Of a stretch of 64,000 bases of DNA, positions 1 to 64,000 are shown in pieces. The DNA lies in the NCBI GenBank assembly GCA_051294905.1, contig CM119372.1, positions 9,302,001 to 9,366,000 on the forward strand, given 5' to 3'. Each line of letters begins with the position of its first letter. The stretch's first letter is position 1. Below the pieces are notes generated by a model. The model did no database searches. It saw only the letters and a list, made by a program, of their open reading frames with translations, and was not told the origin of the DNA. Origin of the DNA: Botryllus schlosseri. Its lineage: Eukaryota. A program made the translations under genes and the position numbers.

Positions 1-569
1 AGGTGTATGGTCGTTTAGAGTTTATTTTTTTATGCTGCCAGTCCCAGGCATAGAGGGGCCCGTAATTGAAATGCAGTAAATTTCAACCAAAGATATTATA
101 TTGAAGTGAATATTGTAATATAAGAAAAAGGTTCACAGTGCAGAACCTACCAAGGTTCGTTTGTGAACGTGAACCTGTGAATTTCTGAGGTTCACACACA
201 GAACGCGAACGTGAACCTCACGTTCACACCATCCCTATTAGCAAGCTTCCCGATCAGCTATGATCTCCGCCTAAAATGCGTCCCGATTAGCATTCTCCCA
301 AATCAGCTAACTTTATGATCTCCGCCCTTCGAGGCTGTCACGTCGCGAGGAAATAATCTCAACTATGGTATACTCCTAGAGCGCTGGACCTAAAATTTCG
401 TTACTCGCTGTAGAATCGACTCCAACCAATACAATTGATACGCAACTTGTATACGAGTTCTCGAATCGTTGTGCGCAGACTGCGATGCCGTACCAGTGGG
501 TGCCAATTTCAGCAATTTAATCATGTGAAGTATTTGATTGTAGTTAGCCCGAACGGTGTAAATGCTTAC

Positions 570-681
570 CAGGCAGTCTACCAAGCTTTCCTTTCGGGAC
601 ACTGCGCGCCGCGATTACGTCAATCGTCAGGCATCTCAGCATATCATCATAGGAGAGCGATATTAAAAGATGAGGAGTCTC
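570..681 (-). CDS. Exon 8, start of C2B domain; gene continues beyond the window start
   Basis: Acceptor ctattacag|GAG; ETPHLLISLSYDDMLRCLTIDVIAARSVPKGKLGRLP is a synaptotagmin-type C2B start; donor G|GTAAGC. Confidence 0.8.
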
Positions 682-1441
682 CTGTAATAGAGTAATAGTA
701 ATATTGATTTATTATCATTATTTCAGGACACGGCGATCAATTTTCAGCAGATGTTACGTCGCGCCATTTCTATAATCACCTGGTTTAATGATTAACTATC
801 CTGTCGCCTCAAACCCAGACTCTGAATATTTTATGAGTAGAATCCGTTAGAGTTGACGGTAAGGAGCGGTGCTTGTGAGCCGGTCACTGGACCGTGACTC
901 TTGATTTATAATTTTAAGAACGCAGTGTTCCCGAGATTCCGTTGCCTCACACTAATGCACTATATATATGTTATGTCACTGGAATACATCTGCGGAGCCA
1001 CTATCATTCACGATCATATTGGGTATGTGGGATGACAGAGGGAATCATGCCGTGTAATGTTGCGATCGACATTGACTGGATCCCAGATGACAGTCGATCA
1101 TTTTTCTCCGACTTCGATGATCTGATGTGGTGGATTGGTTTGAGGTCTTTTTTATTCTATGACATCTATCCCGCATTCTCTGTACAGTACACTGACATAG
1201 AGGTGTAAATGTTTTCGGCTAACTTCCCAACGATACCTTAGTTAGACTGTTGCAGCTGCAAAACGAAAGCCCCTGACATATTACGATACGGGCCGCTTTG
1301 TAGTTGTTTAATAGCATGGTGTTTCGACAACTATATGGTCATTTTTCACAAGACCGATATTCTTTATTAGGATTGCTGAGCATCCGAAATATGGCAGAGA
1401 AAGGCGAAGAGTTGAATGGTATTTTTGGAATATCTTTAGAA

Positions 1442-2270
1442 CAGGGGTGTCAAACATACGGCCCGCGGGTGGCATCTGTACCGCCAAGCGATTTCATCCG
1501 GCCCGCGAAGCAATTCTGAGAAGATGGAAAACATTTTCAACAAATGTTGAGATTAAAACCATCCGACGGCAGTGTTGCAGTTTAACTCTAGTCACCATTC
1601 GAAACGAATCGGTAACATTTACACCAAGTTCTGAGGAGGAAAAAAAGTGCACACCGAGTTCATAGTTTGGTGAAAAATGGACCAATGCGCCGATGCGAAA
1701 TGACGATGCGAAACCATTATATGCAGGTTATATGGAGAATATAACAGTTCACGCGGGATCCGTGGTCGCACTGCTGTATAACTTTTCATTCAAAAATCCA
1801 CTGCCTAGAGAGAAGCCGAAATGGGGATTTAATAAGAATAAAGCACATTCCAACATCCGCGTTCACAATTAAATATTCTGTAGCCCATTCCTCACAGAGC
1901 ATATCGTCGCATACGCAGAGTTAACACCACATTACGACTAAAACAAAAGGAGCATATAGAAATATGTCAACTTACATAGTCGCTAGAACCACTAATTCTG
2001 CGGTTTATAACTATATTCAACCGCCCAAACATGATATATTTGGTATTATCGCCAATGTCATTGCTTGTGTTGCTACAATAGAGCTCGTATGATCCGTGAT
2101 AAAATGCAATGTGCGATTGTTATTGACACAGACTCGATAATTAGGACTATAGCGAAAAGAACGGGTATGGATTTGGAGGTAACAATTTGAATTCATTTGA
2201 CTGGTCTGGCCCGCGAGCTATCAAAAGGTTTGAATCCGGCCCGCGACGCAAGTTGAGTTTGACACCTCTG
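1442..2270. mobile_element. Non-autonomous hAT (Charlie/Buster-like) MITE
   Basis: TIRs CAGGGGTGTCAAAC...GTTTGACACCTCTG with subterminal GGCCCGCG motifs; no clean TSD. Confidence 0.75.
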
Positions 2271-2319
2271 GTAGAAGATCGTGGGAGCTTCGCCGATGGT
2301 GTCAGAGGTCCCTATTGAT

Positions 2320-2783
2320 CAGGGGCAAGTAACTTCTTCAGCATATGGGAAAATGACGTAGGCCTACTTGGCGGGCCGGATTCTTCACTCGATACATCAA
2401 TAGGGTATTCATCCACCTATACAAAGATCAAACGTATTTAATGCAATCTTTAAGTTTGAAGCATTGAGACTAAAACAGTATTTAACGAAATTATTTAGGC
2501 ATTGTACTTCAATTGCGGTGACGTCAATGAGACATGTGTGGTCGATCAAAGTTGTAAACACGTTCTTTGAACTCTGGCGGCATGTCGGACGTAGAAACCC
2601 TTAGTAGAGAATGCATACGTAAACGTCAGTTAGAATAGAACGCAGCTTTTTCTTGTTAATATTTCTGGTCGAAAATTCTAGCTCGCAAATGTGCGTAGAG
2701 ACCCGCGGGTCACATTTTCATGTACGACCAGAAACTGTTTGCGGGCCGCTCAAAATCCCGTCGCGGGATGTTGCGCGCCCCTG
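2320..2783. mobile_element. hAT MITE
   Basis: CAGGGGC...GCCCCTG ends; perfect 8-bp TSD CTATTGAT (2312-2319, 2784-2791). Confidence 0.85.
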
Positions 2784-3186
2784 CTATTGATGATACAAAG
2801 GAGTACATAACGCTTTATATATCGATTTGGAATTTTGCGGTGAAGTACTTAATACGCGTCTCCGCGTTTGTCTTGATTTTCGATTTCAAGTTATCTCAGA
2901 ACAATCGAATATGAATACACATGCCACTGATTAAAGCCAGATCAACATATTAACAAAAAAAGACGTGTGGACTGGACAGTGGACACTGGACAGCCACGTG
3001 CGCTTATATGTGGGATTCCTGGTACGATACGAGAGTAATTGCGGTATATATATCGAATGACGTCGTATCGAAAACGGAATAAAGATACGATAAGAACTAT
3101 ACATCTGTGGTCGATCATTTGTTGGGGCCGACGATATTATTAACCTGTAAGTATCCGTCACACGGAAAGAATATATTATACGTTAC

Positions 3187-3318
3187 CTCTTCTTCAATGG
3201 GTTTGAGCGACACCCAATATTCGTTCGGCTTGTCGAAACCAATGTCGAATAGAGGAAGTATACATTCCCCTATCACATCAGCATGGCGTATTCGGCTGAC
3301 CTTCTCTTTGCAACATAT
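3187..3318 (-). CDS. Exon 7, end of C2A domain
   Basis: Acceptor ccgcag|ATA; ICCKEKVSRIRHADVIGECILPLFDIGFDKPNEYWVSLKP is a typical C2 end; donor GAG|GTAACG. Confidence 0.8.
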
Positions 3319-3384
3319 CTGCGGGTGCGATACGCATAAATAAATGTTGGTAAGATATAGGTTACCGCCACACGCATCACACAC

Positions 3385-3516
3385 TTTCAAACACATTTGC
3401 TGTAAATCTTCTTCTTGGATGTTTTCGAACGCCGTTTGTTCTTGGATTTTGAAACACGGTTCATCCGGTTTGATAGTTTCACTGCGATAGCTGATCTCAT
3501 GCGGTAGCAAAGAAAC
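3385..3516 (-). CDS. Exon 6, C2A domain
   Basis: VSLLPHEISYRSETIK...FENIQEEDLQQMCLK; joins exon 5 to give the C2 motif YVKVSLLP; donor AAA|GTGTGT. Confidence 0.75.
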
Positions 3517-4384
3517 CTTGAAACGACATGAGAACATCTTTTCAACGCAATCTGAAACTGATACTATGCACCAGCCTGCACTATAGCGTATATGCGCGGT
3601 TGGTTTCTGAATTCATGTCATGGAGCAGTGGTTCTCAAGCTTTTTATTGTCAGAGCCACATTCGAGGTTTCGAGTCGACATTGTTATGATCAGAAGATAC
3701 GGAGCTTCCGGTGCTTGCAATCGCCGTTATCTAATTTTTCGCGTTTTGCAGAAAGAGCGTTTTGCAGAAAGAGCGTTTTTATGCGTCTTACCCTCAATAG
3801 ATTTTGTACCGATTATCACCGCAGTTCAGAGAAGACATTGGCGTTGCTATTTTCAAGTAAATCGAATATTTCATGGGGATGAAAACTATACGGTTCACTT
3901 ACAGGAAAATCACAGCTATCAAATTTGGTTCCTTTCCAATCGTTTTTAAATTGCTGTATTTCTCCTTAAATATAATATTAAGATACCTAAATCTAACACT
4001 GTGGGTTGCAACATTGCTGGCAGCGAACGAAACGAACAGTTATGAGCGAATTTGCAGATGTCCGTGTGACCGGTTCTTAAAGTGCAACATTGTTACATCA
4101 CAATAAATTTTAGGTTATCTGTCTACAGTGAACACATGTATCATAGGCGTATCAAATCAGGGTAGTATACCATCAGTCTCAGTCTATTTACGTCGATTTG
4201 TAATTTTGTTTGACTTTAAATAGTGGAAAGTTTTGCGATCGTAAACCGCAAATCACTTCTGAGCATAGTTAGGAGTTGCAGGAATCTTTGGTGCGAGCCA
4301 CATCCAACTTGAGAGATAATACACGTCAGGTACTATGGTAGTGGTCATTGTCATATCTCCACCTGTGTTCTATCAAAATCTCAC

Positions 4385-4659
4385 CTTAACGTAAAAGAAA
4401 TGTTTCTTATTGAAATCCTTCCCCTCCATCATGACGACATCGATGCGATGCTCCTCCGGCGAATATGTGACGCAAAGATGAATGGCAGGTGTTGCGGTTG
4501 TTGTAGTTCTTCTGTATAGATCTTGGTCCGAGTCGTTCAACGAAGGAGAAGAAATGGCTTCGTCTGCATCAGCGAATGACAGGGCGTTGGATGTTTTGAA
4601 TAATAGTCGATGCGTGATTAAGTAGATTGATGGGCTTTTCTCGGTGATTCGCGTGGTCC
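4385..4659 (-). CDS. Exon 5 of the C2CD4-like gene, start of C2A domain (5' boundary 4659 or 4563)
   Basis: Encodes PAIHLCVTYSPEEHRIDVVMMEGKDFNKKHFFYVK (C2 strands 1-3); donor AAG|GTGAGA. Confidence 0.7.
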
Positions 4660-4802
4660 CTATGTATTACTCTTGGGATTTAATGCTCGTAACTGTAAAT
4701 TTTTATGAGATGATTTGACTTGGAGAATATAGGAGAACCGGAGAACACAGCAGTAAATACGTCGTATCTTGAACATATAGTCATGTCGCATGGCATGTAC
4801 AT

Positions 4803-5455
4803 TAGGGCTCTTCAAAAATGACTTTTTTTCTCAAATCGTACTGGCTACTTGATAAAATTGTTAGGTTACCTAATTTAAGCCTACACACAAAATTTGGTTC
4901 AATTCCAGCCAGTAACCGCTTTGCTACAGGAGAAGTAAGTTTCTATTTATTATCTAAAAATAAATTTGAAAATTTTCTGTTCACCCCATGAAAGTGTTAG
5001 GCTGTCTATAGAAACGATGCTCACCAAATTTGGTTCAATTCCAACCAGTGGAAGCGGAGTTATCGGCGTCGAAAAATTTGGATTTGAATAAAATAGTATT
5101 TACGGTGAGCACAACTATAATAAATAAACAAAGAATCGGTCACCGTAAATACTATTTTATTCAAATCCAAATTTTTCGACGGCAATAACTCCGCTTCCAC
5201 TGGTTGGAATTGAACCAAATTTGGTGAGCATCGTTTCTATAGACAGCCTAACACTTTCATGGGGTGAACAGAAAATTTTCAAATTTTCCATTATTTATTT
5301 TTATATAATAATTAGAAACTTTCTTCTCCTGTAGCAAAGCGGTTACTGGCTGGAATTGAACCAAATTTTGTGTGTAGGCTTAAATTAGGTAGCCTAACAA
5401 TTTTATCAAGTAGCCAGTACGATTTGAGAAAAAAAGTCATTTTTGAAGAGCCCTA
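4803..5455. mobile_element. Near-perfect ~650-bp foldback MITE
   Basis: Arms of about 305-315 bp are reverse complements (TAGGGCTCTTCAAAAATG...CATTTTTGAAGAGCCCTA) around a ~30-bp loop; TA at both ends. Confidence 0.9.
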
Positions 5456-5928
5456 AGGTACATTGCACAATGCATGGAAAACAGTGTATTACAATTATAG
5501 CTTAATATGATAGGGTAAGTCAGGAGGAGTCAAGTTTGGGGATGGTGCGAACCCCTAAAGGTTCAGGTTCGTGTGAATGTGAAATTTTATGAAATGTGGT
5601 TCTTAGTGAATACGAACATATGACGTCACGTTATGCTTATAGCGGCAAAGACATATTTCGTTTACTTTCACACAATGCGAATGAAATGCTTTGCAATTTT
5701 TATGAGAGGATCAAAGGAACCGCTTCTCCAAATACAGTCATGTTCACAGCAATTCCAATTATGAGTTATACGCGACATAGAATACACTATACGCTAAAAT
5801 GCAACGGATTCGTATTTCGTACTGCTTGGTTGCGTATAACTAAATGCTGACATTAATCATAGGATCCCTTGCTGCTGATACCCTATATTCTACCAACCGC
5901 AATACCGTTATAGTAGCCTGCAACCTAC

Positions 5929-6025
5929 CCATTTCCGATGTGCCGACGGACCCCGCCTCGTCGCTGGATATGGAAGGCAATTTGAACTGTTTCTCCTTCA
6001 TTTTCACCAAATGTTCCGGTTGCGA
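5929..6025 (-). CDS. Exon 4 of the C2CD4-like gene
   Basis: Phase-0 acceptor cttatgcag|TCG, SQPEHLVKMKEKQFKLPSISSDEAGSVGTSEM, phase-1 donor G|GTAGGT. Confidence 0.55.
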
Positions 6026-8484
6026 CTGCATAAGAAATATGAGTTGGTTGTAATTCATATAGTAACAAGTGATAAGCAAACTATGGTTCAGTTGAGATAT
6101 TTATATAATACAGATATTAAATACATGTCGGTCCCCGGATCGGTCAGTAGTTTGAAATTTTAATATCAGACGATCGCTATAGTTACAGCGGCGAATTGAG
6201 AGCATACGATGATTAACGTCGGTGTAATGGCGGATTCACAAGTATGCAATATGCATGCACGCGAGGGTATGCGTACGGCACAGCGCCAAAACGTTACAAT
6301 ACAATCCATGGCTTTTGTCGATATCGGGAGTAGGCAACATTTTTTGCTCTGCGGACCGGTTTCAAAATGAATTTGGGTGTGAGTACAGGCAAAAATGCTC
6401 AACATTGAAAGAATTTATTACCACTCATACACTTATAAGGTCGTTTTTCAATGTGAGCCTAGCGGCTTGTTTTGTCGCGACTTGCCGCACCCACCTATAG
6501 AGGTGTTTCAAAAAAATAGTATGTTCCAAGTTCTAACCGATTTATCTAATTAAATGTGTTCACATTGCACGAATGACAATGCTGCAACGACGGGATAATC
6601 TTCGCTGTGTTGACGACTTCGTTCGAATTTACAGAACTAAGTTATAACTAGCGCAATTTTTTTACCTACAACACGGAAGATTTTCAACTAAAAAATCAAA
6701 ATTTTGACGTATGTTGACCTTATAAAACTTAATTTCGACCAAATTTTGACCTAACGTATATGCAGATTAGGTGTTTACCCACATAATGTAGAATTGTACT
6801 ACTTATCTTTATTTCTGGTTCGAACTGTCTATCCTTACGAAGTAGTTCGGCCCAAAAAAAATTTTGACTCAAAAACTGATAAAATTTTTCATGAAAAATG
6901 AAGAAGTCCAGTTGTTACATCACGTGTGATGGTAGAAATAATTAAAATCTGTTGTAGTACAATGAAAGATACTTTCCTACATTCTCGGGTAGAAAGTATC
7001 TGTCCATACTAAGTAGCTTGCCAAGAATGGAGAAAGAACGTTCAACAGTAGCAGTTATTGGATGACAACACTGAAGTTGTGCGTGCGTACACTGCTGATG
7101 ACACACCGTGTTGCTTCATTCTGACAATGGTGGTGTCTACATCACATTTTGTCATCATGCGCTTCTTGATATAAGAATCATGCAATGCCCACGCAGTCTT
7201 GCTTAAGTTAGGATTATGCGGTACGTTGAGCATAACACCATGTCAACCTATTTGTTTTATTTCAATATTTATGATTCACAATGAGCCGACAGGGCCGTCT
7301 ACAACGGTAGGCCTATAAAGTAGGCTATATAACAAGCTGTAAAATGTCAAATGATAAGTTCCCCGACAACGCAAAATCTACGATACAAACGAAATACAGG
7401 TTGTAAAATTTTTTTGACTTTGTTTACAATTTTGACCTAATTTTGACTTTTTTTGACATGTCAAAAAATTGTTACGACACAGCAGGAGATCGCTGCATAT
7501 CGCTTTCAAATAAATGCGCGACCTCGGTTCGGTGTCAAACCAGATTTCACAATCAAAATGTCCAAAGCGGAATCTGTTATGTAATGATATAATTTGCGAT
7601 GATTTAGTTGATTGTCAGTAACGACTGGCACAATGCTAATTGCTAATATTATGCCAACTCGGTTCTGTAGGGTTAGCACATACGCGGATTGTCTTGTTTT
7701 AATGTTCGCGCAAATGTATATGCGCGTATCAATTGCTCATTGCGGGTTTCTGCAGATCTCAATTTATTCCGTTCATTCAATATGATATCTACAAGCCCCC
7801 TGCTGAGATAGAACAAGAAATTCGCGAGTTTGTGCGATACAGTCTTTAATACCAGTAGCCCGGCTCAGGCTAACAATAGAAAAAGCATTCCTTAATAGGA
7901 TTGCGGTGCAGAAGTTACACTTGCTATTTTTGCGAAATGTCTAGGAATATGACGCTTCGTCATTACCACACTATCGAATAGAGAAAATAGTGGCATTGTC
8001 GCATTGTTCCGTTGAAGCGCCGATCGTGGATCTAATTATCGCTATCAAATGTTAAGGCTAGATTTTGAATTTGAAAAGGATGTGTATATTCGATCCTGGA
8101 AAAGGAGGCTTTCGGACATATGAGACATCCCCCGGGTACGCCACTGCCAGTATTACACATGTTTCGATTACAGAAATTAACTTGTATGTTTAAAATTTTT
8201 ATCAGTGATTCTGACCATTAGAATTCTGAACCGTCACTTAACTTGAAAATGTATAAAAACTTTCGCATACCAGCAACGAACTCTACGAGGAGAGGGGCCG
8301 GTCCGCTGATTACAGGTAGCGCACCACTATAAGTTAGACCATGAAATGCATGCGCAGAAAGTTAGTATGGGCTCATAATTAAATTCGGAGTTCGGAGAAT
8401 AAAATGTGTTAATAGAAATTTGAAGCAGAAATTCTGTGCCGAACATCGCTTCAGGTACACGCGCATGCGCAGTCGCGCACTCAC

Positions 8485-8602
8485 CTTGTACGACGCACCT
8501 CGTCCGGGCATTATCTCTGACGGCACCTGGGGAATGTACCCATAGCTGAAAATGCTGTCCTCCGGGAAGTCAGAGTTCCTTTCGCGTAAGGATTTGTTAC
8601 TG
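8485..8602 (-). CDS. Exon 3 of the C2CD4-like gene (tandem TAGCAG acceptor)
   Basis: Phase-2 acceptor ttttctag|CAG, open frame SNKSLRERNSDFPEDSIFSYGYIPQVPSEIMPGRGASYK, donor AAG|GTGAGT. Confidence 0.65.
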
Positions 8603-9102
8603 CTAGAAAATAATCGCATGCGGTGATGGCCAGTACCAAACGGATTTCGGGCACAGATCAGGAAAAATTAATTCGGTGACGAATTTGTTGCACAGAGAAG
8701 TCATCCGTTCATTGTCAAAAAGGCTTAACAAATGATATCATTCCTTTGGAAGGCTAGCGCAGGCAAGATATGTCAATAATCGAAGCAGACTCAAAACAGA
8801 AACTAGGGCCTACATTTAGTCGCAGTATACGAGCGTAAGGTATATGAGATATCAAACATGTTTGTATTTGTCATATACCCGGGTCGCTTTGCGGATTTGA
8901 ACATTTGTACATCACTTGATATTCATCATATAATATGGACCTCATGCGTGGGGCAATATCATCAACTGCTTCTATCAGTTTGACTGAATAAGCAAACCAT
9001 TAATCAAGGAGCTACGATACGGTATCATGTGCGGTTGATTAGGTAAACACTGCGCCATCCGACCGAATATTTAGCACTGAAAAGATGGAAATCCAATCTT
9101 AC

Positions 9103-9304
9103 CAATGGGTCGCGCCGTTTTTGCCAGTCAACAATTTGTTTTCGCCTTGCACGTGGAAGAGCGACTCTTTTCGTTTTGTGTTCGGGCTCTCGGTAAGCAG
9201 ATCGAAGCCATCTTTCCTTTCGACTAAATGTTGAAGGCTCATCCCAAGCCCTTCCACTTGGTCGCGGGCCATCGACGTGTGTGTCGGAGAACCACAGGTG
9301 ATCT
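9103..9304 (-). CDS. Exon 2 of the C2CD4-like gene
   Basis: Acceptor tctttctctgcag|AG, donor TG|GTAAGA. A frame not in the ORF track reads EITCGSP...GFDLLTESPNTKRKESLFHVQ, matching the C2CD4 motif ESPHTRRKESLFH; phases fit the neighbouring exons. Confidence 0.8.
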
Positions 9305-10523
9305 CTGCAGAGAAAGAATGATTCGGCTACAAGAATAAGTAGGCTACCGCATGTACTGTATGTACTGTATGTTGTCGCGTGGTTCCTGCATTCAAACATT
9401 CCTATGATCGTGACATTACACAATTTTATGATTTACAATGCCATGTCTTTGAAACAAACATATTCCGACGAATTCACTGTACATGTCATTACCATGTATC
9501 ACTTGAAATCTAATAGCGGCAAAAGGCATTATTTGACTGCAGCTTGTCACCACCGCTAAGCCAGTGTTCTGCCCTTGGAATATACGGTAGCACTTACGCA
9601 TTCGAAAAGGCGCAGTCAATTTTTATTTACGCGCAGGCAAACCCATTCTATGAATACATGACAGATGCTTGGCTAGAGTTGATTTTAATCATCAAATCAA
9701 TAAATAGTCGGAAGCTATTTTTGTCCCACAGCAAGGGAAAGCATGTAATGAATTTTGCCTGCCAGAAATTACCGGATTCAGACTTGGCGTCGCCTAGTTT
9801 GAACCACTATTACGCAGAAATTACCACTCCATTTCCGTGCTTAAGGAATTGCGATATCATATGCATAAATAAATTACAGTTTCTTCAGTCTAGGCACATC
9901 ATGACACGTAAAAACAACCGAAAAGTGCCAACCAAATCCCAAAACAGCACAACGTCCTTCTTTAGGACTCGACGTTAGACATAGACATGTCTGATAACAG
10001 ATGAAAATAATTTACTGTGTTACTCATAAACGTTTGTCTCGTGAGTCGCTTCTTTGGACGCATATAGCTGGTCGTCGGTTAACCGGGGAAACGCGCATCT
10101 CACCACATACTTGAACATTTCAATCGCAGATGATATATCTCCATAGCCTCGGTGTGACACATTATAAGATCACATATCAAAAAAGAATTGAATTTAATGA
10201 TTATGACATAACCATGGCCTACTAGTACTTTTAGTAGGCCATGCGTAAGAACATTGTAAATAACTAAAGATTTTATAAACAATGGCGCGAATATTACTCA
10301 GGATGTGGACAAATCGGCCATCATTTTTATGAATTCAAAGGAATCCCTTTGAAGTTCACAGTGTACTTCTGCGGCAACAGTAGGTCAGTATATTACCAAT
10401 ATATTGCTGCGGCGAGACACTTCCAAATATAACACCACTAGGAAAATGGCAGTCTTCTGTTCGCACCAAGACTATACAATAATACATATGAAGAGCTTCT
10501 TGGAGGTACAGAACTTCAATATA

Positions 10524-10713
10524 CAATTGAATAGTATATTCATATTGAAATGAACCCGAATATTTTCGGCTGACACTCGTCAGGGGTAATCGTCAGCAAC
10601 TAGTAGAGAATTGGAAAGAACATTGTATATCAACAATCGTATCACAAAATATGTGATACGATTGTTGATATACAATGTTCTTTCCAATTCTCTATGAATA
10701 TACTATTCAATTG
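10524..10713 (-). mobile_element. Penelope-like pLTR fragment with inverted partial copy
   Basis: ~115-bp unit also present inverted at 15646-15770; 43-bp perfect hairpin arms spanning 10604-10694; contains a minimal hammerhead core. Confidence 0.55.
10554..10587 (-). ncRNA. Candidate minimal type I hammerhead ribozyme
   Basis: Minus strand reads ACCC-CUGACGA-GUGUCAGCC-GAAA-AUAU-UC-GGGU: complete core, 4-bp helix I, palindromic AAUAUU helix III; helix II is weak. Confidence 0.5.
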
Positions 10714-11843
10714 AATAATACATATCATTATCCAGCTATACATTTGAATTCCAAGAAAGTAGAGAAAAATAGTATGGTCCGCATCATGCGGGCAAGCTAA
10801 AACGCGTGGACTGGAATCTTATACCAGCGTGTGTTCGATGACTCGGATGTTATCTTTTGATATCATTTATATATTTTGTTCTGCATGGTGCGGGTCAATA
10901 TTATTCGGTTGTTTGAAATAATGGGATGTATGCCTAGTGCTGACGCATGAAATGGCCAATTGTTTTGAGAATAATTCGACACAAAGGCTGAATTACCATA
11001 AATATCCGTCGACACCTCGCTATGGTTTCCCAAGGACAATCGCTGATGGTAATCGAGCGATAACGTCGCGAAACGAACTGCCACAATGTTATTGGATAGG
11101 CAAATTACAGAAAGCTGATAATAGGAAATTGAACTGCCATATGGATGATGGAAAATTGGGAGCAGCGAAAAATAGAGGGTAAAATGCGAATTAATTCAGA
11201 GCGAGAAAGGGGGTTCGCGCGAATCATTGCAAGACTCCCATTTTTGCAAGTATAATAGATTTCCTGAAAACGATACCTGGAAATTCGGCCGGGTTAATTC
11301 GATCACGCTATATCGCGCACCATATTCGAAGAAGTCACGAAGAGTTTTGCCCAAATTTACTTTTCATCAATGCATCCATGGCGGATAACGCTGGTTGCGC
11401 GGAAAAAGAATGAAAACGCAGGTAGGCTATACGTATCGCTCAATTCGCAAAATGCTTACTGCTAAAACGAGCAGAGGGAGCGCACTTGCTAATATATTTG
11501 TAACGGTTCGATAAGTGTAACCTCACAACTACGACAACACCGGTGCAATATAGGAATTAATCCCTGGGGAAGCACTCGGTTACAGAAAAACAATAATCGA
11601 AGATCTAACATCTTGTTGATACCGATCTCATCCGGTGGCCGTATTCAAAATTAATAAATATTATTCGCGCAAGCGGCGATATCAAATTTAAACTAAATGC
11701 AGTCGTAAGCACATAAGGTGCTGGGCTCAAAAGGCATATCCTGGAGACATGAGAATTCGTACGAGAAAAATAGCATCAATAATTAAATCCAGCTCTGTAC
11801 AACGATACGAAATCGTTCGCGAACGTAAATAAAACAGACGTAC

Positions 11844-12261
11844 CGACAACCTGCGGTATTGGATGCGGTACGGGTACAGGCGACGCCGGCCTCGAATCCG
11901 GCTTCATTCTCAGCCATTTACTTCTGAAACTCCAAGACGACGGAGACCCGTTCGGTGTTCTAAACGAAGGAGATTCACTCCTGCCAGGTATCACGATGCC
12001 ACGATCGCTTCTATTTCCGTTCCACGTAGTCTCTTTGTCGTCTACTGGCCAGCAGTCGCGTTTCTGATCTTCCGATGGCGTTAAACTGGTTTCCGGTAGT
12101 GCATGGCTTCGCATTTGGGGAACGGTGAATTTAACGATGCTCTGCGGGGTGACTAGGTTGTTCATGGCGTCTTTGTGGGAGGGACCGTGACTGCCGTGTT
12201 GCTGCTCCGGCCGCCGGAAAAGGCCCGATGCGCTTTCTCGCAAAGTTTGGAAGGCCCACAT
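11844..12261 (-). CDS. First coding exon of a C2CD4-like / tandem-C2-domain protein
   Basis: ATG at 12261; MWAFQTLRES...NNLVTPQSIVKFTVP resembles, from recall, the C2CD4C N-terminus (MWFLERLRGS...NVLTPDKIPDFFIP); phase-1 donor G|GTACGT at 11844/11843. Confidence 0.75.
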
Positions 12262-15200
12262 CACGACGCTATCCTAGTTTACTAACTGGATAAAAATAAA
12301 ACGATTATAATAGTAGTTAATATTTGTTAGCTGACACCGTAATACAAACGCAGTTCGAACTAGTTTGCTACCATAATGGAACGGCTAATTTGACGACAGA
12401 TTGTTGTGGGGAGTACCACATCGCCATACGGATTTGTATATACATACAGTATACATGTCAAAGGTTGAGTGAATCAGTCCCTTGCGCCACATGGCCCGAG
12501 CTTAGAGGAAATAGTCACCGTTTTTTTCGTGTTTCGTTTGTTCATTCGCGAATCGTCGTCAACAAACTAACTAACACACATTTATAAGCAGCATAGAGGG
12601 CTTGTCAACCCCCAATCTCAAGTCGCAATGACGTCACACTTATTCTACGACGTCGAAGTCTTTTCATCAGAATTGTCCGTGCTCATGGGCGCGGCCGTAA
12701 TTTATATAACTACATGTTTGTATTGTCACACAATCCTACAAGTGACACTAATACCAAGATCTACATTCTACGGTAGCATTGCCAACCTGCTCTTTGTTGC
12801 CTAGTATCCACTCTCCATAACATCTTATACGGCAGTGGTTCATAATATTTTCAGGCTGACGACTTCATTTGTCAAGATTGAATATGTCGCAACCCCACTT
12901 CCTGACCAACTATTCATTTACATGGCAAGATTATTCGGAGTACACCCTATATATCATTCATTCACATCAGTAGTACAGGGCCGACTCCGTGCCGCGCCCG
13001 ACAATGATCGCTTATTAGTTGTTATGATTTTCGCATAATGCATATAGTACAAGTACATAACACAAGTTTGATGCAAACATCCCCCCCCCCCCAGGCGAAA
13101 TGTACGACATGCCCCATGCCACGATAAAAAGGCAAAATACGTATGACTATATATAGGTTAACCGCATGCTGCACATTTCTCATCATAGAATCTGCAGTTG
13201 CATGCACAAAACGTAGTTTATGTAACAACAATCCAGCATATAGTATATAGTTGAAGGGATATCAATTTTTAATCGAGTTGGTAAACATAGACGGGGTCGA
13301 GAGCAGCAATATTAAATTATCAAATTCGCATGAGACTTTGAAACATAGCCCGATTATTGAGTAAATTTCGTCACACATATTTTTGTGGTATAAGTCACAC
13401 CATCCGTATTCAAGTATTATTTTATGCCATCCTCTTATCCGATGATTTACTTATAACGAGGATACAGATTGGAGATGCTGTCTTTAAAATGGGTGTCATG
13501 TGAATGACAATTTATTGGAGCAATCCAATAAATTTCACGTGATATGTTGTCCTGAAATATGATGAATGACGGAGCGGGGCCCCAAACGGAGATTTTTATC
13601 CGTGCATCGTATTGTCACACATGATATACCATTATTATTATTATTATTATTTACCAAGTAAACATATAAAAGAATAGCAGTTTAATCACGAGATTCTCAT
13701 AGTCTACGTGATATGCCCAATTAAATCATTTATTAGAACATACCTTCATGTCATACGCACGGAAAAATAATTCATTTCCGGCGAAGTCTATCATGACTCA
13801 AAGGAATGCTCACTTATACCAGACTAAACCAAACCTGAAGATGATTTCGCGAGAAACACATCAGCCGAATAGGCACTTCTTTGAGGACAGTTCATCTGTC
13901 CTTGAGCACTACCGGTTGCAGACTTCTGCTATCTGCTAGTATCACTATTCAGTGCAGGTCAACAAAGTGTCAAGACCTATTTTAACTGACATTTGAAAAA
14001 CAGAATAACGAATTTAAATGCTCAAGTCTATGATAGGCTGAAATTCGACGGCCGTGACCCAGAGGAACCTCTGCGTGACTCCAGTTGGGGTCACAACACA
14101 TATGTTGGTGACCACTGCTATCTCAGGGCATATATAGGCTGTTACTGTTGCTGTTCCGACCTCATATGCACTCCATGGTCACATTGGTCAGGCTGACACG
14201 CAGGGCCAATTCCAGATTAAAAACTGAACTATGAACACAGCACGCCGACGAATCGATGCGCGATCCGGTAATCTGTCTGTTTCGGATTAATTGTTCCCTT
14301 CAATTAAAATTCACCTCAAAATGCTCCTCGAACTGAAATGGTACATATCACCTGTTAACAAATATAGACACCACGGATATCTAGAGATTTAGATATCCCT
14401 AATTCAAACGCCTGTGCTGGTGGCAAGCACGATAAGACGGCTTGGCCATTAAACACGATGCTTGTCCATATGATCAAAACATCGCCTAACCTAACGCGTC
14501 TTCTGTTTTCGATTGAACAATTGTTTATTTTCTTCGTCGTTCAAATACGTTTCAGAAATTGGATCGATTACCGCGACGGACATCCGACGTCAAAAGCATC
14601 GCATTCTCCCTGCGGGGATACGAAGAGTCCCGAAAAAATACCGGCAATATTCTAGCCTGTTGGCGTAACAACAAAGATTCGAATATGAAATTCAACAATC
14701 ACATTAAGTCGCCGTGACGCATAGTGATGGCGAGTTGATTTGAACTAAGCTGATTTGTAAACAAACTCCAAAGCGACCAATGCGTTGGCATGTATATCGG
14801 GAAACAAAATCCGTAATTCCAACATCCTCAGAGATACTACAAGCGCTGCCGTATTTGCCGCGAATGAATAATTTATCCGCAGTGATTTTTACCGACAAAA
14901 ATCCTCTATTTAACATATTGTCTGCGAGATATGATGACTTAGTGGATATATGCCCAATATTGCCCATCCTAATTGATCAAAATATGTCGATTCTGGATGC
15001 GGCGCGATCCATCACTTTGCATAAAAACGCCAAGGAACATATTTTGACAGGGAAGACAGATATGCTTTAGTACACTTATAAACCGTCTCGTCAATTACGT
15101 CATCTCGAAAGCATGACATCATGGCGGAGCCATGACAAACCATGTTACATAATATTATCTCCTATGTACTTTGCTTATGATCACGTAAAACACTCAGGTA

Positions 15201-15645
15201 AAATGTCGCCATGAGATAAATTGTGGGATAAATAATGGTCGTCTCAGTGATGAGTATGAATTTCAATTTGGATATGATTTGCAGTTACGAGAAACCGGAT
15301 TAAGATCCCAGTTTGAACTGTTCCGAATGATACCAATTTAAATGCGACTTCCAAAGCATTACTGGAAATGAAATTTAATTTTGACATGACGACAGATTAA
15401 TTCAGGATTTGGATTTCACTTATTAAGCTCATATCCAGAACCTGGGTTGTAGAGATATTTATGTAATATCTGATTCGTCAGCTTCGAACCAATCGATCGG
15501 TATTCGACGTCATCCGGTTAAAACAGCTAGTGTAAAAAAACTGATATGCTGAAAATTGAGAGTGTCCTAACAGCGATGCATTCAAAGTAGCGGGTGTTCT
15601 ATTTTTTAGCATTACAACGAGAGTATCATTAGCTAGACATTCAAA

Positions 15646-15770
15646 ATACGATTGTTGATACGATTGTTGATATACAATGTTCTTTCCAATTCTCTACTAG
15701 TTGCTGACGATTACCCCAGACGAGTGTCAGCCGAAAATATTCGGGTTCATTTCAATATGAATATACTATT
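15646..15770 (+). mobile_element. Second copy of the Penelope-like fragment
   Basis: Near-identical reverse complement of 10530-10644; flanked by direct repeat ACATTCAAAATA; ribozyme core mutated (CAGACGA). Confidence 0.55.
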
Positions 15771-16889
15771 TAATAACATTCAAAATAGCGATCTAGTAAA
15801 ACTAGTGTGCTTATAGATGAGCTTGTGTTAGGGCTAGGTGTATGGTTAGGGTTAGCTTTGGGTATGGTTTGCTGTCATGACATTTATGGCACTCCATATT
15901 TTCAATGCATCGCAATTACGACACTTGCTGGCTTCGAACTTACTATTTTGAGCAAATCGATACCGATCCTTCAGCGCCACCTATAGAAAGATCTCAGGGC
16001 GACATGACGACAAGGCGACGAATGGCAAATTCCTTCGTTCACTGTATATATCTATGCTGCACTGCTGAAAACATAGTTGTATTATAAATCATATTCAAGA
16101 ATTTGAAATTATACAGATGAAATATGATTGACAAAACAGTGTCAGGCTTTAATCTACTGATAGCAAGTGGCCTGGTGAAAGTTTAATCACGAATAAAAGG
16201 CACAAATGCTGCTATACGAAATCGTTGCTACACTGCTCAGAAGTACCAGTCATGCAATCGAGCGAGGCGTACAAACTCAATGCCATGCATACATGCAGAT
16301 CTCGTCTTCCTTAAAGCAAAGTACCGTTCTTGCAAAAGACCGTAGAAGTAATACATTCACCATCACCTTTATCGCATTGTAGCAGCTACATCGGTCACCT
16401 TCTCCGGAGCAATGCCGATGTTTTGGCCAGTACTTATACAAACAGCTATAGGCATGACGTCATATAGTTGATACCATTCACGCATAATATTCTTTAATAT
16501 TCAACGCGGGATTTTTTAAGTCGTGGAATAGAATCTATTGCACGATAACTCGAAAGCGACAATATTTCTAGATAGGAATTATACGAAAATGGGATCTCAG
16601 AGTAGTGGTTCGTCGGAGAAATAAATACACTTTTTGGGGAAATCGTATAGCAGAAAACCCATACCAAACATTTAATAAAACCGGTCTTAGTCGAAAGCTA
16701 CGGCCAAAATGATCCTGAAAATGTAAATTACAATCCGGAACCTGTCATGGCACTGGGAACATCGTCAAAATCGCCCTAAAATATGAAAATGGGCATTGTT
16801 CCAACACTCGACTTAGAAGACAATGCGGTGTTGATATCGATTATGAGTATAGAAGAGACCAAGTTACTCGGAGTCACCTTGGTCTAGGT

Positions 16890-18228
16890 CAGTGGTTCCC
16901 ATCGTGGGCGATATCGCCCCCCAGGGGGCGATTTGTCAGTCCAGGGGGGCGAAAATAGCCAAGGGGGCGATAGGGGGCGAAAACGGACGAAAGGGGCGAC
17001 AGGGGGGCGATGGCGCGTTGAAATGGCTATATTGTGGTCCATGACCCCAACTGAGATGGGGGGCCCGAGCTCGAAGGGTGCCCACAATTTTTTCGTGAAT
17101 TAATAATAATTATAGAGTATTCTTTGGAAATTTAGGAAACTTTTTCAAAAAAATTTCGCGCTGCGTGCCATTTCGTGGTCTCATATTTCTTGCTTATTGG
17201 ATACCCTTCCTCCAAAAAATAATGCGCATGAGATATAGAAATCGGCATCTCGACGTCAGCCATTATCACACCATGACGCACCAAGACATATGAAGTTTCA
17301 GGCCATGTAACATGCGATTCCGAGAAGTGTGCCAGAACGACAAAAACCTTGGCGGAAAAGGAATGCCTTCAAGCTGACCGACTTCGATATATATACGATA
17401 TACAATATACATATATATTTAATTGTCCATAGGTGCCTAAATGGCTGGCGCCAAATGTTCCTGTCCTGGCAATCAGAACCCAACAAAAAATATCTCGTTG
17501 AGAAAAATCAATTACCAGTGCAGAAATACAAATTTGACATAGTGTGCATCTTTTAGTTTAGTTCGTATGGGCGAATTGAATATCTTTTGACATAGCAGAC
17601 AAGCCACGAAATGTCATTACGTAACGAAGTCATTATACCCAAGGGTCCACCCGAATATGTTCAATTATTATTTACGGGCCCTACATTTTCCAAGACACCT
17701 CACTCAGCTGTACCGGTAAATCTGAATACATGAGCAGAGAGAGGATAAAAACTTGACAGCATTATATATGCAATTCCCGATCATATTGACCGATTCAATC
17801 ATCAATGATAGAAATTTTTCGCGCTTAGCGCGAATTAAGCCGGCTAACTAAAGAGTCCAACAATTTGTGCTGAGAAGTAGCGGTAAAGAGGTATCGGGGG
17901 AGTAGGGTCTGTGGGGTGCAAAAGTTTGCTTTATCGCCCTATGGAGGGGGGTCAAGACCAACGTATTGGGGGGGGGGCTGACGAAGTGCTGTTACGGTCC
18001 TTTGTGAATCAAGTCGGAGAAATCACCATTTTTGTTAGTCAACTCACCAAAATTTAGCTGGAAAAGTGTAATTTCGAGGTCGATCCGAAAAGTTGACCCT
18101 TTCTCTTAGTCAACTCGCCGGTGATTTCAGTCTGTATGTCCATTTTTCGGTTCCCAATATTTGGGGGGCGAAGATCGGTGTGGAGTTTGAAAAGGGGGCG
18201 ATGAGTCGAAAAAGGTTGGGAACCACTG
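16890..18228. mobile_element. hAT (Charlie-like) non-autonomous element
   Basis: CAGTGGTTCCC...GGGAACCACTG TIRs, GGGGCGA subterminal repeats, perfect TSD GTCTAGGT; a shorter sister copy lies at 60815-61224. Confidence 0.9.
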
Positions 18229-21176
18229 GTCTAGGTGAACAAAGTCTATTTGTGGCTACCATTACCGAAATAGCCGATCACGCAGACGCGGGTATTTCCA
18301 GGGCTTTCATTTCAATCACGGATGGAGACCAGGAATCGATCAAACCGTTGAAACCGAATTCACAAATGACACATCACCAAGACAGTCAGCAGATGTCGAC
18401 TGCGTGGACGCCCAAAAGGATACAACACACTAATATAATTACTATTCCAAGCCTGAACAGGATCGTGTATCAAAAGAATGTGAATTTACACCCGTGACCC
18501 GTGTTCCGCCGGTGATATACGGGTGTGAATATACACCCGTGTTACACCAAACCAGCACCTACCTCAGAGCTAAACCACGGTGTAAATCAAATACAATGTT
18601 TTAATCCCAATGATGCTTGGTATGAAGGTATGAAGATGAACACAACACGTAGGATTGATAACCGCGATATAATTTCGAGTTGGTCCTGTTGTAGTGTACA
18701 GCCTTTAGGTGTGAATACACACTCATTTCGTTAAAGAGTGTAGGCCACACCGTGCAGTATACCGTCTTTATGGTGGTAACTATATGGTTATTGTCGGTAA
18801 GCGTTCGTATTATTTTTTCCGCAACTTCATTGGCAATGAAACGATATCACGGTCCACAATTATCACCTTTGCGTACTACGACACCTCGGCAAAAAACTGA
18901 CAAATCTAAACATTTGCAAAGTAGATAAGAGCTGCCCTACCTCGCAATCGCGCTGCCTCCTCAGTACTTAGCTCTACATAAGTTCCCTAATCCTGTAATG
19001 CTATAGAGTGGTAGCGTACATGAAAATACGGATTCCTATTGCCATTCAAACAGTCGCCGCTAGGGATCACCACATTATGATTACACTTGCAAGATGGATA
19101 CGACGACGCTACTGCTGATGGTGGATTAGCAATCGATAGGGTCAGGAGCCAACGCTCTGATTACCGGTTTGCCAGTCATCTTTCCTTGTTCATGTTCATT
19201 TCTTAAACCTATCCATCGTAACCAATTAGCAAGCAATCCTATGCCGACAAAACCGATTATCATATAAGCCCCATGATGTAGCATTGCAAAAGGGATTTTA
19301 TTGCCAGGTTGACTGAATCGTCGATCATACCATCCGATTGATTGCTTATCCTTATAGAATATGCTAATACAAACCCCAAATGATTGATTGCTAAGCTGCA
19401 TTTTCAAATGCCGCATGTATTTGCATATTGTGATACCGTGTGTATTGCGAAATGGCCCGGAATTTGTGTGTGTCCTATCTCCAGCATGCTATATTTCCTG
19501 TATTCTTAGTCGCCGCGGCTCTGCACCGGTCATCACAGCATCGTAATCGTCTCTGTAGAAGAATTTCTCGTGAAGATCAATAAACTAATGAATTTTTCAG
19601 AGTCATACGATCTATTTTTCATGAATTTAAAAATGCAAAATAGGCGTAAATGCACATTCCGTAGTAGTTTCCATCGTAATGAGTATCGAATATTCACTGG
19701 ATTATCAACTTAGTAGACCTCGATTGGCGTTGAATTGAAATTATTCATGCGAACGAAGTGAGTTCAAGAAAATGGAAATTGCACTCTAAGGAAGCAATCA
19801 AGGAAGTGTACCATATTACGATTAGGCCTACCCATGGTGGCAGTAGTTCATCAATTATAGCCTACACCGAATGATTTAGAATCGAACTCGTTTCGTATAA
19901 TATAATAGATTGTCACGGTGATAAAACCTTATTGCGAATATCACGTATCACGTATATAATCGCACATTATGCATCTTATTGACACAGGGGTCTTATCTGT
20001 GTCGTGTAGCGTCGTAAACCGAATCTTCAGTAAGCTCTATTTGTAACGCCGGTGTGTTATATCTGTTCCAGATTATTCATTCCTGATTTTCATAGGAGAC
20101 CAACGATACTGTCCGATGGTTGAACATAAGACTCTTTCTGAGTGTTTGCCTTTGTCATTTTATATTTCGGGGTAATGATAAAGGACAGTAATTTTTTACA
20201 ATTATACCGAGTGTTATTTGTAGCATTTGAAGATTTATCGGCATGAGCCAAGGTTCTATAAGTAATTTCGATACTGAAATCTTAACAACTCGCTTTGATC
20301 TAGCCTTATATGTCACCTATTTCTTCTGTCTGTCTGTACTATCGGTGCAAAGTTGTTTAGCGCTATCGCAATTCGACTACTATAAATGAAATCTTGAAGA
20401 ATCCTACTCAAAAGCTATTTCATTCGTTTCCAGCATGTTACTATTTAAAAGGATAAAAAAATGTGTTGGTGATTCTCCATAATCTATATCAACGATGAAG
20501 GACACCTTTCTTCGACCTCAAGCTATAGTGCCTGCGCCTAAGCATCCTTGGAAGCATCGAACAAAGTGCAGTAGGGGAATAACTGTACGTGACTCCGTGA
20601 ATGCCGTGACATTGAACTGCTAAGCATAAAATTGATGGTTCTTAAAAATTTCGCAATCGTATAGGATGCTTGAACGATCACACAGCATATTCAGTTTGGA
20701 AGCAGGCTCCATCCATGCGAATACATGCCATGGCATTCGATATTCAGATCGATGTCAAGCTCGAAACCATAATATGAGTAATTCCATTTGAACGGTCTGC
20801 GCGCCACGAAGATTGTCAGGTGTCTGGCCAATTGTGAAATACCGGTTTACGGCGTCAGTTGAGCAAAACCGAGGGTGACCGGGGTGGCATTACGGGAGTA
20901 TGAGCTAAATAAAATGATGATTACTGAAGTTACTGTCGTGGCGCAAATAACCGTATAAGCGTTGTTTGTGTGTGAATAAAAACAAAGGAGCTGTTTGGTC
21001 GCACACGGTCTGCAAATTAAGGGGACCAGCAAGTTTGCATTTTCTCGCATAATTACATATAGGATTACATTCAAAACAAATGCTGTTTTAAAATGTTTTA
21101 AACAGTGTTTAAAATAGAATGAAAATGACTCGACTTGACTCGAATCAAAACTATAAAAGTGAGATTGACTTGTGAC

Positions 21177-21325
21177 CAGGGCTTTGGAGCCGGAGCCGGA
21201 TCCCGGAGCCGGAGCCCCGGAGCCGTGCATTTTCACCGGAGCTGGAACCGGAGCCGGAGCTCTACATAAAATTCAGCCGGAGCCGGAGCTGGAGCCCGTT
21301 ATTTGAGGAGTAGCTCCGGCTCCGA
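21177..21325. repeat. (GGAGCC)n subterminal array of a truncated DNA transposon end
   Basis: CAGGGCTTT followed by repeated GGAGCC/GGAGCT hexamers. Confidence 0.65.
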
Positions 21326-21340
21326 CCTATTTCATAAGAT

Positions 21341-21713
21341 TAGGCTTACCATACGTCCTCGTTTAAGAGGATTTGTCCTCTTTTTTGACTTTTTTGAAAG
21401 TGTCCTCGGAGGACGCCCGTTTGTCCTCTTTTTTGAAAATTTAGGTCAGATTTAGAGCAAATTGCGAGTGATATGCCGCAAATTATCACAGAAGTGAAGC
21501 TCCGGCGGGTATTTCGGAGTGAAAAACGGTGATTTTAGCTCTGAGCGAAAAGATGACCTTTTTTTTTTAGTCATCCACCTGATTTTGAGCTCTGAGCGGA
21601 GAAGATGAGCTTTTTTTGGGGGGGGGGAAAGTCACCGGTTTTTGAGAATTCTACTAAGTTGCAAATTTTGAAAAAGTGTCCTCTTTTTAGATTTCCAAGA
21701 TATGGTAAGCCTA
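21341..21713. mobile_element. hAT MITE
   Basis: TIR TAGGCTTACCATA...TATGGTAAGCCTA; perfect TSD CATAAGAT. Confidence 0.9.
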
Positions 21714-23051
21714 CATAAGATGCCATTGTATATATATGCAACAAACACATCTGCTGATTTATCATAATTGAACAGCAGGCCTGCATGTGCACAGCAATGG
21801 CATAGACCATAGAGTAAAGTGCGTTCTAGTGCAACTATGATGTTGTCGACAATTGACAAGTATTCAGTATGACGTCACAAGCCAGCACGGCGGCACCTAT
21901 ATGTCTTCGTTGCTACATCGGATGTTACTGACGGCTGACAGACTCGAGATTACTCTAGATAACTAACCTATGGGTAGATTAGTAATCTATATAGACCAGG
22001 AATGGCCAACCTTTTCGGCTAAAGGGGCACATGCAATTGACGAACGAGTGTGCGGTCCACTAGCCGCGCCATGCGGGTAAATTTTCTAAGTTTATAAATA
22101 AACTAGGTCAATAATATTATTACTTGAGTATTGCGGGTCTATTTAATACCGCCCGCTAGACTCAGTTTGCAAGGACACGACTATTCGGCGTCTGGCCACA
22201 TCGATATCGAAGGTCTCCGATAATATGCGACAATAATGTTGTGCCTACATTTCACCGTCGACGATCATTATGCGAGCGCAAACGCGAAAAGACTTTCTCG
22301 CGTAATTGCGAATACAGTTACACTCAATCGGGTAAATTGGGCGTTTTTTTTATTGTCCGTAGGGGGTAGGCTACCAAGCAAGAAATCGTGTGACAATTAA
22401 ACACGCGAAGCGTGAAGAAAAATTTCGCTACTATTTTAGTTTATTGTAATGTACGACGATTTATTGAAAATGTGACTGGACCCTGGATCTGCCAATGCGT
22501 CGCAACTGATATTTTAGTCATCAACATCCCAAGTGTCGCAGCCAGAATTGTAATTTTTGGTTGGCATTGCAAGTTCACAATCTGAGCAATTCATTTTCGA
22601 TAACATAATAGTAAATTACCTCGCGGGCCACGTAAAACCTCTCGCGGGCCACATCTAGTTCTAGATATCCCTGTGTGAACGGAATCACGCCGACCCGCTA
22701 CCCAAATTATATTCATCGATACTTTCGTGAAAGCATACATGTAACCCCGTAACCACTGCGCGCGAAGCGCGACGAAAATTCTGGGCTTTATCCAACTTTT
22801 ATGAAAATTAAATGTTGATGCTCCGTGAAAACAGCCCCGAAATTCTTCAGGCTATCTTCCTGATGGGAAGATTGAACTACTTCTACTTGACAAACTGAAA
22901 ATAGCGAAAAGTAAGTAAGTAGATCACAAAATATTACGAAGTAGAAGTAGAAGTAGCGAAAATCAGATCTAATTGAGTAAGTACCAGAAGTAGAGGGAAA
23001 CTACTTGAGTACTTCGAAAAAGTAGAAGTACTTCGTTACTGACCACCTCTG

Positions 23052-23660
23052 AATGTCGTTTGTGGTAATCATAGTGTTTGTCGACTACAATGGTCATTTA
23101 CACCAGGCTGATATTTCTTATTTTTGATTCCGTAACTGCCGAGATGTAGCACGGCACAATTCTAGGCTTGTAGGACACCGCTTATGCCAGTGGTTGCCAA
23201 CTCAAAACGGGTCTCGGGCTACTTCTCTCAAATTTCGTAGAGGACGCAGGCCACATGAAATCAATATTGCGACTAATTAGGCCACATAGTTGAACAACGA
23301 CGCTATCTCGTCACGTACCCAATCTAATGAATTGATATCTTTGTAAATTTTGGGTACTGGACTTATCGAACGCCTTGAAATCCTAATTAAGGATTGCACC
23401 GTGTGTTGATTGATCAGAGTGAACCAGACATGGCGGCGCCTGTATGACAACGCTATTCTCAAATCCACATTGTCTTCGTCATTATCGGCGAGAAAGGGCT
23501 TTGAAGTGACATTGCTGTCGTTAAAATACATTCACTATATACGATTTATTCCTTGTATTTGGATAAATGGGTGAATAATGTATCGACTCAGCAATCCGGC
23601 CCGCCAAGTACTTAATTTTCCTATATCCGGCCTGTCGACTGGAGAAGTTGCCCGCCCCTG
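23052..23660 (-). mobile_element. Truncated copy of the hAT MITE at 52445-53281
   Basis: Reverse complement matches 52445-53015 closely (both give the ORF MYFNDSNVTSKPFLADNDE); interrupted by an (AGTAGA)-rich element end at ~22860-23050. Confidence 0.8.
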
Positions 23661-24001
23661 ATTTAAGTGGTGTATGCCTGTAAACCTAGTTTCGGCTTCA
23701 AGTTTGAATCTGCCCAAAAGCTTGAAACAGGCATCGTCTAACTTCTTCAGCAACACTGAAGCAAGCATCATCTGATTGTTCGCTAGGCGTTCTCCTTTTT
23801 TCCGCGAACTCTCCGAACAATCGGCCTTGACGGCTATTTCGGAGTGCTTCCATTGCCATGTTAACATATTAATTCGAGTTTTTGGAATCAGCGCGACACT
23901 ATAGCTTTCGATTGAGACCTGTTTCATTAAATTTTAGCTCACGGGACGCCAGCTATATAGGACTACCAATTACATTTCTTCTAGCCGACTGTGTACACTG
24001 T

Positions 24002-24260
24002 GCCGAGCGAGAAAGTGTAATCGTGATGCGTACGGCTTCTTGATCGGTAGGTCGTGTGTTCGATCCCCGGCCGGGTCAGACCAATGACTCGAAAACTGGT
24101 ATCAGCGGTTATCCCGCTAGGCGGTCAGCAATGGCGGATGAGAAAAAAACGGGGGTGCAGACTAGTTGATCTTACTATGAAGTCCGTATCGCATCTCCGT
24201 CGCCTAAACATCTCGGTTGTGCAGGCGAAAAAGAATACAATCTCTCTCTCTCTCTCTCTC
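24002..24260 (+). mobile_element. tRNA-derived SINE
   Basis: A-box-like AGTGTAATCG, B box GTTCGATCC, central domain, (TC)n tail; a related head occurs at ~31963-32030. Confidence 0.7.
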
Positions 24261-25281
24261 ACTGTGCAGCTTCATTTTGCCGCCCCTGGCGCAGAGCCAG
24301 AACCGCCAAGTGGCTGCTACGCCACTGCCTACACGACTGGATTATCTATTATAAATGGACGCTGACGCTGTATATTAAAATTCATGTGCTGTGAGTGAAG
24401 ACTATCGTGCAGAGTAAGTGATTTTACACTGCATATTAATATAACAGATGATTTGGCAACCCAAAAGCGGTAAGATTGGCTCGATTTCAAGACCAAAAGA
24501 AGTCGGGAACTATAAAACTAGAACAGCATAAATGTGACGTGTCTATAGCCCCATAATTTCAACATTATCTGGCCTGCAAGTTGTAGGCTCTTGTTCCGAT
24601 GTGCATACCTTCGTATGAACCTACGACCAATATTCAAGTAAACATGTTACACCCCGTGTTTTGTCTCCATGAAAAATAACAATGCGTATTCCATCCACAC
24701 ATTAAGTACCCATGACAAGTATTCGTGTAAATGAGGTGTATATGACATTACATGCAATGTATCGGTGTGTACAAACATCGGGGAATAAGGCTGGCTTCGA
24801 TCCACATACAACATTGTCATAGCCGGTAATTTTGATGTAGATCGAATGTCATCATGCAAATTCCCCAGCAGAAGATGCCATGTAGTAACTTCGATTGGAA
24901 TAAGGATTTAAAGAGTATTAGAAGAACGCAGAGCGGACTCGAGCCAGCAACCTTCGTGTTGCAGCTGCGGATCGGCGTACCGCTATCGCCGCCTCGCCAC
25001 ACGCGTAAACGATGTAATTCTAGCCAAACAAAAAACAGACGCGATAGTGTCATGTATACGTCTATAAACTTGAATTTAGGCAAGCCACTTCAATACTAAC
25101 ATTACGAACTAACATGGAAAAGAGTTTTAGTCAGGCAGCGTCTTGGAATAAATTTTCATGAAACACCATCTCCAGATCGAGAAAAAATAGTTCCCGTGGT
25201 TCGTGACTGGTTTCAACATCGAAACTACTGCCCAGTGCTCATGTACCCATTCACTCTCCGTCACAGCTATAGAAAGTGTTG

Positions 25282-27459
25282 TCAGCGTTTCAAAATACAT
25301 AACTCCAGAACTTGCTTGCTATCGTAACACAAAAGCGCGGTTCTGCCACTGCGCGTCACGGTCGTAAGCTGCGAAGAATATTTGGCGCAGAACTCCCACC
25401 CTTCGATCAGCGCCTCGTGAAAGCGTTTGTCACCTGCGTATCGGACTATGAGTTGACGCTCCCTCTTGGACTTACAAACCAGATCGCTCTTCCCGTCAAA
25501 GTTAAAATCTCCCTGAAGTAAAACACCGCCGCCGCACCGATCGAAGGATCCGGACCACACTTTTTTAAATCCGGAATTGCTACCATACGATAATTGGTAC
25601 ACTCCGTACGCGTCTAAGCAAACAATGTCCAGACGGCCGTCGCCACTAAAGTCTCCGAATACCCAATTTTCCGTTGTAAAAGCGACGTTACATACGTCGT
25701 CTATGGCTAAGGTCGTTCTCGATGTAGCGAAAATGGCACCTTCGTTGCATTTTCTCGGACCGCAAGGTTCGGTCTCGACAGACGAAGAACATTTACCGCC
25801 GGTACACGTCCTTTTTCTGTACCCTTCACAAGTAGCAGAACATTGAGACCACGGCCCGAACGTTTTCTGGTCAGCGAAACAAGTGTCTAAATCGCATTTT
25901 CGCATTTCAACTTCTTTCAGCGACGACGTGCCGCATGCGGCGACTGCAATATTCACTTCATTTTTACATAATCGCGCTCGAGACTGCAAGCCGGTCCCGC
26001 AAGTCTCTTGACACGCAGACCAGTTGCTCCAATCATGCCACAATCCGTTCTTCTTGCAAATCGGCACGTAACATTTCTTTATCGTGCTTGTCTGCCATCC
26101 GGGGCAAGCGTTTGGGCCGTTCAGACAATATCTATACTGAAATGATATACTTGAACCATCGTTCGTACATGTCTCTTGACAAGGACCAGCTGGACCCCAC
26201 TGACTCCACTCTCCTCCCGGGCAACGTGGCATTGCACAGTCCGATATTTCGAATGAGTCTCCTTTGCAATATTGTGAATATTTGTTTTCTTGGGATACGC
26301 AGTATCGATATCGAGTCTTCTTACCTACTCCGCACGTTTCATCACATCTGCTCCAACTCGACCACGCATTCCATTGTAATGCTGCACCAGAAGTGACATT
26401 AGAACACTTATATAAAGCGTTCAATTCATAAATATCTTCAGCAGAGAAATCGCGCCCCCCTACCACTTCGCCGGTGAAAGACTTTATAACATCTACATAG
26501 CGTTTTGTTGAAAAACTGTCCCCGGTGTAATGCATAATTGAACCGAAATCATACTTCGAGTTGAAATCTTGAACCTCATACCTTAATTTCTTTCTAAAAT
26601 TGTGTTTTTGTGTCTCCATAATATTTGCCCAATCAATTTCTACGTACGCATCTCGGTCTGGGCGCGCCTGTTCATGGTAGAATCCAAGTGCGTGCACAAT
26701 CTCGTGCTTTATCACAGGTAGACCGCATATTGGATTCAATCTGATAACCCCCGCTTTGGCTTCGTCCAATAATAATCGGCCTATGTTGGCTGAACACTTC
26801 ACGTCCTTTTGAAATTTCAAATGCATACCTATATGTCCGCTCGTGATCTTTTCGAATTTTATGCAACTAAAAGCTTCAATAGAGGCTAATGACTGCATAA
26901 TCAAGTACTCCTGATCATCCACGAGATTACTTGCCAAATCATATTTAACAACATATTTCCCTCCAACGATTTGACGGTCGTGGATTCTGTGTCCCTTGAC
27001 AGCGGATCCTACAAACGTAGCAAAGTCTTCTTCTGTAGATATGTAACCATACTCCTCCATCATGTTTGGTACTTCAAACTCTTCAAATTGAATGTCGCCT
27101 TGGAAAATGCCCTCCTGCGCACAAGCACATTCTGCCGGACAGCCTGTTTCGTCGGCGGCGAATCCAAATGGACATTGTTCTGAACAGAGCGTAACATCAA
27201 AACTACAACGAGACATAGCGCACATATATACATCTTGGACAGAAGGGGATGGTATGTCACAGCTAAAATCGGAATTGGTATCGATGTTTACAGTTCTTGC
27301 CGAGTTGGACGTCGAAAAGATGGCGATCGCAGCAGCACTGCCGCATAGCAATATGCTTACAACTAAAATCTTCGCATTCGTGCTCAGAATCGCCGGCGGA
27401 TGACCATGTTTGTTTTTCAACGATGCACGAGTTGAGTGCTTGTTTGCAGTTTTCGTCAT
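25282..27459 (-). CDS. Intronless astacin-family zinc metalloprotease (signal anchor, antistasin-like, astacin, 3-4 TSP1, FG-GAP-like repeats)
   Basis: 725-aa ORF; IFQGDI prodomain motif, HEIVHALGFYHEQARPDRD zinc motif, SIMHY Met-turn, WSSWSRCDETCG TSP1 repeats, GDFSGDGRLDIVC and GDFNFDGKSDLVC. Confidence 0.92.
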   Translation of the reverse strand: MTKTANKHSTRASLKNKHGHPPAILSTNAKILVVSILLCGSAAAIAIFSTSNSARTVNIDTNSDFSCDIPSPSVQDVYMCAMSRCSFDVTLCSEQCPFGFAADETGCPAECACAQEGIFQGDIQFEEFEVPNMMEEYGYISTEEDFATFVGSAVKGHRIHDRQIVGGKYVVKYDLASNLVDDQEYLIMQSLASIEAFSCIKFEKITSGHIGMHLKFQKDVKCSANIGRLLLDEAKAGVIRLNPICGLPVIKHEIVHALGFYHEQARPDRDAYVEIDWANIMETQKHNFRKKLRYEVQDFNSKYDFGSIMHYTGDSFSTKRYVDVIKSFTGEVVGGRDFSAEDIYELNALYKCSNVTSGAALQWNAWSSWSRCDETCGVGKKTRYRYCVSQENKYSQYCKGDSFEISDCAMPRCPGGEWSQWGPAGPCQETCTNDGSSISFQYRYCLNGPNACPGWQTSTIKKCYVPICKKNGLWHDWSNWSACQETCGTGLQSRARLCKNEVNIAVAACGTSSLKEVEMRKCDLDTCFADQKTFGPWSQCSATCEGYRKRTCTGGKCSSSVETEPCGPRKCNEGAIFATSRTTLAIDDVCNVAFTTENWVFGDFSGDGRLDIVCLDAYGVYQLSYGSNSGFKKVWSGSFDRCGGGVLLQGDFNFDGKSDLVCKSKRERQLIVRYAGDKRFHEALIEGWEFCAKYSSQLTTVTRSGRTALLCYDSKQVLELCILKR

Positions 27460-27835
27460 AGCCTTTTAGTTTGAGCATGCACTACATACATAGCTAGAGA
27501 AGTGAAAAAGATAGCATACCGTTAAAAAGTGACAGTCAAGCTTTTCAAGTAGCAGTAGCAGTTTCCTGCTAATCCAAATCACAGTTAACAGAATAGCACT
27601 TAAGCATACACACTACACAGCCTTCACATTCAGTTCATTTATCCCTGTAGTTCCCTGGTGTGTTTCATTATTCGAGAAACCAGATCCACTACAGTGGAGT
27701 CTCAACCAGACCACATCACATTCGTGACAATAGCAGTCTAAGCTTATCCTCAACCACGACCCGATTTGAGTGAATGACATATGCGGATGCAAAATTAGAT
27801 CCAAATTTGTCATGAAGGGCATTGGGGGCATTGGG

Positions 27836-29009
27836 CATAGGCGCCGAACCTGGGTATGCAAGGTATGCCAGGCATACCTAGACATTTTTTTAGGTATGCG
27901 GCATACCTAGAATTCGGTTTGGCATGAATCGGCATAAGCCCCGATAGTGATATTTAGAATGAATCGCAATGTATTTCCGTTTACGACATTACCTGCTGCC
28001 GCTTATGTGAGCGAGGTAACCCGTTGCGCGCGGCCAATTAGCGGCAAGCGCGTTGCCAATTAGCGAGATTTGTCTGTGCACAATGTAACGCGACGCGACG
28101 CGATCTCCCGCTGAGATGATCACGAAATTGTGTCATTGATTGCCGTGCGCTCGGCAATCATCGCTTGGGACGCTTGCCTGATTTGTCGCGTCTCCGACAA
28201 GCCTAGTTTCACTCGCTTGAGCATTATGAACAATCACATCAGCAGTAGGCCCAGTGCCATCGCTGCCTGCACTATCGCATGTGCATTGGCGCACGCGATA
28301 TTATCGCTTGCCTACACAATCGCATCTGCAATAGGCCTGGTACGAGAGATATCATCGCTGGCCAACTGTCGCGTCTAGAGCCGAGCATGCGTTGGCTCCC
28401 ATCTCTCGAGCCTAGCATGCGTTGCCTCCAATCTTTCGATGGCTTGGTGACAATGCCGTTAGGTGTTTGTTGGTTAGCGATTGTAATTAAAGAGCGACAT
28501 CGCTGAACTGAATGATAACGAATGTCCGCAGACATGTGCGATTGTGAGTGCGCCGTGCATGCGTAAGTGAATTCCGCTAATACCTAAACATAACCATCAA
28601 AAGATGTGTGTCAACTGTCAAGGTTTGAGTTGTAAAAGACGAGAAAGGTTTGAACAACCTAAAATCGGTGCCATTATAGAACAGATTCCAAAACAACTCG
28701 GACATTTTGCCTTGCGCAAATCGTCGCCGAGGTTACGTAATACGCGTTGATAAGCGGCGTATTTAATTGTTCGCTAGCGATCAGGGACTCGCTAATTGAC
28801 AGCACTTCCGGACTCGTTGACAAGCTTATCATACGCGCAAGTTTGTTAACACGAAGATATTGCATAATCGGCATTTATGCATGCACTTAACCCTCATGGA
28901 ATTGATGCTACATTATCCCTAATTATCAATTCCGTCAGATCATGACGTCATTCCTTTGTGACGTCATCGAACTCGCATACCTAAGGAAAATTAGCGTTCG
29001 GCGCCTATG
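27836..29009. mobile_element. hAT-type non-autonomous element
   Basis: TIR CATAGGCGCCGAAC...GTTCGGCGCCTATG, GCATACC subterminal motifs, perfect TSD GCATTGGG. Confidence 0.88.
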
Positions 29010-29452
29010 GCATTGGGCACTTCTGTAACTATACTCCATTACCGGATTTTCTTCAGGCTTATAGAAAGATGAACAGAAAAGTTTTAAGGCTAGGCTAGAC
29101 GACTCTGCCTGTATGATCATAACTTCAATCATAATTAATGGTTAATTAGTTTACAGTTGTGGTTTGATATCGGCGAGTTTAGAAGTAATTATTTTTAAAC
29201 TTAAGAATACATTTGCACTTTTTCGACTAGATTAGCGGTCAATTGTGACGCAGGCTATACCTCCAATATAACTGCTAAAAAGTAACAGTTGAAAATCACA
29301 GTGAAAATCCCGAAAATAGCAGTTCGTAACTGCTACTGCAAAATATCGCTTAAACGCAGCTCTTGTAGGCAGGCCCACGGTACCGTATACCGGTACATCT
29401 ATGTTCTACACGAACCTGTACCACCGACGTCTATAAATGTCGAGTGTGGCAT

Positions 29453-29480
29453 TATGGAATGTGACTAGTCACATTCTATA
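29453..29480. mobile_element. 28-bp palindromic remnant, probable P-superfamily excision footprint
   Basis: TATGGAATGTGACTAGTCACATTCTATA flanked by the 7-bp direct repeat GTGGCAT. Confidence 0.6.
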
Positions 29481-29963
29481 GTGGCATCTATATCGGAGAT
29501 TCATTTTTTTCTACTCCCTCCACCAGAATCGAACGGGTACACAGCCTCCAAAACTCACTTAGGTTACAGCACCACAGCAGTATGTTTATGCTCTTCGCCA
29601 AAGAATGTAGGACAATAAGTGTGGGGAATTGTTTCGTCACACCATTGTTGCACAGCGGCAGCCATTTGGTCAGAAAATACCAAAAACAAGCAGCATGAGC
29701 CTGTTAGTGCGGCAATAGTTTACGGTACCATTAACTATAGATAACTAGTTAGTTATCTATATATTAGCAGTAACATTATCGAATGTAAACAATGTTTACT
29801 AAATTAAAATAAGGTCAGGCTCCGGACTTTGACGAAAAATCACCCTCAACATCTGAAATCTGCATTGTTAAAAAAATCGGATTACTGCAAAACAATGATC
29901 CATTGCGGCTCTCCGACTGTTCGGACAATGTCGATATTTCATACTTGGAGGGCGGATACTGGG

Positions 29964-30478
29964 TAGGGCTGGGCACAATGATTCGAGTACTCGAATCTGA
30001 ATCGAGTATTAATTTTGATGATTCGAGTCGAGTAGTAAAAGACAATTTTTTCGAGTACTGAAATTATACGCTCCTCGCAACTGAAAGTTAATTTACTAAC
30101 GAGAGTTATAGTTTTGGTAATATTTTCCAACGAGGAAGCATTAAAACCTTGATTGGCGGCATCTCAGCATACGAGACATAGTACAAAGCTAGGAACGTTA
30201 CTGGAACTAACACATTTCCGAAGTCCTGATCATCCCACCACATTGTCAAGAAGTGCAATGAAATCGGGATGGTCGAAAAAATACCAAAGCATCTTCAATG
30301 TGACGGATAAGAGGCATTATGTTCTTCGTGGTGACGTAAAAGATACATATTTTAACTTTGACATAATACATTCGGTTGTGACGTCATAATGAGTGATACT
30401 CGAATACTCGACTCGACTCGGAGCATTTTACGTGATTCAGAATCGAATCACCCAGGTACTCGATTCTGCCCAGCCCTA
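29964..30478. mobile_element. hAT MITE
   Basis: TIR TAGGGCTGGGCA...TGCCCAGCCCTA, ACTCGA subterminal repeats, perfect TSD ATACTGGG. Confidence 0.9.
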
Positions 30479-30809
30479 ATACTGGGTGGTTTGGTACCTG
30501 ATCATATTTTAATTTATATTTCCTGTTCAATGTGTGGTATTCGCCTCAGCCGATATGACTATATTTTCTAAAATATGCTCATTTTCTCTTAGCCTACTAA
30601 TTTTATTTAAACGCAGGCCTGCAGCGACAAGAAAATTTTCAAGTTCAACAAACAACCAACGAAATGATTTCGCGCCCCTTCAAGATCCTCCCGATTGGAG
30701 GTTGGGGGGGGGGAGGATGCGACAGTTACGGCCCTTGAAAATCGTATGACTGTTCTGTACTTCCGCTACTGTTCCACGCATAGATGTTGGTACTACCAGT
30801 CCATCAACT

Positions 30810-31281
30810 CGTCGCGATCGTCGTGGTCCTTGGGTTTGGAATGCGCCAGGTTTCAATTTCTATTGATTCTAGAAATGTACAACATCGAAAAGCAGGACAG
30901 CTGAGGATCTTCCCAATAGAACGGCGAGACAAGCGAACTCTTCATGACTTGATTCGCACCGAAGTAGAACTGGGCACAATCATTCATACCGATGAATGGC
31001 GCGGCTTCTGTGGTCTGAGCAGTATCGGATATCATCACGATACTGTTACTCACACCGGTAGCTTTGTGGCGCCTGATTCTGGTGCGCATACTCAGTGTAT
31101 CGAGACATCTTGGGGTCCGCTCAAAAATAATATACTAGGTATGATGCGAGGGACGTCCCCGGCGTTGTTTCCCTCGCATTTAGCGGAGGCTTGGTTTCGT
31201 TCCCTTACTTTGGATCGATGGGATGTGTATAATCTGTCGATTGAGACGATACCCCAGGAATACCCAACGCATAGTGGCTGA
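30810..31281 (+). pseudogene. Decayed Merlin/IS1016 (ISXO2-like DDE) transposase fragment
   Basis: RDKRTLHDLI...GTIIHTDEWRGF...HDTVTH...FVAPDSGAHTQCIETSWG...HLAEAWFR; the upstream GPWV(F)GM motif is frameshifted and the N-terminal catalytic D region is missing. Confidence 0.85.
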
Positions 31282-31518
31282 TAGTCCTACCCGAAAAAGC
31301 AAGAGAGCTTGGGAACGAGAGTGAGAACCACTGGCTTATAGACTCTATCCAGTCTAAGGCGAGATAAGCGGACACTAATGGCTTATTCTTGCCCAGAGTG
31401 AACTGGGTACAATCAGTAGCCCTTCTTTGGGCTACCCCTAATTTTTGGTGGCAATGCTGCAAGCCCTCCCGTGGCGCCACTGTTACGCTCGAATCGAGCT
31501 ACCGATTGCAACGCACAT

Positions 31519-31678
31519 GTAGAAGTAACGGTGGAAGTAGCAAGTGGAAATAGAAATGGAAGTAGGAAGTAGCAAGTGGAAGTAGAAATGGAAGTAGGAA
31601 GTAGCACGTGGAAGTAGAAAATGGAAGTAGGAAGTAGCACGTGGAAGTAGAAATGGAATAGCACGGGGAACTAGAAGC
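31519..31678. repeat. (GGAAGTA)-based tandem repeat
   Basis: Repeated GTGGAAGTAGAAATGGAAGTAGGAAGTAGCA units. Confidence 0.8.
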
Positions 31679-34600
31679 TCAAGGCTCACAAAAGTACTTG
31701 AGTAAGTGGTTTATAAAAGCAAAATTGGTTGAGGCTATTATCAGTTAATCGGAAGTGGCTGCTTTCGAAGTAGTGTTGCCTAATATACTGTTGAACGGCG
31801 AAATCTATTTGAGTACAGCGAAAAAGTATAAGTATAAGACAACACGCTGCTTATATGTGCTCGGCGGCTGTCGGATTACCGACTAAATACTGTTCTACTA
31901 TTCAGGTTCCTTCATCGCTTGCTGAACGCACTAGAACCAAACGATGTAGATTACGTCAAGAACCGAGCGAGATAGTGTAATGGTGATTTGTCCGGCTTTT
32001 CGATCGTGGGTTCGATTCCCCTCAAGGGTAATGGTGGACTTGTGTGGGCTGATCAGATGCCAAGTTTAAAACGCCGAGACGGCCTGCAAGCAAGCGTAGC
32101 GAAATCGATTTGAATGCACCGAAGAAGCAAAAATACTATGAATTTGAATAGTTCTAAGGACGCAAAAACAGTTTTCTCGGCACCAGGTTCAATTCAGCAA
32201 GTTGCTACTGCAAATCATCGGTTTAACACATGACGTCGCAACCTTTTCCCGAATCCGAGTGAGCGAAATAACTTCAGCAATAACATCTGCACTTTTTTTG
32301 GAAAATATATTTCATTCGCACAAACTAACTTAAAATTGTTTTGCAAAAAGAAGATGACGATACTTAACAAAATTTTGTCAAGATGTGCAACAAATTGGCT
32401 AGTCTAGCTTAACCTTAAGCCATCAATCGTATCATTAAAAAGCAACTCTTTTCCATCGTTTTGATGTCAGCTATTTCACTAAAACCCTTGTCGGCCAAAC
32501 AAATTTTTGGGTTTTGTACAAGAACGTCTACTAGTGCTTGGATGGCCAGGTATTAAAAACTGTTCTGCACTCCTATCCAAAATGCAGCGTATGTACCGAG
32601 AGTGAAAAATGCTTGCTGGCAAAAATCGTTTTTGAGAGATGACACGAAGGTCCCGGGGGTTTCAGTTTGTCGAAACGGTGAAAAATCCTCATGTTTGTGT
32701 TGAGTCTTTTGCCTGATATCTTGGAAAATAAGGTCAGAAACGATCAAGGAGAGTAGGCACATTGGAGCTCGCTAGATACGTTGCTAAAACTTGTGTTCAG
32801 TTTTTTATACGATTTCCCATTTTGTCTCGTGAGTAAATGAGAAGAGCAATGAAAGTCACGATATCGTGTGTTCGGCTCTTTAGCTTTAAAGTTCATAACA
32901 GTTTATTGACCTTAAACCAGCTTTTCAGACTACGACCAAAGTTTGAGTTTTTGTGGCATCTCGCGACCCGAGCCTCACCCACGAACAAGAATTCACTTTT
33001 AATATTACATTAGTATGCTACGATTTTACGGACATGTATGACATATAGAACGCGCACAGCACAATTCTACCAAGCACAGCTCTACGAAACATGTCTGACG
33101 CACGCGATTTCAAATGAGGGTGAATTAAATTCCTCTGCGCGTCTCATTTGTACTACAGTCTACTCAGGTTGCAAGAATGGGACTATTCGGTGCAGACTGC
33201 CGACAATGGAGCATATCCCTATCGAAAGGTTTGGTCATCCAGCGACGGTCATTTTTGGCCAAGGTTTTGTCGCCACTGATGTTTTGGCTCTGCATTTTAT
33301 CAGCGGTGTGTTGGCCAGAACTTCACGTCTTCATGTGCCCCGACGCAGAAGGGTTTGGCCTCGAAATGAATCAGCATCATAGGCCTGAGCTCGTTCGCTG
33401 CACACCCATACACTAGTTCATTCTAACGGTTTTCGACCATGATTTCCAGAAAAAACCAGTCGGACAAATTTTGTCACGAATTCAGACCAAAGGTCGGCAG
33501 ATTCTCATGATCAAGCTATATTTTCTGCGTGTCTCGCTTATTGGCTTTAGTTGGATATCTAAAAACTATCGCCGGATATTTTTCAATAAATTTCACAAAT
33601 AGCATATTACATACATATCTAAAAAATAGCTCTGACACCGCGTCAACTCAAAATTATACCCTTTAAGGCCCATACTTTAATAACACTTGAAGGGGTAAAA
33701 AATTTCGTTACAGTAACTCATAAATGTGAGTCTGTGTGTATGTGTGTATGTGTGTATGTGAGTCTGTGAGTCGGTATTTACTACTATCCTCGTGCCTCGC
33801 ACTAATCGAACAGTTATTACGATATTATGATGATTGTTCAGCGAAAGAAAGCAGAAAGTCAATTTGACGTCATTTTTCCAGCCTGTCGCCGGCTCAGACG
33901 GGCTGATACACTGAATATCTCTCACTACACCGGCTTTCAAACCAGGCTTTTCGTTACGTATCAATTATAGTGCGATAATATTAATTCACTATACGGTTTG
34001 TGAGAGACTAAGTTATTGTTAAAGCTACGATTAGTGGTGCGTCGTAAGTCAAACAAGTTTTTACAATTGCGTCGCAACTACAAAAGTTAGGGGGGCACTG
34101 CCTTGAATTTCCGATTAGGTTTATTTGAATTATTTCACGTCAGAAATATTAACAATTATTGACGATTTTCATTTGCACCACCTTCGTCATTCGCACTGCA
34201 ATATTTTTTCATTCGCACAAGTGCGTACCATCCCACGGGTTGAAAAGCACTGCATATAAGAGCCAGGGCATGCTGGTATGGTATGGAATGGAATGGAAAT
34301 GTTCCATACTCCATACCCGCCCCAATCGTTTCATACCATACTTAACAATTTTCCATACCATAGCAACATTCTTCAATACCATATTTCATACTTTTTCCAT
34401 ACTTTCGCAACTTGCCCAACCTCTCAAGTGATAATCTATTTTTGATGCGTGGAAATGTCCCGGCGTTTAAATTTTAAATATATTGGATGAAATTATCCAT
34501 TTAAACAGCCCTGATGCATCAATGTTTCTTTATATCATATGTCGTCAGTGATGTAGGTTGCCTAATCATCGAAGAGGGAGCGTATAATATATACACACGG

Positions 34601-35545
34601 GATTAGTTGGAAATCACGACAGAACAGTGGTTCCCAACCGGGGGGAATTCCCCCCTTGGTGGGAATTTTGAAATTTTTAGGGAGGAATTTTGCTTTAGAA
34701 TTGTAACGGATTTACCAACTGTTTCGTTTCCGAACTGTCAAGTAGTCAACTAGTTATTTCCGAGCGCATGTTCTTTTTGGCTGTTAACGCAATAAATACG
34801 CTTGATTTACAGAGTTGAGTAAAACTGTATTCGCAATGATGAAAGGACGGTATTTTTTAGTCTCGCTCGAAGCCGTAAGGATTCACCGGTCTAGAGTTGC
34901 GCAGTAGGCTAGTGCGGGACCATTAGTCACGTGCATATCCGCGCAAGGACACATCACGACATATAAACGTTTCGCAAAATCTTCGAAACCGTAAAGTGTG
35001 CTCCGAGAAAGATCGACGGGGACAACACTTAGAATCCAAAATGACCGAAAAATGTTTACCGAAACCGTCGATGTTGACCTAACTGCGCGGCTCCGAAATA
35101 ACGGCTACGAATAGTCCTGCTCTTAAATCGGAGACCAACGGTACAAATGTGACCCGACGAGGAAAACGCATCACCCAATCAAGAAATACGAATTTGGAAT
35201 CTTTCGAGTAGCCTATAGCGACAATTTTATCGGAGGTCACGAAATAACATCATGCTTCAACTAAGTGGAAAATTATTTGATCGTCGATTCTATAGACCGA
35301 TTGACTCTTTCGTCAATTCAATTAAAAGTACCTGTCTACAGGCTCACTCAAGAAATATAAAGTGAAGACACCAATTATATTGTTGATAAAATCATGCTTT
35401 GTAAGTTATGTCTGTACCGTAGCAAGTCATGATGACGTGGTAAGGCTAAAAAGTACCCTCCTTACACATGAGAAGTTTGGTACCTATGATGAAAATTGAG
35501 AAGCAGATAAAGCGGATGTAATATTACGACGAATGTCTTTTGCAG

Positions 35546-35757
35546 ACCAGACAACAGACCGGCTTAAACGACCGAGAACCGCCTACACTATGTTTCAAAC
35601 TTTGGAATTGGAGAAGGAATTTCACTTTAACCAATATCTGACGAGGCGCAGAAGAATCGAGATCGCTCAAGATCTCAGTCTCACCGAGCGACAAATCAAA
35701 ATCTGGTTTCAGAACCGAAGAATGAAATGGAAAAAGTCGAACACATATTGTGTGTGA
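35546..35757 (+). CDS. Antp-class central Hox homeobox exon (closest to paralogy group 5); upstream exon not located
   Basis: Acceptor tcttttgcag|[59 protein letters not shown]. Confidence 0.9.
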
Positions 35758-35811
35758 CTTGTTCAGATGAAAAATATATCCCAACGCGTGGTCTGCTCGT
35801 TATTGCAACTG

Positions 35812-36268
35812 TAGGTTGAGGTGGGGTGTTAGGGTTGGGTAGGGTAGGGGGAGGGAGACATCAGGGTTCGGGGAGTGGGACATTGGGTTCGGGTAGGATA
35901 CTAGGGTTGGGGGAGGTGGGATAGTAGGGTTGGTGGAGGTGGGATATCAGGGTTAGGGTTAGGGTTAGGATATTGGGGTTGCCGGAGGTGGGATATTAGG
36001 GTTGTTGGAGGGGGGATATTAGGGTTGGGGTATGATATTAGGGTTAGGTTTAGGATATTAGGGTTGGGGGAGGGGGGATATTAGGGTTGGGGGAGGGGGG
36101 ATATTAGGGTTGCCGGAGGTGGGATATTAGGGTTAGGGTTAGGATATTAGGGTTGCCGGAGGTGGGATATTAGGGTTGGGGCGGGGGGATATTAAGGTTG
36201 GGGTAGGATATTAGGGTTGGGGGAGGGGGATATTAGGGTTGCCGGAGGTGGGATATTAGGGTTGCCAA
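35812..36268. repeat. G-rich TTAGGG-containing minisatellite
   Basis: About 20 variable units GGGATATTAGGGTTG(CCGGAGGT/GGGGAG) interspersed with short (TTAGGG)n runs. Confidence 0.9.
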
Positions 36269-36370
36269 AATTGTTCGAGGGCCGCATTCACCGAGGTCCA
36301 GAGTAGTCGAAAAACACCATGAATACCATAACAAGTAGACCACGCGTGCTTGATATACAAAATTTCCCCA

Positions 36371-36480
36371 GGGCCGGGTTCCCCGAGATCCGGGTTCTCC
36401 GAGGGCCGGGTTCTCCGAGGTCCGGGTTCTCCGAGGGCCGAGTTTGTAAGGCCGGGTTCTCCAAGGTCCGGGTTCTCTGG
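36371..36480. repeat. ~16-bp tandem repeat CCGGGTTCTCCGAGG(G/T)
   Basis: About six imperfect copies. Confidence 0.8.
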
Positions 36481-36489
36481 TAATCGCCG

Positions 36490-38260
36490 GGGCACTCACA
36501 GAAGAATGAAGACATGGCAATTTGTGTGCGCGTCTCACGAAAGTTTTTCTTTTAGTCTGCGCGCTACGTTTGGGCGACGACAGTATCTTTTGATTATATA
36601 AAAGGCGGGAGGTCACGAATTAACAACATACAATAAAGTAATTATAACAACATACGAGATGCTATAATTATGAATTACGTGCCCCCAGCTCTACCGGTAA
36701 ATCTGAATGGTGGCAATATAATGCAATTACCAATATTATGACGAAATTCAGTCATCAACTTGAAAACTGACCACCATGGGGCCCCAATACCCAGGGTTGT
36801 GATGAATCGAGTCGCGATTATCTGGTGACTAGACTTGACTCGAGTCATTTTTTCAAATGCGTAAATTGACTCGACTTGAGTCAATTTTTGTATTGTCTGG
36901 ACTTGTACTCGAGTCATTTTGCATAACTCTAACCAAGTCATATGACTCGAGACTAGAACGGCCAAGACAGACATTCTATGTCACTTCGAAGAATAGTAAA
37001 GTTACCATATTATTTGTATTTCGTCTATCAGTCCTGGTACATGGAAATAGTGCCGTAAACTGTGAAAACTGATGAAAATTACTATATTATGAATACGAGT
37101 CATTCTATATCACTCGAGCAGAGTTGAAAAAAGTGGGTTGAACCGGACTGATCTGAAAACTGATCTGTGAACATAGCGATTTGGACTTGTACTCGAGTCA
37201 AACACTAATGACTCGGACTCGACCCTATACTAGCTGACTTGGACTAGGACTTGACTCGGGGGTGAATTAAAAATGACTCGACCTGATTCGAGTCAAAACT
37301 ATAAAAGTGATATTGACTTGTGACTCCGAACATTGTGACTTGGTTACAACCCTACCTATACCAACGTTTGGAGTGGGGGACGAATTGCTGTTTTGGTCCT
37401 GATTGTACCTATACAACCCAAGCTAACATGGTGTATAAGCGGATGGCTATGGCGACAGGTATAAATGTCGAGTGAAGAATTGTGAAATAACGATTGGCGC
37501 CCGTTTCAAGTAGAGTCATATGAGAATAAGATAAAGTGAACTTAAAATTCTACCTTCCACTTAATACAGATACTGCAAGCTGCCGTTACGAGAAACGGCA
37601 AAGAACGGTTCGGTTATGATATATATCAGCAGCTGTTGATTATAACCATCGTAATGTTTTATTTGACGAGTATAAAATTTCAAATCTTTGTCCGGTGTAC
37701 GTACAATACATACGTATATTAGGAGGTCTACTGCTCGCCAAGCACAGCGGCCAAACTGCGTTTAACTAAGCATAACCAAACATCATAACATAAGTTACTA
37801 TTAGAAAATAGGCAGGGTGGTGATTATTATCTTGCTGCGAGGTAGTGGCGTCTGGAGCGTATTGATAACCTGATATACGTCATGGCTGACACTGTTCTAA
37901 CAATCACACAACAATGTACATCGGATATATATTTGCTACGTGTGGATGCGTCTTACGCAAGGGCGAGCAAAGCTAATACGTCTGACGTAATAATGAGAAG
38001 TGGCGTTTGAAAATCAACCGTTTGCGCTATCAATAACCTGGTAGAATATCTCTTCGTTGTTCACGAATGTTCGGTTATGTCAAATTCATTGTACAAATAA
38101 AAAGTAATCGTTCTTTCACAAAGAAATCGATTAGATATGTGAAGTAGTCGATTACGATTACGATTACTTTGAATTTTTTTCGATTGCGATTACGATTACT
38201 TGAAAATGCTGTAATCGTCGTAATCGATTACGATTACTAATCGCGATTACCCCATGTCTG
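36490..38260 (-). mobile_element. Truncated inverted copy of the hAT element at 50876-53774
   Basis: Ends CGATTAC repeats...CCCCATGTCTG; reverse complement is collinear with ~50876-52160 apart from an insertion at 36792-37354. Confidence 0.8.
36792..37354. mobile_element. hAT MITE with GACTCGA/GACTT subterminal repeats
   Basis: CAGGGTTGT...ACAACCCTA ends; 7/8 TSD CCAATACC / CCTATACC. Confidence 0.8.
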
Positions 38261-38840
38261 CTGGTGAGCTAGACCAAGACTTTTGACAACACATATTAAT
38301 GTGTGAAATTACGAGACAGCGCTCTCTTGCGGGGGTTAACAACAGTCTTCATTCCACAGACTATATATCGCAGGGTTGGACAATTATTTTCCTCCGCGGG
38401 GCAAATGAGAAATAGAAAATACGTTGACGAGCCAGGTGAAAAATTTTAGCTATATTCCCCAGCGTATTTTAATTTTATTTCTAAATTACATTGCTAATAA
38501 ATGCTGCTGAGTGAATGTGTTGATATTAGGTATAATGATAAAGTGGCGGTTAATTAAAAAATATCTATTTGCCGTCATGATTCGAAAAAGCAATGTTAAA
38601 CATGATATATTTGAACTCTCTTTAGAACCCAATCCCCGTTCTTCTATTAAGACGCTAAAACATATCGTTCTCACACTTTTTTTGAACATGCCCCCCTTTA
38701 TGATAGTAAAAAATTTCCCGCCCACCCCTGCGATAGATAGTCTGTGGAATGAAGACTGTTGTTAACCCCCACAAGAGAGCGCTGTCTCGTAATTTCACAC
38801 ATTAATATGTGTTGTCAAAAGTCTTGGTCTAGCTCACCAG
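38261..38840. repeat. ~115-bp inverted duplication bracketing a 360-bp hAT MITE (38371-38730)
   Basis: 38261-38379 is the near-perfect reverse complement of 38722-38840. Confidence 0.9.
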
Positions 38841-39020
38841 GCCACATTCCGAAACAGAACATCACCACATATCTATTGAGCGATGTTGATTTCAGTTGAT
38901 TATATCGACAGGGACCATGGCAATACGTATTTGCGTTTATAGATTTCTCTTGCCTCATACGATAGTGCTGAAACACAGGCATGATGCCTTTGAGCAGATC
39001 CTGACATCGAGAAAGCACAC

Positions 39021-39478
39021 TGTAGCGGTCGCTGCAACGGCTTGTTGCAAGACACGCTGGTATAGTGCTTGATTGGAGTCGACGCTACAGCTTACAGTTC
39101 CTGTTGTACGCACTAGTCACTGACTAATGACCGCTCTGAGTATACTCTTGCAATCCTGATCACACACGCAGATCCAAGGAGCTTTCTTTACTAGCACAGA
39201 ACAGCCAAATAGTAGTAATTAGTGGTCAGAAACTTGTAGATTTACCAGGTTCAAATCATACTGCAACATATTAACGAATATAGAAAGAACAAAGTTAGAT
39301 GTATCTAATTGTATGTGTACGACTCTGCGACTGACTCGCGAACACGCGCGCTACGGCGCTACACTGGCATTCTCTCAAAGCACGTGGCTTGTGCTTCGCA
39401 GACTACTTTATCAATAAGAGATTAAGGTCGTGGGAAATGAGGGAAGATTACTGGCACCCTGCTGGGACGGATCTTACA
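39021..39478 (-). repeat. 3' LTR
   Basis: Identical by eye to 41857-42314. Confidence 0.95.
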
Positions 39479-39725
39479 TTCCCCCCTTTAAGGACATTTT
39501 TGTGCAACACAAAATGTCTTAACAACTATTTTCGTAAACAATGTGGCTCCACGTCGGGGTATCTTTTACAAACATTACATCGAACACAAAAGGAGAAATA
39601 GACCCTAACACAGGCTAACAGGCAACAGGTAACAAACAAAAACAAATGCTAATCACATACAACATATAGCGATTATACAAAACAGACAGGGATAATATGA
39701 GACCAAATCACAAGTTATACTATCA

Positions 39726-41807
39726 TCAATCACCCACAGTTTTATACTCGGACACTTCAATACTATTCGAAACAGCGGGAGCAGAGCACGGATGCAGGCT
39801 AGTTAAATGTAACTTTTCACATTTCACACAAACTACGCGTTTTGGACAATTTTTACCATGGTGCGTTCTAGTACATCTTTCCCCACATCCGTAACATAAA
39901 AACTTGTCACGCATAAACGATATTCGTTCAGCATACGGTAAATTCTCAAAATCCACACAATCTGGGATATGGTGGTCATTTTTTCCACAAAACATGCAAT
40001 TATATTCGCCTGACATAACATTAGTTCCAAATGAAACACATGGCCTATCACGGCCATACTTTTGAGCAGATTCCGTGATATTACTATTCCGGTTTTCGTT
40101 CAACATTCTGAATTCCGGCATATTTTGAAGCTCAGACTATTCTCTTACAAATGACACGAAATACTCAAAGGGTGGGTAGCAATTTTGATCATTGGTCTCC
40201 ACCTTGTATTGAAACACTTTAACGCGCCACTTCTCGACCAGTGACGGAGGTAGCTTCTTCACCACATACATATGACTTGACGAGTAATCAAGAATGCCTA
40301 ACTCTGGCACAAACCTTCTGTTCACAAAAACTTGCTCCAAGAAATCAGAGAATTCTTGCAGCCCAAGTCTATCATTTTCCTTTATATGACGCCAACCTTT
40401 CAATTTATCTAGGAAGGCCAGCCCAACAACGACAGGGCTTCCATACCTACTTCGCAAGTCACTTATTGCTTTTCGATAGGATTCCTCAGAACCACGCAGA
40501 AAATAACATTTCACAACTTTCAGCGGGCCCGGGCCAAGATGTTGTTTCAACAAATTCATCTTTTCATGAACACAATACACTCTATCTTCAACTAACGCTT
40601 TAAACGAATTTTCCCATTCCATATAATTAGTTTCATCGCCATCAAAAACCTAAACTTTTATATCAGGTATTCGCGTCAACGGTTTCATGTTGTATTGACG
40701 ATCAATTGGTATATCGATAGAATGATGAGCGGGCATCTTTGCAAACGTGTTTCGGCCGGTTTCTTCCGGTTCATTATGCGGGACATTGTTCATTTGCACA
40801 GGATTTTTATCAATAACTGAGCCGTAAGATACGGGTTCACTAGATTTGATATTACATTGCCCAACTTCAGGACGAACATGCGAGTTACTACCAATAAAGT
40901 TTTGTACCTTGGCTTCCGAATTCAAGGCGGGAACCTTACTTCGTATATCTCTATAACTTGGTTCTTCACGTACGACATCTTCATCGTCATCAAAACCAAA
41001 GGGGTTTTCTTCCCTTTCAATTTGCTCACAAGCCTTGATCACGGCTCGTTTTTCAGCAATTTGACTCTTCAGGGCCAATTGCGACAACTTTGCTTCATCT
41101 TCAACTAACTTTCTTTTTATTTCAGCTTCTTGCTCCAAAAATTCCAGCTTTGCTTCCAAAGCGGCTGTTTCCCTTATGCTTTCATAGCGTAATTCTTTGT
41201 TGATGGCGAGGCTGGTGCGACTGTTTTCTGTATGACGACTCGATCTCGAGCCGGCTCCAGATCTCGCGCGGCTACAGATGGATCCATTTTCGGATGGAAG
41301 CATCACGAAATCCGTAACGGCTTGCCGGACTTTTTCAAATTTCATTTCAACCAACCTCATGCTGTTGGCGAATTCCTTTGTTTCCGTATTCTCGGCGTAG
41401 TTCGAAATAATCTTTCCAGTAATTTCCTGCAATTCGTTTCGATGGCACACAACTTTTTTCATTTCTTCACGCACTTCCTCCTTATTTGTGGACAGCGCTA
41501 TGGCAGTCTCAGTTGCATCAAAACATCTTTCAACTTCTCCTTTCGTTTCACGGAACTGGCGTTCAAGTTTAACCAATCTCTGATCGAATCCATGGAAAGT
41601 GCTGTCACTACTGGTTGGAACATCAGAACCCACTGACTTGCTCTTCGCGGGGCTCTGGTCCACAATTTCTTTTTTGACACTTCCACGTTCATCTTCAACA
41701 TTATCTGGACTTGGGGGAACTGGGCAGTCAGCACTCTCTGACGTTGCCACAGTTTGACTTTGTACGGCTGAGCAGTCAGCTATCTCTGACGTTGCTGCAG
41801 CTTCCAT
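39726..41807 (-). pseudogene. gag: BEL/Pao Gag (coiled coil, DUF1759-like capsid region, three Cys/His knuckles) interrupted by two in-frame TAG codons
   Basis: Three listed ORFs share one frame, joined as IPDIKV*VFDGDETNYMEWENSF and FVRE*SELQNMP; knuckles CMFC..H..C, CYGC..H..C, CVKCEKLHLTSLH. Confidence 0.88.
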
Positions 41808-41856
41808 TATTTCCACCTTTACGACTTTCAACTTTATGACTGGTAAAGTTTCTGAC

Positions 41857-42314
41857 TGTAGCGGTCGCTGCAACGGCTTGTTGCAAGACACGCTGGTATA
41901 GTGCTTGATTGGAGTCGACGCTACAGCTTACAGTTCCTGTTGTACGCACTAGTCACTGACTAATGACCGCTCTGAGTATACTCTTGCAATCCTGATCACA
42001 CACGCAGATCCAAGGAGCTTTCTTTACTAGCACAGAACAGCCAAATAGTAGTAATTAGTGGTCAGAAACTTGTAGATTTACCAGGTTCAAATCATACTGC
42101 AACATATTAACGAATATAGAAAGAACAAAGTTAGATGTATCTAATTGTATGTGTACGACTCTGCGACTGACTCGCGAACACGCGCGCTACGGCGCTACAC
42201 TGGCATTCTCTCAAAGCACGTGGCTTGTGCTTCGCAGACTACTTTATCAATAAGAGATTAAGGTCGTGGGAAATGAGGGAAGATTACTGGCACCCTGCTG
42301 GGACGGATCTTACA
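41857..42314 (-). repeat. 5' LTR
   Basis: Identical by eye to 39021-39478. Confidence 0.95.
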
Positions 42315-43383
42315 CACACCTTGGTGTTATTTGATTTGGATTTCACGCCCGATGAGCCTACCATTCGAGCTGTGCATTGGGATGGTAATTCTATCGCCGA
42401 AGTCAACTGTAGAGAGATGTATCGATTCATCGGTGTTGTGAATATTCAACGAAAATCAGACTACATTGTTGTTCATGGTTCCCATATTTAACTTCGAATA
42501 TATCGCTTTTGTGCTGTTCACTGTATCGATAGCACCAACGGTATAGTTGATCGAATAACCATGTAGTAAGACGAATACACGGGTGTTTGCGCGTTGGATC
42601 TCCAACTCTTCCGTTGAACAAAGTCGATTTTATTGATCTCTCGTTGCAAGATTGGAGATCGTCAAAATTAATTTGTAATATAATAAGGTGTACCAAATCA
42701 CTGGTATCAAACTTAACGGCTATGATAATGTTAACTATGGATCAAAACCTGCATTATTTCTCAATATTTGTACAACAACACATTGCATGTAATGTCATAC
42801 GCCTCATTTACACAAATACTTGGTATGACTAAAAACGTGAAGAAATTGATATGTGTGAAGGTATACGTATTGGTATTTTTCATGGAAGCAAACACGGGTT
42901 ATGAATGAACATGTGTATTTTGAATATTGATAATTAGTTCTGGTTTATCGATTCAGAGTGAATATATTTACAAACTTTCTCATATTGGTTATCCGATTTT
43001 GAATGATTTTGAGCGACATGTATTGAACAATAACGAATAACACATCATATCCGTGTACCTTAATCTGTAGTGCTACCAAGAAAACTCACTAGCATACAAC
43101 CTGAGTTGCTTTAGCACGATGGTGAGCATGAATTCATTCTCGAACGAAGATCGTAACCATTACCCAAGTATCAGCCAGGTAACAAAATTGTTACTTCAGA
43201 CATATTGACACTGGAAAATAAATTCAAAGCACGAATCCGAACAAGAACATAATCCACGTATCGAAACCTGTATTATTCACCACATTTCTAAAACATTCAT
43301 GTCGGTGTAAAACAGCACATTGTTATTGCATGCTGGTAACCGATAATTCTGATGCGATGCGACCGACGCAGATGTATATTTCG

Positions 43384-43710
43384 GAAAAATATATTTCCAA
43401 ACGAAAAGGGTTTGTTACTCAAGGAAAACAAGGAAACGAAAAGGGTTTGTTACTCAAGGAAAAATATATTTCTAAACGAAAAGGGTTTGTTACTCAGGAA
43501 AAAAATATTTTTCCAAACGAAAATGGTTTTGTTACTCTAGGAAACGATAGACCTCCAAGTGAAAATGTATTGTTACTATGGGTAAACGATAGATCTCCAA
43601 AGGACAATGGTATTTTTACTCAGGTAACGGTGGACCTCCAAGGGAAAATGCTAATTTTACGCAGGTAATTGTCAGTTGTCCAAACGAAAATGATATTTTT
43701 ACTTGGGTAG
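43384..43710. repeat. Degenerate ~38-39-bp tandem repeat
   Basis: Units CCAAACGAAAA(T/G)GGTTT(T)GTTACTCAGG..., about eight copies. Confidence 0.75.
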
Positions 43711-46700
43711 GTATCGTGTGTTCAACGTTGGAAGTGTGATTGGTCTTGTTAAACGTAGTTGTCGAGTTGTACAATATACTAGTCGTGAGTATACAATTAC
43801 GAAGGGGAGGAAAATGAAAATGTTATTACCACTGTAAGAAGGTTGTTGTATGTTGATTTGATTTGTCGGGTCAGTAACCCTATCATTCGCATATGACAAA
43901 CAAAATCTTTACCGTGAATACATGTAACTGGCTCGCTCGGTCTCGACCAATGCAAAATAGATGGTTCGTTTTAATACCGATAGCGCGTGCTAATCGATGC
44001 GATTTCTACCTCCGCGCATTCAGTCATGTCGAGTCCATTTTAATACGGGTCCACAGGTACGGAACACACACTAACACCGTAAACAGAAGACGATGATTTT
44101 GATACACATTAATAAACAGATTTTCTCAACTACATGTTCAACTAAATCGGAATTACGATGTTGTAGAAAGTAAATAATTTTAATGAGTTGTGTGTTTGAT
44201 GAAAGTGATTGGTTACAAGTAGTACAAGTGTGTTGGGGAAGGAAAATTTATTTTTTCTGTGTGTGACAGTTTGGGGTAAAATGAAAATAAATTCGTGGTT
44301 TTAATTGAATTGCGCTGTTTTAATGTACGCTTCGACATGGAGACTTGACCCTGAACAACAATTCGATTCACAAAACATATCCATTGCAAAATTTGCCACT
44401 GGTGTGCAAAGAGTTAGGAACATTTTTAATACAGTTCCATCTACTGGTTGTTTTGTTGTGAGGTCAATCATGTGATGACTCGGTACTTTTCGTTAGCAAA
44501 GTAGATTGATTTGTGTGAAAGATGTAAGGACCGTGACTACAAAACATATGTACTCTGTTGTTGGAGTAGCTGATTTATTGCTATGACATCGACAGACCCT
44601 CGGTAAGTGACTATGCTCTTCTTTCACGAAAGTTTACGTGGCTCCGTTGTAATAAATTTGTGTTAACTAACCTCGGATGGATACCACAATTGTGCTGGAC
44701 TTACACATGGTATTCACATACTGTACACATACAAACTTTTGTGTAAACAACTCTGATGTTTCTGTAAGTACTAGTTCTGTGTTGGACCATTTGATTATTA
44801 AGATACATCAACAATTGAACATCCATTCAGACAATAAAGTTCTTGCGATATCGAAACAGTTTGAAAGCGTCACCAATCATTGCGCATGTTCGTAGCATGA
44901 GAATATCGAATATTTTCGTGTGTCATGAATATCTGTCCTAAACATTTAGTGTGAAATGAGTTGCGTGGAATAATAATTAGTATCCTACAAAAGTGAAACT
45001 TATGGTGTTCGATTGCATACTTGTTATCATTGTTCATTGTGGTTTTGAAAGACGGGTGAGTTTACATCTGAATGTAGTGAACGTAGTACCTCAAGTAATG
45101 AATTTGACTCGTTTGAAAATCGACTACGAGAATAAAATACCGGCCACTAGAGTAACAGTATCAATATGAATGGTATATTATTTTTTCGCGATATGCAACC
45201 TGCCTTCTATAAGCAAAACTTTTCAAAAATTCATCATGTCATAGAAAAGTCGGTTGTTACGAATTCGAAACAATAGTACTTCGATTATCACGACGAAGGA
45301 AATTAAGAACAACGTAGTATTTCGAAGTGGTATGTTCACCAATCACTAAATGATGAAGATATCAAATTACGCATGCAAATCTGGCAGTTAAACGATACAG
45401 TGACAAGTTGGATGTAATCTTGATTTACAGATGACCGGTTAATGTTATAATGCTCAACCACTCCAGTGTGTTTATTACAAAGTATTTGACGCAAGCAAAA
45501 TATTGATGAACGCTAACCCATCGGAATCGCAATCCAAGATAGTGAAATTGTTTTCTGCTACACCAATATAATTTGTAATAGTTTACTTATGTGTATACCA
45601 CAATACAATATTTCATTTGTGTAAAATGCTTGACGTTATTCGATAACTGGATTAGTACGGCGTTATGTGACTGATCGAGGTGCGAGAATTGTAATGTTGC
45701 GATGAAGCTGTGTACAACCAACTATTCTGTAGGTGTGAAACAGCGGTATAGAAACGCGCGAATAATCCTAGCTGAAAATCGGTAATATTCAGGTTACGTA
45801 CGAATCAACAGATCGCAAAGGACTGAACAAGTTTCCAATCAACTATTAATCGTACATATGACTTTTGGTTTTAAAAATCGATATATTTTCTAAAATGCTT
45901 GCTGACCCCGTAAGACACAATATAAAATTCATATCAAGCAAGGTCTTTGCACGCTTCGAGTTTTGTGATGACATTTCACCCTATAGAAATGAACTTGTAT
46001 CGATACTATAACACGAATCGTATATACTATTTTCGGTGCTGGTTGCATTCTGATTTCTTTGGCGACATGCGTTCTACAAATAATTCCATCAGTATGCCGA
46101 GTTAGGATGCGTTTGATAAACATCATACAAATTCTGTAATACATATAGAGGTGAGTAATGGATTAATCCCGAATCAGGAATACTTCATAACGAATCTGGT
46201 CTTCAACGCGGGGTCTTGATTAATGTAAAAGATTGCTAAACATCCAGACAGTCAAAACGGAATTCGAAAGCTCGTTTACTTTTAGATTCACAAATCTTGT
46301 GAGTTTAATAAGCACCGGCCGTACTTGAATACGTCGATCGTTAATGCGTTAGGTAGATTTACACGTAGAGATGGTAATAACGTAGTTTCTAACATGTATA
46401 TTGTACAACTATTCCGTAATTTCGTTACAACCCACTCGCAATGAATTGGTACACATATTTTAAAAACCACAAGTAAAGGAGGAATGAGTCGTTTTATTCA
46501 AATAAAAAGAACTACTTTTGTTTCAGTGTCTAGAAATGTAATTTGTATGAATGACATAGACAACAATGAATCTATTTCTACAATTTTGAATGCTACTTTT
46601 ACCAGAAAGTCTGTCGACTTGTTTTCTAATATTCACAGACTTGTTAATCAAGATGAACGGTTTATAAAATCGAGGTGGTGTTTTTGTTATGCGACTGTTA

Positions 46701-47744
46701 TCATCAAACAAATATGTGGTTTGTTGCAAGTCTTACGATTAGGCATTATCTTTCGTGGTTGGAATAAAACGAAAGCTTGTTGTTATGAGTTCAATAATAT
46801 TCTCTATCGATGAATGCGAATAATACGACAGCTTGATGCAGTTTTGTGGTTAACTCAAGTCAGTGATCATGTTTGCGTTGATTTCGAGAATGAGCATGAC
46901 GGGTTAGCTGATAATTTAGTTAATGTGGTAATAAATGCCGTAAAGAGTTGCTGACATTCAAATATCTTTTACGGTGTAATATACGGATTCACTTGTGGTA
47001 ATTTAATTCTCAGTCCCTGATCGGACGAGTATTCAAATCTCGTATACTCAAAATATTTAATGTTTATGTCAAGTCGTATATGCACCGATTAGTAAATACT
47101 TAGTCTTACAGAATAGTAACGAGCTTTACAGTTGAATAAAAAGACCGGTCATATGAGTACAGTCAGGATGAATTATTCAAGTTTGCAAATTGTAGTGATA
47201 TAATCAAGTAAGTCAAAATCGGATTTATGACTTGTGAATGTTATTTGTGAATAAGTCCTTTGAGTGTGGTAAGATATTGAAACGTCCGGATGTACTAGCG
47301 CTTTCATTTCCCTAAACTCAGTTGCAACAAAGAATATTAATTATAGACCAATGATAAAGTTGTAATTTTCAACGTTCTGTTTCAAATCAATGTGTGAATA
47401 ATCCGACAGACACGCCATCAACATTCTTAATATTATTGATATAAGACATTATCATGTTTACAGACTTTGAATAATATTATCCTGATGTCAAGGCGGTAAA
47501 TTAACATATTCGGATACAATTCAGCTTCACTTGTAGCGCGAGTGAGATTTCGAGTTGGTAAATTAACACATTGATTGAATATTATCAAGATTCTTATGGC
47601 GCAACTAAAGTCAATCCTATTCTAGAAGCGTGAAAACATAGCGACTGTGTGGAAATCGAAAACGGAGCTGAAAGTTGGTCAAGACAAGTAATATTCAGTT
47701 TCAAAAAGATTAAACTCCCAGAAAGATTAGAGTTATACCGACAA

Positions 47745-48180
47745 TTGACAATTTGTTGGTATTCAAGTCGCCGCCGTTGTGGTTCTGTTATTCGTTACCC
47801 TTGTGAGCGATCGTAGGATTTTACAATTATTTCACACCTATTTGAGTATGTGGTAACCTCACAAAGGATTAGGGTTAGGACGGAAATAAGACACAATTTG
47901 TTGCTATTCAAGTTACCGACACTGGCGGTTCTGTTATTCGTTACGTAATAAATCTTACCAGCGAAATCAAGTTCTGTGACAAACTGATTACTAAAATTTC
48001 ACCGCGTGAGCGATCGGTATGTCTGTAACACCAAGTCACTAAAGATGGTTATGTCCGAGACATTATCTTGTCAGCGATCGCGGGGTTTGTAATCTATTTC
48101 ACACCTATTTGAAGTGTTAGTTTGTGATCGTGGTTATTGTTGATATTCGAATCGCCATCTACGCCGGCTCTGTGGTAAAC
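47745..48180. repeat. Degenerate direct repeats
   Basis: Recurring blocks ACAATTTGTTG.TATTCAAGT...GGTTCTGTTATTCGTTAC and GAGCGATCG...ATTTCACACCTATTTGA. Confidence 0.6.
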
Positions 48181-50875
48181 TAATTACCAAAGTATTACCA
48201 TGCGACTGATTCTTAGATTTAGCAAACTATTTCGCACTGACCGGACTAGTGTAATACTCGATACCATATTATTATAGGTTCAGTATACTGTAGCCGCACA
48301 AAACATCCAACCAGCTGTTTTCACGGGAATCAATTCAGAATTCAGGATGTGAGCGGGCAGGATGCCAGAGTCATTTGTCGCACTGAATATAGGTCGCGCG
48401 CGCTCGAACACATGTTTTCAAAATCCACTTGCGACGAAATGCACAACGCGCCGCGTTTCTGAATTTCCTGTGTTGGCTTATTTATTATATTTTGCGAAAC
48501 GATATAGGACGCTTTTAGCGTATCACACAGGTCAAAATGCAGCTTTTCTGATTTCCGATAGGCCGATTTTGGACCACCAGGCAGCTCAAAACGCAGCGTT
48601 TGTGACTTCCGAAATGCGACTTTTCTGAATTTCCGGTGTCTTGTTTATTCATTATATTAGCACATCACCAGCAGGTACTTACACTACTGATGTACATATA
48701 ATTCATTACGACTATGCCCTGGAATGCGGACGTGGGATTATTCGAAATGCGGTCGTGAATAGCAAAAAAGTTGGCCAGCCCTGTTGTGGAACTAAATATG
48801 ATGACGAACGTAATACGTGTAAACGTTTTGACCTCTGACACACCAGATAAACAATGACCTGTAACACAATAATAAATTTCAATACTCTCGAGGTTGAGTC
48901 ATATCTGGGGAATACTAAAGAATAGTAACTTATTCATATGGTGTAAATACAGGACCGCTACGACATGTTATCAATTGCTTTGCATTACTGCTGCGCTCAA
49001 TAAAACCAGAAGTAAGTCAATCTTAAAAACTAGCAAAATAATCCAATATTCGTGGAGTAAACAACCGTAACCACCACATGACTTGATATATTATTCACGG
49101 CTTTGGACACGCTTTCCGCGTTCTTTTCTAATAAGTGACAATTATAATGGACGTGACATAGGAATGCTCTTCGCAGCTGGAAAAACTGTCCCACGCTGTG
49201 ACTATACTTGTCAGTTAAATTAGATCAAAACGGATCACAGGTTTGTGTGTTTTATTTTGAACTACTTTGACACACTTCGGGCTTTTGAGTTCTTGTCACC
49301 TTACCCCCAAGGACATCGAGTTTTCTTTCAGGGAGGTTTGGAAAATATATTTGCGTAACCTAGATTGCCTGTGTATAACGCGGCTAATTTCCAGCAGTTG
49401 GTAGGGACGAGCATGTTGCGGGCGGAAAAATTGTCACGGGTCCATTTGTAATGAAATGACATGCCATTTTGGCGCCATAGTAACTACGTAGTCGTGGCAT
49501 TGAGAGCCTGAAAAGATGTTTTCATGCTCGTTGCTCCTGTATACGAATTCGGATTCAAAATGTTTCTACAACTTCTGATCGATAAACATATTTTGGTGTT
49601 TTGGATAGATTTTCACGTAATAGTCAACATATAGACCCCGGTAAGTCCGCGCATATCAATTCACCGACCTTGGTTCTAAAAGACGGATCCACTCACTTTA
49701 GCGAAAGCCTAGTGAAGAATGAATTGAAAGATTCAGCCAACAACATCATTATCGGCGTGCTGCACGGTAGCTATTTCGCGTCGCTCGCCAGCGCCTCGCT
49801 ACTGAATATAGTAAGCTGGTAAAATGTTCTCCTGAAGACTTCGGGATTATTTGGAATTCCATGTTGTCTCACAGGTAATTCAAACAACTCACACCAGAGC
49901 ATTAGCCAGGGCCGTTGCTATCGAGGTGGATAAGACGGGTCGCGTATCAGCTTCGGGCATGCCATCATTCAGGAGTCCGACAACCGCATGGGTACTGATT
50001 GGATTCATTTGGACTGTCACCTTCACCTTCACCAATAAAAATACATTGCCATGAACACATCGTTCGATGCGAAACTAGCAATGGCAGCTACACAATTCAC
50101 GAAGGATCTGAAATGAACACAAGTGAGGCGAAGAGTCTCGCAGCAGGTGAGCAGATATCGCGCGTGGTTTGCTGTTCCCTGACTCTGCTTTCAATTGGAC
50201 AACCCACCACTATGGAATCAGAGTATCGCGTATGTCCATTATACACATTCAAAGAGAATTAAAATTTTGTAAGTTTGCTTACTGTGGTATCAGAGTAACT
50301 TACGTATAGTTTTCAAAGTTTGAGATCCATTTTTCAAATTCTGGGAAAATCATTTTTTTGTAATATTTTAATTTTCTCTCGGCCATATTATAGATTACTA
50401 ACCTACGGATAGATACGCAACTCCCGTCGTTACTCTCCGGCAAGCAGTTACGCGCAGCTACGCTTATTGCTGAGCAATCTAAAAGCAGCATAATTGGTGG
50501 TGATATAACTTGCGACCCGAGGGCTGAAATTTAATGAAACTGGTCTTAATCGAGAGCTACTGTCGCACTGATTCTGAGAATACAAATTAAAATCTTGTCA
50601 GGAAAATGGAACCACGTCAAAACAGCCCTCAAAGTCTGAAAATCGGCATTGTTCAGAACAATCGCTGGACGAAATTAGCTAGCCATTGTTATGTCCATCG
50701 TGTTGCGGTGGTGCCATAGTTGGAACGATGCCGATTTTCAGATTTTGAGGGCTGTTTTGAGGTGGTTCCATATCCCCAACAAGATTTTAATTTGTATTTT
50801 CGGAAACAGTGCGGCAGTAGCTCTCGATTAAGACCAGTTTCATTACATTTCAGCTCTCGGCTCGCAAGCTATAAT

Positions 50876-53774
50876 CAGACGTGGGGTAATCGCGATTAGT
50901 AATCGTAATCGATTACGACGATTACAGCATTTTTAAGTAATCGTAATCGCAATCGATTACATTCGAAAACATTCCGAAGTAATCGTAATCGACTACTTTC
51001 CATATTTAATCGATTTCTTTGTGAAAGAACAATTACTTTTTATTCGTACAAGGACTGTGACATAAACTGAACACTCGTGAACAAGGAAAAGATATTATAC
51101 CACTTATTGAGAGCACAAACGTCTGGTTTTCAAATGCCACTGCTCATTATTACGTCAAAGGTAGCCTATTAGCTTTGCTCGTCTTTGCGTAGGAAGTGTC
51201 CACACATATAGTAAACAGATATTCGATGTACATTAGTGTGATTGTAAAAAAAACCACCGAGCTGTATATCGGTTCATCAATACATTTCAGACGCCACTAC
51301 CTCGCATCGGGATAATTAATCATAACCACCTCTCTGCCTAAAATAGCAACTTTTGTATTGATGTTTGGTTATGTTTAGTTAAACTATAAAATGTAATAGT
51401 TCTAATTCTATAGTTAAATGCAGTTTCACCGTTGCTGCTTGACGAGCAGTAGGCCTATATGGTACGAACGTACAGCAGACAAAGGTTTAAAATTTTGTAC
51501 TCGTCAAATAGAACATTTCGGTTTCCACAACGAAGCATTAAAATCAACAGCTGCTGATATAGATAATAACTGTGGACCGTTGTTTTGCCGTTTCTCGTAA
51601 TGGCAGCTTACATTACATTATCACATTAAGGTGAAGGCAGAATTTTATGTTCACTTTCTGTTATTCTCATATTATTCTACTCAAAACGGGCGCCATCAAT
51701 CGCTATTTCACAATTCTTTACTGAACATTTGGACCTGCCGCCATAGCCATCGGCTTATATACCATGTTAGCGTGGGCTGTAGCTAGAATCAGGATCAAAG
51801 CAGCAAAAGCGTCCCCCAACCAAATTTTGGTCTTGGGCCCCCATAGGGTAGTCAATTTTGAAGTTGAAGATTTAATTTAGTCAATAATATTGGTTATTGC
51901 ATTATATTGCATTTTTAATCCTATCTCAGCGCTCGATGGTCAGATTTACCTGAAGAGTGGGGGCGTAATTCATAATTATAACATATGGTATCTTGCAATA
52001 ATTACTTTATGGTATGTTGTTAATTCGTGACCTCCGGTCTGTTATATACCAAAAGATATTGATTGTAGCGGCCCGAACAGCAGACTAAAATAAAAACTTG
52101 CGTGAGACCATACTGAGACGCACACACAAATTGTCATGTCTAATGCTCTGTGGGTGCCCGGGTGGCATTTGCATCGTGGGCTCAGATTGGAAGGAATGGA
52201 CTGTTAGTCACGCCCACCCAGCGCGGCTATTAACAATGGACACATATACCCTAAGTTTTGGCCAATGTCTTTCTTTAATAGCACACTTCGTGGAGTCTCA
52301 TGTTGGCCGAAACTGCATATGTCTTTCGATGTGTCGAGGAGCGGTATTGACTGGCACCTAAATGCCTACTACGATTAATTACCGTATGCATGCTTTATTT
52401 CTTGAGGGGGAGACGTATGCATTTCGAAATCAATCTATCTAGAGCAGGGGCGGGCAACTTCTCCAGTCGGCGGGCCGGATATAGTAAAATTGAGTACTTG
52501 GCGGGCCGGATTGCTGAATTAATACATTATTCGCCAATTTATCCACATATACAAGGAATAAATCATACTTAATGAATGTATTTTAACGACAGCAATGTCA
52601 CTTCTAAGCCATTTCTCGCCGATAATGACGAAAGCAATGTGGAATTGAGAATAGCATCGTCATACAGGCGCCGCCATGTCTGCTTCTATCTGATCAATCA
52701 ACACATGGTGCAATCCTTAATTAAGATTTCAAGGCGTTCGATAAGCCCGGTACCCCAAATTTACCAAGATATCAATTCATTAGGGTTGAGTAGGTGACGA
52801 GATAGCGTCGATATTGAATTCATGCGGTCCGCGTCCTCTACGAAATTTGAAAAGTGTCCCGCGACGCGACCCGTTTTGAATTGGCGGTGCCTTACAAAAT
52901 CCTAAAAGTGTGCCGTGCTACAAGTCGGCGGTTACGGAATCAAAAATAAGAAATATCAGCCTGGTGTAAATGACCATTGTGGTCGGCATACACCATGATT
53001 ACCACAAACGACATTAGGGTTCAGTACATCGTAAATGCCGATAATGCAAGTCTTCTCGCTTCGACCAACTTACGCGTAAGCTCCACTCTCGCACGCTGCG
53101 CATACACGTATATATTAATATACAGTCACTAACATTTGACGTAGTAAGCAAGTAGTTGGGAATCTCAGCAGACTGGGGTCGCGGGCCGCATTATCATGTA
53201 AGACGGAGAACTGTCCGCGGGCCGGACAAAATCCCTTCGCGGGCCGGATCCGGCCCGCGGGCCGTATGTTGCCCGCCCCTGATCTAGAGACATTTAAATC
53301 GCAAAGCTCAAAGAGAAATTCCAAGTTAATGAAATCTTTCGAAAATACTGTATAATTTATGTTCGTTTACAAAATACTTTTGAGTCCCCTCCAACCACGC
53401 TCCCCACCCTATTGGGGAATAGGGGTGCGGCAGTTATGGACCTACCAAGAATGCAGATCATTGGGTGCGATAAACCGTCCTCTATAAAATGGGCAATGGG
53501 TACATTATGACGTAACAAGGAAATGTCCCATCTTTTTAAAAGACAGTTGTTATGTCATTGGGCCTTTCCAGCGCAATCCATTTCTTGTCTTCCAATATAT
53601 CTACTACGATACAAAATAAATGTAATCGTGAGTAATCGTGATTACTTTTCCAATGTAATCGTAATCGTAATCGACTACTTCCCGATTTTGCTGTAATCGT
53701 AATCGTAATCGCGTGATTCAGAAGAAATCGTAATCGCAATCGATTACATTCATGAAGTAATCACCCCATGCCTG
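50876..53774 (+). mobile_element. hAT non-autonomous element with GTAATC subterminal repeats
   Basis: CAGACGTGGGGT...ACCCCATGCCTG ends; 7/8 TSD GCTATAAT / GCTATAAC. Confidence 0.85.
52445..53281 (+). mobile_element. hAT (Charlie-like) MITE
   Basis: TIR CAGGGGCGGGCAAC...GTTGCCCGCCCCTG; perfect TSD ATCTAGAG. Confidence 0.92.
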
Positions 53775-54298
53775 GCTATAACTCCACCAATTATGCTGCT
53801 TTTTAGATTGCTCAGCAACAGGTGTAACTGCTTGCCGGAGCGTAACGACGGGACTTGCGTATCTATCCGTAGGTTAGTAATCTATAGCCATATCTTGCCC
53901 ATGGTGAACTGTGAAACAATGGTACAAACATAATCATTAACCATAACCAACATTTACCCGAAAAATGTGAAAATGTTACAAAAACTTGATTTTCACAGAA
54001 GTACAGGAACTACAGGTTCGGCATACTTGATAAAGCGATGCGTTTTCTTGTATTCTATCCTGAATTCCTGGTCATATTGTAGTTGCTTCTTGTCCAGTCT
54101 CCAAACTACCTAACTTACAAGATTATCCAAATACTTGATGGATTTCACGAGATGATAATTAGACATGATCATTGATCAAGCAATCAGTCGCTTCAGACGG
54201 CGTGAGATCACTCGGGAATATAAAACAAAGCTGTCGGTTGGTTAGGGTGCTAGATTCTCAGTTACTTCTGTTAGAATTTCTTTTGCGCTCGATAAAGA

Positions 54299-57200
54299 AT
54301 GTTTTTGACGTGTTACTTTCCGTGAGTATCGGCGAGACTTAGGAGTCAACGCTGGATGTGACTACAATAGCCGTGTATTCAGGTTCCTCGCTTTGAGCTG
54401 CGTTCTGTCCGTGACGTGTGCTGCCGAAAAGGAAATCCCAAGCGTCTGCGACACACAACCGTGCGATGATAGTAACCAACAATGCTATCCCTTGTCCGAG
54501 ACAGACTACCGCTGCGTGTGCTCTGGTGAATGTGCTGATGCCAGTTGCGATGCTCGGCCTTGCCCTAACTCGAACCACGTATGCAATGCGTTATCCGACG
54601 CAGACTACGAGTGTGTCTGCCACCCGGATTGTCACGGCATCAACTGTTCCAACTGCCTGCAAGGTGAGAGACTTGGGTCTAAATCAGTGGTTCTCAACCT
54701 TTTTCATCTCGCGGACCGGTAAAATTTCAAAAAATGTCTGGCGGACCGGTGAATTTTCAAAATTGAAATGAAGCCAAAATGTAGAGTATGCAACCGTTTT
54801 CTGCAATTATGTGGTGCTAGAGAGCGACATTTAGAGGGTTTTGATCGTAATTTATTATCTTCATGATGGCATCCAAGTGATTTTATAGTAGTGAGTCTGC
54901 TGAGTCGAGATAAAATTGCCTTGTCCAGATAAACGTACTACCGTTGAGAGTCGTTTACAATCGTTCGTGCCGAAGGCCCTGAGTTTAACCGACCACGCCA
55001 ACTTGAATAATATCCTTTTGGCAATATCGAGAGAACAAGCGTTTCGGAGTCGAACCAAGCACTTTATCGTTCTATCTTGCTCATTGCGCACTGCCACCAG
55101 ATGCATAGGCTACTCTGGCAACTACGAATGCTATGCGTGCCGCAAGAAAACACCTTATATCGACTCTACCGCCCCCAGACCCTACACGTGGGTGGATGTT
55201 TTAACCTGTACTTGTGAGCACACTCATTCTACTCAGTGTCAGCAGAGAGTTTATGCAGCTTCATCGCACCAATAGCGAAAATTTTCGATCATTCAGCACT
55301 GAATCGCTGCCGAATTTTGGCACACCGTTTGGAGTTCCATGTTAGCCTTAACTTCATTATGTGTTGGCACGTCGTGGTGCGGTAATGGCTGACGCTGAAA
55401 TGCCTATTTTTTAAAATCATGCGTGTTTCGCGGAGAAGGGCACCTAGACATTTTTAGCGACACCTAATCGCGAAAAGCGCGAAAAGAAGAAAAATGTTGG
55501 AAAAAGTCTCAAAAAATACAGTATGATTTATGTTCATTTTCTAAATAATTTTGGACTCTTTTCAAGCTCGGCCCCTCTCCAATTGGGTGGTTTGGGGGGA
55601 CCCGTTACGGACATGCACAAAATAAATGAATGAAAAACGAATGATCGCGCAAACTGCGCTGGTTAGAGATGACTCAGCTCGTATCTGTTCTGTACTTGTC
55701 GCCCGCATGCCGTCTAATGACACGTCTTGTATTGAAGTCAAATCAAACATGTTTCCATAGCCATAATGTCACCTCACGAAGGTCTGAATCGTCATTTCAA
55801 AATTTGATGTTTTATTTATTTTACTGATGGACACGCCTTCAACATTGCATCTTGAACTTATGGTATAAAATTGTAATATACCTGGCGGACCGGCAAGAAT
55901 GTCGTCGCGGACCGGCGGTTGAGAACCACTGGTCTAAATGACGGAGGCGTATTACGTGAGCTTTACGCTCCATATCACGGCAGACGCTAGGAGAATCCGA
56001 AACGTGTGCGATAATCGACCTTGTGCTCATGAAAACCAAATATGCATTACCACAACGGAATCCAGCTACCAATGCGTATGCCCGGACGGCTGTGGTGGAG
56101 TAAATTGTTCGAACTGCCTTGCAGGTGTGAAGCACAGTCAACAGCATATGGGCTGTGCGGAATGAAATTTCCGCTTACCTTTCAGATTTGGCTCCGTCCG
56201 CATGCAGCCCGAATCCGTGCGTGGGTGACTGTTCCTGCTACGAGTCGTGTAAGCATTCAGGTGGCTATTACTGCCGTAGTGATACCGGTTACTTGGGAAA
56301 GAACTGCGCTGTTCGTGAGTACCTGCGCGTTTTGCTGTTTTCTAGTTAGCGATGCTTACTGGTGTTTTGTGGCTACGATCAAGCTGTTCCTGTATTGCGG
56401 TGCGAATCTGATAAAATTGTGCTAAGCGTCTCCGAAAACTTCGTCGACGAATATGACTTGGGCATGAAGAATAGTTACATATCGGTAGCACCCAGCCTCC
56501 ATGAACACGCTCGTTCGTCGTGCAAAAGTAATTAGAAACTAGATCATGATCATGAATTTTCAATTTCAATTTCAATCCCAATTTCCAACAGTATATTTCC
56601 CGACAAACGGCGCATATGAAATGACGATTCCCCTACCGTTCTCGGCCTGCAACACAACGTCGCGACGAACAGAAGAGGGCGTCGTCTTCTCGAACCAGAT
56701 GTGGTTCAATCGCGAGCTAGGCAGCGCTATGTTCGACATGCCGATCCCCGCCGTTGAGTTCCAGTGTACGTACAGTCGCGTGTACCAGCTTGTTACATCG
56801 CTTCAACCAGTGTAAGATACCTTTTTCGTGCACCTAAGTACATTACTGTAATTTAAAACGCGTTTCCCACCTGGTTGTATTGCAGAGTCAGCAACCCAGG
56901 GTTAGTGGTTTCAAAGAAGGATATCTTCCCAACGATTTCTTTATGTAAGGTCCCTACTTGCCCTGGTAGTTGCCCGGACATATACAAGGTTAGCGGCGGC
57001 GCCTCGTATACTGTGGGTGAAATGATACATGTGACCATGTCGCTGGACGTAAGTGGTAGGCTGGACGTGTGGCACCATCAATTTTCATAAACTTTCTCCC
57101 GTTTCAGTCCGGTTCCCTGAACACAGGAATAGTTCAAATGTACTTGTCTTGCTCCGGTGACGAATCAAGCCGCAGTGTACTCGACATAGTCGTTGATGGA

Positions 57201-57731
57201 TGCAACGCCCAGTCTGGCTTACCGTCGAAAATTCGTTCGTCGTTTACATCGGACATTACCTGCGTCTCGTTTCAAACGCCACGTGCATTGCAGTGTACGG
57301 AATTCTACATTCACGCAGAGTTGATGTCCTGTGGCAGTGACGATGTAGAGGTGCGTAGCGTTAATACTTTTGTCGAGATACTTGTTTATTACATTTCACA
57401 TTCTCAGGTATGCTCCCCAACCGCCGACAACGTAAGATGCAGATCTTCGCGTGTAAGACGTAGCGCTCCACACGTGGCCTGGATCGGACCAATTTCCTTG
57501 TTCAATGGTTCCGATGGCTCGGGGCGGCTTGCCATCAACGGCATGGATGAATATATGGACCTGAACCCACGCATTATGGAAACTACGCTTCTTGAAGCTA
57601 CTGCGGAAGGGAGGGGTCTTGGAGTGGGCGTGATCGATGTTGTCGTGCTGGTCTTCATTGCGGCTGCTGCAATAGCGTTGCTAGTATTGATTCCATTTGC
57701 CTATGCTCGATCGGGGCGAAAACGTTTTTGA
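54299..57731 (+). CDS. EGF-repeat + ZP-domain transmembrane protein; exons 54299-54321, 54383-54663, 55984-56124, 56186-56314, 56384-56527, 56592-56811, 56886-57048, 57108-57350, 57408-57731
   Basis: Phase-consistent GT-AG introns; signal peptide MFLTCYFPFLALSCVLSVTCA; about four EGF-like repeats; ZP motifs (VLRCESDKIVLSV, PFSACNT, FSNQMW, EFQCTY, VDGC, FYIHAELMSC); furin site RVRR, hydrophobic patch IGPI, TM helix; TATA-like TATAAAA near 54220. Confidence 0.88.
54685..55931. mobile_element. hAT (Charlie-like) element in intron 2 of the ZP gene
   Basis: CAGTGGTTCTCAACC...GGTTGAGAACCACTG; perfect TSD GTCTAAAT. Confidence 0.92.
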
Positions 57732-58333
57732 GTTTGTCACTGTGAACAATATATTTGATTACCCGGAATTCCGATGTTTTCGTCGCATAAAATTGAGATG
57801 TATTTAGATCAGCAGTCGGGTTCAGTAAGACGATTCTGTTTCTGAAGTCTCGCATTACGTCGGCTGTTGAAGCGTTTCATTGCCGAGATTGCTTCATCGA
57901 CAAGTGTTGTAAAGAGGCATTCGTGTTAAAATATGCACGAACTTGCTTCATCGACAGCGTATTGTGACGATCCGTTCGTGTTACATCATGCACAATTACA
58001 CATGTGTGGAGCATGCAGTTATGTTAACTTCATTCTTGCAATCTTACGCGGTAAGTAGCGATTTTTTGAATCGAAATACAAGCAATTTCTACCGACTAAT
58101 ACTAGGCAGCCCTGGAGTTATATACATCACCTGGGTGCCTGATTTCAAAGACTACTTCCAAGTCATCGGTATTTCATCTTTTTATTGAATCGGTCTTGTG
58201 GTGTTTGAAATCGTGAAATCGTCAATAATCTGATAGTAAAGCTTCTTTTTATTCAAAAAATATATTATCTGCAAATTACACAAGCAAACAAACAGTCCGA
58301 GGCAAAACAAAACTGCAACCACCTCCGCTCCGC

Positions 58334-61300
58334 TCAGTCCGAGTTTAGAGTCAGACACACGCCCTGCAGCACCCAGTGAGAGATGTGCTCCGTGGTGTGC
58401 AGGTCGGCCTCAAACACCAGCCCGACGCCCATCGCGTTTCTGCGCATCGAAGTGGTGTAGACGGGCGTGCGGAAAGTGTTTTGAAGCTTCAGGCGATGAG
58501 CCTCGATGGGAATCACTGTTAAAATTACAGAGACAGTCAATAACGTGGACTAACTTGGATATAATTTTAGACTGCGTTCACCTCTACACAACAGTTATTG
58601 TAGGCCTAGAACGCATACGTCTTCACTTTCTTAGTAATCACCACTTCTACTTTACTAACAATTAATATTTCGGCCATGACGCCATGACACTGTGTCCGAT
58701 GAATTAGCCAACTGAGTAAAAAGACATTCTCGTCCTCTCCAAATTCTTACATCACCGAATTATGACATTTGCTAGGTTTGGCGTTACAAGGAAAAGGCAT
58801 CGACACTTTATTGCTCAAAACAATTTACACATCCCAAATTATTGTGTACGCGGCAACACCAGAAATACTGGCAGATATTAAATCTGTTTGACAAGAAACA
58901 AAAATTTGCAAGTCAGGCAGTATAAAAGACCCGACGAAAGAACGCATTCACAAGGAATGGAAATAACAAGAGAGAGTCGCGGGGTAGAGATTAACATCGA
59001 AAAGAACTGTACCACCGGGCACCAGGTCTATGTGGATGCAAGTTATAGATGCCGCAACTGATGGTTAGGCATCTTCCCATCTGTTCATTCCATCGCATTG
59101 TGTCTTCTTATCGCATTGTACATTGTGTGTGTCTTGATCGGATGACAATATAATCTGACTTATATTGTGACCCAGCCCGTTGTTAAATCCAATTCTTGAT
59201 GGACACAAATGAGAAATGGGGATATTAATATGTACAGACCACTTCTTTCAGAATAAAGAAACATTGCATACATAATTTGCGCAATGGAAAAGTAAGTCAA
59301 TAGAAAACAAAGCTTCTCCCAAGAAAATAATTTGGACTATGAAAATGAAGGCGTTGTTAAAGCTGTAACATCACTATTAAATAATACTCGTGACCTAATC
59401 CATAGGTGTGAAGCCTGCCACCCTAGAAATATTATTCCGGTCTAGCCTTCACTGTTTGACAACGGAGTTTGAGATTACCTTTCAATATTGGCAATTCCTG
59501 AATCAATTGTTTCGGCTTCGGCCTTTCGAGACAACTGTTCTCGTTATCCCACGACGCCCCTTCCAAATATAACCCCGACACGAAGCAACCTGAAAAGCAA
59601 AGTCAGGTTTACAAATTCGCATGACCCAAATTGACTACCGTTTCTGAATGTATACATATCATGAAATATTCATTCAGAACATAATCACCACAGTGCTGTT
59701 AAAATAATAAGCGCTATTGTAGCTGGAATCCACGTATAGGTAAAATATAAATATCTATAATTAAAACGGTGTTGATGTTATACTTGAAAACATTTAGTGA
59801 GTCAGATAATCTGATAAAAGCTGGAAGATTGTTCCACAGGATAGTAAGGATAGTAATGGGTATAGTAGTACATAGAATTATAAATATTCAGATTTACATG
59901 ATCAAGAACATAAAGAATTGTGGTGGGTCTAAGCCAGTTAGGCAACATCTATCAGCAATCTGCATATAAGAGTATGTCCATAATTTATCATGAAATAAAA
60001 AGTGAAAAACACAAAGAGAAGAAAATAACCTTATACAAATAAAGTGCACCGGTTACATCCAGTCATGCTTTTTTATTACGCCTTGGATAGATTACTGAAT
60101 TATTTGAAGTCATAGAGGATATCTTTTACAAAATGCGGAATTCGCGCGATATGAAAGGGCACCATACCAAACGTCTGCCACTGGGAGACAATACCTTGGT
60201 GCGCTCTCTCCGTCACTTCATCAGCGTTCTGCCACTGCGTCACCTGCGTGTAGAGCGTCGATCTGTCCAGCGGCCAGCCGTTTTTACGGCACGTCGCTTG
60301 CACCAACGCCGTAAGGTAAGACTCCGGGATGTGCAGTCCTGTAAAAAGTTAAATTCATGAATAATTTCATGGAAAGACAGAAAGGAGTCGAAACGAATCG
60401 TAGTAGTCTCTAAAGTAAACACCCACCTTTGACTAGAACAGTGGTTCTTGGCCAGGGTTCACACGAACCCCAGAATCTCGCTGAGCCAGTCTTAGGGGCT
60501 CAGGAGAGGTCACGACACACACCGGACTCATATAGGAGAAGTCACAGTGATATGCAGTACATATTCATTATAATTGTCTAGTTTTGCGTGAAATCATGTT
60601 TTAATGATCTTATAACACTGTTGTTGACAGACTCTACTGAATGAACATTAGTCAGCGCTCGAAGACACGTGATGAAAATGAATTTCAGTTGAGTTTATTA
60701 GTAATAATTTTATCCTATCAATACACCTCAAGATTGCGATACAATGCAATGATATGAAGGTGTCGAAACGACATGGAGCAATCTTTGAAATCAGAGACCC
60801 ATCTGGGTCTAGGCCAGTGGTTCCCCACGCGGGCGATATCGCCCCCCAGGGAGCGATTTGGCGGTCTAGGGGGGCAAAAATGACGAAGGGGGCGATAGGG
60901 GGGCAAAAATGGACAAAGGGGGCGACGGGGGGCGAAAATAGCGAAGGTGGCGATAGAGGGGCGATGACGCGTTAAAACGGCTATATTGGAGTCAAGTCGG
61001 GGAAATGACCTTTTTTTAAATTTTTTTTAGTCATCCTACGAAAATTCAGTTGCAAAAGTGTAAAATTCGACATCAAACGGCGGAGTTGACCTTTTTTTTT
61101 TTTAGTCAACCCGCCGGTGATTACAGTTTGTATACCAATTTTTCGGTTCACAAAATTTGGGGGGCGATGATCGGCGTTGAGCTTGAAAAGGGGGCGATGA
61201 GTCGAAAAAGGTTGGGAACCACTGGTCTAGGCGATGTAAAGATAAGACCTGCACACTGCATGAAAAGTAATATAAGATGACATAAAATTGACAAGCGACA

Positions 61301-62832
61301 AAGAGAGATGGCATGTGGCGGAAGGTGAGATTGATAAGTCAGACCGTGACCCAGTAATCACTAGCATAGACTAGTATTCTTTCATGACAGAAGGGTAAAT
61401 ATTCTAAATCTGTGTCGTTCATAAACAGTTATGCAGCAAAAACTCTTGCCTGAAAGCCACATGACAGCGGGTTCCCCTTCGCCGATCCATCCCGTGTACT
61501 GGTCGTATCTGCGTTTGAAATGCTCCATCCAGTTGGCCAGCGACTTCAACGTGTCCGGCGCCAGTTTACGCCAGATCGTCGGTATCATACCGTTGAAAAG
61601 CGCTTTGGCAACGTCGTCAAGCTCGTTGCTCATTCCAACTTCACCGGCGAGAGCCTGCAGATCGACAAATCGTAAGAAAATTTGAAATGAATGCAAAGAA
61701 GTAGCCCTCTGATACAGGCATGTCAAATGTAATCTCGGCCAAAGGTCTCATGCAGACTAGACTTAGTAATTAGAGTAAATAGAATAAAGTAATTAGACCA
61801 AAATGGCGGTAAAATGCCGAAACAAGTTGTACATAAGTGGGATGCTTCATTATTTAGCCTATTATACACTGTGGCCTAGATAATATTATGGATCATTAGA
61901 TACTCAAAGTATGCAGTCCCTCGAAACCAAATCTACTACTACAAATCTCCACTTCTACTTCTAATTGAGAAGAAATTTATGGCGTTATATTTAATTCTAC
62001 TTGAGTGCTAAAACTAACTAGTATGACAATCTCTACTACTACCCCACCATGCAGCAAAAGAAAAATGAGAAGATTTAAAAAATACTCTGGAAAATAGGCG
62101 TGAAAAGTGGTGTGGATTGACACAACACATAATTTAATGTTCTGGCATCAATATTTCGTGATGGAGGCTTCAATTTGACTGCAGCAGAAAAGTCAATTGC
62201 TTTAAGATCCTTACGTATTTGTGTTATAAGCAAATGCATATTTCGGGCCTTCACATTAAATTGATATGTAACAACTTCATGGAAATTCTGTAGTTGCAAT
62301 TACTCTCCTAGGAAATAGGAAAGCTGAGGAATTCAATTGGGTTCACTAGGATCCGCGTGTTAAAATCGCCTAAGCATTACAAAGTAATTTCACCCTTTGC
62401 AGTTCAACGAGGGACTTTGCCATTCTTTCCACCAATTTATTCCATCTCTCCAGCTCTTGCAACAGCACAACTGTCGTTGGTGAAATTTCGGTCCCGAAAT
62501 TCTTTCGGATTTTGTCCAACTCGTACGGGGCGGGAATTTTATTCTGCATTGGCGATGTTAGGGTGATAAGAATACAAGAATATACAAAAACATAAAAGAA
62601 ATAATAAGACATTGTATAAATAATAGAATTTTAAAAATAAAAATACATCAATATCACAAACAGAACATCTCAAGGCGTTTGGGGTTAGGCCTACTAACGG
62701 GAACGAAACGAGGAGAAATACCTGGATATCCTTGGCGACATTGGCGATGAAGTCGTCTCGGCTTATGCCGCCTCCGGTATCTCCTGTTTGAGGTTGCAGG
62801 TCCACTAGATGGTGCCACATGTCACGCGCGGC
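58334..62832 (-). CDS. DNAH10: Axonemal dynein heavy chain 10, last six exons: 62722-62832, 62394-62543, 61450-61654, 60195-60338, 59479-59589, 58334-58515
   Basis: Phase-consistent exons encoding PTTVVLLQELER, ALAGEVGMSNELDD, WLSGLHIPESYLTALVQ, GCFVSGLYLEGA and the C-terminus IPIEAHRLKLQNTFRTPVYTTSMRRNAMGVGLVFEADL...HWVLQGVCLTLNSD recognised as DNAH10. Confidence 0.95.
59770..59980 (-). mobile_element. Degenerate 3' fragment of a CR1/L2-type LINE
   Basis: Minus strand encodes LWNNLPAFIRLSDSLNVFK, the WNxLP...SL..FK end motif of CR1/L2 ORF2. Confidence 0.55.
60815..61224. mobile_element. hAT MITE, short derivative of the 16890-18228 family
   Basis: Same TIRs and subterminal repeats; perfect TSD GTCTAGGC. 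Confidence 0.92.
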
Positions 62833-64000
62833 CTGAAAACACAGCGGCACTTTTTGCGGCGGACATTGCAGGAGGTGGAAGTGATTGTGAAAGAATGACG
62901 CCAAATTGTTGACAAAATTTAAGTATTTCTGACTTACTGCTATATAACTATGTCAGTGAGAAATTATTCAAACGTTATTGTCAAGTAGCTTTTGGTTTTC
63001 TACATAACCGAATGGCAGCAGCGGGTTTTTCCGACAAATTTTGCTTCACTTTCCAAAACTGTAAAACACGGCCTCAATGGGATGCCAAACCAACAAGTAA
63101 TCCATTGTTGGATTCAGAACGTCAACGCCTAACCAACTACGCCACAAATCTAGACCAGCGCAGGTCAACCGCGCGTGTATATAATCGAGAAGACGAGAAA
63201 ACCTTGTAAAAATGTACATGTTTTGGTTACTTCCTTATAGAGTCCACAACGTACACCTCGTGCGAATAAGCAGGTGCTATTCACTGCGATAGAGATAACA
63301 TCTTTTGAACAAGCCATGAGTGACCGCTTTTGCGCAACTTGTTCGATTGACACTATCAAAATACTGCGAAGAGTTTCAACAAAAACCGCCGTCTGAATCA
63401 TGCGTTAGCCGGGTTTGTTGGTTTCGCATCCCATTGAGGTCGCGTTTTACAGTTTTGAAAAGTGAAGCTAAATTTTTCGGAAAAACCCGCCGGTGCCGAT
63501 CTGTTAACAGTTTTCCAAGCGAAACTACTTATTATTTACACCTCAGATTTTGTACAGTAGAAAGTTTGGGATATCTTCGAATCACTTTTTCATCAACTGG
63601 GTAAAATATCTCCTGTATCGCGGCAGCTGAATATATTATGGAGAATTATAGAGCCGTCATCTTGTGTTAGTCGTGAAGATGCAACCAGCAATTCCAAAAG
63701 TAGACACCCTCAATTAACATCGAAAAGGTTACGACTCCTCAACCAAATCTACTTTTGAAAAGAGTTACTCAGGTACCTTTAAACATTTCATTTTCTACTG
63801 CAATGACGTGTCTTGGAAATCACAACTTCTCTTGTGTAAGTAGAAATTTACGACATTGACTACTTTGACCGCCTGTGACTGAAGTAATATACCACTCTGA
63901 AGTTAAGACCCAATCGAATTACGGTGTGCATAAGGTTTACATAGATAACTACATGACGTTGTCAAGTATACAAGATTAAATACATGCCAAGGTTAGTGCT

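Follow-up and report, generated by a model that had tools for sequence, protein, structure and literature searches.

During our analysis of a 64,000-nucleotide stretch of Botryllus schlosseri DNA (the window; GCA_051294905.1, contig CM119372.1, positions 9,302,001 to 9,366,000) we encountered an LTR retrotransposon on the minus strand that is, with high probability, a gag-only, non-autonomous member of the BEL/Pao superfamily priming its own reverse transcription. As primer, the evidence supports a fragment from the 5' end of the trans-spliced RNA that the element itself produces, with the cut lying after position 42061. A preliminary description, made from the letters of the window, had proposed that reverse transcription in this BEL/Pao lineage is tRNA-independent and self-primed in the manner of Tf1, and this proposal gains support from primer-bearing cDNA fossils preserved in the genome and from matched pairs of site and LTR segment in five further families.

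The element is bounded by two LTRs of 458 nt that are 100% identical to each other (Table 1), and re-reading of the minus strand confirmed every coordinate given in the preliminary description. Its 2.4-kb interior contains a gag-like frame only, pol being absent, and a Pfam search places DUF1759 within this frame at 40137-40649 (E 9.4e-08, 32.6 bits against a cut-off of 25.4). No homologue of this DUF1759 piece was found at E <= 0.001 among 331 longer proteins taken as candidates, and an Rfam scan of 38900-42400 gave no matches. The LTRs of the window copy are identical, yet its gag frame is interrupted by two in-frame stops. The first of these is private to this copy, since comparison of loci shows a sense codon at this position in 40 of 43 rows, the remaining three rows being the window copy itself; the defective copy was therefore either mobilised in trans or hit soon after insertion. 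Elsewhere in the window, positions 35881-36264 carry TTAGGG-like units interleaved with GGAGG(T/G)GGGATAT motifs at a period of ~23 nt, an array that is an interstitial telomere-like repeat, and positions 4795-5463 contain nested, near-perfect inverted repeats with arms of 171 nt (97%) and 147 nt (99%).

Table 1. Positions in the window of the element and of the sequences with a known or putative part in its replication
Feature	Position	Strand	Basis
Target-site duplication GTGTG, 5' side	42315..42319	-	same 5 bases at both element ends
5' LTR, 458 nt, TGTAAG...GCTACA	41857..42314	-	100% identity to 39021-39478
Pyrimidine-rich tract and AG (42098-42097), 3' splice acceptor for trans-splicing	42097..42110	-	leader joined at 42096
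Putative LTR-derived part of self-primer, LTR 219-254	42061..42096	-	reverse complement follows last LTR base at 5 loci
Primer block 2, CTGGTAA	42078..42084	-	pairs with 41846-41840
Primer block 1, AAGTTTCTGAC (LTR 244-254)	42061..42071	-	pairs with 41856-41846; 3' C (42061) is the predicted priming end
Predicted cleavage site, LTR 254|255	42060..42061	-	strong-stop DNAs of L061 and L065 end at complement of 255
Poly(A) signal AGTAAA	42023..42028	-	poly(A) reads 14 nt downstream
Poly(A) addition site, LTR 306, R/U5 border	42009	-	14 reads with T loose end (+ strand)
Primer-binding site, GTCAGAAACTTTACCAG	41840..41856	-	all 37 exact 17-mer matches are the site behind a family LTR
Gag-like frame, in-frame stops at 40652-40650 and 40139-40137	39726..41807	-	DUF1759 within 40137-40649
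Polypurine tract, AAAGGGGGGAA	39479..39489	-	adjoins 3' LTR here and in other copies
3' LTR	39021..39478	-	identical to 5' LTR
Target-site duplication GTGTG, 3' side	39016..39020	-	matches 5' side

A search of the assembly that contains the window (495 Mb, 219 contigs) revealed at least 42 copies of the LTR with identities of 86-100%, most of the paired copies being spaced 2.8-2.9 kb apart. Autonomous partners within this family (termed family A) were traced by pairing genome matches of the 17-nt primer-binding site with matches of the region before the 3' LTR, and in three elements the two marks lie ~6.4 kb apart. The autonomous partners are ~7.3 kb long, possess the same primer-binding site and encode Pao peptidase, reverse transcriptase and integrase domains, which places the family in BEL/Pao. 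The one partner interior that was analysed (L084) has an open frame of 1325 aa with matches to RVT_1 (aa 570-701), Peptidase_A17 (763-927, E 2e-46; its Pfam name is 'Pao retrotransposon peptidase'), Integrase_H2C2 (1163-1212) and rve (1233-1310), followed by DUF5641 in the next frame; no chromodomain match was found among these Pol domains. The BEL/Pao assignment made in the preliminary description is thus borne out by DUF1759 in the window gag and by Peptidase_A17, RVT_1, integrase and DUF5641 in the partner. Six autonomous Pol copies, 98-100% identical, have open frames of 1409-2063 aa. Gag-only copies with ~2.4 kb between the LTRs are commoner than autonomous ones, ~30 full matches to the gag-only 3' region being found against these six Pol copies. 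The window copy and its partner share ~80% identity over leader and gag and 98.8% identity from LTR 215 to the LTR end, and their U3 sequences upstream of the splice acceptor are not alignable. As the window copy aligns to the partner but lacks ~4.2 kb of pol, it is, on this comparison, a gag-only deletion derivative of a BEL/Pao family.

The sequence GTCAGAAACTT (41856-41846) starts at the first base after the 5' LTR and has an exact complement within that LTR, AAGTTTCTGAC (42071-42061). In addition, CTGGTAAA (42084-42077) is able to pair with TTTACCAG (41847-41840). Both pairing blocks are present as first described, but they are not separate, as they overlap by 2 nt on the downstream side (41847-41846) and comprise 17 distinct bases. 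The pairing therefore involves 17 consecutive bases (41856-41840) opposite CTGGTAA and AAGTTTCTGAC, the two paired blocks being separated in the LTR by a bulge of 6 nt, ATCTAC (42077-42072). When the LTR was shuffled, it contained an exact complement of at least 11 nt to the 20 nt that follow the LTR in 2-3 of 2000 cases. The 12 nt directly behind the LTR were likewise confirmed to lack a TGG-type site. Each of the 37 exact 17-mer matches in the genome is the family's own site (30 and 6 loci, with one in L029), and three of the six one-mismatch matches are decayed family sites; the remaining three loci are unrelated and contain no tRNA gene, and no tRNA gene is present in the window.

Within family A, a 24-nt LTR segment is identical in 27 of 31 copies and the bulge is conserved too; on the side of the site, invariance is favoured by the way in which the loci were collected, mostly through the exact 17-mer. 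No covariation was found among the 31 LTR copies compared because the core is invariant, so that the covariation anticipated among relatives is observed between families, whose own pairs differ and match, but not within family A. A third pairing block, TATGA/TCATA, occurs in the window copy, is not kept in other copies and was dropped. In the predicted fold, LTR 219-254 forms several duplex blocks, among them this non-conserved one, with the 37 nt that follow the LTR, where the Tf1-type mechanism has a three-duplex 'pretzel' structure. The fold of the RNA from LTR 219 through the leader has an energy of -85.4 kcal/mol, or -84.1 kcal/mol when the 11-bp helix is forced (a cost of 1.3), with predicted pair probabilities of ~0.49 for the 11-bp helix and 0.75-1.0 for block 2. 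In the minimum-energy fold the 11-mer pairs inside U5 instead, which counts against self-priming.

The preliminary description had suggested looking for strong-stop cDNA that carries the LTR-derived primer, and such molecules were found as genomic fossils. A junction between the LTR end and the reverse complement of the LTR running backwards from 254 (join 458|254) is present at 5 loci on 5 contigs; the reversed control of this search returned no matches, and the flanks of the five independent loci are unrelated. In L064 (also recovered as L022), for example, the place of the normal site behind the LTR is taken by LTR 254-219 in reverse complement, with the bulge retained. At four of the five loci (L061, L062, L064 and L065) the inverted copy passes LTR 219 and continues into the reverse complement of TTGGAGTATTTGGTTGTATTAAG and not into U3. 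This sequence, the tunicate spliced leader, corresponds to the 'Chordata 1' spliced-leader exon listed in Table 1 of PMC3795323. L061 reads, 5' to 3', as the complement of LTR 458 to 255, LTR 397 to 458 in forward orientation, the complement of LTR 254 to 219 and the complement of the leader. L065 follows the same plan with other break points (~430 to 255, then 369 to 458) and turns at a 5-nt microhomology, TAGTG; the snap-back products were formed at microhomologies of 5-6 nt. L062 and L064 represent the plus-sense form, in which the entire primer is copied behind the LTR end. An additional LTR, truncated at its 5' side, is present in L064, and as this locus lies between 5-bp duplications (TATAG) it has passed through integration.

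The arrangement of L061 and L065 is that expected of strong-stop DNA that began opposite the last LTR base, stopped opposite 255 and folded back, and the snapped-back DNA would have been extended over its own 5' part and the attached RNA, up to the cap. In the fossils the minus-strand DNA starts with the complement of the last LTR base, its 5' end is covalently continuous with a nucleic acid composed of the spliced leader and LTR 219-254, and the minus-strand strong-stop DNA ended at the complement of LTR 255. Judged by the sequence of these copies, the RNA on the 5' end of the minus-strand DNA is the leader followed by LTR 219-254, ~61 nt in all. Since the template ended at 255, the RNA had presumably been cut between 254 and 255 (42061|42060). 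The fifth locus is of another kind: L063, together with L010 (C9:22587293-22591150), is an integrated element with the target duplication ACCTT, in which the 5' LTR breaks off at 254, where inverted U5 (458 to 300) is attached, and the sequence contains no leader and runs into U3. It has the same join at 254 and does not show an RNA origin; a join at this position can thus also arise without a trans-spliced 5' end. Autointegration was rejected as a source of these junctions, since element DNA does not include the leader. The idea that a leader-headed LINE had inserted next to the LTR was likewise discarded, as in 5 loci the leader joins LTR 219 at one and the same AG, with no LINE body behind it. 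Searches for the corresponding junctions predicted for three further families (B, C and F, described below) gave no matches, fossils being seen for family A only.

The leader is joined to LTR 219 (42096) directly after the acceptor AG in the four leader-bearing fossil loci and in L097, and the sequence before LTR 219, TTAATATGTTGCAG, is that of a typical 3' splice acceptor, of which the CAG is kept in 29 of the 31 LTR copies read. The element does not itself encode the leader, and the inverted copies were therefore templated by a trans-spliced RNA. From the leader junction to the pairing 11-mer the distance is 26-36 nt, and from the RNA 5' end it is ~51-61 nt. These positions do not support two parts of the preliminary description: the RNA start predicted at 42071-42084 gives way to an LTR part that begins at 42096 and is joined to a host spliced leader, and the primer, rather than comprising the first ~11 nt of the mRNA, is a ~61-nt fragment whose last 11 nt pair beside the LTR. 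An earlier reading, in which LTR 217 (the A of CAGT) lay in an initiator motif and marked the start of transcription, was given up for the acceptor reading once the common leader was seen. The genome contains 513 occurrences of the spliced-leader 21-mer, at dispersed positions with unrelated flanks (e.g. L078-L083). L097 (C8:13820826-13820870) is an isolated, decayed copy of the leader and LTR 219 to ~250, followed by unrelated sequence, and may be a retrocopy of the released primer fragment itself. L082 (C3:5093720-5093920) consists of an A-run, a stretch resembling the 5' end of U1 snRNA, the spliced leader and unrelated sequence, and looks like a chimeric retrocopy produced by template switching.

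At the other end of the RNA, the poly(A) signal AGTAAA noted in the preliminary description is supported by 14 single-cell RNA reads (run X23) that are tailed at 42009, 14 nt past the signal, which defines a functional R of LTR 255-306. Among the read runs, X23 is 3'-biased single-cell material, X1 and X12 are contigs of uncertain kind and X21, which carries another organism label, gave 0 reads. No leader-joined read was found among the loose ends listed, and these runs are uninformative on the RNA 5' end; loose ends at 42090 and 42100 belong to a diverged U3 subfamily and not to a leader. Run X23 also contains reads in the antisense direction (+ strand) over U5 (window 41836-42003), and a loose end common to 43 reads lies at 41855, pointing to the LTR end of another copy inside some + strand transcript.

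Further BEL/Pao families were identified in the same genome by a Pol search, at identities of 61, 53, 49, 46-47, 44 and 36%. For eight of these further families the 5' and 3' pieces were compared, with the LTR end fixed from its repetition and from the target duplication; the score, taken within and across families, was the longest exact complement that the 20 nt directly behind the LTR have in the LTR. The complement to the family's own LTR measures 11 nt in A, B, F and H, 10 nt in C and F2, 8 nt in G, 7 nt in D (where a 13-bp duplex with one G.U pair and a 1-nt bulge can form) and 6 nt in E. Six of the nine families (A, B, C, F, F2 and H) therefore have a clear complement of 10-11 nt, in six different sequences, whereas all 72 cross-family pairs reach only 5-8 nt. 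A/T-rich sites raise the number of chance matches, up to 32 of 2000 shuffles in the case of F2. The six clear sites all start with GT, 0-5 nt after the LTR, and the paired LTR segments all end in AC, followed by C in five of the six; one compensatory pair distinguishes F2 from H. Pairing begins at the first base after the LTR in A, B, C and D. In all nine families the 12 nt directly behind the LTR lack TGG, and none has a tRNA-type site. The related families E and G (L091, L098) both have GTTTTTTGAC 3-4 nt after the LTR; with only 7-8 A/U-rich pairs to their own LTRs, they are not clear cases of self-complementarity.

Could the site be served by something other than the element's own RNA? One alternative is that the complement forms a structural stem of the 5' UTR, like the retroviral U5-leader or U5-IR stems, with a role in packaging, dimerisation or positioning of reverse transcriptase, that another primer is used, and that the fossils are template switches of nascent DNA guided by the stem. 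The helix of block 2 is predicted with high probability and the bulge is as well conserved as the paired bases, both as a structural stem might be; the join of L063 at 254, running into U3, could also be explained by a plus-sense DNA end switching onto the complementary site. This explanation nevertheless seems unlikely to us. It lacks another primer candidate (there is no TGG, and no tRNA match at the loci checked), pairing runs from the first base after the LTR in families A to D, and switching requires the identical, exact join to have formed five times. Nor does it explain, for the two independent loci concerned, that strong-stop DNA terminates at 255 and is then followed by an RNA that bears the leader rather than by a tRNA.

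A host RNA (a tRNA, tRNA half or small RNA) whose 3' end matches the site, with the LTR copy being incidental, is very improbable as the primer, since all 37 exact 17-mer matches are the element's own sites and six families have six different sites, each fitting its own LTR. No tRNA gene is present at the three unrelated near-matches or in the window, these being the places covered by the tRNA check, and the fossils have LTR and leader, not tRNA, at the position of the primer. Precedent does speak for a host primer: the ICTV profile gives priming of Belpaoviridae by tRNA-Arg or tRNA-Gly at an 18-nt site (PMC8742986), and half-tRNA priming is known in copia elements (PMC6317226). That the inverted repeat arose by chance and the 'fossils' are unrelated rearrangements is scarcely credible; the A/T-rich sites do raise the rate of chance matches (up to 32 of 2000 shuffles for F2), but six independent families reach 10-11 nt as compared with 5-8 nt in 72 cross-pairings, and the identical join occurs in five loci as compared with none for the control.

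In the self-priming cycle that we favour, the 5' leader would fold back onto the 17 nt after the LTR, either in cis or between two packaged RNAs, and the RNA would be cut after C254 (42061), by analogy with Tf1. By the same analogy, cleavage may be carried out by the element's own RNase H; in Tf1 the RNase H domain reportedly cuts the RNA for self-priming. The released fragment of ~61 nt would then be extended from its 3' end through U5, and the resulting strong-stop DNA (458 to 255) would transfer to the RNA 3' end via the 52-nt repeat 255-306. The 3' copy would serve to restore LTR 1-254, and the leader would thus be lost in each cycle and not be inherited. At least five further BEL/Pao families in the genome may use the same strategy with other sequences. 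It counts against the self-priming model that plus-strand transfer is not accounted for, given a ~61-nt primer whose copy matches the site over only 11 nt before the bulge; the lack of covariation within family A, the finding of fossils for that family only, the less clear families D, E and G and the leaderless join of L063 count against it too.

We found no report in the open-access literature of self-priming in BEL/Pao or of a leader-bearing primer, none that links a spliced leader with the primer-binding sites of LTR retrotransposons, and none on trans-spliced retrotransposons in ascidians or on BEL/Pao primer-binding sites. It is reasonably likely that a tunicate clade of BEL/Pao has dropped tRNA priming and uses the leader-capped 5' fragment of its own trans-spliced RNA. 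If so, self-priming would have arisen in a third LTR-retrotransposon superfamily as well, extending it beyond Ty3/gypsy, where it is shown, and Ty1/copia, where it is predicted, and would be coupled to host spliced-leader trans-splicing, which ties the replication of a retroelement to that process. Genomic 'strong-stop' fossils could then be mined for the primers and cleavage sites of retroelements with no need for biochemistry; in family A, the primer, cut site and strong-stop end are readable from dead-end cDNAs preserved in the genome. At least six BEL/Pao families of one genome have a site that fits only their own LTR, as against the tRNA-primed reference description (PMC8742986), and annotation tools that seek tRNA matches at primer-binding sites will misjudge such elements.

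The family resembles canonical Belpaoviridae (Semotivirus) in its DUF1759 Gag, in the Pol order of reverse transcriptase, Peptidase_A17, integrase and DUF5641, and in its LTRs, polypurine tract and 5-bp target duplication. The ICTV profile describes an 18-nt site complementary to the 3' end of tRNA-Arg or tRNA-Gly and terms replication 'poorly understood' (PMC8742986); in contrast, none of the nine families sampled here has a tRNA-type site. The priming site is a replication trait and not a phylogenetic criterion, so that membership of BEL/Pao by gene content stands. Self-priming has also been predicted in the plant Tcn1 (Ty3/gypsy) and TAR (Ty1/copia; Houba, Osr-1) lineages (PMC6317226), where, as here, tRNA-free priming is deduced from complementarity between the site and the element's own RNA. 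These lineages belong to other superfamilies and kingdoms, however, and their self-priming is a prediction only, with no spliced leader involved.

Addition of a host spliced leader to the RNA of a retrotransposon has a parallel in Cer1 (Ty3/gypsy), whose RNA in C. elegans acquires SL1 by trans-splicing (PMC3315495). In Cer1 the 2.4-kb subgenomic message is trans-spliced and the 8-kb RNA is not, whereas in family A the leader-bearing end is attached to cDNA. The form of L061 and L065 recalls HIV-1, whose strong-stop DNA, extended in vitro from a folded-back 3' end, gives dead-end products (PMC6088434). There the cTAR hairpin drives formation of the product, whereas the products described here are preserved in the genome and were formed at microhomologies of 5-6 nt.

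The nearest counterpart in mechanism is the Tf1/sushi group of Ty3/gypsy elements, for which self-priming is established (PMC10085805). As in that group, the 11 nt next to the 5' LTR can pair with a segment near the 5' end of the element's own RNA, further duplexes are predicted to flank this pairing, and the RNA is severed where the duplex ends, its 5' piece serving as primer, a step that in family A is deduced from the fossils at two loci. In contrast to Tf1/sushi, family A belongs to the BEL/Pao superfamily and has no chromodomain match. Unlike Tf1, its pairing block comprises the last 11 nt of a ~61-nt fragment and not the first 11 nt of the mRNA, the fragment is headed by a trans-spliced host leader, and a 6-nt bulge parts the two blocks. 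Tf1 is known from biochemistry and family A, here, from genomic fossils. Family A works like Tf1, but outside the Tf1/sushi family.
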